From positions 420,867 to 484,866 of the forward strand of contig MU055016.1 in the NCBI GenBank assembly GCA_013239625.1: DNA of 64,000 nt, read 5' to 3'. Below, piece by piece: positions 1-64,000 of this stretch; position 1 is the stretch's first letter; every line of letters starts with the position of its first letter. A program made the position numbers and the translations under genes. The notes below the pieces were generated by a model. The model was not told the DNA's origin and did not search any database. It saw only the letters and a list, made by a program, of their open reading frames with translations. The DNA is from Lama guanicoe. Taxonomy: Eukaryota.

Positions 1-245
1 GTCCCTCCCTCTTGCATGAGGACCAGTCCCCACATAAGGGGACCAGCTTCTAAGTCAGAGCCAGCCCGCTCCTACAGCCCCTGCCCTCCCCACTGCTTGG
101 ACACTTCTCCTGCCCGTCTGAGGATTTCCGGTTTTGATCACTGGCTTAGGGACCATGGGGTGTGGGTTCTGCTCTTCCCAGTGTTGGGTGACGTCCTTTG
201 TGTAAAAGGCATCGGCATCGTCCCTAAACTCTCCTCTCTCTGCAG

Positions 246-2124
246 CAGCAGCAGCAGCTGAGGCGGCGGCACCACCTACCCAGCCTGAGGGCAGCCCCTT
301 GGCCCAGATCTCGGACCCCCTGGACCTGAGCTCTGAATCCGAGGCTGCTCCCAGGACCTGCTCCGGGTCTTCGGCACAGTCCCCCGCCTCCCCCTCCGGG
401 AGCAGCCTGTCCTGTCCCTCTCTCCAGGAGTTTCAGAAGGCATCCGCCATCCTGGTCCAGCTTTCTGAGAGCTCCGTCTCCCTGTCGGACTGGGAAGCAG
501 GGGACACTCGGGACGCAGACTTCGGCTAGTCTGGGGGTTTCTCCGCTCCAGACTCCTGGGGGTTCCACCAGGGCGGAGGGCAGTGACCTGGGAGGGACTG
601 GAGGGCAGCAGGGCCCATTCTGAGCGCGGCTCCTGCACTGTGGCCAGTAGCGCAGTGCCAGTAGGCCTCCTGAGGGCGGGCTGGCTGCTGCCTTTCCTCC
701 ATGTCCCCTCTCCAAGGTCAGGGTCACAGCTGTCAGAGGCATCCAGAGAAGTCTGGGACCTGGAGAGCCTGCGGGAACCTGGCCCTGGTGTGGAGCCAGT
801 TCCGGGGCACTCCTCCCTTGCAGGGGGCTCGTCCAGCCCGGAACCCAGTCTCCACCCAGCTCCCTCCTTGGGCCCTGGGGAGGGGCAGGAAGATTCTGGA
901 ACCAATAGGAGCCTGACCAGTGGATCAAACACAGGAAAAACCAAACGGAAATTCCCAGAGGCTGCCTGCACTGTACTCCCACCCCAAACCTCTTCCTCTG
1001 GTGACTTATGCTCATCTCTTTCCTTTCCCTCGGGGACCTCAGCCTCCGAAGGGGGGGATTTTGGCAGAGGAAGAGAGACTGGGCCTCCACAGGTCTTGGC
1101 TGGCCATCCAGAGGAGCCCTGGGGTGCTGACCCGAGTCCATCTGCTGACAGGAAACCCCTAGAGGCCTGACCCCAGGAGCCCACAGGCTCCTCCTGGGGA
1201 CCCCAGCGGGCTGGCAGCCCCAAGAGCCGAGAGCCAGGCACCTGGGTTTGTGGGGAGCAGAGCCCCCACTGCCCTGGAGGAAGTCTGCCCTCCCCTGGCT
1301 GGTGGGGTCTTGCCAGAGGTCCTGTCCCCCATTGATGAGATGCTGTCCTATGGTAGTGCCGCCCTCCCGTCCTCCACCCACAGGGACACCCACCTCCCTC
1401 CTCCGCCTCCCAACGTCCTAGCGGAGTGTGAGGCCGACCCTGCCCGTCCCCACTCAGAAGGCTTCCCTTCCCTGCCTGAAGACACCTGGTCTCCTGGGGG
1501 CGCACTGGGTGCCCCAGGGGAAGACGCCTCCATCCTCACCGGAGAGTTGCCTTCCTTGTCTGAGGAGGGACTGCCTGCGGCACTGTCCCCAGGGCCCCAG
1601 GAGTCAGGGCTCTGCCTGGGGGTGGCCGGACAGGGCAGAAACTGTGGGGATGAACTGGGAGAATCAAGTTCTATTGGGGGTCACCAGGCCATGGGTGGCC
1701 AGTGGGCTGAACCAGTTGGCTGGCTAGGGTCCCCTTTGTGTGGGGGAGCAGGTGATACCCCAGTGGAGCTCCCAAGGCTCACAGTGCAGCCCCCAACCCT
1801 GTCCAGCGTGGGCTGTGTGACTGGGGAGAGTCTGCCAAGCTACTGGCAGCTGGCGACACAGTGCTGTGTGGCTCCAGGCTGGGGCACCCAGCCCCTACTT
1901 TGGGCTCAGGCCCCTGCACTGACACCCCTGGTATGGAGAGAGCCGAGGTGTTAGATTTGGTCTCTACCCAGCTCACCAGAAGGATCCTGTGCGACACACT
2001 AGCTGTGCTCTCAGAACCAGCCCCTCCAGGCAGCCTGGGGACAGAGGAGCCGGGGGGTGCCAGCCGTGTCGCCCAGTCTCACTCAGCGGCCACTGGGCAG
2101 TCGTGGGGAAGATGGGACTTCTGA
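246..2124 (+). pseudogene. CCDC187: Probable terminal coding exon of CCDC187 (coiled-coil domain-containing 187), disrupted by one in-frame stop and three frameshifts
   Basis: Pyrimidine tract and CAG acceptor ending at 245. Four consecutive ORF pieces in alternating frames carry motifs I recognise as CCDC187 C-terminal: SCPSLQEFQKASAILVQLSESSVSLSDWE; SPRSGSQLSEASREVWD; EVLSPIDEMLSYGSA; VLDLVSTQLTRRILCDTLAVLS. Position directly upstream of QSOX2 on the same strand matches known synteny. Confidence 0.68.
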
Positions 2125-3834
2125 GAAGACGAAGGAAGGACTGCGGTGACACACAGACACCTATGATACCGTCATGTGATTGTGCAAGAGCGTGTGTGCG
2201 CGTGTGAGCATGCAAGAGGCTTCAGGAAGCCTGGACCTGCCCCATGCTGGGCTGCCGCACGGAGGAGTCCCCTGGGAGCGGGCACCTGACGCAGGGCCAA
2301 GAACTGGACGTCAACTGCGGATTGCCTCTGTCTGCATTTCTCTGGACGTTGGGTCCACTGCTTCTCTCAGGCTCCTGAGGAGCCCCCGGAGGCCCTGACC
2401 CAAAGAGATTAAGGTGAGAGGATGTGCGGGGCGCGTGCAGAGCTGGCTGGTCAGGAGGAGGAGCGGAGGCCACGGACTTGAGGGAGTCAGTCCCGAGCAG
2501 CCAGGACCGGGAGCAGCTCCTGGGGTGAACTCGGAGACCACGTGCCAGGAAGGGGTGCCGTGGGCCTCAGCACAGGCCAAGAGGAAAAGAGAGAGCGGCT
2601 TGCTGGGGGTGGTGAGGCCAGGAGCTGAGGCTGGGCGTCACATCTGCACTGTCGCCGCTCAGCTTTGACTAATTAGGATATCATCTGCCCCCACTTCTTA
2701 CTTCTAAAGGCAGGGTCCTGGGTGCCTTCACGTGTCCAGCCGACTGCTTGTGGCTGGGAGATAGGCGTGTGTGTCCCCCGTGGGCCCAGTTGTGCAGATT
2801 AGGGGAGGTGGCAGCTCAGGGGCAGAAGGTCACTTTGCCTCAGCCAGCCATCCCTCCAGCCTGTCCTCTGGGGGTGGGTGGGCCACAGCTTCCCTGTATG
2901 TGTTCAGGTCCCCTCCCAGAAGAAATGAGAGCCCACTTCCTGGTGGGCCATCCACTAGTGAAGGAGCCCTTCACGACACAGCAAGGGCCACAGCCCCTGC
3001 ACCATGCACTTCTGCAGGGGCGACCAGAGGGCCACACAGGCCTCCAGGTGTCCCATTACGTGAGCGCCTGCTTCTCTCAGAACCGAAGCCAGGCGGGGGT
3101 CCAGGAAGTCAGTGCCGATTCAAGCGTAAAGAGGACTTCCCGTGAGACGTGAGGATGAAGTGAGGCTGCCAGGTGCAGGCCCTTGGGGATGGGGACTCAG
3201 CAGGCTGGGCAGGGTGGCCCTGGGGCCAGCTCAGTGTAAACTGGGACAGCTGACCTTCGAGGGCCTGAAGGACAGGGCACTGCAACAGTGACCTCTACCC
3301 ACAGCAGCCACCCTGCAAGCCAAAATGGGCTCTGACTGGGTCCCTGCAGCCCACCCTTCCCCCAGAGCAGCCCTGCAGCCACAGCCACCACCCTGGGAGA
3401 GCACAGACTCGGATGGCGGCAGGCCCCCGTGTCCAGTCTGCCTGCTCCCAAGCTCTGTCTGAGCCCCGTCTTCCCCAGGATGGTCAGAAAGCTGGGCGGC
3501 GTGTGTGTGTTGGTTTCAATACGAGAGCACGTCTGAGCTCGTGCTCCAGGGCACCCACTAGACACTGTTGCGGCGTCTTCTCAATGTACTTGCTTTGCAC
3601 AGCAGACGTCTCCAGATTGGGGTAGGGTATGTGTATGTGTCACTGCGATACTTTCAATATTTTTGTCCTGCACTTGGAGAAGTAGCTTTTAAATGAGGGC
3701 AACACTCAGTTCTTTTATAAAGAGAAGCAACTTTCAAATCTGCTTCTAATGTGGCTAGGATTTCTTGAGACGGGGCTCACTTATACTGTGCTTGGATCTC
3801 TCAGAAATTCCTTTCCAAATCCCACAGTCCTACT

Positions 3835-4005
3835 TACCTATCTATCGTCTGTTTAGTCCTCTCTCATCCATCTGTAGCATCTGTTTATCATTTAGATCAT
3901 CTATCAATCATCTGTCTACATCAACTGTCTATAATCCATCCACCCATCCATCTATCCATCCACCCACCCATCCATCCATCCATCCATCCATCCACCCATC
4001 CATCT
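3835..4005. repeat. (TCTA)n/(CCAT)n degenerate tetranucleotide simple repeat
   Basis: Runs of tatc/catc/ccat/ccac units, e.g. ccatccatccatccatccatcc at about 3968-3992. Confidence 0.9.
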
Positions 4006-6772
4006 CCAATTCCCTCTCAAATTGGAAAATACCTGCTTGACATGTTGTCCAGAATTGAATGAACAGACTGTTGGCCTTAGAAGGTCGGTGACCTGGTGCT
4101 GATCCCTCCGGGACTCAGCTTCTTCAGCTTTAAGAGAGGAACTCTTCATTTAACTACATTTATGGACCCTTAGGGACACCCAGATTTTCAAACAATTGTC
4201 ATTTAGAGTGGGAGGCATCTCTAGAGTTGTTCTGGCAAAGCCCCATGGTGCTACCTGTGCCCCATACCCTTTGGCTCTGGTAAGGGACCCCTCAGACCCC
4301 TCAGAACACTGCAGAGCCCCACATGCAGGCAGGAGCCCCCTCTGCCAACCTTCACCAGACTCCAGCCTCTGGGGCAGTCGCTCAGGTCCACGTGGACCTG
4401 CTCACCAGCCTGGCCTCCATCACACCCCAACTAATTGTGAACAGGGTCACGGTTCAGGGAAGCACCAGCTGAGACAATTCAAATTGATTTTACACCTGAT
4501 ATTTCCGAACCCAGCTCAGACTGCAAAGAGGTGTGACTCTGTGGGGGAAGACGTGTTCCTTCCCCATGTACACAATTTCAAGACAAATTTTGAGCTACAG
4601 TTTTCTTATTGATTTCCTCCTGGATTTCTGAACAAATTAGTCTGCAATTTTTTATTTTTTTCCTACTTATTGCTGCCCCCTTGGGATTTATGAGGCCGTG
4701 GGAGAGGAATTATGTGTTTTACACACACGCGTTTGGCATGGTAATAAATCTCCCACGTCGAAACCCTGCAGATTTGCCGCAGATCCTATGGTGTCCAGGC
4801 TGGTGCTTGCTGGGGGTGGATGCCAGTGGCTCTGCGTAACGTGCAGCTGCACCTGAGGCCAGGACCAGGGCCTCCCCGGGTGAACTTCCCCGGTGCCCAG
4901 CATGCCACGGTGTCCCTGGAATTGTTTCTTGGCCTGTGGCCCCTCGCCCCTGAAGGGAGGCTGGTCAGGAGAACTAATGGAAAACCTGGCCTCACCTCTT
5001 GTGACAGTTGGATCTGAGGGAGCCTGGGGCTATGAGATGGCCCGAGGAGGCAGAGTGTGTCCCCGGAGGTGCTGGACACGTTTCATCTCAGCCAGCATCA
5101 CGTGCGTGGAGCTGAGGGCTTTGGCATTCAGATATATTGACCTGGGGCAAGACTTCAATTTCAAGATTACTCCCTCCAAGGTCTCCCCGCGCTTGCCTTG
5201 GCTCCAATCCCTGTAACCTCTTGGGCCAATAAATCTTGATACCAGCCTCCAGAGAAGTCATTATCTTTCATAGAAAATGATTATTTCTTGGTTAAACCCC
5301 ACGTCGAGTTTTCCTGTGATCTGTCTCCTTCGGGTTCCCTGCTTAGCTGTTCCCTCCGGCATAAAATGCCCACAAACCCACCTCCAGCGTGTTAAATCCC
5401 AAACCATCAGACGAGCTTTATGAGATCTTTTGGTGCCTTACCCTGCGCGGCTGTAACAGTCACTCTACAAAATAGAAATGAAGGCCGCGGGAGCGGTGGG
5501 GGCAGGGTGTGGGGGGTGGCGGCCGCAGCCACCCCAGAACCACAGCAGCATCCTTTCAGATGGTACCCTCTTGTGCCATGCCCGAGGCGTCTGGCCTCTG
5601 TGAGGCAGGTGGTGAGTAAACGCGCTGGCCTTCCAGGTGGAGCTGGGGCCCCGCTGGGTCAGGGTCGCCTGCAGCAGGGACAAGGCTGTCCAGTGAGGGC
5701 CCAAACAAAACCGGCTCAGGGAGTCCGGTTCCACGCTGGCTCCCCAGGCAGCATCCAGGCCCCAGCAGGTCTGCAAGTTCCACATCTGTTCCCCAGTCCC
5801 TTGGCCTATCTGGTCAACCTGTGCCAGCCCTCAAACGCCAAACTGCTTCTCTGCATTTGTCCCTTAACCCATGTCTCCTTTGCGCTAAGCAAAGGCTCCT
5901 CTCTAATGCCCTGTGAGCGCAGCTGGGAGCAGGAGTGGGGTTTGCAAATCTGGACTGCAGGCTGGGGAGAAGGACAGAATCTCACACACACACGCACACC
6001 CCACATCCCTGGCCCTGCCTCGGGGGCTCCTTGGGCCCCACCCCTGCCTGTCACTCACCTGTAGGGGCCTTTCCCTCGGCCATGTCCATCCAGGTTGTAA
6101 AGATGCTAGTAGCCCACATCCCAAGTCCCGCTCTACCCCTTACTGGGAGTGCAGCCTGGACGCCCGTCCCTCCGTATCTATAGTCACTGCCCTCCTCACA
6201 GTGACACTGTGAGGACACAGAGGATTGTCCCCGCCAGGCTCCGACCTCAGCACGTGGCAAGCACTCAGGAATAATCCTCCTTGTAAGTTTTCCATGGAAC
6301 GGCTGGTGTCCTGAACCAGCTGAGCCTGAACATCAAATGCTGGCTGAATGGGTGTGACATGGAAGGCAGGGCCGGTTCTGGGGCCAGGCTGCAGTGGGAG
6401 TTCATCTGCCCCATGGGAGGGAGTCTCAGAGAAGGGACAGCTGGCCCTGCCCTCCAGGGCTCACGTCCATCCAGCCGAATACCAGCTGCCATGACTGGGA
6501 CGGCAGGAGACTCCGAGCTGGGAGGGGGGTTCTGCTTCTGTCCGGGACTCAGGCGTCAGAACAGGCCCTCCTCGGTGTTGAGGGCACCTGGGTTTGCCGT
6601 TCCTCTGTCACAAAGGTGCCATGTTCCCTTGACCATGGTACTAGGCCCTTGGCCCTTGGCCCGCTGAGCCTCAGTTTCCCCTCGATAAAACAGGAACACC
6701 AAGACTTCAATTCATCAGCGCTAAGGTGCACATCTTCCTGACGTTTTAATCCCTTTGAAATCAGCGTCCATC

Positions 6773-6862
6773 TTTCTTTTTTTTAAGTGGAGGTTCTGGG
6801 GATTGAACTCAGGACCTTGTGCACGCTAAGCACGCGCTCTACCACTGACCTGTACCCTCCCT
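6773..6862 (-). mobile_element. tRNA-Ala-derived SINE (camelid Vic-1-like)
   Basis: Reverse complement reads GGGAGGGTACAGGTCAGTGGTAGAGCGCGTGCTTAGCGTGCACAAGGTCCTGAGTTCAATCCCCAGAACCTCC plus an A-rich tail, with pol III A and B boxes. Confidence 0.85.
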
Positions 6863-7464
6863 CCGTCCCCCACCAAAACGGAGTGCGTCTTTCTATCTGA
6901 GAATTACCTGTGCTACAAGCCTTCCTCCTACCACACGCACACGGGCAGTTTTTCTTACAATTGCCTGCTGTGTCTTAGCACCAGAAGTGCAAAAGCCTCT
7001 CCCGCGGGGAGGAGGACCAGCTTTGAGAAGGGTGCCAGGGTGGGAACCCCGAGCTTCAAGCAGGGAAGCAGGGCCTGGCATGGACACATGGAAGCTTTCA
7101 CTATTCTGAGACTTCCCCTGCCCCCGGCTGCCCCACCCCGCCTGGTTTTAATGTTTCTGCATTTGGCTGCATTTTACAATTGATGCGTGCTTTTCCTAAA
7201 AGTTCTGGGCTGTGGGGCCAACAGCACTTCGGCTTTGAGAAACTTTGGCATTGTTTTTTGGGTGCAGCCTCTCAGTGCTGGGCTGAGCCAGCACATACTT
7301 CCATTGGCTGCCCCAGAGAGCAGGAGTCCCAGAGACCTCCCCTCCAACCCCCTCGGTGCCTGGAAGGGGAACACAGAAGCCCTAAGGGAAGAGCTGTGAG
7401 TGACAGTGGGACTTGAACCTGGGCTGGGGAAGGGGCACAGTCCTTTCAAGTGGCTCTGGGTGTT

Positions 7465-7853
7465 TGCTAAGGCCTGAGCTGTGTTCCCCAAGAATCCATA
7501 CGTTGAAGGCCTCACCTCCAATAGGACAGTGTTAGGAGGTACCTTTGGGAGGTGATCCAGGTTTGATGAGATCATGAGGGTGGGGCCCCCACGATGGGGT
7601 CAACGACCTTGTGAGAAGAGACACCAAGGGCTCCCGCTCCCTCTCTCCACACGCACGCACAGAGGTGGGTGAGCAGAGGGCAGGAAGGCAGCTGGCCGCC
7701 TGCAAGCCAGGAAGCGAGTCCTCCCCAGAACCTGGCCATGCCCGCCCCTGGTCTTGGACGTCCAGCCTCGGGAGTGTGAGAAATAAATACACGTCTGTTG
7801 TTTAAGCCACCCAGTCTGTGGTGTCTTGCTGGGGTGGCCCGAGCAGACTAAGA
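7465..7853 (+). mobile_element. MaLR (MLT1A-like) solo LTR
   Basis: Characteristic MLT1 blocks: 'gatcatgagggtggggccccc..atggg', 'ctgcaagccaggaag', and the 3' end 'gagaaataaat...gttgtttaagccacccagtctgtggt...gcagactaaga'. Boundaries approximate. Confidence 0.85.
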
Positions 7854-8704
7854 TGGTGTTCGAAAGCTAAGTCCCCCCGGAAGGGTCAAGGCGGTGCGTG
7901 ATGTGGCCAAGAACCCTTCCTGGCGGCCCGGCCTTGACCGGCTCTGCCAACCGCGTGCCCCAATTCTGCCTGCTCAACAATCATCACCAGGCTTTGTGGC
8001 CATGCCCCCCAGGCTGAAGCCTAGGGCCAGTGTTTTGGGGGGCCAGGGAGAGACGAGTCCAGGCTCGACCTCGAGGGCACCCAGCCTGGCAGGAGGCACC
8101 AGGAAGCACAGAGCCTGAGGGCTCTGCAGGGCTGGCTGGAGGCAGGGGCCCCACAGCGGAGAGAGACCAAGAGAGGCCACGCTGGGCAGGTGAGGGGCAA
8201 AGGGACCCTTCTCTGTCCATCACCACTTTCAGGCTGGGGTGCTGCCCAGGCAGCTGGATCTCATCTTCCCTCCTTGTCCATGCATCCCGAGCACTGCCCC
8301 GGCCCTCTCCATCCTGACCCGCAGTCCCCACCTCATCTCTTCGCTCCCCTTTTAGCAGAACTGGGAAGCATCACCAGCCCCTGGGCCTCTTCCCTCTCTC
8401 CTCATTCTTTCTGCAAACACTTCTGGTCACCCTTTGTCCCCTGCATCTACTCAGAGCGCCGTAGTCGAGCCACCAGTGAGCCACCCCTCCAGACCCAATC
8501 CATTAGGTCTGTTCTCACCCATGTCTCTCAGATCTCCATTCTCATATGTCCGTCTGCCTCCTCCCACTGTCCTCCCACCTCCCTGCGGCTCCTTCTGGTC
8601 CCCTCCCCTCCTCAGCCCTGCAGCTGCAGCCCAGGGCTCAGCGTGTGGCCAGCCCCCTCCTGTCCTTGCAGCCGTGGGGACCTCAACCAGCCCTGGCCTA
8701 CGCT

Positions 8705-9545
8705 CTGAGCTCCAGACTGACATAGCCAACCAGTGGCCTGACACCAACTGCAGATGTTGGAAAGGTCTCTCAAATTTGAATTCACAGGTCCAAGCCAACT
8801 CTGATCTCCACCCTCACCCCTAGGTTGCTCTTCCGCCCCCTCCTCTGCAGTCTCCCATCTCAGCCAGGAGAGCTTCATTCTTCCAGTTGATCTGGCCAGA
8901 CCCCTGCAGGCAGACATGATCTCTCTGTCGCACACCCTGGATTTGAGCCATCCTGTGCCCTACCTGAAGTCTGACCTTTCTCATTAGCATTGCCACCCAT
9001 CTCTCGCCTGAGTCCCATCATCTCTTGGAAGGCTGCCAAGGCCCCTTAAGGGTCTCCTGCTTCCCTTCCCACCCCTTCTGCCTGCCAGAACCACAGCCCT
9101 GCTCAAAATCTTCCTGTGGCCACCACCACTTTGGGAGCCGGGGCCCTCCTCTGCAGCCAGGCCAGTGAGGCCCTGCACACAGTCTTGCTCTGGGCTGCTT
9201 CTTTAGCTCCCCCTCTCCCCTTGGCTTGCTGTGCTCAAGCCACACCAGCCTCCTTGCTGTCCTTCCAACAAGCTCGCCCTCTTCTGCCTCAGGGCCTTTG
9301 CACATGCAGGTGCTCTCTCATCTCCTTCACCCCAAGGTCTCCTTCTCAGAGAGACCTTCCGAATCCCCTGTGAATCAAAGCCCCCTCCCTCCTGCCCTGC
9401 TCTACTGTTTTTTATAGCACTTATTGCCACTTTGTTTTGGGTCTCCCTCCCAGAACGCAGACCCAGTTCTGGGATTTCATTTTGGCTTTGTCTCTAGAGA
9501 CTGGCACGGAGCAGAGTCCCAGCAAATGTTAGTGAAGGAAGGCAG
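8705..9545 (+). mobile_element. LINE-2 (L2) 3' fragment
   Basis: L2-like segments 'ctccagactgacatagccaac', 'ctgcctcagggcctttgcacatgc' and the terminal 'ctggcacggagcagagtcccagcaaatgttagtgaa'. Boundaries approximate. Confidence 0.75.
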
Positions 9546-10138
9546 GAACAGCGAATGGAGAGAGGACACAGGTGCCTCGTTCAGGGGCCCTTTGGTTTCC
9601 ATCATCTTAGCCAGCATTTTCAAACCTTTCTCAGCAACAAAAACAACAAAACCTTTTTTTCAAACAAAATCTTACACAGAACCCCACAAGGTAAAGAGCA
9701 GAGAGGTGATTGCATGGGTACAAATTCAGTTTGTGTTTGAATCCTATCACTTACTTATTTAGCACTTAATCACCCATAAGAGCGAGGTGGCCTGGAACAG
9801 GAGAATTTGAATTTCTAGGCAAATGGATGACAGATGCTGACTCATGTCCGCTTCGTGGACCACTTCCTTTCTTTTTTGCTTTGGTCACAAAGTTCAGAGA
9901 AAATCTTGATGTGCATAACAATTAGGAATAGCGATTAATAAAACAAGGTCTCCTGTTAAATTAAGCAAACAACTCATAGGAAGCTTTATATCCTAGGTTT
10001 GCAGAGCAATCAGCCTTGACTTCGAAAGTTGAGCTCTAGAACACATCTCAGTTTGCTTGGATGTTTTCCTACATTTTCTACGAGTTTAAGTCTCATATTA
10101 AAGTCAAGGTCAGGGTTGCAGCCCTCTGAAGCCCCACG

Positions 10139-10329
10139 TAGAGTTGCCAGCTTAAACAGTAAAATGTGAATTTCACTTAAACAGTGAATCGTTTTTCACG
10201 TCTATGTCCCGTTAAATTTGCATTTCAAGTACGGGACATACTTAGACGTAAAAAATGACTCACTGCTTATCTGAAATTCACATTTAACTGGGCACCGTGA
10301 ACTTACATTTGCTAAATCTGGCGTCCCTA
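10139..10329. mobile_element. MER53-like palindromic hAT MITE
   Basis: Terminal inverted repeats tagagttgccag / ctggcgtcccta. Perfect internal inverted arms aaatgtgaatttca (10162-10175) / tgaaattcacattt (10272-10285) and tatgtcccgt (10203-10212) / acgggacata (10231-10240). Confidence 0.85.
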
Positions 10330-10349
10330 CCCCATGCTCGGGTTGGGGG

Positions 10350-11130
10350 GTCGGGGGATGCCTACGGAGGCGGTGAAGCGGGTGGGGTGGGGGAATGGCC
10401 CTGGAGGGGCGGGGCCGAGAGGTGGGACCAGGCGCTCGGGGCGGGGCGAGGCGAGACTGGGAGCTCAGGGGCGGGGCTATAGGCGGGACCAGGCGCTTGG
10501 GGCGGGGCGAGGAGCTTGGGGTCCGGGACCCGAGGGGCGCCTGGGAGGCCGGGCCGTCACGTGGGCGGGGCTGGGGGCGGGGCCTGATCCTCGGCGGCGG
10601 GGGCGGGGCCGGGTGCGCTCAGCGCACGTGACGGCTGTTGCCAGGGTGAAAGGTCAGGCGCGGCGCGGCACTCCCAACATGGCGGCGACCGGGACGGCGG
10701 CCTTGACGGCGCACAGCCCCGGAGCCCTGGCGGGGACGGCAGCCCGAGTCCGGCGATCCTGCTGCTGCGGCGGCGGCCGGGCCGGGCGCGGGCGGCGCGG
10801 CGCGGCTGTACCGCGCGGGCGAGGACGCCGTGTGGGTGCTGGACAGCGGCAGCGTGCGCGGGGCCACGGCCAACAGCTCGGCCGCGTGGCTCGTCCAGTT
10901 CTACTCCTCGTGGTGCGGCCATTGCATCGGCTACGCGCCCACCTGGCGGGCCCTGGCCGGGGACGTGCGAGGTGAGGCGCGCCCCCGCGTGGGTCTCGAC
11001 CCGGGCCGCGTGGCCTGGCTCCTGCGACTCCCGGATTCTTTCCTCTGGCTCGCGGCAGACTCTCAGGCCCTTTCCCCTCGCCCTACGGAGGAACCCCGTT
11101 TCCGCCCCTGGCCTGCACCGCGGGGTTCCC
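10350..11130 (+). promoter_or_regulatory. QSOX2: QSOX2 CpG-island promoter with clustered GC boxes, two CACGTG E-boxes and a YY1-like start context
   Basis: Very high CpG density. At least five GGGGCGGGGC boxes in 10406-10610. CACGTG at 10558-10563 and 10625-10630. CAACATGGCGGC spans the ATG at 10679. Confidence 0.85.
10679..10971 (+). CDS. QSOX2: QSOX2 exon 1 (N-terminus and Trx1 CGHC active site); frame break near 10759-10768
   Basis: ATG frame gives [28 protein letters not shown] different frame gives [68 protein letters not shown]. Donor G|GTGAGG. Confidence 0.93.
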
Positions 11131-14100
11131 TGTATGACCCCCATGAGATCCTGGTGGCTGTCTCAGGTCAGAATGACACGAACCCTTCTCCCCCAGTCCT
11201 CACTCCATCCCTCACTCCATCCTCCCATCATTTCCTAGCTCTCCAGATGCCTGGTTTTGAGTCCCTAAGAGCTTCATTACCCTCCCAGGCCTTTATTCTA
11301 GCACACCCCGTCCTCCGTAATTCCATGTCAGTGCCTGGAATCCTCATTCTTTGAGGACCCTATTCTAATCCACGTCCCTTTCCCTTTAAATCGTTCCTCA
11401 TCCTCCTCTGGGTTGGATAGCTGAGCATATGGCGGATACTCAAAGTACCCACAAGTTAGACGTCCAGATATACTGGAGACTTCACCGCAGAAGCAAAAAA
11501 CACCTTCAGAGCATGTTATTGGTTGGTTCCTTGTTCATAGACACGCAGCGTTTGATAAATCTGTCATCCACCAAACTTCTGGTAATGTTCCCACACTTTA
11601 TTGACATTTGGCACTTTAATCATGCTGCACATTGCTAATCAGTCACTAAGTTACTCGCTTGCTCTAAATGGCAGAGTTGTACCAGGAGGGAGTTTGGCAG
11701 CAGCCCTCCTGCAAACTGGCCGTGCTTCACAGGGGAAAGTGAATTTACTCTGCAGTGGGAGCTGGTCCCCAGCAGGAGCGAGATTTGGCAGGACTCTGGC
11801 AGGGGCTGAGCTGACCTCTAATTACATATTTCACTGGGCAGGAGAGTAACAAATTACTGGGCTCTCTTCCCACACCTCAGTTTTACATCCAACCCTGTTG
11901 TGACTTCCTCATATCTAAACAGATTGATAAAGAAACTTAAAAAAAAGTCTATATCGGTGCGTGATTGTAAATGATTATCTTTAGCTGCTTCTCATCTTTC
12001 CTCAGGGTGTTGGGGCCTCTTGATCCTGAAGGGCTTATTCTTTCGTCTTAAATTTTCTTAAGTCCCTAGTATTCGTCACTGGTCAGAACTGAAATCAGAG
12101 ATTGGAAAATGGACAGTCAACTCAGGTTTCTTTTTAAGCCTTTGCTTTGACAACAAGTACTTTAATTAAACCCAGAGGACTGTGTTATTTGGTGGCGGAA
12201 ACACAGATATATAAATTAAAGTGCAGGTAGCTCTGGCAGAACACTTGTCACCTACTTTGTGCATATTTTGGTTTTTTCCAGTGTAGTGTCTGAAAATACA
12301 GAAGTTATAAACCAGGTTTGAATATTGTAAACCATCTCGTAGTCGAACCAGCATGGAAGGAGCCTTGAGAATTGTCCCTGGAACTCGGAAGGAAAGTTAC
12401 TTTTGAAACTGAAACCAGTACAATCCATACCTGATGGTGTAATTAACTTAACTATTAACTAAATAAGATTATCTCACAAGAGTTGGATGTCCTCAAAGCA
12501 GGAAGAGCAAGTCTGAGATAGAAGGGAGATGTGGCTGAAAGTGAAAAATAGCTGTGTCCTGAAAGACAGGGGAGGCTGGAGCAGGGGTGGGGAGGAGGGG
12601 GCTGTGGGGCGCCTAGGTAGGGATCTTCAGAGCCAAACTGCATGGGGGCTCCCTGAGCGCCAGCTCTAACTAGAGGCAGAGCCCTTGGCACTGGAGAGTG
12701 TTCCACTCAGGGTGTCCAGAGAGCGTTCACCCGGGGGCTTGGTAGAAATGCACCTTGTCGGCCCAGCCCAGGCCTGCTGGATCAGAAGCTCTGGGTGTGA
12801 GGCCTCGCATCCTGTCAGCACAAGCCCCAGAGGTGGAGGATTCCTGTTCTCGGGGACACTAACCCTGCAGGACACCTGCAGTGAAGGGCCTGTGGCCAAA
12901 GGAGACAGGAAACACAGCATGTGACCTTCCCCTTGCGGTGTCTGCACTGAGAACTCAGTAAAGGAATCCATTACCCGGGCCCTTGCCTCCCATGTGACTG
13001 ACCACAGGGCCCTTCCTGGGCCTCATCTCAGTGAACTCCCTGTGGAGGGCTGAGAAGAGCTGTCCTCCGCTCACTGAGGGGGCTGGTGTAGCGCGCTCTG
13101 CTCAGTGCCTTGCTCCCCGCCCTGGGCCCCACAGGGAGAGGCTGCCCATCACCCCCACGGTCCAGTCTGGGAGCAGTCCTCACTCGCATTGTCACCACTT
13201 TGGTCCTGGTCAGTCACTTGTGAATTGGGATGTCCAGTGACACCCCCCCCCCGGGGCATGCAGACCTTGGACTGGGCCCCCTTGGGAGCCTCTCCCACCC
13301 CTTCTGAAACACAGTGTCCCTCCAGCTTGCCCCGTCTGCCCTCCCAGTCTCTATAGCAGTGCAGCTTCTCCACAGTGGGTGGTTCTGGTACAGCCTCTGC
13401 TCCCAGGCTCGACATGGCCTGGGGGAGGGACAGTGAGCTAGAGGAGCATCTGCTTCCCCTGCTGTCCCCCCACCAGTGCCTCCTGACTGGCCTCATCCAC
13501 TTGCTCAGAATGGGGTGAGAGCCCAAGGCAGCTCTGCAGAGGGTGGGGTTCCTCCCCGCTCAGCAGGGCCTCTCTGTTCACAGCCTAGAGGTACCTTCGT
13601 TTTTCTAAAAGATTTGGATTGAATTTTAGCTCTTCACTGACATTTTCAAGATTTTGAAAACGATTGCTTTTCCTTATAAGAAGGTGACTTAAACAAAAAC
13701 CCTACTGTTGGGTGTGGCCAAATGTCCTTCCAGTGTTTATGTAGCTCTGGCTTAGTCCTGTCACTTCTAAGTCCTTTGCAAAACAAAACCCTGCTGTGTT
13801 CCTGAAAATCCTTTTGCCTGGAGCTGTGACATTAGCTTGGTTTGTGACACCACCTCCTCTTGTGATGGGAGCTGAGACATCTGTGGGCAGAGCCTGTGCC
13901 CCACCACCGGGAGATCTCTGAAATACCTGGGGAGACTTTCTCAAGACAAGGAGTCTCCCTGTCAGAGTCCCCGGGCCCTTGGTATCTCCCATTCTCTCTG
14001 TCTCGAAGAAGAGAGCCCCAGGGAAGCAGGGGCAAGTGTCCTCTAATTGGCACCAGAATTTTTGGTGAGAGACTCAGAGTGAGCCGCAGACCTGGCAGGC

Positions 14101-17100
14101 AGGCAGTCGCCCGCAGTGCACCCCTTTACCTCCCTGGTATCCATGCATGGTCACACAGTTGGGCTACAGGCTGGTGGTGCCAGAGCCCAGGTGGCTCTCC
14201 CCAGCGTCTGTGGGGGATGGCGGGGTGCCCCATCCCTGCTGCCCGGCACTGTGGACTCAGTCTGGCCTCCCCTCGATCCCCTGCTGGTCTCGCTGTCAGT
14301 GTGGCCACAGGCATTGTGGACGTGAACTAGACCACCTGCCTGATGTTCCCGCCAGGTCATTACCTGTTCACTGGAAGGAGGGGACTGAGGGAGGTGGGGT
14401 GTTGATGGCAGTGGGAGCTCACCTGGACCCTGGAGAAGCAGGCAGAAGGCACGTCCCCCATTGTGGGCCAGAGAAGCCTGTGGCGGGCCTCCCCCCACAG
14501 TGATACTTGTCTGTGAGACACAGGCTTAGTTGTGACCATGTCTGGAGGGACATCACCACTGCGGGAAGCTCAGCGACACCGAGTGGAGGGACCGGGTCTT
14601 CGGTGCGCCGCCGGCCCTGCCTGGGCTGTGAAGACGAGCTGGGGGCTCAAGAGCTTTCCTGCCTCGTGCCACAGCATGGTGATGCTCATCCTCCAGCCAC
14701 AGGGGGTGGTCAGCGTCCCTGGATTTGCCATTACCACTGAGCTCGCTCCAAGCCCGTGGGACCACATGCAGCATTAGTTTAACCGCACTGGGTGAACGCA
14801 GGGGACCCCTGAGGCCAGCTGAGGTGAGGCTGGACAGCGCGCCTGACCCGACGCCAGCCCTGCGTAACTTGTGGACGACACGTGCTCTCCCTGCTTGTTA
14901 GTGTGCGGCTGGTTTCTTCCCGGGGCTGTGTGTCCTAGACTGTGACTTGAACTTGGAGCTTACCTAAAAAGACCTTGGCTCAGCCAGGAAGGGGCCTGCG
15001 CAGGGGAGAGGACGTCCTCCAGCCACTGGAAAGTGGGGTTAGAGACCCCAGCATCGCCCTGACTTCCTGAGGGTGAGGAGGCTGGAGTGGAGCTCAGCAC
15101 TCAGCTGCATTCTTTTAAACCTGGGGGGTTAATTAACCTTTACAGCAATCATTTTCCAGAACCATAAATCAGACTTTTATAGACACTTTACTGGAACTGG
15201 ACAAGTAATGGTGAAAAGTTTAATCCTGTTAGGTTAAATGATACCGTTAATTGGCCAAGAAGCTTGAAATAAATTTTGGTCCACTGTATGTAGAAACTTG
15301 ATGATTTCACAAGTTTTTTTAAGCTTGTGGTACTAGAAATAGGCTTATGAGCCGGTGTGAGGAGTGGGCACGCGACCTGACTTCTGCTCCCTGTGGGCGC
15401 CCCTGGTGGCCTCCCTGCCTCCCAGCTGGCTCTCTCTGCCCCTGTGTTCAGTTGGGGGTGGCCAATGTCCTGAAAGCGGGCGATTGGCATTTGGTTCGGA
15501 GCGGTTTTCTCCTTTGTGTGATGGGGTCCAGACAGGTGGGAGAGGCAGGAGGAGGGGAGGGGACAAGCTGAATGAGGCAGATACCCTGAAGCTAAAGCTT
15601 TGAAACGGTTTGTTTTTTAGTTGATGAAATAGACTGTCTCCCTTTTGTGCTGCACTGAATGCCGTCCATCTGCTGGGATGCTTGCAGTGACTGCTGGCGC
15701 CTGTGTAACCGAAATTCTCCCTCATCTGCCTCCTTCACCAGCCTTCCCGCCTCGCCTCGCACAGGCCGGCCATCTTACAAAGACAGACAAAGGCGGTGTG
15801 AGGCGTCCGCGTGCCCTGCACCAGGCCGCCCTGGAGTGGAGCCCTGCGGACTCAGGAATCCCTGGGGGCTGGGCGGGGGCTGGCCCTGTGCGTGCCCCAG
15901 TGCCTCTGACTTGTGCTCTGTGTTCATTCGTGTGCGTCTTGGAACATGTTCTGAGGGCTTCCCTTGCCCACAAGTCCTGGGGTAGGTGTGGAACGAGACG
16001 GGGAAGGCCCCTGTCTGCCTGGAGCCTGTACTTCGGAGGGGAGGCACAGACAACGAATGGAAAAACAAGCAACATGAGGCAGTTAACTGGCGGCGATGGG
16101 TCCTAGGAAGGCGAGCAGGACGGTTGGATCGGCACCGGGCAGTGCAGGGAGGGCTCGGGGCCGCTGAGTGCATGCTCACTGCATGGAGGGGCAGCAGGTG
16201 CGAAGGCCCAAGATAAGCAGTACTGTCCACATTGGAGGGTGGAAAGGGGCCACAGCTGCTCCAGCTCTGGCAGGGATCAGTGGCTCCAGGCTCTCTAGCC
16301 GGTAAGCCGTGCTCCGGACTCACCTCCTGGGGTGGGACAGGTCGGGATCTGTGGTGTCGCTGGCGCGTTGTTTCCAGGGCGTAGCTGCCTTCCTGTTCTG
16401 GGCCAGCCCCTGCCCGGCAGGCTGGTTCTCTTCTACACCCAGCTGTAAGAGACACTGTTTAAAACTTGGAGCGGTGGCAGAGAGGTGGCCTCTCAGTGGC
16501 ACTCTGGGCATTGTCCCACAGGCTCCCCAAGGGCTTGTTCCCCAGGGGGTGAACCTGTTCAGTCTCTGTGAATTCCAGGCTCGGGCTAGGGCTGCTTTTA
16601 ACTCACAGACCTCTTCCGCCGGGGACGCTGGGCCCGCGATCTGGTGGGAAGAAGGGATAAAATAAAAATGTCTAGAGGACAAGGATAATGTGTTTTTCAA
16701 AAAAATTGATTCTCTGTATATTTAAAAAGGCCAAATGTCATGCGGGGGCTTTTTAAGAAGTTGTCTGAGGAAACAGTGGCTTTATTCCACACGTGGCCGT
16801 CTGAGGGTCAGAGGAGCACACGTTTGGGCTGCGGCGTCGGAGGTGGACTGAGTTTGAAGAGACGAGTGTCTCGGTCCGGAGGCGGCAGGACAAGGGGAGA
16901 TGCCGTTAAGGCTCGGCCCCCGTGAACGTGCGAGCCGGACCCCCTCCTGCTGGTGTTTGCCCTGCGGGCCCGGAGCCGCTGGGCTGGCTGAACAGTGGAC
17001 GGTTCCTGAGTCTCCTCACCCGTAGCATCCTGCCCGTTTCACCAGACGGACTCCCACCGCTCGTGCCTTGGTGAGGAAGCTTCGTACACTTTGGTGTGGA

Positions 17101-20100
17101 AGCAGGCCTGAGGGGAGCTTTTATTGCTGTTGTGACTGCCTGGGCAGGGGGTCGCGGAGGGGCTCCCTAAGGAGGTGACGTTTATGTGAAATTGAAGAAT
17201 GCAGCCAAGCATGGGTCGGGGCAGTGTCCACCCAAGGGGTTTGTCCTCTGTGTGCTGGGGGCAGGGCCTGTCCAGGTGGGGATGGGGTCATCGCAGCCGG
17301 CTGGGGTGGCCAGGGTGGGGGCACGGGTGCCAGGGGCCCGTTTTGAGGCCTATCCCTGCTGAGCCTGGGGAGCCAGTGCTCTCGTGGACCGGACTGGGCT
17401 CTTCAGCACCTGTGGTTCTGTGCTCGGGGCTGCGGGGCCGCCACGGAGCCATTTCACCAGGGCTGACCGCACTCCGACCACCACATGTGAAACCAGAGTA
17501 CTCCTGCTTTGTCTAGCACTGTGCTGGTTCTAGAGGGTGTGATCCTGGCCTGGGGTCAGAGTCTGGCTTCCAGTTCCCAGCAGCTGTTCTGCTGGGTGCC
17601 GTTTGCAGCCTCCTACCTGGGAGTTCCAGGCAGGTGCAGACGGAGAAGCAGGACACGTGGCCGGCAGTGCACAGACGCGTGACACGTGGTCTCCACGAGT
17701 ACCCTCAGGTTCCAGTTTTTTTAAACGTTGATTTTTATAAGTAACACACACTAAGAAAAATCTGAAAAAATAAAAGAGTAGGACCAAGTCCCACCATGGA
17801 AACCAAATCCTAGTGGACACCTCTGAGTGCTTTCCTGGCTGGCCTCCTCGTGTGCCTCCTGTCAGCTCCTGGGTGGTCTTCCACTTTCTTACGCGCTCTC
17901 TGGGCAGTAGAGAGCTGAGAGCCTTCTTAAAGTGTGGAGTGGAAATTCCCATTAAGCCCTGAACCCCGCATTTGTGAGCAAGAGAACAGGTAGCAAAAGC
18001 GCGAGGGGCCTGAGGTGGGGGGCGCCGGCCGGAGGGGCCTGCCCGGGCCGGGAGACAGTGCCACTGCTCACGCCGCGCTCGGCTCTGCGCCTGCATCTGC
18101 TGCACCAACGGGATGAGAGTATTAACTGTTCTTCCCGAGTTCCTGGTAATCTGAGATCCAGGAAGATGAGACCTGTGATTCGGGAGGCTTCTGTGATTTT
18201 TTTTTCCATCCATTTAAAATGGCCTCGAGACAGGAGCCAGCTTCCCAGAGGCCACAGAAGTCATCAGGTGTGAGAGACGGAGCGTCATTTTTGTTCTTTT
18301 TTTACTTGATCCTTTGCATTATATTACTATTGGTAAATACTTTTTATAATTACAGAGGAAAACAGCATGTATTTTTAAGCAAAAGTGTTATATTAGGAAA
18401 AAAGCAATTCTTACATTGCTGATACATGTAAGCCTTCGTGTCTGTATAGTACTTAATGCTGGTCAGTGTTTTCTGTCTCCTGGAAATGGCTTAACTGTAA
18501 CCTCTGTAGTTCTAGGTCACAGCAGTATGCAGAGAAAACCCTTCTCTTGGGATTTATAACCAAATGACTGGCTTGGAGTGGTGGTGTCCTGTGGGAACTC
18601 CTCAGTCTCAGGGACAGACAGTTGTAGGTTCCCACTCAGGACTCACGGGGCTGCAGGGGAAGATGAGCAGGGCTCGCCAGTTCCCTGGCCCTGTTCCCTC
18701 AGGCCGGGGGGTCTCTCTGCTCCCTTGTGTGTCTGCAGAGGCCGCCAGCTTGTCCTGCTTCCCCAGCAGGCTGTCCCCTGCAGGCCCAGAGCCAGGGAAC
18801 GAGTGGGAATCTTACTACCCCAGAGAAACAGAGCAAATTTCTCAGAGGAAATGTCACCAGTTGCTTCCAGAGGCTGCTGGGGATGCTGTCCCTTTGAAGC
18901 CGATGACTGAGAGGGACAGGCCCTGACCCCTGTGTAGCACGTTTCAGGGTCTCCACCACGCAGGCTCCTCTGTACAGAGGCGCCCCCGCCCACCGTCTGG
19001 CCTGCAGCCATCGGGACTTAAAGTGCTGGGGGGAGTCATTAAGAAGGGAGGCCGCCTGAGGTCACCCACCTCCTGGTGGAAGCTCATCACACCACCTGAG
19101 AGCACATCTTCCTGAAACCTGGATCTCGGGCCACGTGTCTACAGAAAACCCGGGGCAGGGGTGCAGTTGTGAAATCCAGACAGTGGGAGACCACGGGGTG
19201 GAGGACCCACCCACGGTCCCACTAAGTCGGCCTTACTTGGACCTGATTCCAACAGAGCGAAAATGGGACAGTCCGGGAGATTTAACTCCTGACCAGGTGT
19301 CTGTTGCTGTTGCAGTGTTTGTCTGCCTTGGCGTGATCATGGCGGTGTGCTTGTGCCGGGGGGGCGGTCTCACCTGGCAGGGGCCCTGCTGCTGGGCTGT
19401 GTGGGAATGACTGGCCATCGGAGGCCGGCTGAGCACAGTTCAGAAGTGGCCGAGGATTTGAAAGAAACAAGCTTCCCTGTGAGCTGGTAAATGCTGCTAT
19501 TAAAGATGGAAAAATATACTAAAAACTGCTCTTTTCTACTCCCAGGAGTGGCAGCTGTGTTTGAGGGTGTGGGAAGGGTCTCGGAAAGTGCTAGAAACCC
19601 TTTCTCAGTGTTTTACACATCTGTGTCTTTGACTTGAAAGTCCAGTGACCAGTTACTGCCTCGCTCATTTGAGCGAATGCTGGGAGCATTCGGCTACACA
19701 GCCTGGACCACACGTGTCTAGTTGGTCTCGGACGCTGGCTTGGTGTCCCTGACGAAGGGCCAACTTGGGGCCAGTGACAGCCCAACGGCAGCTCCCGGCA
19801 CTTTCATCCATCGCGAAGTCGTTTAAAAGTTAGGAGCCCGCCGCGTGGGGCCTGCGGCATGATTTGCAGGGTCAGCAGACAAGGTGTGCTGTATCGTCGT
19901 CGAAATGGGAGATGCACCCACCCCAGCAGTGGGAGTTCTTTCTTCTTCCCTGTGCGGGGACGGGCTGGATGGATGGCTGGCTCTCGGGGTGGGGCTGGGG
20001 GACCAGGGGCCCTGACGTTCTCGCTCCTGCTTTTCAGACTGGGCCGCCGCCATCCGTGTTGCCGCCCTGGACTGTGCGGAGGAGAAGAACCACGAGGTGT

Positions 20101-20181
20101 GCCGCGCCTATGACATCCACTTCTACCCCACCTTCCGGGTGAGCACCCGCCTCTCCACACGGCTGTCTCTCTGTGGGACAC

Positions 20182-20219
<38 letters not shown>

Positions 20220-23200
20220 CTCCTGCTCACAGCAACAAGGCAGGAGGTGCGGGAACATCCGGGACCTGCCACGAGAGCCAATGTGAGGCTGTGCTCCCGG
20301 GGTCACCACAGGGTGCTGATGGGTCTGGGTCCTGGCATGTGCCTGGCATGGGCTGACGTGAGCCTGGCATGTGCCCGGTGTGAGCTGTCGTGGCTGCCCC
20401 ACAGACAGGCGTGTACCCGTCTCTTCCACTAGGGGGCAGAGGGTCAGCTGGAATCAGAGAAGCCCATCCAGGTCTGAGCGTCTACGTGTGTGCAGCCATG
20501 TGTCTGCACACAAGCGCATCACGGTGACATCACATCTCAGAAAAGAGGCAGGGCCTTTGGAAGTCACCTCTAAGGAAGCTTTGAGACCCCATTCCCTAAA
20601 ATTGTGTGCTCTGTGTGACAGCGTCAGATACTCATCCCCACGGTGTCCTAGCCGCAGCCGCGCACCTGTCGCCTGGACAGGCCCCAGCCCCACCGGGTGA
20701 CCCTCCCTCGAGTCCCTTGTCACTCTCCTCTGGCTTCCTAGTCCGAGAGCTTTATGGCGTTGAGTGTGCTCCTGTTTTGTTTTGTTTGGACGTTATGCAC
20801 GGGGTGCTGTGCTGTGTGTGCTTGGGCCACTCTTGTACTTAATAGGACGTTGCTGAGAGTCACCTGCATGTTGGGTGTTGGTTCCCAAATGGCCCCTGGG
20901 TGCTGGCTGCCCGGTCTACTGTCCCTTGCCATCGCGGTCACCGGGCTTCTGTGTCCTGTGGTGCATGGCACAGGCCTGGTGTGCAGCACTGGGCCCTCCC
21001 TGCGGACTGGGAACAGGGAGCAACCACGTCTTCCACGTGTCACCCCGTCTGGGTGAGTTGTTCGTCCTCCTTCCTTTTGGCTTGTTCGTGCTCTGCTCGC
21101 TGATGTACTGAAGTCCTGCGTCTTCTCGACACTAGCCCTCCTTCGGTTGTAAGCGTTGGGGGTCTTCACCCAGTCTGTGACTTCTTCCACTGTCTTCAGC
21201 ATGTCTTGTAATGAAGGGTTTTGACTTTCATGTAACATCCTTTCCTTCTGCTCAGAGACACCTGACCGTGTGTGTCAGCCTCCCTGTAGGTTTGTGTCAC
21301 TTGAGCTGACATACCATCAATGTGTTTAGCACTAGGAGCCATTAGGGGAAGCCCTGTGGGGTCAGAAACTGTAAATGACAGAATTCTGGTTGGTACCAGG
21401 CCCCCACTGGTGAATCCGGTGGGAACGCTAGTGTCCACAGGTGCGCAGAAGCACGGGGCTCGCCGTCGGTAGTGTAACCTTCCCGGAGGGAAGTAACTAA
21501 ACCTCTTCAAGCCTGTGGTCGTTTTGTTCCTTAAAGATTCAGCATTTACACAGACACCAGGATTGGCTGTTTCTGATTGGTTCTGTGTTTTTCTTTGTAG
21601 TATTTTAAAGCATTTACGAAGGACTTTACAACTGGAGAAAACTTTAAAGGTAAATACGTAAATGTTATATTTTACTTGTACATTGCTCCCCTCTGAGATA
21701 AATCTGTTACAGGGAGTCTAGGAAACGCTCCCGACGGGACCTGTCCCTCCGGCGTGTCCACCTCAGCACCAGCCTCCGTTCTGTCCTCTAAGGGTTCAAA
21801 CGCTCGTAGTTCCAGTGAGAAATTTTTACTTTGTGCTTTGCCTTCCTTGGCAGATACAGTGGGAAAATTTTCTTTAAGTCAACTTTCTCACTGAAAAAAA
21901 AAATGTATGGCGAAGCATACAGATCACAAGTGCCCTGGATGAATTTTTGTGAATGAGCCCCCTTCCCTCCCCCTGGGGCCCCGCAGCCCACAGGTGATGC
22001 CGTTTTACATCAGAGACCGGTCTGCCAGTCTCTGAACTTGGACTAGATGGACATGCGCATGTGGCCTCTGTCTGTGCTGTGTGTTGGGCTGGGGGCTTAT
22101 CTCAGAGACCACAGGTCCCTGTAGCTCACCCGGTCCCACGCTGGTTGCCCTGAGGTCTCCTGCCACTTGAATCCACTGCCCTGTGCCCCACTTGGGACTG
22201 ACAGGCCCCCAGGGCTCCCCGAGCAGCTCGAGTACCATGCCGGGTGGGCACAGCACACTTGGCCATGATGGTGGGTGCTCCCCACAGGGCCCGACAGAGA
22301 GCTGCAGACAGTGAGACAGACAATGATTGACTTCCTGCAGAACCACACGGATGGAAACAGGCCTCCCGCCTGCCCGTCTCTGGACCCCATTAGGTGTGTA
22401 GTTCTGTTTAAAAAAAACCTGGCATGTTAGAAGTTGAATTTAATTTTGTAAAGTGGAAACTTGCATTAAGTGACATGGGTGCTGGCATATGATGGCCTTG
22501 AAAGCACTAAAAGCCTCTTTTTCCCTTAAAAAGGCCCAGCGACATTCTCTCCCTCATTGACAACCCCGGCGGCCGTTACGTGGCGGTTCTGTTTGAAGGC
22601 AACAGCTCCTACGTCGGACGTGAGGTAGTGTGTCTGCGTCCCTTGCCGCGCTGGCTCCAGAACTGGACTGCACGTAACGATACTGACACCTTCTTCCGTC
22701 TGACTTGTGTTCACGTTTTTCGTTCTCATTAATTCTTGGAATCATGGTTTGTGCTACTCAGCGAATTCACTGGTTTGCAGAGGACACTGTTGGAAGGGGG
22801 GCTTTCCTCCGTGGGTAAAAGAGAAGCGAGTCCAAGTGTGGCCTCGTTCTGGGCGTGGGGCCGGGAGGGGCTCCCCTCAGACTCCGTCCGTTGGACAGGC
22901 CTCATCCTCCTCGTGGGCGTTTTTTATTTCTTGGGCATTATTATCAAGACTTTTTTCTTTGCTATGTTTGAACTCCCAACTCTTGCCAGATTCAAGAAGC
23001 TGTAAAACGTTGTTTCTGTCATGAAACTCCGTTCTGCTGTCCTTTCACGGGTGTGGGTCTGAAGCCTTTGCCTCTGGCAGAGTCCCGGTGAAATCCCGGC
23101 ACCAGAAGCCAGGCTGAAGGATGGTTCTTACCCACGCGCTTCTTGGGACTTGGCGCCGGGCGCCTGGTCTCTCCTTGTCTCTGCTGCTGGCCTCCCAGCC

Positions 23201-26200
23201 GTCGTTAGCTCAGGGAGGGCTGGCGGGACCGCGTGGGCCCGGTGGGAGCTTTGGCCAGTGCATGCTGGGGCAGGAGGCCTCAGGTGCTGGCGACCCAACC
23301 TCTGCACTGTGCTCGCGCCTCCGAGTCTGGTGGAGACATGGAGCCACCTTCTAGGTGGCGTCAGTGCCAAGGGGATCCTCGTAGGGGGCTGGAGGAGCCC
23401 CCGTAGTGGGGCCCAGGGTCCCCGCCTGCCTTCCCTGAGCTCACTGATGTCGGGAAAATGACCCAGGGCTCCTGCGCACATGGACCAGGTGTGCGATCTA
23501 AGTGAGACCGCAGTTTCTGCCCGTGGGCTTCTCATTCAGGTGCCTTAAAGTGAGACAGAAACAAAGATGTGAGAGATGGTCTGGCTTGTAGAGTTGCTGA
23601 ACTTAGATGTTGTTTCTGGTTTCTGTAAGGAGCTGCTTTTGTCAACGTACTGTTTCTTGAGAACACTGCCATCCGCGGAGAAGATGACCGAACTTTCTCG
23701 TTATCCAGGTGGCTTTAGACCTGATTCCGTACGAGAATGTCGTGGTGAAGAGAGCGCTGAATTCGGATAGAGCCTTCCTGGGGCAACTCGGTGTTTCTTC
23801 TGTTCCCTCCTGTTACTTGATTTACCCGAACGGGTCACACGGACTGGTTACCGTGTAAGTACTGTTTGGCTCCAGGAGCATTTGCGACGCTACCTAGCGG
23901 CCCGGACACCCTCGAGTGTGGGCACACACTCCTGTCTGTGCCGGTCCCGAGGCTAGCCCCTCCCTCCAGGGTAGGGGTGGACTGGCTCCAGACCCTCACG
24001 ATCCGCTCGTCTTGCTGGGACCAACAGAAATCGTCAAAATGCCATTTGCCTCTGTGTGGGGTCCTGTGTACCCCTAAGATGAGCTCGGTTGAGAAGTACG
24101 CTGGTTGAGTGCAGGTTGGGGGACCATCACAGGTGGGAAGGTAAGGGACCTCCTGGAGCCTGAGCTGCCTGCCCTGGTCCCCAGCCTTGCTCCCAGAAGC
24201 CCCGGGCCAACTGAGCCTGCGTTCCCAGAGTACTGGTGAGGTGCCACATGCGTGGACCCGGCAGCGAGACGGGTGCTCCATCTGCTTCCCTGGCCCGACT
24301 ACCAGACGCACATGCAAAGCTGGCAGACAGGACAGAGGCTCTTAGGCACGTTGAGAACCACAGTTTGAGTACAGCTGATGTTGGCAGATACTCACACCAG
24401 GCCTTCCTGTCCCCACCGAGCAGCACAATCACAGTGCTTGTCACACCTCCCTAGCTCAGGGACCTGCGGATTTGTCTCATGTCCTCAGGTTGGGAGCCAG
24501 CTCCCTGAGGCCCAGCTTGGCCATGTCCTGCCCTCACTGCCCCAAATACCTGCAGTAAATGCCCACAGGACGGTCAGGCCGGGAGGTGTGGGTCACCCTC
24601 CAAGTTACGGAGGGTGGGCTGTTCTGAGCCCTGTGCCAGGAGGTGCCTGAGTGGCGGGCACCAGCCCAATTGCCCCGGCTCTGAGGCCGCCCCACCCTCC
24701 CCTTTCCGCAGTGGGAAGCCGCTCCGATCGTTTTTTTCCTCTTATTTGAAGTCGTTGCCAGATGTGAGGAAAAAATCGCTTTCGCTGCCTGAAAAACCAA
24801 GCAAAGAAGAAAACCCTGAAGCCGCGGTTTGGAGGGAATTCGACAGGCAAGTGCTGCTCTTGGCTGAGGCTGTGGGGGATGGCCGTGGGGGCCGCAGCTG
24901 GTCTGTAGCCCGCCGCCCGACAGCTCAGGGACCCTCCGCATCTCCGTGGGGTCACGCTGGGGTGGGGCAGGGAAGGGGGAATTTATGTGAGGAGAAAGGT
25001 GGGTTTTCACCTGACTTTGTAACGTTTCCTCCTAGGTCAAAGCTGTACACGGCGGACCTGGAGTCGGGGCTGCACCAGCTCCTGAGGGTGGAGCTGGCCG
25101 CCCACAAGTCCCTGGCTGGGGCTGAGCTGCAGACACTGAAGGATTTTGTCACTGTCCTGGCCAAGGTGCACGGGCATCCACTCTGGTCCGCGGAGGGAGT
25201 CTCAGGGATTTTTGCTTCAAGGGTGGGGGACCCAGGCCGACCTGAATGAAATCGGGGCCCTGCTCTGCAACACTACCCCCTGCACTGCAGTCACCGCTTC
25301 CTGCCAGGTGCCTTACCCCACCGCGAGTCCTGGGGACGTGGCAAGCATGGAATCCCTCCCTGCGTGGAGACACTGCGTGGTGGAGGTGTAGGGCCACCAA
25401 GCACTCAGAGGTCAGGGCGGGAGGGCAGGAGGTGATTCCGTTCTCAGGTGAGGGGCAGGTACTGCCTGGGGGCTTGGTTCAGAGGGGAGTGGGTGAACGG
25501 GGGAGGCCTGAGCGACCAGCAGGATGAGAAAGGGAGTGAGGGGGAAGCAGGGTGTAGGGGGAGGCCCGTGCACTTGGGGGTGGAGGAGAGGTGGGTGTAG
25601 GTGGGTGTTTGGGGCGGGAGACCGCTGTGGCCCCATGTCGGTGTGCTGGGGGCCCCAGACTGGGCCAGCACACACACCTTTAGCAGGTGGAGCAGGTGGC
25701 GGTTGGTGTCCAAGCTGAGGTTCAGAGGATAGGGGCTGTCGGGGTTACATTCCTGCTGAGAACTCAGCTCCACAGCTTAAAGTCCAGGGCTCGTGGTCTT
25801 TTTCTTGGCCCAGAACTCCTATGCTGAGAGGAGCTTTGGGAAGCAGGTTGCGTCCCCGGGGACAGACCGAGCCCTTTTCTGTTGGCCCAGCAGCCCCATC
25901 TAGCCCTGGCCCTGTTCCCACCTGTCGGTCCCCTTTGCTCCTGCTGCTGCCTCGGGGAGAGACTACTGCCTGGGGCCACCCTTTCCTGCACCTCGACCTG
26001 AGTTGCTAGTTGCGATCTGGGAGCTGAGAAGGCCTCATTTTGAACGTTTCCCTTGCCGAATGTGCGGTCACTGACACAGGGATTCCTCGTCAACGCTTTG
26101 GCTGGTCAGAGCTCACTTCCACAGCACGGCGTTTGAAAAAGACTAAGGAGATGCAATTTATGTTTAAAGGAATGATGAGTCGCCTCGTGTGTTTCAAATG

Positions 26201-29200
26201 AATGAATGGAAACCATTAGACAGCCTTCCCTACCATGCCCCTCAGGGTGCAGAGATCTCCAGCTGTTCTCAGTCCTTTGAAAAGTGCCTGCGGGTCTGCC
26301 TGTCACGTGACCCTCGGGCCACGGGCCATTCCTATGCCAGGTCATCCAGCTGTTGGGACATCGGGGTGCGTGATCTCTCTCCGCCCACGTCTTTGTCCTC
26401 ATTTCAGTGCCGGGTCACGCTGGGGGGCCTCCTTGTGTCGTGGAGCCTGTAAGTCAGACCAGCGTTCAGTTATTCTTAGTAAATTTCCTGAAGTTTACAT
26501 AAAACTTTAAGTTAAATGCTGGCAAGTTGATGATGGCGCTTTGTGTCCCACGTGGGAAAAAAACAGGTTTTGCGGAGTGGAGAATGTGATGTTTCTGCTC
26601 TAGCTGTTCATTTCAGCATCTTTAGTAAAGTTTCAGCTCATGATTCTAAGAGCTTCTTCAGCGACCTTTATTTTACAAATTGGTGGCTCCTGATCGAAGT
26701 TCTCACAGAAGGACCGTAGCACCGCTGAGATCGGTGGACTGGATGCTTCTAGATGCGTCTCTGAGCCGCTACGGTGCCACCAGCCACGCGGCTAGAAGTG
26801 TCAGTGTGTAGTTAACCAGTAGATTGCACCTTGCTGTGTAGAAGCCTCAGTGGTGCGCATGCTCTTCTAGATAGTGACACCGAGACGGCGAAGGGGGAGG
26901 CCAGGGAGTATGTCGGTAAAGCGTGGGATTAGCATGAATTACCACAAGGGACGTGGAGTAAGTGGCCAGTGACGTCAGGAAGGACCATGAGGCCCTTAAC
27001 AATGTGATCAGTAAGGCAGCTGGTGGCTGTGTCATGGTCTGTCATTGCGGAGTGGCTGCCCAGTGGGAGGACGCGCGGCCGTGACTGACTGGGTGGGTGG
27101 TAGGAGAAGGAAAGGGCACCACCACGTCTTCCTGGGAAGGGGCAGCCCCCCAGGGCCCCTCACCTGTGTTCTGGAGAAACTCATTCCTCCAGGGACCCCC
27201 ACTGCCATTCTCCGTTGAGGCCCCAGATGGGTTGGAGCCCCTGCCTCCCTCCTTGGTGGGTCTGTGTCGGGACAGGCCTGGTCTCGGTGTCTGGGTGGCA
27301 CCTTCCTGAATGTTCCCTGAGTGTGGGTCCTTCTTGCTTAGCTGTTCCCTGGGCGGCCGCCGGTCAGGAAGCTGCTGGAGACGCTGCAGGAGTGGCTGGC
27401 CACCCTCCCCCTGGACAGGATCCCCTACAACGCTGTCCTGGACCTGGTGAACAACAAGATGCGGGTGAGAGGCCCCTCCTGGAGCTTGGCGCGCCCTGCC
27501 ACTGCCCACTTTCCCCCGTCTCTCACACCCTCCTGGCTCTGCCCGTCCAGTGTTCACGGCCATCTCCCGTCGCCCCCCTGCCCTGGGCGGTCCGTTTAAG
27601 GACCGGCCACCAGACACGAGCTGAAACCGCCGTCCTACAGAGATGGGAGGTTTACTTGGGCAGTGTAGTGCTAGGGTTGTTTTTTTAATTTTTAGTAAAC
27701 ACTTCTAGATCTTATACCTAAAACACTGGGAAAGATGACACGTTCATCAGGAAGCATGGCTGCGCTGGTCAAGTTGCTGTGCAGGCCGTTCGTGGAGAGG
27801 GGGGCTCTGGCTGTCATCTGCGGCCACAGACTCAGCAACTCGCTAGATCCATTCCCCGAGGTCACTCTTGAATCGCATGCTCGCCACGTGGGGGCGTCCT
27901 GCCTGATTTTGTCTGCCTTGCGGATCCTCTTTCGTGTGACCCTGAGCTGGAGGTGGCTGCGGTGGACCTGAGCCGAGTGACAGGGAAGGTAGCCGAGAGC
28001 GGAGAGCTCAGACCCACAGTGAACAGGCCTGCGCAGTCGGCCTGCGGGGACCGGGCAGCAGGGTCGCCCAAAGTCCTTGCAGCCTCATTAGGCCACTGGC
28101 TTTCTGCTCCTCAAGTGAAGGTCCTATTCTTTCTGGCCAAGAGTTGTTTGACAGTCGAATTTTATTATTATTAGACTTCTCCTGTGAATTTCATCATAAC
28201 TAATTCTAATTTAAAAGGTGGGTGTCAGGGGGAGGGTATAGCTCAGTGGCAGAACGCGTGCTTATCACATTCAGGGTCCTGAGTTCAATTCCCAGCACCT
28301 CCATTGAAAAAAAAGAAAGAAATTTTTTTTAAAGGTGGGTGTTCTTCATGCTTAATGGTGCTAATTCATCAGGATAAAGATGAGCTTTTCCCTTCTCCCT
28401 AAAGACTGGAAAAGAACAGGCTACGTTTCCATCTTTTGAGGATTCCTTTCGTAATACAGAGTTCTTTCTCTTCTGTTTGGTATTGGGTCTGGATTTACAT
28501 GTGGTGAGATGAAGTTGATGAAGTTTGGGGAAAGGTGCTCCCAGCGAAGCCACCACCCCGTCAAGGCAGAGAGCATTCACCAGCTGTTTTTAAGTTTAAG
28601 AATTCAGCTATCTCTTCTTCTTTTCTCCCCCCCAGATCTCTGGAATACTCCTTGCTAGCCGCATAAAGTGGGTCGGATGTCAGGGAAGCTGGCCGGAGCT
28701 GAGGGGCTACCCGTGCGCGCTCTGGAAGCTGTTCCACACTTTGACCGTTCAGGCCGGGGCGCACCCAAAAGCGCTGGACGGCACAGGTGAGCTGTCCTCA
28801 CGCGGCCGCCTGACGCACTGATGTGCTGCTGCCTGCCTGCTGAGGGCCGTCGCAGGACACGCAGAGGTGCATCTTGCTGTGGAGGGTGACGCGTCTTTGG
28901 GGGTGCCCCTAGGATCCCCTGCTGAGGAGGGTGGAGGTGAGCATGTCTCCTGGAGCTCCGCTCCACCCCTGCACCAGCTCTGGGTGCCCGAGCACGGATC
29001 CCCACCTTGACCCCAGCACGCGCCTGGCCGGTCTGTGGGCCGTGAGCCACATAGGAGAACAAGGGGACGCTGGCCAGGAGCGTCTCTCGGGGTTCACGCC
29101 TCTTTTTCTTGCTTTAAAGAACTTGAGAAACGTATTTAGAGAGGTATATTATTATCCCTCGTTTATTCACAAATCACCACAGAACTGGCAGCCTGGAACA

Positions 29201-32200
29201 GCTCAGGGTCGTTGTCTTGCGGCCTGTGAGCAGGGGCTCAGGTGTAGCCTGACGAGGGCCTTCTGCCTCAGGTTGCCCCCTGAGCCTGCAGGCAGGGCGT
29301 CAGCCGGGGCTGGGGTCTTGTCTGGAGGCTCAACTGGGAGAGGATGCCCTCCCTGTGCTAAGTCACCACGCAGGGTGGCTTCGGTGTTCAGATCTGTGCT
29401 GGCTGTTGGCCCAAGGCCACTCTTGTTCCTCACCTTGTGGCCTTGGAGGCAGCTGGCTTCGTCAGAGCCCTTCCTGGTGTGACGTCCATCACTTCTGCCG
29501 TGTTTTGTGTGTGGGAAGGGAGCCACCAGGCCCGCAGGGAATGTGAGGGTGAGGGCCACGTTTTATATCTGACACAACAAGCTAAAAAATGTGCTGGACT
29601 TGTTGATCCTCTTTGGACTGTGTTGTGTGTACACCTCCCAATTTAATCAGGGCCCTGGCAGCCATGAGCGTGTTGGAGAATATCTTTTAGTTTTGTTTTC
29701 TCAATCATTCAGCTTCAGTACTTTAGTAATGTCTGTATAAGTTGAAGGTGAAGTCTTTGGACTCACACATTCCAACATTCCTTCCAGTGGAATCACAAAA
29801 TTCTTTTACAGTTATCTTTTGCTCTGTAACAGACTAACCTCAGATGCTATGGCAGGAAATGTCCAGTGTTTTATTTGCTCATGATCCTGGGGCTCAGCTC
29901 TTTGGGTGGGCTCCACTGGTGGCAGCAGGCTGGTCTAGACTCAGGTCAGACTCCCGCAGGCTGGCCCCTGCCTCCCACGTGGTGGCACCACATCCAGGAA
30001 GGGCCTCTCTGGGCCTCGACCCCAAGAGCACACGGCTCCACTTCCCGCCACGTCCTGTTGGTCAGATAGGTCTCATCAAGCCCGGAGTCCACCTGTCAGG
30101 GAGAGAAGCAGCAAGTCCATTGTAAGGGGGCATGTGACATCTTCGGAAATCTGTCCCACCCCCGGCTCTCCTCTAGGTGACATTGCATTTCCACCCTCCA
30201 GGGGTCTTGTGGGAGAGAGATGGGCCTTAAAGCGAAAATTCGTTTAATAAGGGTCATACAGGAGAAAGTGGCATATTTTCAGAAGAAACCTCGGGATCCC
30301 TTGAACAGAAAGTGAAATCAGAACGTCGACACTGCCTGATTTAGTGCAACTCAGACTGTTGGAACCCACTTGTGGAAAGTGAGCCCCGGTCCTGGGAGCC
30401 TCGTGTTTACGTGGGGAGGCTCTGCCGAGAGGAGAGGAGTGCTCGGAGGGCAGTGTGGCGGCAGCAGGGGAGGAGGGCGGCCCAGGGCACGCTGTGGAAA
30501 CATTGCAGAACTGACGTCGTAAAGGCGGCAGAGCGACAGGGCGCGCGGTCAGAGAGGTCTTGAGGCTCTTTCCCTTCGTGGGTGTAAATTGAAGCAATAT
30601 CCGAGGGGCCTGTCTCACGCCGAGAGAATTGGGTCAGACTGAGACCGCCGGATTATGTCTTGGAAGGTTTTTCCTCTCCTTATTGCATGTTTAAACCCCA
30701 TCGACTAAAAAGCCTGCCGCGTCCCCTAATCCCCCACAGGTAGAGGTTTATGGTTCTTGTCCACTTTAAAGATTAGGGTAGCCCCGGGTGTGTGGTGGTT
30801 TGGTGGAGAAAGAGAAAAGGAGGATTACCCAGCCGAGCACGGCAGATGTCGGCCGGAGGCAGGGCCGGGCGAGCGGAGCCCCGGCAGCAGCCAGCATGTC
30901 CTTAGCGTGAGCACGTGGTCTTCCTGGGAGCCCTCGGCTGCCCGCTGAGAGCCAAGGGGAAGGGGGCAGAATTCAGGGTCTGGGTCTCCCCTGAGCGAAA
31001 GAGGCAGGGCCGCCAAGGCTGAAGCCCGATGCGGACTCGCCCTTCGGGGCTGGGCTCCCAGACTGCATGGCACACAGACCACTCGGGCTGCTGTTGAGGC
31101 GGATTCATCCCCCGGAGCCACGTCTCTCCTTTTTCCAATTATTTTGCTGCATTTCTTTTAATGCTGACACTTAATCTGTTTTAATCTCATGGGTCTCTTA
31201 TTTGGATGCTCAATCCCCTGTATTAGTTGTCTGGACAGGACTGCCAGTCCAGCCCTGTGTGCGTGCCCCCCTGCAGTTTCTCAGGGGTTCTCCTTCCAGC
31301 GCAGAGCTGGCCGTATCCTTCTGCTGTCAGCTCTGTGTTTCCATATCATGGTGTCAACTGGCCATGTGGCTGGTGGGGCTGGAGAGTTTCCTCACACGGA
31401 GGGGCCCAGGCTTGCAGAAACAGAGCGGCTTCATCGGCCAGCCAGCCGTCCGTTCTGGGAGGAGCCCTGGAAGCTGACCAGTCCGTCACCAGCACTACCT
31501 GGTCTCACGGAAGATCAGCCCAGCACAGGGCTGGCTGGGCGGTGGGCCCAGAGGCACTTCCTAAGGCCACGTTCACCTGTGAGCTTGTGTTTTGCAGGGA
31601 TTTCAAAGCGGAACAACCACACGTTTAGAATGAGTAGCTGCCCCTCCCCGGCACCAGCCTTTGGGGTTGCTTGTAACCAAGAGAGATCACACCTGGGAGG
31701 CGGACCCCGAGGCAGAGCCCTGGTCTCTGGGCCATGCAGCTGAGGGTTCCTTGCAGTCATGCCACTGGCTCATTTCCCTGAGCGCCAGCACACTTCCCAG
31801 AGCGGGTCCTGCAGCTGGACCTGGGTGACCGTCTGTATGATTGGCACAGCGTCTCAACATTAAGCAGCCATCTCCTGGTTGCTATAGGCATCCAGAAGGT
31901 GCTGGTCTCTTTCTGTGTCCGTGTGCAGAGGTGGGGGCCTGTCCCATGTCCCATGTCAGGCACTCAGCCCTTTCCTGGCTCCCAGCGCCCCCCAAGCCTT
32001 GTGCTTCTAGCGCAAACAGCCTGACATGCTTGGGTTCCTCTGCAGGTTTTGAAGATGACCCCCAGGCAGTGCTGCAGACCATCAGGAGGTACGTCCACCT
32101 CTTCTTTGGGTGTAAAGAGTGTGGGAAGCACTTTGAGGAAATGGCCAAAGAATCGCTGGATTCCGTGAAAACCCGAGACCAAGCAATTCTCTGGCTTTGG

Positions 32201-34960
32201 AAGAAACATAACCTGGTCAACAGTCGCCTGGCAGGTGAGCAGAAGCCACACCGAGTGGCCTGAGCCTGGGAGCGGAGGGGCCAGCACATGGTGGGGGAGG
32301 CCAGCCGGCCCGAGCTGTGGCCGGCAGGGTCGGCAGCGCCGCACACACAGTGACGGTGCTCGAGCTTCACCACCGTACTCACTGCCTGCCCGCCACGGAC
32401 CAGGCTCCCAGCCGGGTCGCCTTCCTTGGTCAGACAGTCATGGCAACCTTGGCCAGGGAGCTGCCGAAGACAACAGCTGTTCCCAGGCTGCCAGCTTCCC
32501 TGGCTTCCAGGCTGTTCTCACTCAGGGCTCCCAGCTGCATGGGACAAATGTGTGTCTCTTTTCTCCCCTTGGTGGCCCACTAGGCACCTGGGTAAATCTG
32601 ACCCTGCAAGAGTTGGCAAGTAAGTAATTTTCAGTAAGGAATTTCAGCGTCATTAAAAACTCCCCTAAGACCATAAACCAAATGCCTCAAAGTGGTTTTG
32701 TTTAAAAAAACAAAAAACAAAAACTAGGGCGGGTGTATTTTCTCAGAGTTAAATAATTCAAACTGTTCCTAAATCAGTGGCAGATTAAAATTAGGCTTAA
32801 AAATAATCTACTGAGAAATAAATCTTAATAGAGATGAATAGAAAATGCCACTAAACTATTGGTCTTTATTTAATCCACTGTCTTATAAAAACATTACAAC
32901 TGAAGCACTAAAGAGAATTGGTTTTTCTTTGCTCTCGGAGCTGACGGCTGCAGCTCGGGTCACGTGGCCGAGGCACCTTGTGTCTGCTAGGATTTGTCCC
33001 TCGCCTTCAGCTGCAGGCTAAGGCACTTCAGTGGTGGCCCTGGTCCAGAGCTGTCTCCACGTCCAGGGTGCCAGGCCCCTCTCCCACCCCTCCCCCTGCC
33101 TCTCCCCACCCCTCTCCCTCCTTTGCGCCTCTCAGAGGGCTGCAAGGTTGTCCAGGCCCCGCAGCGCTCTGCCACAAAGCAGCCCGACGAGACTGCAGGT
33201 CTGGGGCCGCAGTTAGCCCTGCGTCGTGCTGCAGCAGAATGCTTCTGCAGCCTGTGTAACTGTCACTCTTGAGGCTCTGAATGGCCCCATCGCCCTCAGC
33301 CCCACCTCTAGCCTCTGGATTGAGACTCAAACTCCTTGGAGGCCCCAACACCAGACCTGGACCTCCCCATCCACACAGTGCAACCTCGGGTGCCCCCTGG
33401 CAGCTCCACTGTGTCTTGGTGTATGTGTCCAAACCCCTCACCAGACGCCAGCCCGGAAGAGGGGCACCCGCACAGTGGGTGGTCTCCCAGCTCCTGCACG
33501 GCCGGAGGAGAGCATCTCCGCTGAGCACGGGTCCCCCAGGAACCTCACAAAGTGATTTCCTTTACGTGTACTTCACCTCCAGGAGCACTTGGAGGGCAGC
33601 CAGGTGTCCCCAGGTCAGGTTGGGCCACTCCGGGAGCCAGGGTGCTATGTGCCACGTGTGTGTGAGCTGGTGGTCCAGCAGGCTGTCAGAGCATCGTGTG
33701 TGTGACAGAAATGCAGCCGCGAGTGTGGGGGCCTCAAGGTCTTGCCCCCAGACATTGGCTGGTGGCCCGGCGTGTGTGCTGATGGAGGGAGGGGAGGAGT
33801 GAGCAGAAGTGGGGGCAGGTGGGATCATCGCAGCCTCATACGCCAACGGGAGTGTATGGACTTTGTGGAGGGCTGATGAGCAGTTATGTATCAAAAACCG
33901 TAACGGTGTGGGTCTTCTTGGAATCACACCCCACATTCAGACGTCCTCAGGCAGGTGTGCAAAACTGTGTCCACTGCGGAGCAGGTTCCCCGGCCGTCCT
34001 CATCCCTGGCAGGGATCGGTTGTAAGGCAGGTGCACACTCGGCAGAGACGCTGTGGCTGATGGATATTTGTCACGCGGGGCCGTGTCGCCAGCTAACGGC
34101 TGGTCCTGTTAAACCCGCGGGCCTGCTTGCACGTGTGGGAGAGGCTGGCTCTGACATCTCACAGGCCACCCCGGGGCAGAGCAGGGGAGGTCTGCCTGTC
34201 CGCACTAGTGAACACCTCGCTCCTGGAGTATCATCCAGAGATCCTGAAAGCTTGTAGGTGCTGAGGAAACACCTGGACTGTGAGTGCCCAGGGCGATGCT
34301 CCGGGGCCTGTGTGGGCCGGGGCCTCAGGCGCACCTTCAGGGGAGAGAGGAGAGGAGCAGGGATGGGCGGGCAGGTCATCCGAGGCCCCTTCACAGTTGC
34401 CCTTCCTCCTCTTTCTCCCAGGCCATCCCAGTGAGGACCCCAAGTTTCCAAAGCTCCCATGGCCCACCCCGGACCTCTGCCCAGACTGCCATGAGGAAAT
34501 TAAGGGCCTGAACAGCTGGAACGAAGGCCAGGTTCTCCTGTTCTTGAAGCAGCACTATAGCAGCCACAACCTGGTGGACATGTACGCTGCGGACCTGGGA
34601 GACGCCGGCGAAGGTGCCCCGGCCAGGGGCGAGGAGCGGGAGGGGGGCCACGCTTCCCCGGAGCAGCCCCTTGGAGAGCGAGGTGCCGAGAGTCTCCGCC
34701 CACCCAGCGTGCAACCCCCCAGACTCCACCTGTCGGAGGGGTCGCACCAGGGACTGGCCGCGAAGCTGGAGAGTCTGAGCGCGGCTGAGAGCCGTGCAGA
34801 GGCGGCTGCGGCCTTTCTCGGGATGGGCTTCTCCAGCCTGGACATGAGCCTCTGTGTTGTGCTTTATGTGGCCTCGTCCTTGTTTCTGATGGTCATGTAC
34901 TTTTTCTTCCGGGTGCGGTCCAAGCGGTGGAAAGTCAGGCATCACCACCTGTCCGTGTAG
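10679..34960 (+). CDS. QSOX2: Quiescin sulfhydryl oxidase 2, 12 coding exons; exon 1 frameshifted as assembled
   Basis: Exons 10679-10971, 20038-20138, 21601-21649, 22288-22393, 22534-22624, 23709-23854, 24712-24846, 25036-25165, 27342-27464, 28636-28786, 32046-32234, 34422-34960 have compatible phases. They encode the thioredoxin WCGHC, Erv/ALR CKEC and [14 protein letters not shown] and a C-terminal TM helix. Summed length is 2053 nt, not a multiple of 3. Confidence 0.97.
12700..12850. mobile_element. MER5A-like hAT-Charlie DNA transposon remnant
   Basis: 'cacccgggggcttggtagaaatgca...ccaggcctgctggatcagaagctctggg' resembles the MER5A core. Confidence 0.6.
20038..20138 (+). CDS. QSOX2: QSOX2 exon 2
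   Basis: ttttcag| (D)[33 protein letters not shown] |gtgagc. Confidence 0.97.
20184..20218. repeat. (AC)n microsatellite, about 17 units
   Basis: Uninterrupted acacac run in intron 2. Confidence 0.97.
20426..20439 (+). promoter_or_regulatory. Candidate CTCF site
   Basis: CCACTAGGGGGCAG matches the CTCF core consensus CCASYAGRKGGCRS exactly. Confidence 0.5.
20640..21280 (-). mobile_element. Old L1 (L1M-type) 3' fragment, antisense
   Basis: Degenerate antisense L1 text, e.g. 'gacactagccctccttcggttgtaagcgttg...cccagtctgtgacttc', 'gttttgactttcatgtaac'. Boundaries approximate. Confidence 0.55.
21601..21649 (+). CDS. QSOX2: QSOX2 exon 3
   Basis: tttgtag| [16 protein letters not shown](G) |gtaaat. 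Confidence 0.97.
22288..22393 (+). CDS. QSOX2: QSOX2 exon 4
   Basis: ccacag| (G)[34 protein letters not shown](R) |gtgtgt. Confidence 0.96.
22534..22624 (+). CDS. QSOX2: QSOX2 exon 5
   Basis: ccttaaaaag| [30 protein letters not shown] |gtagtg (AAG acceptor). Confidence 0.95.
23709..23854 (+). CDS. QSOX2: QSOX2 exon 6
   Basis: tatccag| [48 protein letters not shown](V) |gtaagt. Confidence 0.97.
24712..24846 (+). CDS. QSOX2: QSOX2 exon 7 (ends at a GC donor)
   Basis: ttccgcag| [44 protein letters not shown](R) |gcaagt. Confidence 0.93.
25036..25165 (+). CDS. QSOX2: QSOX2 exon 8
   Basis: cctcctag| [43 protein letters not shown] |gtgcac. Confidence 0.96.
27342..27464 (+). CDS. QSOX2: QSOX2 exon 9
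   Basis: ttgcttag| [41 protein letters not shown] |gtgaga. Confidence 0.97.
28228..28330 (+). mobile_element. tRNA-Ala-derived SINE (Vic-1-like) with 12-bp target-site duplication
   Basis: GGGGGAGGGTATAGCTCAGTGG...GAGTTCAATTCCCAGCACCTCC plus A-tail. Flanked by aaaggtgggtgt at 28214-28225 and 28331-28342. TT/AAAA L1-endonuclease site at 28211. Confidence 0.92.
28636..28786 (+). CDS. QSOX2: QSOX2 exon 10
   Basis: cccccag| [50 protein letters not shown](G) |gtgagc. Confidence 0.97.
29150..29540 (-). mobile_element. MaLR (MLT1-type) LTR remnant
   Basis: Antisense MLT1 hallmarks 'acaaatcaccacagaac', 'gtcagccggggctggggtcttgtctggaggctcaactggg', 'ggctgttggc'. Boundaries approximate. Confidence 0.65.
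29808..30140 (-). mobile_element. MaLR (MLT1-type) LTR remnant
   Basis: 'cagttatcttttgctctgtaacagactaacc', 'ttatttgctcatgat', 'cacttcccgccacgtcctgttggtcaga' are typical antisense MLT1 blocks. Boundaries approximate. Confidence 0.6.
32046..32234 (+). CDS. QSOX2: QSOX2 exon 11 (Erv/ALR CxxC)
   Basis: ctgcag| [62 protein letters not shown](G) |gtgagc. Confidence 0.98.
34422..34960 (+). CDS. QSOX2: QSOX2 exon 12 coding part (CPDC, stem, TM helix, stop)
   Basis: ctcccag| [28 protein letters not shown]...[46 protein letters not shown]. Confidence 0.97.
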
Positions 34961-36120
34961 GACTTCGGAGACCACGGAAGCGCCTTCAGAAAAACCCGCA
35001 GCTTTACTCTTAAGATCAGGGATTCTATCAGCGTCGGACCCAGTGTCACACTGACAGCGCCTTCCGCTTCCATGTCTCACTCTCAGATGCCCTTCCTGCA
35101 GGGGTGCGCCTGGCACATGGCATGGGGCTGTTGGCATTCCTGTCACCCTCCGTGGGCACCTTTCACAGACCCCAGAGCAAAGACGTCTCTGTTTTTACTC
35201 TTCTAGGTTTAAAAATGGAAGTAGGAGTCCAGGCCCCACGAACAGGACTTTTCCCAGCTACCTTCGCCTCAAGTCAGTAGACCCCAGGCCTCGCTTTGGG
35301 ACTTGGAGAAAACCCACTTTCTTTCCCCACCAGGGGCCCTTTCAGACGCCTCCCCTTCCTGGCTGCTCCTTGAAGCCAGTGTTTCTCAGTGATTCACTCG
35401 TGCTTGTGCTTTTCAGCTGCTTGGTTGTTCCTGCTCGAAGCAAGAGAACATCTCAGTGGGCGCCGAGGCTGCTCAGGACCAGAGAAGAGGAGACCCTGAG
35501 TGGTCTCCGTTCTCTGCAGACATGGAGATGGGAGTGTGAAGGGGAAGGAAGAGCCCATGGGCTTGTGGGACAGGGTGGTGGTCCCTTTCAGTCTGCAGAA
35601 GCGCTGCCTTTGTTTGTTAATCTGGTGTCGGGGGAGCTATAAGTGAATCCAGTCTTCGGTCCAGGGGGCAGACCTGCCATAGGTGCTGTGACTGAAGGTC
35701 TGTCCGTGGGAGGGTGTGTGTGTCGGGGGGTCTGGTCCTTCGGGGTCTCTAAAGGGGCCCTTGGTTCTGTGTCGTTCGTCCAAGTCCCTGCAAGGGAGCT
35801 CGGTGAGGTGGGAGCCGGCGGCTCCCGGAGGGGCAGACTGTGGTCTTGCTGGTGCCCTTAAGGCCAAACTTCGTTTGCCTGAAGCTCTTTTACCAAGAGT
35901 CCTGGCACTGGGCCCTGGTCCCCTAGGCTTGGATGATTAACTTTTCTAACATTTAATGGTTTTTAACACGTTATTTGTAAAATCCCAAACATTTAAAAGT
36001 AAATCTGCCTCTGAAAAGGTAAACAAAGAAACAGACTATGGCTAGGAACATTTCCATTGAGATCCTCTGTGGCTGTTGATTTGTCTCACAAGCTCAGATG
36101 TACCCACTCGCCTATGGGCA

Positions 36121-36176
36121 TGTGTGTGTGTAACTGTGCGTGTGTGTGTGTGTATGTGTGTGTGTGTGTGTGTGTG
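36121..36176. repeat. Interrupted (TG)n microsatellite in the QSOX2 3' UTR
   Basis: tgtgtg runs interrupted by taac, cg and ta. Confidence 0.93.
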
Positions 36177-37113
36177 ACTATGATGGTCCTATATATTAAG
36201 TGTTTCCCATTCTGCCTATTCCATACTCCAGGTGTTTACCAAGTCGAGCTGTCCACACGGAGTATTAAGTGACCGCTGTAATACTGGTGTTACCGTGGCA
36301 GCTGGGGGAAAGTGGACAGCTTCATGGTCACCTTCAGTGGGAAGCGTGGCAGTGAGCAGCCTCCGTGGGTGATGTGGCCTGGAGGCCTTCCGTGCAGGGG
36401 ATTCGCTCCTGAGTCTGCTGCATCACTTCTCTGCCACGAGAGGTCTCTTGTTTGGCATTTTTTTAACCCCTAGAAGCCTATCTGTCTTAAAGCCCAGGAG
36501 CTTGTCTTCATGGCTAAGTTGTGTGCCTGGGTTATTGAAGGCACCTGTTGCTTTTCAACTTGAGAAAACTGGGCAGATTTACCGAGTCCAAAGGGAAATA
36601 CTTAGAATTGTTCATGAAACTGCCTTCTGGTTTGTATCGAATGTCTTTTTCTCCCCTAAAGTAAGTTTCTTTCCACATGAGAACTGGGGCAGTGTTGCAG
36701 TGTATCTTGTCACTTTACAAAACCCAGCTGAAGGGCGATGTTGGCTTTTGAAGTTTGTGATAGTATTACAGTTTGAGGGGCACGGTTTTCATAGGCTGTT
36801 CGTGGTCAGGGAGAGGATGTGCCAAGGTGGCCATGAACCTGTGTCTCTTGTATGACTGTGACCACAGTCTCGTGTGGCCTGCCCAGCACTGGACGCTCCC
36901 TCTAGGCAAGGGTTAAGTTCTGTTTTCTAAAGTTGTAAGTATTGAGACTAATGAATATAATAGTTTGGTAATTTAAATGTATATTTATTTTTAATGGAAG
37001 GATTTCAATTCGAAAGAGGCTGATTGACATGGAACTGTCAGGGAAATTTGTTAACCTGCAAGGAAAGTGAACATTTTATATTTTAAAGTAAACTATAATG
37101 TGCACATTTTAAA

Positions 37114-37123
37114 AATAAATAAA
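37114..37123 (+). terminator. QSOX2: Probable QSOX2 polyadenylation signal (overlapping AATAAA x2)
   Basis: AATAAATAAA after an AU-rich stretch and followed by GT/T-rich sequence; implies a 3' UTR of about 2.2 kb. Confidence 0.75.
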
Positions 37124-38225
37124 TCTGTTGTTTGAGAAAATTGTAATTCTTTTGCGATGAGAACTCTACCAGTGATTGGTGTCAGGTGGTGGGGCTGAAC
37201 GAAGCCTCCTTTCCCTTCTCATGTTTATAGACGGCATATCTGAAATTCTAGAATTTCGTGTATTGACCAGAGGCTTTTTGGAAGACAGCCCAATGGTCAG
37301 GTGGAAAGGGAAAGATGGGAAGTCAATGACAGATGATCCTGGGGCTGATGTAGACTGAGAGCTCAGGACAACACCCTTTGTTCTGCCATGGGTGAAGGAA
37401 ACGTGAAGCCTGCAGAGACCGCCCTCCTCAAGTTTAAGGGAACCTCTAAGGACCCCAGGTGAAGTGGGCCACCAGCCCACACTCATTTCCAGACATCAGC
37501 TTTTACTGGGCACAGTTCTCCTAGGCCACGCCTCTGACACCAGATCTGACTGCCCCAGTATTGCAGTTGGCTGCCACGTGTGCCTTGTGTCTGTGGCTTC
37601 ACCCTAACATCTGTTTGCTGTAGTTCCTGTGAATTCATCTTCCTAGCTGGGCTGGGTCTAGGCCCCTCCCTCAGAGAGGGCACAGGCAGCCCCTGGTGTG
37701 TCAAATGGACAGGGTACTGAGTGACCAGTGGGCACCCTGCCCACCAGCCCCAGTCTGTGGTGCTGGTGTTGGTGTGAATCTCACTGTCTGGTAACCCCTG
37801 GTATCCAGGGTCTTGGAGCTCATGGCCAAGTTTGTGTAGTTTCTATTGGAATTGCCCCAGGTGCCTGTCCTCCTGGCTGCCCTAGCGGGGTGGGAGAGGG
37901 GTTGTGGCCTGAAATCTGGGTGAGGGGGAATGTTGTGTTGGGGAGTTTGTGAATGTAGAAAGTTCCTCAGGCCAGAAGCAAAAGTTAAACGCGGCAGCAC
38001 CTGGAGCCAGAACCTGGGCTGGAGGCCAGTGGGGCTGGAGAGCCCATGGCCTGGACGCTGCCTTCTGGGAGGCTGGGAGCAGGAAAGAGCTGGAAAGGCA
38101 GGGTGGAGCACCCGCTTGGGGCGAATCCCCAGCCTTAGGGCAAGCCTGGAGCTCAGGGCGGAGCCGCCCGAAGCTTCCCGCCCAGGCGTTAGGGCGGGGA
38201 GGTGGGGGGTGGGGAGGTAGCGGGG

Positions 38226-38329
38226 NNNNNNNNNNNNNNNNNNNNNNNNNNNNNNNNNNNNNNNNNNNNNNNNNNNNNNNNNNNNNNNNNNNNNNNNNNN
38301 NNNNNNNNNNNNNNNNNNNNNNNNNNNNN
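38226..38329. other. Assembly gap (104 N) in the G-rich LHX3a proximal promoter
   Basis: N run flanked by G tracts. Confidence 0.99.
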
Positions 38330-38381
38330 GGGGGGGGACGCTGCCCGAGCCACTTGGGCCCTGCCCAGCCCTGCAGCTGCG

Positions 38382-38469
38382 ATGCTGCTGGAAACGGATC
38401 TCGAGGGCAACCGCGATCGGCCTGGGGTTCCCGCAGCTGCCGCTGTCTGCACCTTTGGCGAGACTAGGG
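38382..38469 (+). CDS. LHX3: LHX3 exon Ia
   Basis: [29 protein letters not shown](E) |gtaaga. Confidence 0.95.
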
Positions 38470-41400
38470 GTAAGAGCCCCGCGCGCCCTGTAGCCTTCAG
38501 CCTGGGCAGGAGGACACCGAGGGGGAAAACGGCAGGGGAGGCAGAGATGAACAGAGGGTCAGCTGGCGGAAGGGGTGCAGCGCACACAAGGCAGAGGGGG
38601 AATGAGTCTGGAGAGACCTCCAGTGGGACATGAGAGACAGGAACAGGGGCACGGGGAGGCAAGGCTGGCAGATCCCATAGTGGGCACAGGGCCTGGAGCT
38701 TCCTGCGGTGGTTCAGGAAGCCTGGACTTGCACTAAAGTGTCTGTGGTTTTTTGTGGAAAACAGAAGGGACCTTGTAGCACTTCTAGTGGGGAGAGGATG
38801 GGGCAGAGCGAGGTCTGCCGAGTAAATCCAGAGACCCCATGCCCCTCAGCTCCCACACAGCCCAGCTCCAGCCTCCCCAGCCGACCCAAGTACACAGCAC
38901 TGAGATCCCTGGGTTGGGTCTCCTGCTTAAACTGCCCTCCCCAAGGGCCACGTGAGCGCCAGGGACGTTGGGAAATAATGGAGGCATTGTTGGCGGGTCG
39001 GCCAGATGCTGAGCGCGTGGGCCCGCCTGCCGCTTTCCCAGTCAGACTACACATGGCTCACTTCGGGCAGGCCTCTGCAGCAGCTGACACTCAACGGCCA
39101 GCACCCCAATGCGCCCAACACACACTAAGCTCCCGGCTTGTACATCCTTGCCCTATCATTCTAGGGAACAGGTGTGGTGCAAAGTGAAAGGGCAGGCGCT
39201 GGCCTCATGGGCCTTTGCTCCAACTGTGAGACACTGGGTCTGCTTGGAGCTGGGAGGAGCTGTGCTTTTCCTGCCCGGGTCCTTCCAGACTGGCCTCTGA
39301 ATTAAAGTGTACAGACCAGGAGACTAAAGGCCAGGCAGAGGCAGGGAGAAGGTGGAGCTTTCCTACAGGGTCCCTGGTGGAGCAACCTGGAGGATAACCT
39401 GCTAGTCTCCCAATACTTCCCTGGGTCCTTGCCCTCGCCTTGCCAGGGGCCCACACTGCTGTGTCCTGAGTGACTGCAGGCAACTGGCGTGGCCTGTGGT
39501 CAGGTGCTGTATGCCCTCTGTGGCAGGTACATCTCTACATGCAAGGATGGTGGGTTCCTGCAAGCTCACCTGTTTGGACTGGGGGCAGGGTATGGGAAAA
39601 TCAGGCATGGGAGCTTCCTCCTGTGCTAGCAGGTGGTGCGGGGGAGGGGGTGGAAGGAAGTAAGAGTTGATCGCGGCTTTCCTAACTACATCCCTCCTGA
39701 CCTGGAGTCTTGACTGCGTCCTGGAGTCCGAGCCTCGGACAGTGACTCGCCTTCCTTCTCTATGCCCGTTCTGGGCTGCAGTTCCAAGGCTGGGGCCCAG
39801 AAGCTGCTCAGAGCTGGAAGGACTAAGGTCGTGTCCAGTTCCTGGTGGCTTCGCTGTTAGCCCTTGGGCACCACACTCACCCTCTCTGGGTCTCAGTTCG
39901 CCCTCGTGCAAATAGACATTGTGACCAAGTCTCCGAGTTCCGGCTCTCGAGCCGGAGCCTCAGCGGCGGCAGGACCCGGCTCCCTCCCGATCCTCTTCCT
40001 AGGACCCCAAGCCTACCCGCGCGCGTACACGCTCCGGCTCGGGTCTCAGGCCAAAGCCAGCGCTAGGGCAGAAAGCTTCGGGCCCCAGTCAAGCGCCCGC
40101 GGGCAGCTCTGGCCCGGCTCCTCCCCTGCCAGTCCCTGCCCTCGGGCCGGGTACTCGAGGTGGCGTCTGGGGACCGCCGTTCTCCGCGCCAAGGCGCTCA
40201 GAGCCGGCGGACGCTCCCGGCGCGTCTCGGCGACCCCGGCCCCGCCCCGCGCCGCGGCCCCGCCCCCTGGCCGCCCCGCCTCCGCGCGGCCTGAGGCTTC
40301 GGGCCCCTGGCCGGCCCGCGGGCGCAGCGCCCAGCAGCCCCGGGAGTCGTTCAGACGCCGATCCGGGGCCATTGAGGCCGTGGTCTTGCCGGGCCCCTAG
40401 AAAGTTCAGGGCCGGAGAGCCGCGGCGCCGGGCGGCGGGACCCATGGAGGCGCGCGGGGAGCTGGGCCCGGGCCGGGAGTCGGCGGGCGGCGACCTGCTG
40501 CTGGCGCTACTGGCGCGGAGGGAGGACCTGCGCCGAGGTGGGTGCCAGGACCGAGCAGCTGCACTCGGGAGGGCGGACACCGTGGAGACCCGGAGGTCCT
40601 CGCTCCTTTCCCAGACTGGTCAAGGAGGCGGCGGGAGCCAGGAGATGCGGGAGGGAGTGGGTGCAAGGGCCCCAGAGCAGCGCTGGTATCACTCAGGCTG
40701 GGAGGGCCCTCCAGGACCCAGGACGGGTTTGGGAAATCCTCTCCAGAAGAAGGTTCAGAGAGCAACCATGGGTCCCAGTGACTACGGGGTAGGAGGGTTC
40801 CCCAAGAAGGCTACCTGCACCCAGACCCTCCACGTTTTTCCAGGGGAAGAGAGTCAGATGCAGGGGCCAGTGTGGAGCTGGACCCTGGCCCTAGATCCCC
40901 CCTAGCTGGGGTCTCGGTGTCTGCACTCACATGCACCTGCTCTGTTGGCCCACTCAGGGCTGCTCCTCAGGACCCTTCTACAAGAAAGCCCCCAACTTCC
41001 TGGTAGCATCATTCTCGCCCCAGCGCCTTGGCTCCCTGTGAACGGGGACGGTCTTCTGCGGGCTTCCAAGCAGGTAGACTTACAGAATGGAGATGGAAGT
41101 GGCCCTGGAGTTGTGGGGAGCAGCAGGGATGGAGCAGGTGGGAAAGGGGTTACATCCAGGCTGTGGGGTCCCATTCGTCTCCTACTTATTTATTTATTTT
41201 CCGACGGTTCCTGGGAGGGGTGGCCACAGGGGCTGGGAGGAAGGGGTGGGAGGGCGGAGAGAGGGAGGGGCGGCGGTCTCGAAGCCGCCGGCTCAGGAGA
41301 GCCAGCGGGGATCGGAGGGCCAACGGGAGGTTCTGCTGGGCCCCGCCAGCGCTGAGGGTAGGAGACCTCACCAAGGCTGGAGTCGCCATGCAGCGTAAGG

Positions 41401-44400
41401 CCCGGGTCGCCAGGGCTTCGCGGGAGCACTAGGGGCTCGGCGGGAGCGGCTTTTGCCCAACGCGGGCTCCGGGGGTAGCGCGGCCAAGGCGCTGTCCGGG
41501 CCGCGGTGCTGAATTCGCGCTGCGCGGACCGTGCAGCCACCAGCTCTAAGCCGGGTNNNNNNNNNNNNNNNNNNNNNNNNNNNNNNNNNNNTGTCCAGTT
41601 CCTGGTGGCTTCGCTGTTAGCCCTTGGGCACCACACTCACCCTCTCTGGGTCTCAGTTCGCCCTCGTGCAAATAGACATTGTGACCAAGTCTCCGAGTTA
41701 CGGCTCTCGAGCCGGAGCCTCAGCGGCGGCAGGACCCGGCTCCCTCCCGATCCTCTTCCTAGGACCCCAAGCCTACCCGCGCGCGTACACGCTCCGGCTC
41801 GGGTCTCAGGCCAAAGCCAGCGCTAGGGCAGAAAGCTTCGGGCCCCAGTCAAGCGCCCGCGGGCAGCTCTGGCCCGGCTCCTCCCCTGCCAGTCCCTGCC
41901 CTCGGGCCGGGTACTCGAGGTGGCGTCTGGGGACCGCCGTTCTCCGCGCCAAGGCGCTCAGAGCCGGCGGACGCTCCCGGCGCGTCTCGGCGACCCCGGC
42001 CCCGCCCCGCGCCGCGGCCCCGCCCCCTGGCCGCCCCGCCTCCGCGCGGCCTGAGGCTTCGGGCCCCTGGCCGGCCCGCGGGCGCAGCGCCCAGCAGCCC
42101 CGGGAGTCGTTCAGACGCCGATCCGGGGCCATTGAGGCCGTGGTCTTGCCGGGCCCCTAGAAAGTTCAGGGCCGGAGAGCCGCGGCGCCGGGCGGCGGGA
42201 CCCATGGAGGCGCGCGGGGAGCTGGGCCCGGGCCGGGAGTCGGCGGGCGGCGACCTGCTGCTGGCGCTACTGGCGCGGAGGGAGGACCTGCGCCGAGGTG
42301 GGTGCCAGGACCGAGCAGCTGCACTCGGGAGGGCGGACACCGTGGAGACCCGGAGGTCCTCGCTCCTTTCCCAGACTGGTCAAGGAGGCGGCGGGAGCCA
42401 GGAGATGCGGGAGGGAGTGGGTGCAAGGGCCCCAGAGCAGCGCTGGTATCACTCAGGCTGGGAGGGCCCTCCAGGACCCAGGACGGGTTTGGGAAATCCT
42501 CTCCAGAAGAAGGTTCAGAGAGCAACCATGGGTCCCAGTGACTACGGGGTAGGAGGGTTCCCCAAGAAGGCTACCTGCACCCAGACCCTCCACGTTTTTC
42601 CAGGGGAAGAGAGTCAGATGCAGGGGCCAGTGTGGAGCTGGACCCTGGCCCTAGATCCCCCCTAGCTGGGGTCTCGGTGTCTGCACTCACATGCACCTGC
42701 TCTGTTGGCCCACTCAGGGCTGCTCCTCAGGACCCTTCTACAAGAAAGCCCCCAACTTCCTGGTAGCATCATTCTCGCCCCAGCGCCTTGGCTCCCTGTG
42801 AACGGGGACGGTCTTCTGCGGGCTTCCAAGCAGGTAGACTTACAGAATGGAGATGGAAGTGGCCCTGGAGTTGTGGGGAGCAGCAGGGATGGAGCAGGTG
42901 GGAAAGGGGTTACATCCAGGCTGTGGGGTCCCATTCGTCTCCTACTTATTTATTTATTTTCCGACGGTTCCTGGGAGGGGTGGCCACAGGGGCTGGGAGG
43001 AAGGGGTGGGAGGGCGGAGAGAGGGAGGGGCGGCGGTCTCGAAGCCGCCGGCTCAGGAGAGCCAGCGGGGATCGGAGGGCCAACGGGAGGTTCTGCTGGG
43101 CCCCGCCAGCGCTGAGGGTAGGAGACCTCACCAAGGCTGGAGTCGCCATGCAGCGTAAGGCCCGGGTCGCCAGGGCTTCGCGGGAGCACTAGGGGCTCGG
43201 CGGGAGCGGCTTTTGCCCAACGCGGGCTCCGGGGGTAGCGCGGCCAAGGCGCTGTCCGGGCCGCGGTGCTGAATTCGCGCTGCGCGGACCGTGCAGCCAC
43301 CAACTCTAAGCCGGGTGTCCTCGACGCCCTGCCGTCGTTGCCCACGATGCGGGTCCAGGGCACTCGGCGAATCCCCAGACTCCGCACCCGGGGCCGAGGT
43401 TTTGCCCCATGCGGGATCCCTTCCTTCCCGTGTTTCCCGGGGCTTCGGGAGGGCGGCCGGTCCAGTTTCTCTCGGCCTCGGGCTGAAGGAGGTCCCTCTC
43501 CCACCCTTCCACCCATTGTCAGGCTGGCCTGGGGCCAGAGGGGTTCGCTGCCAGCGAGGTGAGCACGGTGAGGTGGTGCGATATTTGTGTAGGTTCCAGC
43601 TCCTTCTCATGGCTCACTTCTCTCCAGAGTTACCTTTTCTAAATTAACAAGGAGTTCTCACTCCATGAGTATCCTGTAAAGCCCCTCATGGACCTGTGTC
43701 TCCTGAAGGCAACCGTTGTATTTCCCCAGCCTGGTTTCTTTCCCCGGAGTCCTGCAGTCCCAGGGAGCAGAACCAGTGGGAACCCAAGTGTCTCTGTGGG
43801 GAGGGCAAAGTGCCTACTGTGTATCCGGGCATCCATGTTTGAGCACGAGGACAGAGGGTCTATGTGTCCAGTCCATTCGCAAGTACTCTCACAGCCGTCC
43901 AAACTCAGGGAGGGCATCAGTTTTTACTTTGGTGGCCTGCAGACAGGGCCATGGGGCTGGGCAGCCACACCTACAAGGAGTCTCTAGCCGCCATGATGCT
44001 TAATTGTGCAAGTAATGAGAGCAATTGGATGGTGGATGCCCCACAACCCACATGTGCCTGGCCTCCGGTGATGGAAAGGGGCTGTCGTCCACCCCAGCCT
44101 CTGAGAGAGCCCCTGGGGGGAAGCGGCTCATTTGAGCTCAACATGCACACTTCGTGCACTGGAAACATGTTGCAATTGATGGTATCTGGCTTAATGGGGT
44201 GGCCTGGGCACCTTCCTGCTCAGGGCCATTTTTCTAAACCTATTTCAGTTGTCCTGAATTTTAGCTGCAGGCCAGGCCGTGGACTTCTGTACCATGCACT
44301 TTCCGAACTTGAGGACCTAGGCAGTCAGTGGCTCAAGTCCGCTGGAAAGAGGGTGTGCAGGGAAGGGGGTCTCCTGGGCAGCCCTGGTCCTTGGAGCTGG

Positions 44401-47400
44401 GGTGGGAAGGTGAATTCGAGGCCTCTTGCTCTGTGCGGTTCCCATGACCACGGTGGCTCCTCCGCCTGCAGAGATCCCGCTGTGTGCCGGCTGTGACCAG
44501 CACATCCTGGACCGCTTCATCCTCAAGGCTCTGGACCGCCACTGGCACAGCAAGTGCCTCAAGTGCTCCGACTGCCACACGCCGCTGGCCGAGCGCTGCT
44601 TCAGCCGCGGAGAGAGCGTTTACTGCAAGGACGACTTCTTCAAGTGAGCTGGGCAGCCCAGCCGCCTGGGAGGGAAGGGCCCGCCAGGTGCAAGGGAAGC
44701 AGAGAATGGGCTCTCCTGAGGGACTCCCTAGACCCCCACAGTAACCCACTCTGGAGCCCTGAAAGCCCCATCTCCTGGTCCCCTCCTGTCCTCCAGGCAG
44801 GGTACCCTGGAGGCTCTCTGCTGGCAGCTGGGTTGGCACATTAACCATTTTTTAAGTAATTAATTTTGTGAATTATTGAAGCAGTCGTTAAGAAGATAAC
44901 CCCAAATTTGTAGAACTCTATTGGACTTACTCCCTCTTCATTTTGGTCTTGTTTTTGTCCTTAATGCTGGAGACAAGGTGCCTCCCCCGGATAGGCTTCT
45001 GGGGTCTGAGGGACCTGTACCATGGTCTGGCCGTACCCCTCTGGATTCAGCTTCCCGATCCAGCACAGAGGCCGGCTGTACTCCCCAGGGCCTCCGGATC
45101 CCCTTCTCAGTAGTCCGTGTGGCTCTGCTGCGGCTGCCCGGCAGGCGACCAGGGGCAGGGCCTGGCAAGCCTCCCTCCAGGAACCGTTCTGTGCGGCGGC
45201 ACCGCGCTAGCTGCTCGCCGACCCGCTCGGGGCGAAGGAGCCGAGCGCCGCGCTGAGCCGCGCCCTGTGCGTCCCGCAGGCGCTTCGGGACCAAGTGCGC
45301 CGCGTGCCAGCTGGGCATCCCGCCCACGCAGGTGGTGCGCCGCGCCCAGGACTTCGTGTACCACCTACACTGCTTCGCCTGCGTCGTGTGCAAGCGGCAA
45401 CTGGCCACGGGCGACGAGTTCTACCTCATGGAGGACAGCCGACTCGTGTGCAAGGCAGACTACGAGACCGCCAAGCAGCGAGGTCAGTGGGAGGAGGCGA
45501 CGGTCACCGGGGTTGGCCTGGGCAAAGCCCACCCTCCCCTTTCCTCGTCTGCAAAGTGGGGCTAAGGCCAGTCCGGGTCGGGCGCGGAGGGATCCTCACC
45601 TCCAGCGCCCTCCGCGAAGTGCTCACTAAGGGGGAGAGAATTTAGCTTCTTCCCTCCCGACTGGGGCGGTGGGGGCATGCCCACCCCCAGGCCGCGCAGC
45701 CGGAGGAGCTGGCAGGGACAAGGAGCAGAGCCGCTTTGGGGAAGCGGGGGTCTGGGGTCTTAGCAGCCGCCTAACTCGGGAGCGCAGGGCAGTCAGTCTG
45801 AATTACGTGGATTATCACTCGGTTCTGAATTATTGTCCTAAATCCTTGACCGTGAAGATCCGTCCCTACCCACACCCTTAGAACGAAGAGGAACCCTGGG
45901 GGAGGTGGGGCGGCGCTTGTCAGTGGAGGGCCGAGGCTGGCGGCGCCTGAGTCCGGGTCCGGGTCCGCGGGTCTCTATCGAAGGCCGCTGCGGAGCCGCC
46001 CCTCGCCGGGCCCGGACGCTCCCACCGCGTTTTCTCCACCGCTCCCAGCGCCCGCGTCCCGCGTCCCGTCTCTGGCCTCCGGGGCCGCCCGGGCGGTCGT
46101 TGCGGGGGCGTCATTAGGGGCCCCGACGCCCGTGCCCAGAGAGGGTGGGACCGCTGGGCGGCCAAAGGAGCAGGCCCAGCCTCACGGCTTCCCCGCGGTG
46201 CAGAGGCCGAGGCCACGGCCAAGCGGCCGCGCACGACCATCACGGCCAAGCAGCTGGAGACACTGAAGAGCGCCTACAACACATCGCCGAAGCCGGCGCG
46301 CCACGTGCGCGAGCAGCTGTCGTCCGAGACCGGGCTGGACATGCGCGTCGTGCAGGTCAGCGCCCCGGCGCCCCCGCCCGCCCTGCGAGCCCTGGCCAGC
46401 GCGGGCGGTCCCCGTTCCGGAGCAGCGGCCACTCACCCGCCCCCGCCCCCAGGTGTGGTTCCAGAACCGCCGGGCCAAGGAGAAGAGGCTCAAGAAGGAC
46501 GCCGGCCGGCAGCGCTGGGGCCAGTATTTCCGTAACATGAAGCGCGCCCGTGGCGGCTCTAAGTCGGACAAGGACAGTGTCCAGGAGGAGGGACAGGACA
46601 GCGATGCTGAGGTCTCCTTCACTGGTACGGCGGGCAGGGGCGGCCGCATCGCTCTCGTCGCCCTGAGCGGCAGCCCCGGAGTTGGGAGGAACATTGGGTT
46701 GACCCGTTGCAGGGAGCCTAGAAATCTGCATATCCTAGGCACTGGCCTCTTTAGCTTCACGTATAGAACATTCATTTATAGACCCTGTGGTTTGGCCACT
46801 CAGGACCACTGACCTTCTTCTGGATGGGGCCAGAACCCCTGTGACGCGAGGGCCTGTCCCTCAGCAGGCTTTGCCATGGAGGGAGGGTCTGGACCCTGTC
46901 TTTGGACCCTGGCATCTGCAGAGATTTTTTAGGGAAGTGGCAGCACAGTTTCCAAGTGATAGAAAGTCCTAGATGCTTGGAGCTAGGGGGGCCACACTCC
47001 TCTGTGGAACCTGATTATCTCATTCACCCAAACCAGGGGGACCTCACCCCACCTTTTTTTTTTTAACAAACCTCTTCTGTTTATTAAGTATCTGCGTGAT
47101 CTTGTCTCATCCTCACAATCCGAGAAGGTATATATTTTTATTTATTCATTTATTTAACGGAGATACTGGGGATTGAACCCAGGATCTCGTGCATGCTAAG
47201 CATGTGCTCTACCGCTGAGCTACACCCATCCCTCCATAATGTCCATCCTCAGAGAGTTTGCACAAGAGACTCTTTGGCTGCATTGTGACTTTGGGCTACT
47301 CGCCCATCCTCTCTGGGTCTCAATTAACTTGTCTGCAACATTGGGGTGATGGTACCTGTGCTAGCCCTCCCAAGGCAGCCTTGGGATCATAGTGGGCTCT

Positions 47401-48040
47401 GACTGCACCAGGGAAGCCCAGCATTCCTTAGGTATTGGGTAAGGCTGAGCTGAACACACTCAGGGGTGGAGGGGTGAGGGCAGAGGGCAAGTTCTAAGAG
47501 CAGAAGAGACTTGGGCTGACCTGTTGTATGATGTGGGGCAGGTCACCCCTGCAGGGGCACTGTGGGGGGCTAGAGGTAGTGGAGGGTGGGCACTAAGCAG
47601 TGCCTTCTGCTTCCACTGCAGATGAGCCATCCATGGCTGAGATGGGCCCTGCCAATGGCCTCTACAGCAGCCTGGGAGAGCCTGCCCCGGCCTTGGGCCG
47701 GACCTCCGGGGCCCCGGGCAGCTTCCCGCTGGAGCATGGAGGCCTTGCCGGCCCGGAGCAGTACCGAGAGCTGCGCCCTGGCAGCCCCTATGGTGTCCCC
47801 CCATCACCTGCTGCCCTGCAGAGCCTCCCTGGCCCCCAGCCCCTCCTCTCCAGCCTGGTATACCCTGATGCCAGCCTGGGGCTCGTGCCAGCGGGAGCCC
47901 CAGGTGGGCCCCCACCCATGAGGGTGCTGGCGGGGAACGGACCCAGCTCTGACCTATCCACGGGGAGCAGCGGGGGCTACCCCGACTTCCCTGCCAGCCC
48001 CGCCTCCTGGCTAGACGAGGTGGACCACGCTCAGTTCTGA
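38382..48040 (+). CDS. LHX3: LIM homeobox 3; isoform a about 401 aa (exon Ia) and isoform b about 403 aa (exon Ib)
   Basis: Exon Ia 38382-38469 or Ib 40444-40537 / 42204-42297, then 44472-44643, 45280-45482, 46204-46355, 46453-46624, 47622-48040. All introns GT-AG and the frame is intact (1206 / 1212 nt). Two LIM domains, homeodomain with WFQNRRAK, C-terminal [10 protein letters not shown]. Confidence 0.98.
39950..40600 (+). promoter_or_regulatory. LHX3: LHX3b CpG-island promoter with GC boxes (second copy at +1760)
   Basis: Dense CpG and tandem CCCGCCCC boxes at 40240-40280, upstream of the exon Ib ATG. Confidence 0.75.
40444..40537 (+). CDS. LHX3: LHX3 exon Ib, copy 1
   Basis: [31 protein letters not shown](E) |gtgggt. 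Confidence 0.9.
42204..42297 (+). CDS. LHX3: LHX3 exon Ib, copy 2 (within the duplicated block)
   Basis: Identical to copy 1. Confidence 0.9.
44472..44643 (+). CDS. LHX3: LHX3 exon 2 (LIM1)
   Basis: ctgcag| [56 protein letters not shown](K) |gtgagc. Confidence 0.98.
45280..45482 (+). CDS. LHX3: LHX3 exon 3 (LIM2)
   Basis: ccgcag| [67 protein letters not shown](E) |gtcagt. Confidence 0.98.
46204..46355 (+). CDS. LHX3: LHX3 exon 4 (homeodomain, N-terminal part)
   Basis: gtgcag| [50 protein letters not shown] |gtcagc. Confidence 0.98.
46453..46624 (+). CDS. LHX3: LHX3 exon 5 (homeodomain helix 3)
   Basis: ccccag| [57 protein letters not shown](D) |gtacgg. Confidence 0.98.
47133..47233 (-). 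mobile_element. tRNA-Ala-derived SINE (Vic-1-like) in LHX3 intron 5
   Basis: Reverse complement GGGATGGGTGTAGCTCAGCGGTAGAGCACATGCTTAGCATGCACGAGATCCTGGGTTCAATCCCCAGTATCTCC plus an (AAAT)n tail. Confidence 0.88.
47622..48040 (+). CDS. LHX3: LHX3 exon 6 coding part
   Basis: ctgcag| [19 protein letters not shown]...[38 protein letters not shown]. Confidence 0.98.
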
Positions 48041-49145
48041 CTGCACCCCGGCTCCTACGAACACCGGACATGAGGGGTCTGGGCAGCAGTGCTGCCCCTG
48101 GCTGGGTGGTCTGGAGCCGAGCTCTCCTTTCCCAAAGCCCTGGACCTCTGAAGGATGTGGTGCCACTGGCAGGGGACAGGATGAGGACTCAGGGAGAGCT
48201 TGCTTCTGCAGAGTGTCCAACCGGGCAGCCCCTCCCTCAGGCAGAGGGACCCTCCTGGCTCCGGTCTGTATGGCTCCTCCTTCTCCGACAGGGGCCGGCC
48301 CACCTGGTGGGCCTTGTTTTTTAAGCAGATTTCTCCCTTTCTTGACCGACTAACTGAGAGCTTGTTGCTGTTTCCAGACAGGAAATGCTAGGAGGAGGCT
48401 AGGCTTCTGCTCTGTTGCTGCTGGGACCTCTCCCCAGCCCAGCCCAGCGCAGCCCTCAGGCTGGGAGATGCTTCAATTTCTAAAATTGAAACTAACACTA
48501 ATTGTGCTTTCATTTCCCAGGCTCCATATGTCTGATTTCTGCAGCCCCCCACCCCCTGACTTTAGGTCAGAGTTGGGCCTCCTCTGTCCAGGCAGGAGGC
48601 AGCAGTGGGGAGGCCACACCTGTCTTTCCCGGCTCTTCCGGGGGCCTTCCTGCCACCACCTCCCACCTTCCCCAGGAGCCTCCTCACCCCTCTCCCCGGG
48701 GCTCTTCACTGCCCTCAGGAGGAGCCGGGCTCTCTAAGCCCATCAGGAGCTCCCTTGCAGCGCAGACAAGGTTTTTGTCCCTGCTCCACCCACCCATTCA
48801 CAGCTGCCCCCAGGCCCTCAGCGTCCAGGCTGGGCCCCGCCCACCAATTTCGGTTGCCAAACAGCCTCTGGCTCCCCGTCTCCTAGCAGAGTGGGCTCGG
48901 ACTGCATGCCGACTACCCTGCCAAGCTGGAGGGTTGGACGACTTGCTGAAGAAGGCCTGAGCAGGGCTCCTCTGAGCTGCCCTGCCTCCTCTGCCGGGTG
49001 CTTTGCTGCGGCAGGCCAGGGACACAAAGGCTGGCCGCGTATGAATCCGAGTTACCCCTCAAGTCTGCATTCCAAGCTACCTGTTGGTTTTGTGAACATT
49101 CTGTCTTTTATTTATTCTCTAACCATCGGTTCTTTCCCAGACTTC

Positions 49146-49151
49146 AATAAA
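49146..49151 (+). terminator. LHX3: Probable LHX3 polyadenylation signal
   Basis: First AATAAA I found after the stop (about 1.1 kb downstream), preceded by U-rich sequence. Confidence 0.75.
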
Positions 49152-49539
49152 TTTGTCAGTTACAGTCGATGGAAGGCCCATGTCTTTCCTGAGACTGTGA
49201 GGGGGTGCTGAGGTGGGGGACAGTGCTCTGAAAGCCTGGAGGCCACGTTGGAGTAGCTGTTGGCTCCTTGCCAGGGATGGCACCTGGTGTGAGTTAAGGC
49301 CCCTGTATCCCTGGATCTTGGTCAGACTTCTGAGCACTAGAAGGAGATGTGGGAGAACAGCCCGTCCACCCAGGGCAGAGGGGCTGGGCCTTCCCACTCC
49401 ATCCCTGAGAGAGGCGGGTGCCAGAGCGGCCAGGAGCAAAACTGCTTACAGCTTGTTACTGGCATCAGCAGGGGGAGGGGGACTGCTGGAGTCAACTGGC
49501 CTAGAGACTCATGGAACATGATCACGGGGGTCTCTCCAA

Positions 49540-49640
49540 CTTGGATTCCAGTCCCAGCCATCTGCTAACTTGCTGTGTGACCCTGGGCAAATGACCTGCC
49601 CCCTCTGAGCCTTGCTTTCCTCCTGTGAAGTGGAGACAGT
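49540..49640 (+). mobile_element. MIR SINE fragment
   Basis: 'ggattccagtcccagccatctgctaacttgctgtgtgaccctgggcaaatgac...ctctgagccttgctttcctcctgtgaagtggag' matches the MIR core. Confidence 0.75.
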
Positions 49641-51910
49641 GGTGACGCTGGTGGGAGGTCCTCTCCACCTGAGGTCTACCCCACCCACCTCCTCACTGAG
49701 GACCCCTGGCCTCCTGGGGTTCAGGCTTCCGCCCGCCAGCTGAGAGTGGACCTGGAAGAGGGAGCCTGGCTTGGGCGGTGGGGAGGCATAAGAGGAGTGG
49801 CATTTGGGGCCCCCCAGGCCAGCCATGAGGGCTCACTGAGGGCAGAGGCCTGGCTCTCCTGTTCTGCACTGGACAACGGGGCACTGAGGTGGGTGGGAAA
49901 ACACATCCAGGGGAGAGAGAAGCTGGGGACCCGATCGGAGCAGAGGGTGAAGGATGTATTGTGGGAAAGGAGGAGAGGGAGCTTCCCAGATGTCCCAGGG
50001 AAGCCCTAGGGGGTTTGGTCAAGTCGTCCCCCAGCCCTACTGGCCCCAGCAGGGACAGCTCCCACACCAATGCCTGCTTCCCCCCAGACTCTGAGCATGT
50101 GGCCCCACCAGAAGGAATGTTGCTGGGGTCTCATATCTAATGGGGCAGAGGCATAACAGGTCGAGGAAAGGGGAGGCTCTCAGAAGAAAGGAGGTGGGAG
50201 AAGGGCCCCCAGTGCCCTTCAGTCTGGGGAGCGCCCAGGGAAGAGTTGGCACTTGTGATGAGCAGAAGTGGGGCCGGGTGGCACAGGGGCCATCAGGACA
50301 GATGGTGAGCAGAGGTGTGGCAAGGTTCCCTGGCTGTCCTGGGGGCTGGTGGTCAAAGGCCTCGGAATGCCAGGGGCGTGGCTGAGCAGCAGGTGGGGCC
50401 GGGTCCTAGAGGGAACCGCTTTGGACTCTTTGGGGGTGGTGAGGGGCAACAGGCAACCCGGAAGGTAAAGTGTCTGAGCCTGGATCTGATTCAGGATTTG
50501 AGAAGGGGGCCGTGGAGGCCGAGGGCAGACACTGTCTCCTCTGGCAGCCCTGAGGGGGGTGTAAATCCTCTAGTCACGCCCCCCCATCCCCCAGCCTGGA
50601 GACCTCCCCCAGGCCGCCTGGGACCTTTCAGGCGCTGACAGGTTAATAAAGTGCTAAGTGTCCCCTTGGGGCCCTCTGCCTGTTTTGAGGTCCCGGCTGC
50701 GCTGGCTCCAGCTGGCGGTGCGTCAGGCGGCATCCGGGGTCCTAGGCCCAGCCCCCCAGGGCGCGGGGAGGAGAGTGGACCCCGCCAAGGCTTGCTAATG
50801 GTTGCTCAGCTGGATCAGACCCTCGGTTATACTGACAGTGCTCGTTTGCCTTCCTTGTGGGCCTCAGTTTCCCCATTTGAGCCAAGTTCCTGCTCTCACA
50901 TTATTCCCACTGCCCAAGCAGATATGCGGGCTCCCACCTCCAGGTACCGCTCAGCGGGCGGAAGCCCGAACACCAGGAGGCCGGGGTCCTCAGTGAGGAG
51001 GTGGGCGGGGCAGACCTCAGGTGGAGAGGACCTCGGGCTGCAGGCCATCTGCAGGGGAAGGCAGATGTCCCATCTGTCGGCCCCACCGCAACTTATTTCC
51101 CATGATGGACCTTGTTAACTGGAGGGAAGCATCTAGGTGTGTGTCTCAGACCAGAATGCAGCTTCCCAGCACCCCATCTCCCTGCAAAATCAGGCGGTGG
51201 GGGGGGGGCGCCCAGCTCCCAGCCCAAGGTCTGGCCCTGGGGTTCCGGCTTCGAAGGGGACCCGCCCACGAGAGGCCTTTGGGCCATGGGTTGGGTCGGG
51301 ACGCTGTTGGTGAGGAACCGAGCAGGGAAAGGGCACTGTGAAGCGGTGGGTGCGGGGTGGCACCTGTCGGCCCAGGACCCCGAAATTGCCGGAGCAGGAG
51401 GGGAACTGTGGGCTCCAGCTGGGAGGCACCCGGAGGGGACATGGGACCCACTGGAGCTTTTTTTGTGGGGGACTAGGGTTAACTTTTTTTTAAAACGGTA
51501 ACCTCTTTATCATAATTATTAGAACATTCAATTTTAACATAAACAGAATACTTATCTTGACGTATTACCATGTTCTTGTTAACTTTTGAATGTAAATACC
51601 TGAAAAATAAAAATAATAACTTTGACCAATACATTAAAGGACTCTTTCCTTTTAAACATAAAATTTGCCCAGGGGATGAAAGCTCAAGGGTCCCTCCCGA
51701 ATCAGAGACACTTCTCTCTGCCTGAGACTGGGGGACACACTGGCTCCCCTTCCTTCCTCACCTCCTTCCTCACCATCTGCCTGCAGAATGGGTGGGTTTG
51801 TCTTGGAGAATGGCCCCTGGGCTGGGGCAGGAGAGGGTTGAGGGTCCCAGTCCCGGGGGCTCGCCTGGTTGAGTAGCAAAACGATAAATCAGTGGCTTTT
51901 CAAAGGAATC

Positions 51911-52050
51911 NNNNNNNNNNNNNNNNNNNNNNNNNNNNNNNNNNNNNNNNNNNNNNNNNNNNNNNNNNNNNNNNNNNNNNNNNNNNNNNNNNNNNNNNNN
52001 NNNNNNNNNNNNNNNNNNNNNNNNNNNNNNNNNNNNNNNNNNNNNNNNNN
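51911..52050. other. Assembly gap (140 N)
   Basis: N run. Confidence 0.99.
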
Positions 52051-53644
52051 GACACCCAGCGTCCCGACCTTTTTCCATACCTTGGTGACATTGAATAATC
52101 TGAAAGTTATTTACATTTTCATTCTTCGTGGAAAGTGTTGACAAGCTTTTGGCCGTGGGTGAGGTGCGCCGTGGTGCGGCGCGCCCCCCTCCCCCCTAAT
52201 TAATGGGGGAGCAGCGACTTCATAAGCAGAATTTTCATCAGTCTGCCTGGGTGACCTGCGGTGATGGCTCCCACCCTCCCCAGAACTGATGCAACGCGGC
52301 TCATTTTTTATCATAAAAATATTCCCTGCTGACCAGCGGCGCCCCCTTGGCATTCAAAACCAAGCAGCTGTCGCGGGGGCGTCACAGGGACGGACTCCGA
52401 GGCCAGACCTCAGAGAGAACCGCAGCTTCTGCAGGGTGCAGAGCCAGCGAAGCGCCTGCGTGTTGTGCGTGCGCAGGTGTGAGTGCGTCCCTGCGGGAGT
52501 GCGGGGGGGTGGCCACGAGCCCCCAGATGCTCCACTGCCCTCAAACCCTCATTTCTACGTGTTCTGTGTTCCCAAGAGCCCGTCCGGGCCGCTGACCGGG
52601 CTGACACCTGCAGAGCTGGGGACGGGCTGGGTCCAGGGAGCGGAGAGACACAGGCTGGGGGTGCCCTGGGCTCCCCGCTGAGGCCCACTGACTGGGGGCT
52701 CTCCCACCCATGCTACTCACTCGCTGCAGCTCTGTGACCCTGGCTGAGTAGCTCAACCTCTCTGAGCCTGGGATGAAGTGCTCGGCAAACCTTGCAGAGC
52801 ACCTAGCCGCCTCCCTCAGGTTCTCAGGGCAAATCCCACCGACCTGGAGGAGACAGAACCCTGTCAGACCCGCGCATCCGTAGGACTAGGAAGCCAGCTC
52901 TCTGCAGCACGGACGCACACACCCCAGTGACACTGACACTCGCTCACGCTTGCCTGTGTGCATGCTCACCCACTCTCTATGTAGCTCAACCCCCGCCATG
53001 CTCTCCAAGGGCAAGGCTGTGTGAACCATGGCAGGGACCTCCTGTCCTTTGTCACAGACGTCAAAACGCCCCTTGGCCAAGTTAAATCAGACCTGCCCAA
53101 AGCGGGGACCTGGACAGGGGTGCCCCAGGACTTCCTTTCTAGCTTGTAGGTCCCGGGTGTCTGGGAGGGAAACACGGCTTCTGCACTGAGGCTCTGGAGC
53201 CCTGGTGTCCCCTGTGGATGGAGGACATCTCCACACCTCTGGATGGAGGATCTCCACATCTCAACCGGGGTGGGGAACCCAGACAGGGTCAGAGATGGGT
53301 GGCTCAGGTCCATCAGGTCTGGCCACTGGTGGGCAGGCAGAGGGAAGGCAGGGAATGTCTGGAGGAGGTCCTCAGCCAAAGGAGGTCCTCGGCTGCATGG
53401 ACCCCATCCCAGGACCTGCGGGCTGGGAGGGAAGCCGTCATCCTGTCCCCTACACTTGTGGGCCACCAGCCATGGAGCTGGGCAGTACCTCAGCACGGGT
53501 TTCCTCATCCGTGAAAAGGGATGATCCTGGCCATGCCGACCAGGAGGAGGTGCTCCCACCCCTAGTCACCAGGGAAATGCTCATCAGAGCCCCAGAGATG
53601 CCTCTCCACACCCTCAGGATGGCCATAGGCACAGGAAAGACCCA

Positions 53645-54250
53645 GGAGGGGGACAAATGGGAGCCCTGGGCACTGCTGGTGGGGATGTCCATGGTGCCTC
53701 TGCTGAACAAGACAGTTCGGTGGTTCCTCATAGGTATAAACGTATAATTGCCAAGTGGTCCAGCCTTCCTACTCCAAGCTCAATATCCAGAGGATCTGAC
53801 TACGGGGACCCCAGCAAACAAGTGTACAAGCATGTTCACGGCAGCACTGTTCACAGCAGCCAAAATGTGGAAACTGCCCAGATGTCCATCAATAAATGTT
53901 AAAATGTGGTCCACCTATACTAAGGGCTGGGGTCATAGGGAGGGGGGACGTGGACGTGTGCTACAACGTGGGTGAACCTCGGAAACGTCATGCTGGTGAA
54001 AGAAGTCAGACACAAAAGGCCACACTGCATAATTCAGTTTCTGTTAAATGTCTGGAATAGGCAAATCCGCAAGAGACAGAAAGCAGATCAGCGGTTACAG
54101 GGTGGGGTGGGGATAGGAAGGGACTTCTAACGGGTCCAGGCTTCTACTTGGGGTGATGGAAATGTTTCTGGACTGGATCGAGGTGCTGGCTGCACCTCAT
54201 ATGCTTTAAAATGGTTAATTTTCTGTTCTGTGAATTTCACTTTGGTTTTA
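53645..54250 (+). mobile_element. L1 (L1MB-like) ORF2 end and 3' UTR fragment
   Basis: Degenerate ORF2 C-terminus (MFTAALFTAAKMWKLPRCPS), 'gaaagaagtcagacacaaaaggccac', 'ggggtgatggaaatgtt', 'tttaaaatggttaatttt'. Confidence 0.88.
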
Positions 54251-55399
54251 AGAAGGGGGCACCACCTACCCTTCCCAGGCAGGCCTGGCTCACAGCCGGT
54301 CGGCAAACAGAAAATCACGTGATTGACAACAGCAGGTGGGGCTCTGCACATACGAGCGCTCATCCTCCGGACTGCAGGGTCAGCATCAGCGGCCGCCCAC
54401 GCCAAACTCTGTCCCCTCCCCAGAGTGAGCGCTGGGAGCCCCTCCCAGGAGACCCTGCCCCCCAGCACGCAGAGGGTCCTCAGCGCTGCTGTCCCGGGAC
54501 AGGGGGCAGTGCCTCTGTGCTCGGTGTCCGTGGTCCCCACCTGCAAGGCAGGGGGCCGGCCACAGAGGGACCCTCCCCAGCTAAGTACAGCCGCCCGGTG
54601 TCATTGGCTTCCAGCAAGTGACAGGAATGGATGGTAACCACCTGCTGCCCTCCGAGGAGAGGGTTTGTCAGGAGCGGAAGGGAGATAGGAGGCCCCGATG
54701 GTTGCTAGTGGGGGGTGGCCCACGGCACTGCCCCCGGCCTCGGGGGCCCGATGGTCATTTATGGAGTGGCTCTGTCCTGGCCCCCCGTCAAAAGCTCTAC
54801 AAGAGGCCCTGACCATTGTCCCCAGGCCAGCCTGCCCTGACCACTAGCCTTGTTTGACCTCCAGAGAGGTCAGAGGTGGAGACCTGTGATGTCCTGGGGG
54901 GATATGGTGACATGGTGACGCACACCCACTTCACATGCTGCCCTCCTTTCTTTGCTGGGGGAGCAATGCTGGCTGCAGGCGGCGGGGGGGGGGCCCTGCC
55001 CGGGAGGGCAGCCACTATGGCCTCCACACTCTGGAGGGGTTCACCACGGCCTCACTGCTGGGTGGGGGACACTGGCCAGCCAGCTGTCACCAGCTCTGAG
55101 CTGTAGGGACAGGTCCCCAGGTGATGGCAAGAGGGTGAAGGGAGGGATGACAGAAAGGGAAGGAGATCCTCGAGCCCCCACCCTGCGCTGGTACATGAGG
55201 CACACATGGGGCACGGACTCCCTCTGCCCTTAGAAGGGAGCCACCAGCGCAGAGGGCGCCTGGCGTCCAGGGTGCCTGGGTGGGGAGTGGAGAGCTTCCC
55301 TCACTATTTCCTCCGCCAGTGGTCCTGGGTCCAGCTTGTCCTGGTGCCAAGTCTCCTACACCTTCCAGAAGATTCCCTTTTGGCCAGTCAGCCAAAAGG

Positions 55400-55600
55400 C
55401 TTTCAGTAATTTGCGACCAAGACCCCCAACAGGCCTTTCCTGGGGGAGGAGGTGGCGGCTCTCACTCCCTGACAAATGCTTTGTTCAGAGCTCTGGCTAA
55501 TCATTAGAATGACAAGGTTTAAAATTTAATTAGCAAGTTCCTCTTATGCAAACTCTCCTCATTAAACTAAGTGTCCTATTAGTTAAGATGAAGCCCGCTG
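55400..55600. promoter_or_regulatory. Candidate LHX3 distal 3' enhancer (homeodomain-site cluster)
   Basis: CTAATCATTAG, TTTAATTAG, TATGCAAA, CATTAAACTAAGTG and CTATTAG fall within about 100 bp, about 7.4 kb downstream of the LHX3 stop. Confidence 0.6.
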
Positions 55601-58422
55601 GGGGTGGGATTTGGACGAATGGCTGAAGCAGAGACGGATAAGCAGGCAGGAAGTTTTACGGTGGCCGTGGCTGCTGCAAGGTGGGTCATAACTTAGGTGG
55701 GCGGGATTTCCCCCAGTCCTTCAGGTGACATTGGGCGTCAGAACCCAGAGGGAGGAGCTGGGTTGGCTGGCAGGGAGGCTGGCAGGGCACGTGGGCTACA
55801 CCGCAGCCCAGAGACATGATGTCACCGACGGGGAGCACTGAGCCCCCGGCCCACGGGCAGGTGGCTGGGGGGGCTGCTGGGGCCTCCCTGGGGGGCCCCG
55901 GCCACCTGTCCCATCTCCCAGGTCTGGGGCTGGCCTGCTCACCGTCACCAGAGTAGGGAGGCCACTCTCAGCGTCTATACACTACCGCGACTGGCTTGTT
56001 TTGCTTAAAAAAGTAACATGTGCTCATTGTGAAAAAATTGGAGAACATAGAAAAACACAGCTGTGGCATCTCCGTTTTACACTGGTTACGTCTGCACACA
56101 GCCGCTTTGGCACGCGCTTCTCTTTAGTGTCACACCATGGTCGTCTCCTGGGCCACCACGTGCCCCCTCCCCCGGGATGTGTCCTGCTGGTGGCCTTACC
56201 TGAGGCCCGGCTGGCCATTCAGCCCCTCCCACTGCGTTTACCGGGCTCCCGGCTGCGTCAGCTCCTGCCATGCGGACCAGCCCAGCCCGGGCGGGACGGG
56301 GCAGCTCGCGGGCTGACAGGGCCGCCTGTCACAGCCTGGCCCTCCCCACGCGCCCTCGAGTCCAGAGCGGTCGGCTCCGTCCCCACGGGGGGGAGTCAGG
56401 GTTGTTTTCTCCAGGGGCGCCTCCCTGACGGTGGGGAACAACCCTCTGCAGCCTCCTCCTCCTTTCCAGACAGTTCCCGTAACAAGGCCACTCTCATCCT
56501 CTGTCCATAACCCTCTCTGTCTCTGACAGGGTTCTGAGCACAATCTGGGGAGCCCATCGCCATCTTTGGGGCTCCCACCCTGAGCTCTCTTCTCCGGCCC
56601 CACAGTCCCTGGCTTGGTAACTTCAGCCGAGGGGCTGCGGCCTGCAGGGGCTCCTGGGTGCTCTGCACAAGTCTTGAAAATTGTGTGTGACGCCAAAGTG
56701 GTGGCTCAGGCCCAGAGGTGGGTGAAAACGGTTATGGGCCTGGGAAGGATCCGGGGGGCACCCGAGAGGAAGCAAAGGGTCCCTCTCCGGGGGCAACAGG
56801 GTGGAATCGTCCCTGTCACAGGAGGGTTTAGGTGTGAGGTTAGATGCTGGGTTTTCTGGTAGCTCTCAGCCAGGCCTCTCCAGAGCACACGTGATGACAG
56901 TGATGACTGAGGCTGGAGGAGACGCAGCTGGTGGAGGGGCAGGAGGAGGGGTCCAAACCGGGAGGGGTGGGGGCACAGGACAACCACGAGGCTTTCCTAG
57001 CAGCCCAGAACGGCCGCCCGGAGTGTCTCCCACCATAACGCGCAGTCGCCCTCACTCAGAGACCGCACCTGCCTTTCCCAGGCTTTGGGGGCCCACATCC
57101 CACGTCCCCCACTCTGCGCCATCCTTAACTGGACAGTGAGTCCACCACTGGCTCCTGACCCCTCCTCTGGCCCAGGCACGCAGGCGTGCGGTCAGTGAGC
57201 TGGAAGGCACCCACTGGGTCTGGGGGCTGACTCCAAAGGGTGGGCCCCTGGAAAGAGGCCTTTTCAACCCCACACTCACCCCGGGGGCCCTCATCCCCCA
57301 CCCCTACATCTGTCCACCTTCTCATCCATCTGGCCCTTTGTGCGTGGGCCACCGGCGGCTGGTGGGTGGGCAGGCGCTCCACGAGGGTCTAGGCAGGCTG
57401 GAGCCCCCACCCCCAAGAGGCCTGGCCGGCCCGCCTCCTGCCACCGGCCTTTAACAAACCCCTGAGGAATTTTTCAATGGAGCTGTGTCCTGAGTTCCCA
57501 GAGACGAAGGGCGATGACAGGGGTTAATGGGCCTGGGGTCGCGGGGGCCAACGGCGGGGGTGGGGTGGGGAAGCTGAGGCAGCAGGAGGGGACGCGACTG
57601 CCCCTTTCCTCCTGTGCCCAGTGGGACTTCATGTCCCCTGTGCTCTGCCTGTCCTGGTCAATTCCACCTGTGCCGGCGCCGCCCAGAGCAGGGGGGACAG
57701 TGACCGAGTGCAGTGGCCTGAGTGAGGGGGCAGCAGAGCCCAGGACACCTCCTCCTCGTCTCCTGGGGAGGAAGCAACTGTAACTCTGGGAAATGCCGAA
57801 CTAAGTCTGGGAATGGTTCCCCATTTGGGGCTTAAGGAGTCTGCGTCTTTGTCTTGGCCCATTAGTAACATGCCCACTTGTGATTCCGACTAATATGTTT
57901 AATTAACTGATCGATTTAAACTTTTCCATCAATCTTTCACTAAGTGTGTAAACGGCGTTGGAAACATAAGAAGAACTGAGTCTTTCTGAGTTTACTATGT
58001 TTTTTAGATTCAGAATGACTTATGCTTTGGGAAATTTTTCTTTGTTGTGTCCAAAAACCAAAGTTATGAACAAGGAGACAAAATAGTGAGGTTGTAAGTG
58101 GAGTTTGAATGTTTAAGGGAATTTAATTGAGTTATAAAAGTTCCTTAACGTTGTTCTTAAAATCTGCTAAGCATCGTAATAAAATCGTATCTGTAAACTG
58201 AACTTTAAATCTTAGCAAACAACTAGTGTTTTGAGTTAATTGACTATTTGAAAAACCAAAGTAATTTCACTGAATAATCTTCACTGTGGGGGAAAAAAAA
58301 AAGAACATTCAAGACTGCAGAATGAATTAATTTTCCGTTGCCCTGCTTCGCACTTGGGTTACTGGGTCCTCTGAGTGTTCTCTAGGTGTAAGGTGACAGA
58401 GGCCCCTTCCTCCTTCTCCTGA

Positions 58423-58745
58423 TGTGGGCTGAACCATGTCCCCCAAGAAGAGATGTTCCAGTACCTGTGAATGGAACTGTGTTTAAAAATTGTGTCTTTG
58501 CAGATGTGATCAAGTTCAGACTGGAATGGGGTGGGCCCTGATCCAGGGACTGGTGTCCTGAGAAGAGGGAAATTTGGACACGGGGACATGGAGACACACG
58601 GAAGGTGGCCATGTGGTGACAGAGGCAGAGATGAGGTGACGCTTCTATGAGCTGAGGGAGGCCAGGGACAGCGGGCATCACTAGAAGCTGGAGAGGGGCC
58701 TGGAGTGAATTTCAGACTCGTGGCCTCCGGGGCTGGGAGGGGCTC
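58423..58745 (+). mobile_element. MaLR (MLT1B/C-like) LTR remnant
   Basis: 'tgggctgaaccatgtccccc', 'gtctttgcagatgtgatcaagtt', 'ggtgggccctgatccagggactggtgtcct', 'cagaggcagagat', 'ctagaagctggagagg'. Confidence 0.85.
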
Positions 58746-61009
58746 GTGTCTATCCTGACGCCCCAGGGGATGCGGCTCCCTGCGGGGAGGACCCTAGACT
58801 CCATCCCAGGCCAGTGACTAGAGGTGACTGGCCCCCAGAAGGTCCACTCAGGACGTGGTGAGGGGAGCTCGGGGCCCTGCTTTGTCCTGGGCTTGGGGTG
58901 AGCAGGGCCCCGCTGGAGCTGAGCGAGTCAGCTGGATGCGGGGTCTGGCCCAGGACACCTGCAGGGGTCCTCCATCCTTCCCCTGCCTGAGCTGCACCTG
59001 GATGCCTGCCTCCCTACTCACACCAGCTGGGCCCATTCCTTTGGGCGCATAGTTTGCATGGGGATCTGCAACTTCAACCTGTGCCCAGCGGTGCCCCTGA
59101 CCATTTCAATAGGCAGAGAGGGTAGGAAGTAGCCCCCAGCCACCCCTGCTCTCCCCAAAGGCCCCAGCAACCCTGCCCAGCCCTCCCAAATCTGCCAATA
59201 TTAGAAAGGATTTGTGTCCCCGATAAATAATGCAAAGTTAAATTACATCCGCTCCGGCTTAAATTTTCATATTCCTACTTCTCATCTCCATAAAGAAATT
59301 CTATTCGCGGGCCCCACAGGGTGGCCTCTGCCAGCTGTCAGGGCGCTCCTAATGAAATTACTCCTCCAGGAGGGGCATCAGGCGGGGCGTGGGGGCGGCC
59401 CGCCCGCTGGGGGAAAAGGTAAAAGGCTGGAGTTCAAATTATTTATCTCCCTAATAACTAAACAGATCGCATGCATTAGGTGGTAGAGGCTGCCCTGGTG
59501 CGGTGCGGGGCGGGCCGTGATATATGAGGAGGGAGGGGGAGGCGTGACCCCACCGCAAGGGCACAGCAAGGATGTGCCTTAGAAAAGTCAGCAGAGCTGG
59601 GGACTCTCCACCCCACCCCACTTCCAGGGAGAGGTGGGGTCAGCCTGGCCTCCCTGGGATGAGCAAGTAAGCACGGCCCCCACGTGCCCTTCATAGCAGG
59701 CGGGGCGGGCACAGGCTCCCCTCCGCTCGCCCTAGCTGAGGTCAGGGCTGGCTTCTGCCGGGAGGGGCCTGGCGTCCAGACAGAACCACCTGGAATCCCA
59801 GGCAGGACCCACAGAGGCCCTCACGGCTTGTGTCCATGGGAGCGCCCGGCGGGGAGGCTGCAGAGGTGCCGAGAAGGAAGCCCAGTGGGAGGAGGGGCAT
59901 GGCCAGTGCGTGGGAAGGACCGCAGGACCACCTCGGAGGCCCCCAGACCAAGACAGAGAACTAGTGAGATTCTGAATCCCTTGTTACAATGAAAACTTCA
60001 GGACTGCAGGATCCCCTGGGGAGGGAGAAGGCTGCCCCACCCTCCCCAACCCCTACCCCGCCCTACTTCTCTGCCTCTGCAGATGGAGTCTCTGTGCCAC
60101 CCCATCCTCTGCTCCCCCCACCTCCCAAGGGGGCAAGGCCCTTCATCTGGCTGAGCACCAGCTCCTGCCCTGTATCTCAGCCCCGCACCCCACTTTCCCT
60201 CCCACCTGGATCCAGCATCTCCGGGGACCCCCCGGGGCCGTCAGGGCCTCTTGGACGGGCAGCACTGCCCTTCTCCAGCCTCCCTCTCTGCCGGCCGCCC
60301 CCACGCCTCATATTTACGGCCACTTAATCTGTGTGAGCGGCCAGGCCCCAATACATCTCCGCGTATTGATCAGCTTAAGGCTGATAGAAGTTCAAGCTCA
60401 CGGGGTCCCGCTCTTTGACCCCCAAATAGGGTATGAATCTCAATCGAATAGACTGATATCCGCACGTGGCCTCTACCCGGGCTGGAGGCTGCGGGAAAAT
60501 CAATGAAGCGTGCTAATGACTCAGGATTTATAGAACACCTGCCATTTTAATATTAGAATAAATGTCATACTGCAGAGGGAGGGGGACGCAGGGGGTCTCA
60601 AGGAAAATATTTCTTAGAGAGCCTTTTCTGCTGGAAAATGATGTGCGTGGAATTTTATGAAGTCAAATTTATAGACCTCATTTAGGGTTATAATTTAAAA
60701 CTCCTTATGAGAAAGACATTAAGGAGAGTGCTGGTAGGGGGGTGGGAGGTGGGGGCTGGACAAGTGGGTGGTCCCAGAGCTAGAGGGAGAGGAACCTCCG
60801 TGAAGTGTGGGAGGGTGGCCCAGGGTGCGGCTCTGCAGGGCTGGGGGCAGCTGGCCAGCCAGGCGAGGGACCCTAAGCCATCTCCATCCCAGAGTCTCAG
60901 GACACTGGTATCCCCGGGCATCGGGCCTGGTGAAGGCAGGAAGTTCCCAAGCAGGCGAGCCTCCCTGCTGGTGTCCACACTCCTCACACTTGGCACTGCT
61001 CACCACGGA

Positions 61010-61185
61010 GCAGGCACATGTGTGCACGGCCACATCTACCCACTCATGCACACGCCGTATACACGTGCATAGGCGAACGCACGCACGCTCGCACACATGG
61101 GCGTATGTGCCCCAATACACATGCCCGCCTGGCACAAATCCCCTGCACATGCATGCAAACGTGCATAGGCCCATGCACACCTGCT
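61010..61185. repeat. Low-complexity (CA/GCAC)-rich stretch
   Basis: Degenerate cacatg/gcacgc/tgcac repeats. Confidence 0.6.
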
Positions 61186-64000
61186 TCCCCACAGCCTCGC
61201 CACCTCCTCCTGCTTCAAAGCCACTTCTCTGATTTCCCCGATGGACTTTCGTGGCACCTAGCATCCCATCCCTAGGGGTCCTCAAAGTCCTACATGTCCT
61301 GGGCTGGGCAGAGGGCAAAGGGACACCTTATACATTGTTATTTAGATAAACTCTCAAGAAAAGCACTGTTAGGTGACGGGGCAGGACGGACACCACTGTT
61401 TGGTAGAAACAGGCTCAGGCCAAGGACAGAGGTTCACCATTGCACCTGACATCACGGCAAGAAGCAAACGTGGCCAGCAGACAGGGGCCAGACTGCCCTC
61501 CCGCCACAGAGGCAGGCCCTGTGGGGGTGTGTGGAGGAGGGCAGGGGGCCAGGTCCAGGGCCTAGACGGTCTCTATGGGAAATCTCCTCTGAGGGTCCAT
61601 ATGTCTGTTGGAGACTTCCGGGGGCTGCCTGTGGGCTCTCAACTTCCCCTGCGGCCGAGTAGATCCCGTCCCCTCTGGGCCTCAGTTTCCCCAGCTGCAG
61701 CTGGAGAGGTTGCTGGCCAGACAATCTGAGAGCCCTTGATTGGAGGCCCCCATCTGATTCTGGATCCTCCCCAGCGGTCAGTCAGATCCCATGCTGTCCC
61801 TGCCAGGAAACACACCCCATCTCTGGGAGGCCTGGCCTTGGGGAGCGGGCATTTCCGCAGGGGCAGATTAAGGCCGGACAGCACGGGATTAGCTTCTCTC
61901 CCAAGGGGGATCATCTCCCCCAGGCAGGAGACCCTCCGCGTCTGGGGCTCTTCCCCAAGAGCTGAGGAGATCATTTCCAGGGGTGGAGCAGGCCCAGGGC
62001 AGGCAGGAGGCTTGGGGAAGCCCCGGCCCCATCCCCAGCGCCTCCGGGGCCCCGTCCAGGACGGCACCTTCCCTGCCCCAGCTCATGGGCGGTTACCACT
62101 TAAATCATACACGTTCGTCACGTCCTGGAGGTCCCCGCTGCGTCTCTCCGTCTCTCCAGAGCGAGGTGCCGAGCAGCCGTAAGTCACTTCCCTCCGTGAA
62201 CTCATTGGCTGCTGCCCGCGGCGCCGGGCGAGGACGAGCATATTTTACCTTCTCAACTTTATTAAAGGAGTGAGTGTAGCTCGGGAACGTTGCCGTCTCT
62301 CTGTGGTCAATTCCACTCCTGGAGGTGATAAATCTCTGGGCCTATGATTTGTGACTCCGCACTCCCAATAAATTACACCTTTCTTGATGAAAAGGTTGGT
62401 GCTCCCAGCTCTGCTTTAGGTCACCGTGTTTGTCCAAAGTAAGCCGCTGAGAAGAGGCACCCGGCGGGGCTCCCCACTCCAACCCTGCCAGCCACCTTCC
62501 CAAACCCGGGAGAGGGGAACCGGGAGAAGGCCGGGGAGGCTGGGTGGGGCAGACAGGACATGGTATTCGTGGCAGGGCCGGGTCCCCTGTGATGACTTGC
62601 TCCCGACATGAGGCTGATTCCTTCTGATCCTCCACCACCGGTGGCGGTTTTGGCTCTTGGTCTAAAATTTCTAGCAATTTCTGCAGTAATAAGAGCAAGT
62701 TGCTTTCGCCCTTCTCAGAGGCAGGGTTGCAGGAGGACAGGGGCACATGGCCAGGCTCCCTGCTCCTACCCCCGCCAGCCACATTCCTAAACTGGGAGCT
62801 GGCGGGGCCCTTTAGAGTACTGTCCCGGCCCTGCACTGCAGAGAGACCTTAGGACGAGGCCACGTGTGACCTTTTGGGTGACCTCGGCCGCTAGTGGAGC
62901 CATCTGGGGGAGTGGGGCCAAGGCTTAGGGTCAGAGGGCTGGGCTCCCACTGGGCATGGCCGGCGCTGACAGTGGGTGCTTGGCCAGCTAACCACGTACT
63001 CAGCGAGGACTCCAGATGGCCCTGAATGTTTCAGAACAAAAGAGACTGGACCATGAACACTGAACCCCTGAACAACAGCTTCTAGAACCAGTGAGGAGAG
63101 CAGCGTCCCCTGCAGCCCACTTTGGTCAGGACTGGAGGTGGCACTGAGGACGCTGGCCCTGGGCAGGAGGAGGCCGGTGCCCCCTTGGACTGAGAGGGTG
63201 GAGATGGACTTTCAGCCCCAGGAGGGTCTGAGCTGGCCCTGGTACTGTCCCAGGAGATGACTTTGCCACAAAAGCAATTCACAGAATCATTTAGGACTTT
63301 AAACCCCAGCTCCGGGCCCGCTCGCCTAATGTGCCGCAAATCTGTGTCAGAAATCAAAAGGAATGAGGTCTGCATTTTGGAAGAAAAAGATTTATGGCCT
63401 CGGTTGAGAGTTGATCTCAGGGAAAGTGCTGGAGAAATTGCTTTGCCGCAGAAGAAAATCCTGCAGAGCTGAGAAAAGCTGAGGCCTTTGCCGGGAGCCA
63501 AAGTCAACAGGGCCTCAGGGCGTTGGGTTTCAGGGTGCGACCACACTGGGCCGGGCCCGCATTCCTGCCCAGAGAAGGGGCTTAGGCCCTGGCACCCAAG
63601 ACAAAAGCCCTAACCCCTGGCTTCCTCAGACTCGGGCGGCAGAGCCATTATGCTGATGAATCAAATCGTTTCCGAAGCACTCAGGCCTTTTTGGCTGATT
63701 GCATTCGGTGAGCCCCCTCCTCTGATGCCCCCTTGGAAGTCCCATCTATTTATTTTATTTAGGTTTTGGTGGGGAGGGGGCGGGGAGCCATCCCTGGGTC
63801 ACCGGGTGGTGAGGGGAAGGCCGTGGCCTGGCAGGAGAGGAGGCCTGCAATTCTCCAAGGGTCTGAACGATGGTGTCTGTGCTGAGCCCAGGCAGGAAAA
63901 GGAGGCAGGAAGTGGCCTGGGCAAGGGGCAAGGGCAGGAGGCGTCTTGGGTCCAAAGTCCCGGGGAACTCAGCCCCAGGAGGGAGGTCCATCCTCAGGCC

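Follow-up and report, generated by a model that had tools for sequence, protein, structure and literature searches.

Probable C-terminal truncation of CCDC187 across camelids, with later decay of the former coding tail in South American camelids

CCDC187 and its last exon in the guanaco

The window analysed here, a 64,000-base stretch of the genome of Lama guanicoe, begins close to the last exon of CCDC187, a gene which we take to be the neighbour of QSOX2 and LHX3. A sequence-only reading had assigned the stretch from 246 to 2124 to CCDC187, and this identity holds: in a protein search the piece 1172–1834 is 93% identical to CCDC187 of Camelus bactrianus (other mammalian matches 54–70%), the best protein matches across mammals carry the name CCDC187, and the last-exon stretch has a single match in this genome. 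When 100 kb upstream of the window are taken in, the full exon chain is found in order, 24 exons over 41 kb, and all camel CCDC187 exons likewise map in order. By junction fitting, 23 exons precede the last one, all 23 introns are GT-AG and all 46 splice dinucleotides are canonical; the intron before the last exon terminates in ...TCTCTGCAG at 245. The rebuilt coding sequence starts at an ATG at contig coordinate G000:C4400:380185 and remains open for 4,725 bases (1,574 codons) until it terminates at the TAG at 527–529. The upstream exons, to which the sequence-only reading had pointed as a place to look, thus carry no other stop and no frameshift, and the predicted protein shares 99% identity with alpaca RefSeq models and 94–95% with camel models. 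An exon extension at ~405100–405380 (G000:C4400, upstream of the window), used by the longest alpaca CCDC187 isoforms only, has small frame-shifting indels relative to alpaca, and the core exon behind it is intact.

Four breaks had been reported in the last exon, each described as disabling, and all four are present in the sequence (Table 1), one of them in a different form. The nonsense TAG directly after DADFG stands in the window translation; as a tryptophan occupies this site in most orthologues, a TGG>TAG change is the probable origin. The frame change placed near 575–583 was found at 582–585, where SGGFSAPDSWGFHQGGG in frame 2 is followed by TWEGLEG in frame 1, collinear with zebu, whale and bat proteins. 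At ~1166 a surplus C had been proposed, and removing it does restore the frame, yet camels carry 11 more bases there; we therefore rejected the one-base repair in favour of an 11-base deletion relative to all six mapped camel sequences, which read EASPEPDPRS. The missing base suspected near 1836 was confirmed at 1837–1839 against the same six sequences. An alignment to 12 orthologues, with an X set at each break, stays collinear across all four sites.

Because the three indels lie behind the stop, they are not independent hits on the gene: the TAG is the sole disabling change, and the indels fall in what is likely 3′ UTR now. The first polyadenylation-like hexamers after the stop are TATAAA at 3716 and AATAAA at 4743, which would give a 3′ UTR of 3–4 kb, and a TCTA/TCCA microsatellite-like run lies behind the gene at 3840–4000.

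Table 1. Features of the last CCDC187 exon of Lama guanicoe, in window coordinates.
Feature	Position	Strand	Evidence
Still-coding part of last exon (exon 24 of rebuilt model)	246..529	+	ends ...DTRDADFG*; acceptor at 245; 94/94 residues match alpaca RefSeq X1
Motif A, SLQEFQKASA..QLSESS, kept in the predicted truncated protein	407..505	+	HMM match in 77/79 non-camelid mammal models; also turtle, bird, frog
Segment skipped by 13/14 Bactrian RefSeq models (DADFG/TSASEGG)	525..1033	+	here starts GCTAGT and ends GG instead of AG
Lesion 1: TAG, effective stop codon, Trp in most orthologues	527..529	+	follows DADFG in frame 2; common to alpaca and dromedary models
Former coding tail, ~535 codons, likely 3′ UTR now; ancestral stop 2122–2124	530..2124	+	aligns in order with 12 orthologues across three frame changes
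Lesion 2: a net loss of one base, shifting frame 2 to frame 1	582..585	+	collinear orthologue alignment
Lesion 3: 11-base deletion relative to camels, creates TGA 1168–1170 in frame 1	1164..1170	+	6/6 camel sequences; same in run X3
Motif C remnant, EILSPVDEVLSYGSADLP, no longer translated	1307..1375	+	HMM match in 77/77 non-camelid mammal models with motif A
Lesion 4: one base fewer than in camels	1837..1839	+	6/6 camel sequences (camel LPTLLAAG); same in run X3
Motif D remnant, last helix DLVSTQLTRRILCDTLAVL	1942..2016	+	homologous to internal helix behind CAP-Gly of turtle and bird CCDC187

Could the breaks be errors of assembly, or variants private to a single animal? The assembly is fragmented (55,231 contigs), and 14 public DNA runs (four organism labels, six studies) contain 0.93–0.97 of sampled words, a measure that does not resolve single sites and falls short of completeness even in the best runs. 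Lesions 3 and 4 have no counterpart in camels and are present in one public run, X3, the only one of four runs to yield contigs here; its contig (3,213 bases) spans 760–2140 unbroken with one substitution and no gaps. X3, the sole run confirming these two lesions, may itself be the source of the assembly. The X3 contig differs from the window by its one substitution, however, yet has no gap at 1166 or 1838; an 11-base deletion is atypical of base-calling errors; the 4,725-base upstream coding sequence of CCDC187 itself, our control for sequence quality, contains no frame error; and the stop recurs in independent annotations of two other species. We consider error or private variation extremely improbable. 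The earlier argument that the breaks are not assembly artefacts accordingly stands for three of the four sites, the stop through the alpaca and dromedary annotations and lesions 3 and 4 through the X3 contig.

The stop among camelids and the tail in other mammals

Among the models listed, 11 of 13 from alpaca and 11 of 14 from dromedary end exactly at ...DADFG, and the remainder stop in earlier exons, are fragmentary, or leave the site out; no camelid CCDC187 model listed has a sense residue there. These counts cover the models listed, with 15 of the 26 members of cluster 2 among them; all 12 Camelus ferus models of the cluster end before the last exon, and the spread of the stop is judged from protein models in two alpaca and two dromedary annotations. 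Alpaca RefSeq entries (XP_072816509-521, XP_031533579/581) and dromedary entries (XP_031306677-683, KAB12799xx) share the end ...EAGDTRDADFG. The truncated protein is thus already the RefSeq listing for both species and the finding is partly visible there, although neither set of entries flags a truncation or describes the decayed tail. From these models the stop appears to be fixed in the lineage rather than private, and since alpaca and dromedary share it, it likely predates the camel/llama split, put at ~16.3 My ago in one comparative study (PMC12127551). The label ‘lineage-specific’ given by the sequence-only reading fits the two indels missing from camels (lesions 3 and 4) and has to be widened for the stop, which independent camelid annotations have in common with this genome.

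Our literature search found no paper describing a camelid CCDC187 truncation. The gene is absent from the main text and six supplementary files of PMC12127551, where a shared stop would have been filtered out because that study sought losses specific to Old World camels, and from one supplementary file of PMC7498332, a source that may have further files or picture tables. An exact look-up of ten window ORFs in a sequence collection gave no matches, a result in which GTG or TTG starts may miss stored M starts, and a search with short window pieces gave two matches, both non-camelid; neither counts for or against the claim. Scans of metagenomes for camel or other mammalian DNA came back empty.

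Three of three Logan ORFs from Camelus retain an open frame of 517 codons after the stop. Two other camel entries read differently: XP_032335034 of Camelus ferus, listed as ‘rho GTPase-activating protein 33, partial’ but apparently a CCDC187 tail under the wrong name, calls for a shift of one base near 629, and dromedary XP_064346966 for one near 800–814. The Logan ORFs have neither shift; these may be segregating indels or assembly errors.

Most orthologues do not end at 529 but run on past it within the same exon; here and in all other comparisons the gene models are predictions. Four short motifs, A to D, characterise the exon. Two of the 79 non-camelid mammal models end before motif A. Motif C, found by HMM also in turtle, ibis and frog orthologues, is conserved from frog to mammals. 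Motif D is present in 63 of the 77 models with motif A and missing in 14, from 12 species (primates including chimpanzee and bonobo, lagomorphs and one bat), some of which may be annotation ends; with that proviso, loss of the tail appears to be tolerated elsewhere. Camelids show the deepest cut, with 7 residues after motif A against 287–778 in other models that reach the last exon, and lose motifs B, C and D. What they lack is for the most part of low complexity, with these three short motifs set in it, and the predicted protein retains its coiled-coil core; with an intact tail as query, the ESM Atlas returned only scores under 0.9.

A shorter cut is seen in chimpanzee and bonobo, whose CCDC187 models stop at ...AGTQ where orangutan, macaque and Trachypithecus run on with E; unlike camelids, Pan keeps motifs B and C. 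This is likely an independent stop in Pan, and perhaps in human too. A colobus model ends at the same residue, homologous to ~window 1600, an end that may be projected from the human annotation. In models of orangutan (P0081), dog and arctic fox (P0079/P0072), Myotis brandtii (P0026) and gray whale (P0025), 50–150 residues are skipped in the same exon; internal splicing or deletions may recur in the last CCDC187 exon.

A truncated gene, a dying gene or a rescued one

Premature stops in a last exon escape exon-junction-dependent nonsense-mediated decay and can turn an old coding tail into 3′ UTR. We favour, with good confidence, an explanation of this kind, in which the gene is not lost. A TAG would have arisen in the last CCDC187 exon and become fixed in the common ancestor of camelids; as no exon junction follows the stop, the mRNA would escape decay; ~1.6 kb of old coding tail would have become 3′ UTR, where indels fix freely; and the 11-base and 1-base deletions would have arisen afterwards, on the South American camelid branch, as UTR decay. 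The upstream gene, intact in sequence, likely still makes a truncated protein of ~1,570–1,750 residues, without the last ~535. Six RNA runs contain ~0.2 of sampled words; two of them gave no contigs for this stretch, which can be a filter effect, and we did not use the share as transcript evidence.

The sequence-only reading had spoken of loss of the gene or of its C-terminus. The four lesions in one exon, and the loss of a motif kept elsewhere from frog to mammals, could indeed be taken as the first signs of a whole gene turning into a pseudogene in this lineage. Yet the stop, which lies at ~75% of the ancestral CCDC187 length and in the last exon, is likely at least 16 My old by the split date given in PMC12127551, while the 4,725 bases of upstream coding sequence and their 46 splice dinucleotides show no damage. 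The hallmark of a whole-gene pseudogene, lesions over several exons or in mid-frame, was not seen in the 4,725-base upstream coding sequence, and alpaca RefSeq lists 11 coding isoforms. Divergence is also lower upstream than in the tail: the amino-acid difference to camel is 73/1,566 (4.7%) upstream and 39/499 (7.8%) in the tail (Fisher p = 0.013, with 1,485 and 499 outgroup-aligned columns). At the tail's rate ~6.6 nonsense changes would be expected upstream over two branches and at the observed upstream rate ~3.9, and none was seen (P ~0.001 and, at the same ratio, ~0.02), an expectation that assumes a mutation spectrum and a neutral tail. We regard pseudogenisation as very unlikely: of the original claim, loss of the C-terminus stands, and loss of the gene does not, with 1,574 upstream codons and all splice dinucleotides preserved.

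Relaxed selection, also part of the original claim, holds for the tail and by its indels only. All three post-stop indels fall in the 1.6-kb tail and none in 4.7 kb upstream (P = 0.016 by length; 0.064 with only the two read-checked indels). Substitutions as a sign of relaxation were rejected, since the raw contrast between upstream part and tail was lost in a leave-one-out control and the tail is faster in intact lineages too. At conserved columns the ratio of tail to upstream change is 1.50–1.64 in camels and 0.74–1.70 in seven lineages with an intact tail; because the camel ratio falls within the range of the intact lineages, substitutions alone do not show relaxation, and the amino-acid test does not separate camelids from them.

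Some observations sit less easily with a simple truncation. Motif C is kept in all 77 other mammal models with motif A, so that its absence here stands out and may indicate a weakened function. An mRNA whose 3′ UTR has grown by 1.6 kb may also be less stable in germ cells (PMC4858225). In addition, the post-stop frame of 517 codons is open in Camelus, and Bactrian models, which are predictions, splice past the stop.

This last point leads to an alternative that we think unlikely, though less so than pseudogenisation, in which a new intron bypasses the stop. In Old World camels it would be in use and would preserve motifs C and D; the South American camelids would have lost the acceptor, after which the tail decayed. 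For this genome it agrees with the truncation that we prefer, and it differs on the camels and on the order of events. In its strongest form, about which we are equally doubtful, the TGG>TAG change would have made its own escape: the new A, which is probably the base changed by the nonsense mutation, would be position +4 of a putative donor, opening an intron of ~510 bases in camels whose AG llamas and alpacas have lost. Thirteen of 14 Bactrian RefSeq isoforms (XP_0742186xx, 94–95% identical upstream) join DADFG to TSASEGG, a skip of 509 bases in window coordinates that keeps motifs C and D; they are without lesions 3 and 4, and in none of the Bactrian models is the stop site translated as an amino acid. 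One dromedary model starts a 100-base skip from the same donor. A long run of pyrimidines lies on the acceptor side, extra 1-base shifts implied by camel models (near 629 and 800–814; maybe assembly errors) lie within 527–1033 and none within 1034–2121, and an orangutan isoform also skips inside this exon. Yet the acceptor joined to this donor differs between the two camel annotations, and another 11 dromedary models just end at the TAG, a pattern expected of a gene predictor dodging a stop. The donor at 524/525 is a GC with a weak exon end (TTCG/GCTAGT), and a splice test at 525–1033 in this genome found that GC donor and no AG acceptor, the bases at 1032–1033 being GG. After 1034 the camel tail has 12 derived residues against 10 here (5 against 4 at conserved columns); having as many derived residues as the dead tail of this genome, it gives no hint of being maintained by selection. 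To our knowledge, introns born from a nonsense mutation have rarely been caught in mammals, and our literature search found no mammalian case.

It is extremely unlikely, as improbable as assembly error, that this genome restores the tail itself by splicing past the lesions. An in-frame AG at 1041–1042 does lie behind the same pyrimidine tract, but a junction there still meets the TGA at 1168–1170, ahead of motifs C and D. Neither of the nearby donors offers a single junction that would bring back both, the AGs that would recover one of the two follow poor pyrimidine tracts (4–12 of 18), and no alpaca model among those listed splices in this way.

CCDC187 as a probable CEP350 paralogue and the meaning of its truncation

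The literature search found no functional study of CCDC187, and the gene is in no title among the matches listed. In one paper it counts among the genes whose expression differs in azoospermia, where it is filed under microtubule cytoskeleton organisation (PMC8875138), and in another it is a differentially expressed pig testis gene with a high-impact SNP (PMC7249385). Its relatives offer a further clue. Pfam CAP-Gly and DUF4378 were found in none of the 13 mammalian CCDC187 proteins scanned (sets of 7/7 and 6/6), and no family at all in the six of six; CAP-Gly is present in four of four non-mammalian orthologues (turtle, bird, frog and shark), two of which have a weak DUF4378 end. The best PDB match of the CAP-Gly domain of turtle CCDC187, one of the proteins with such an end, is CEP350 (E 1e-25; next 3e-16), and shark orthologues are named CEP350-like. 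Mammalian CCDC187 is without the CAP-Gly domain and the DUF4378/M2 end, unlike CEP350/CAP350, a centrosomal scaffold whose C-terminal M2 motif recruits FOP according to PMC6300067. We take CCDC187 to be a testis-expressed CEP350 paralogue and likely a coiled-coil scaffold at the centrosome or at sperm microtubules.

We considered whether the last helix, motif D, is the FOP-binding M2 of CEP350 and rejected this: it maps instead to an internal helix, ~360 residues before the turtle C-terminus. The camelid loss is therefore not a loss of the FOP-binding end, which had already gone in mammals. The picture drawn from these comparisons is of a CEP350 paralogue shortened stepwise from its end, with camelids as the deepest cut.

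As far as sequence and gene models can tell, we regard the truncation as a real feature, one that affects the C-terminus throughout the camelids and was followed by decay in the South American ones. It is a warning for genome scans: a cluster of lesions in one terminal exon can go back to a single event with subsequent decay and need not signal the loss of a gene. Should the camel intron prove true, a nonsense mutation would have created an intron whose origin can be dated, and the same change would have led sister lineages different ways, to a new intron in one and to loss of the C-terminus in the other. CCDC187 also shows how a CEP350 paralogue has been worn down step by step from its end, and camelids are a natural deletion experiment: fertile animals likely living without a motif kept from frog to mammals, whose truncation would narrow the essential part of CCDC187 to its first ~1,600 residues.
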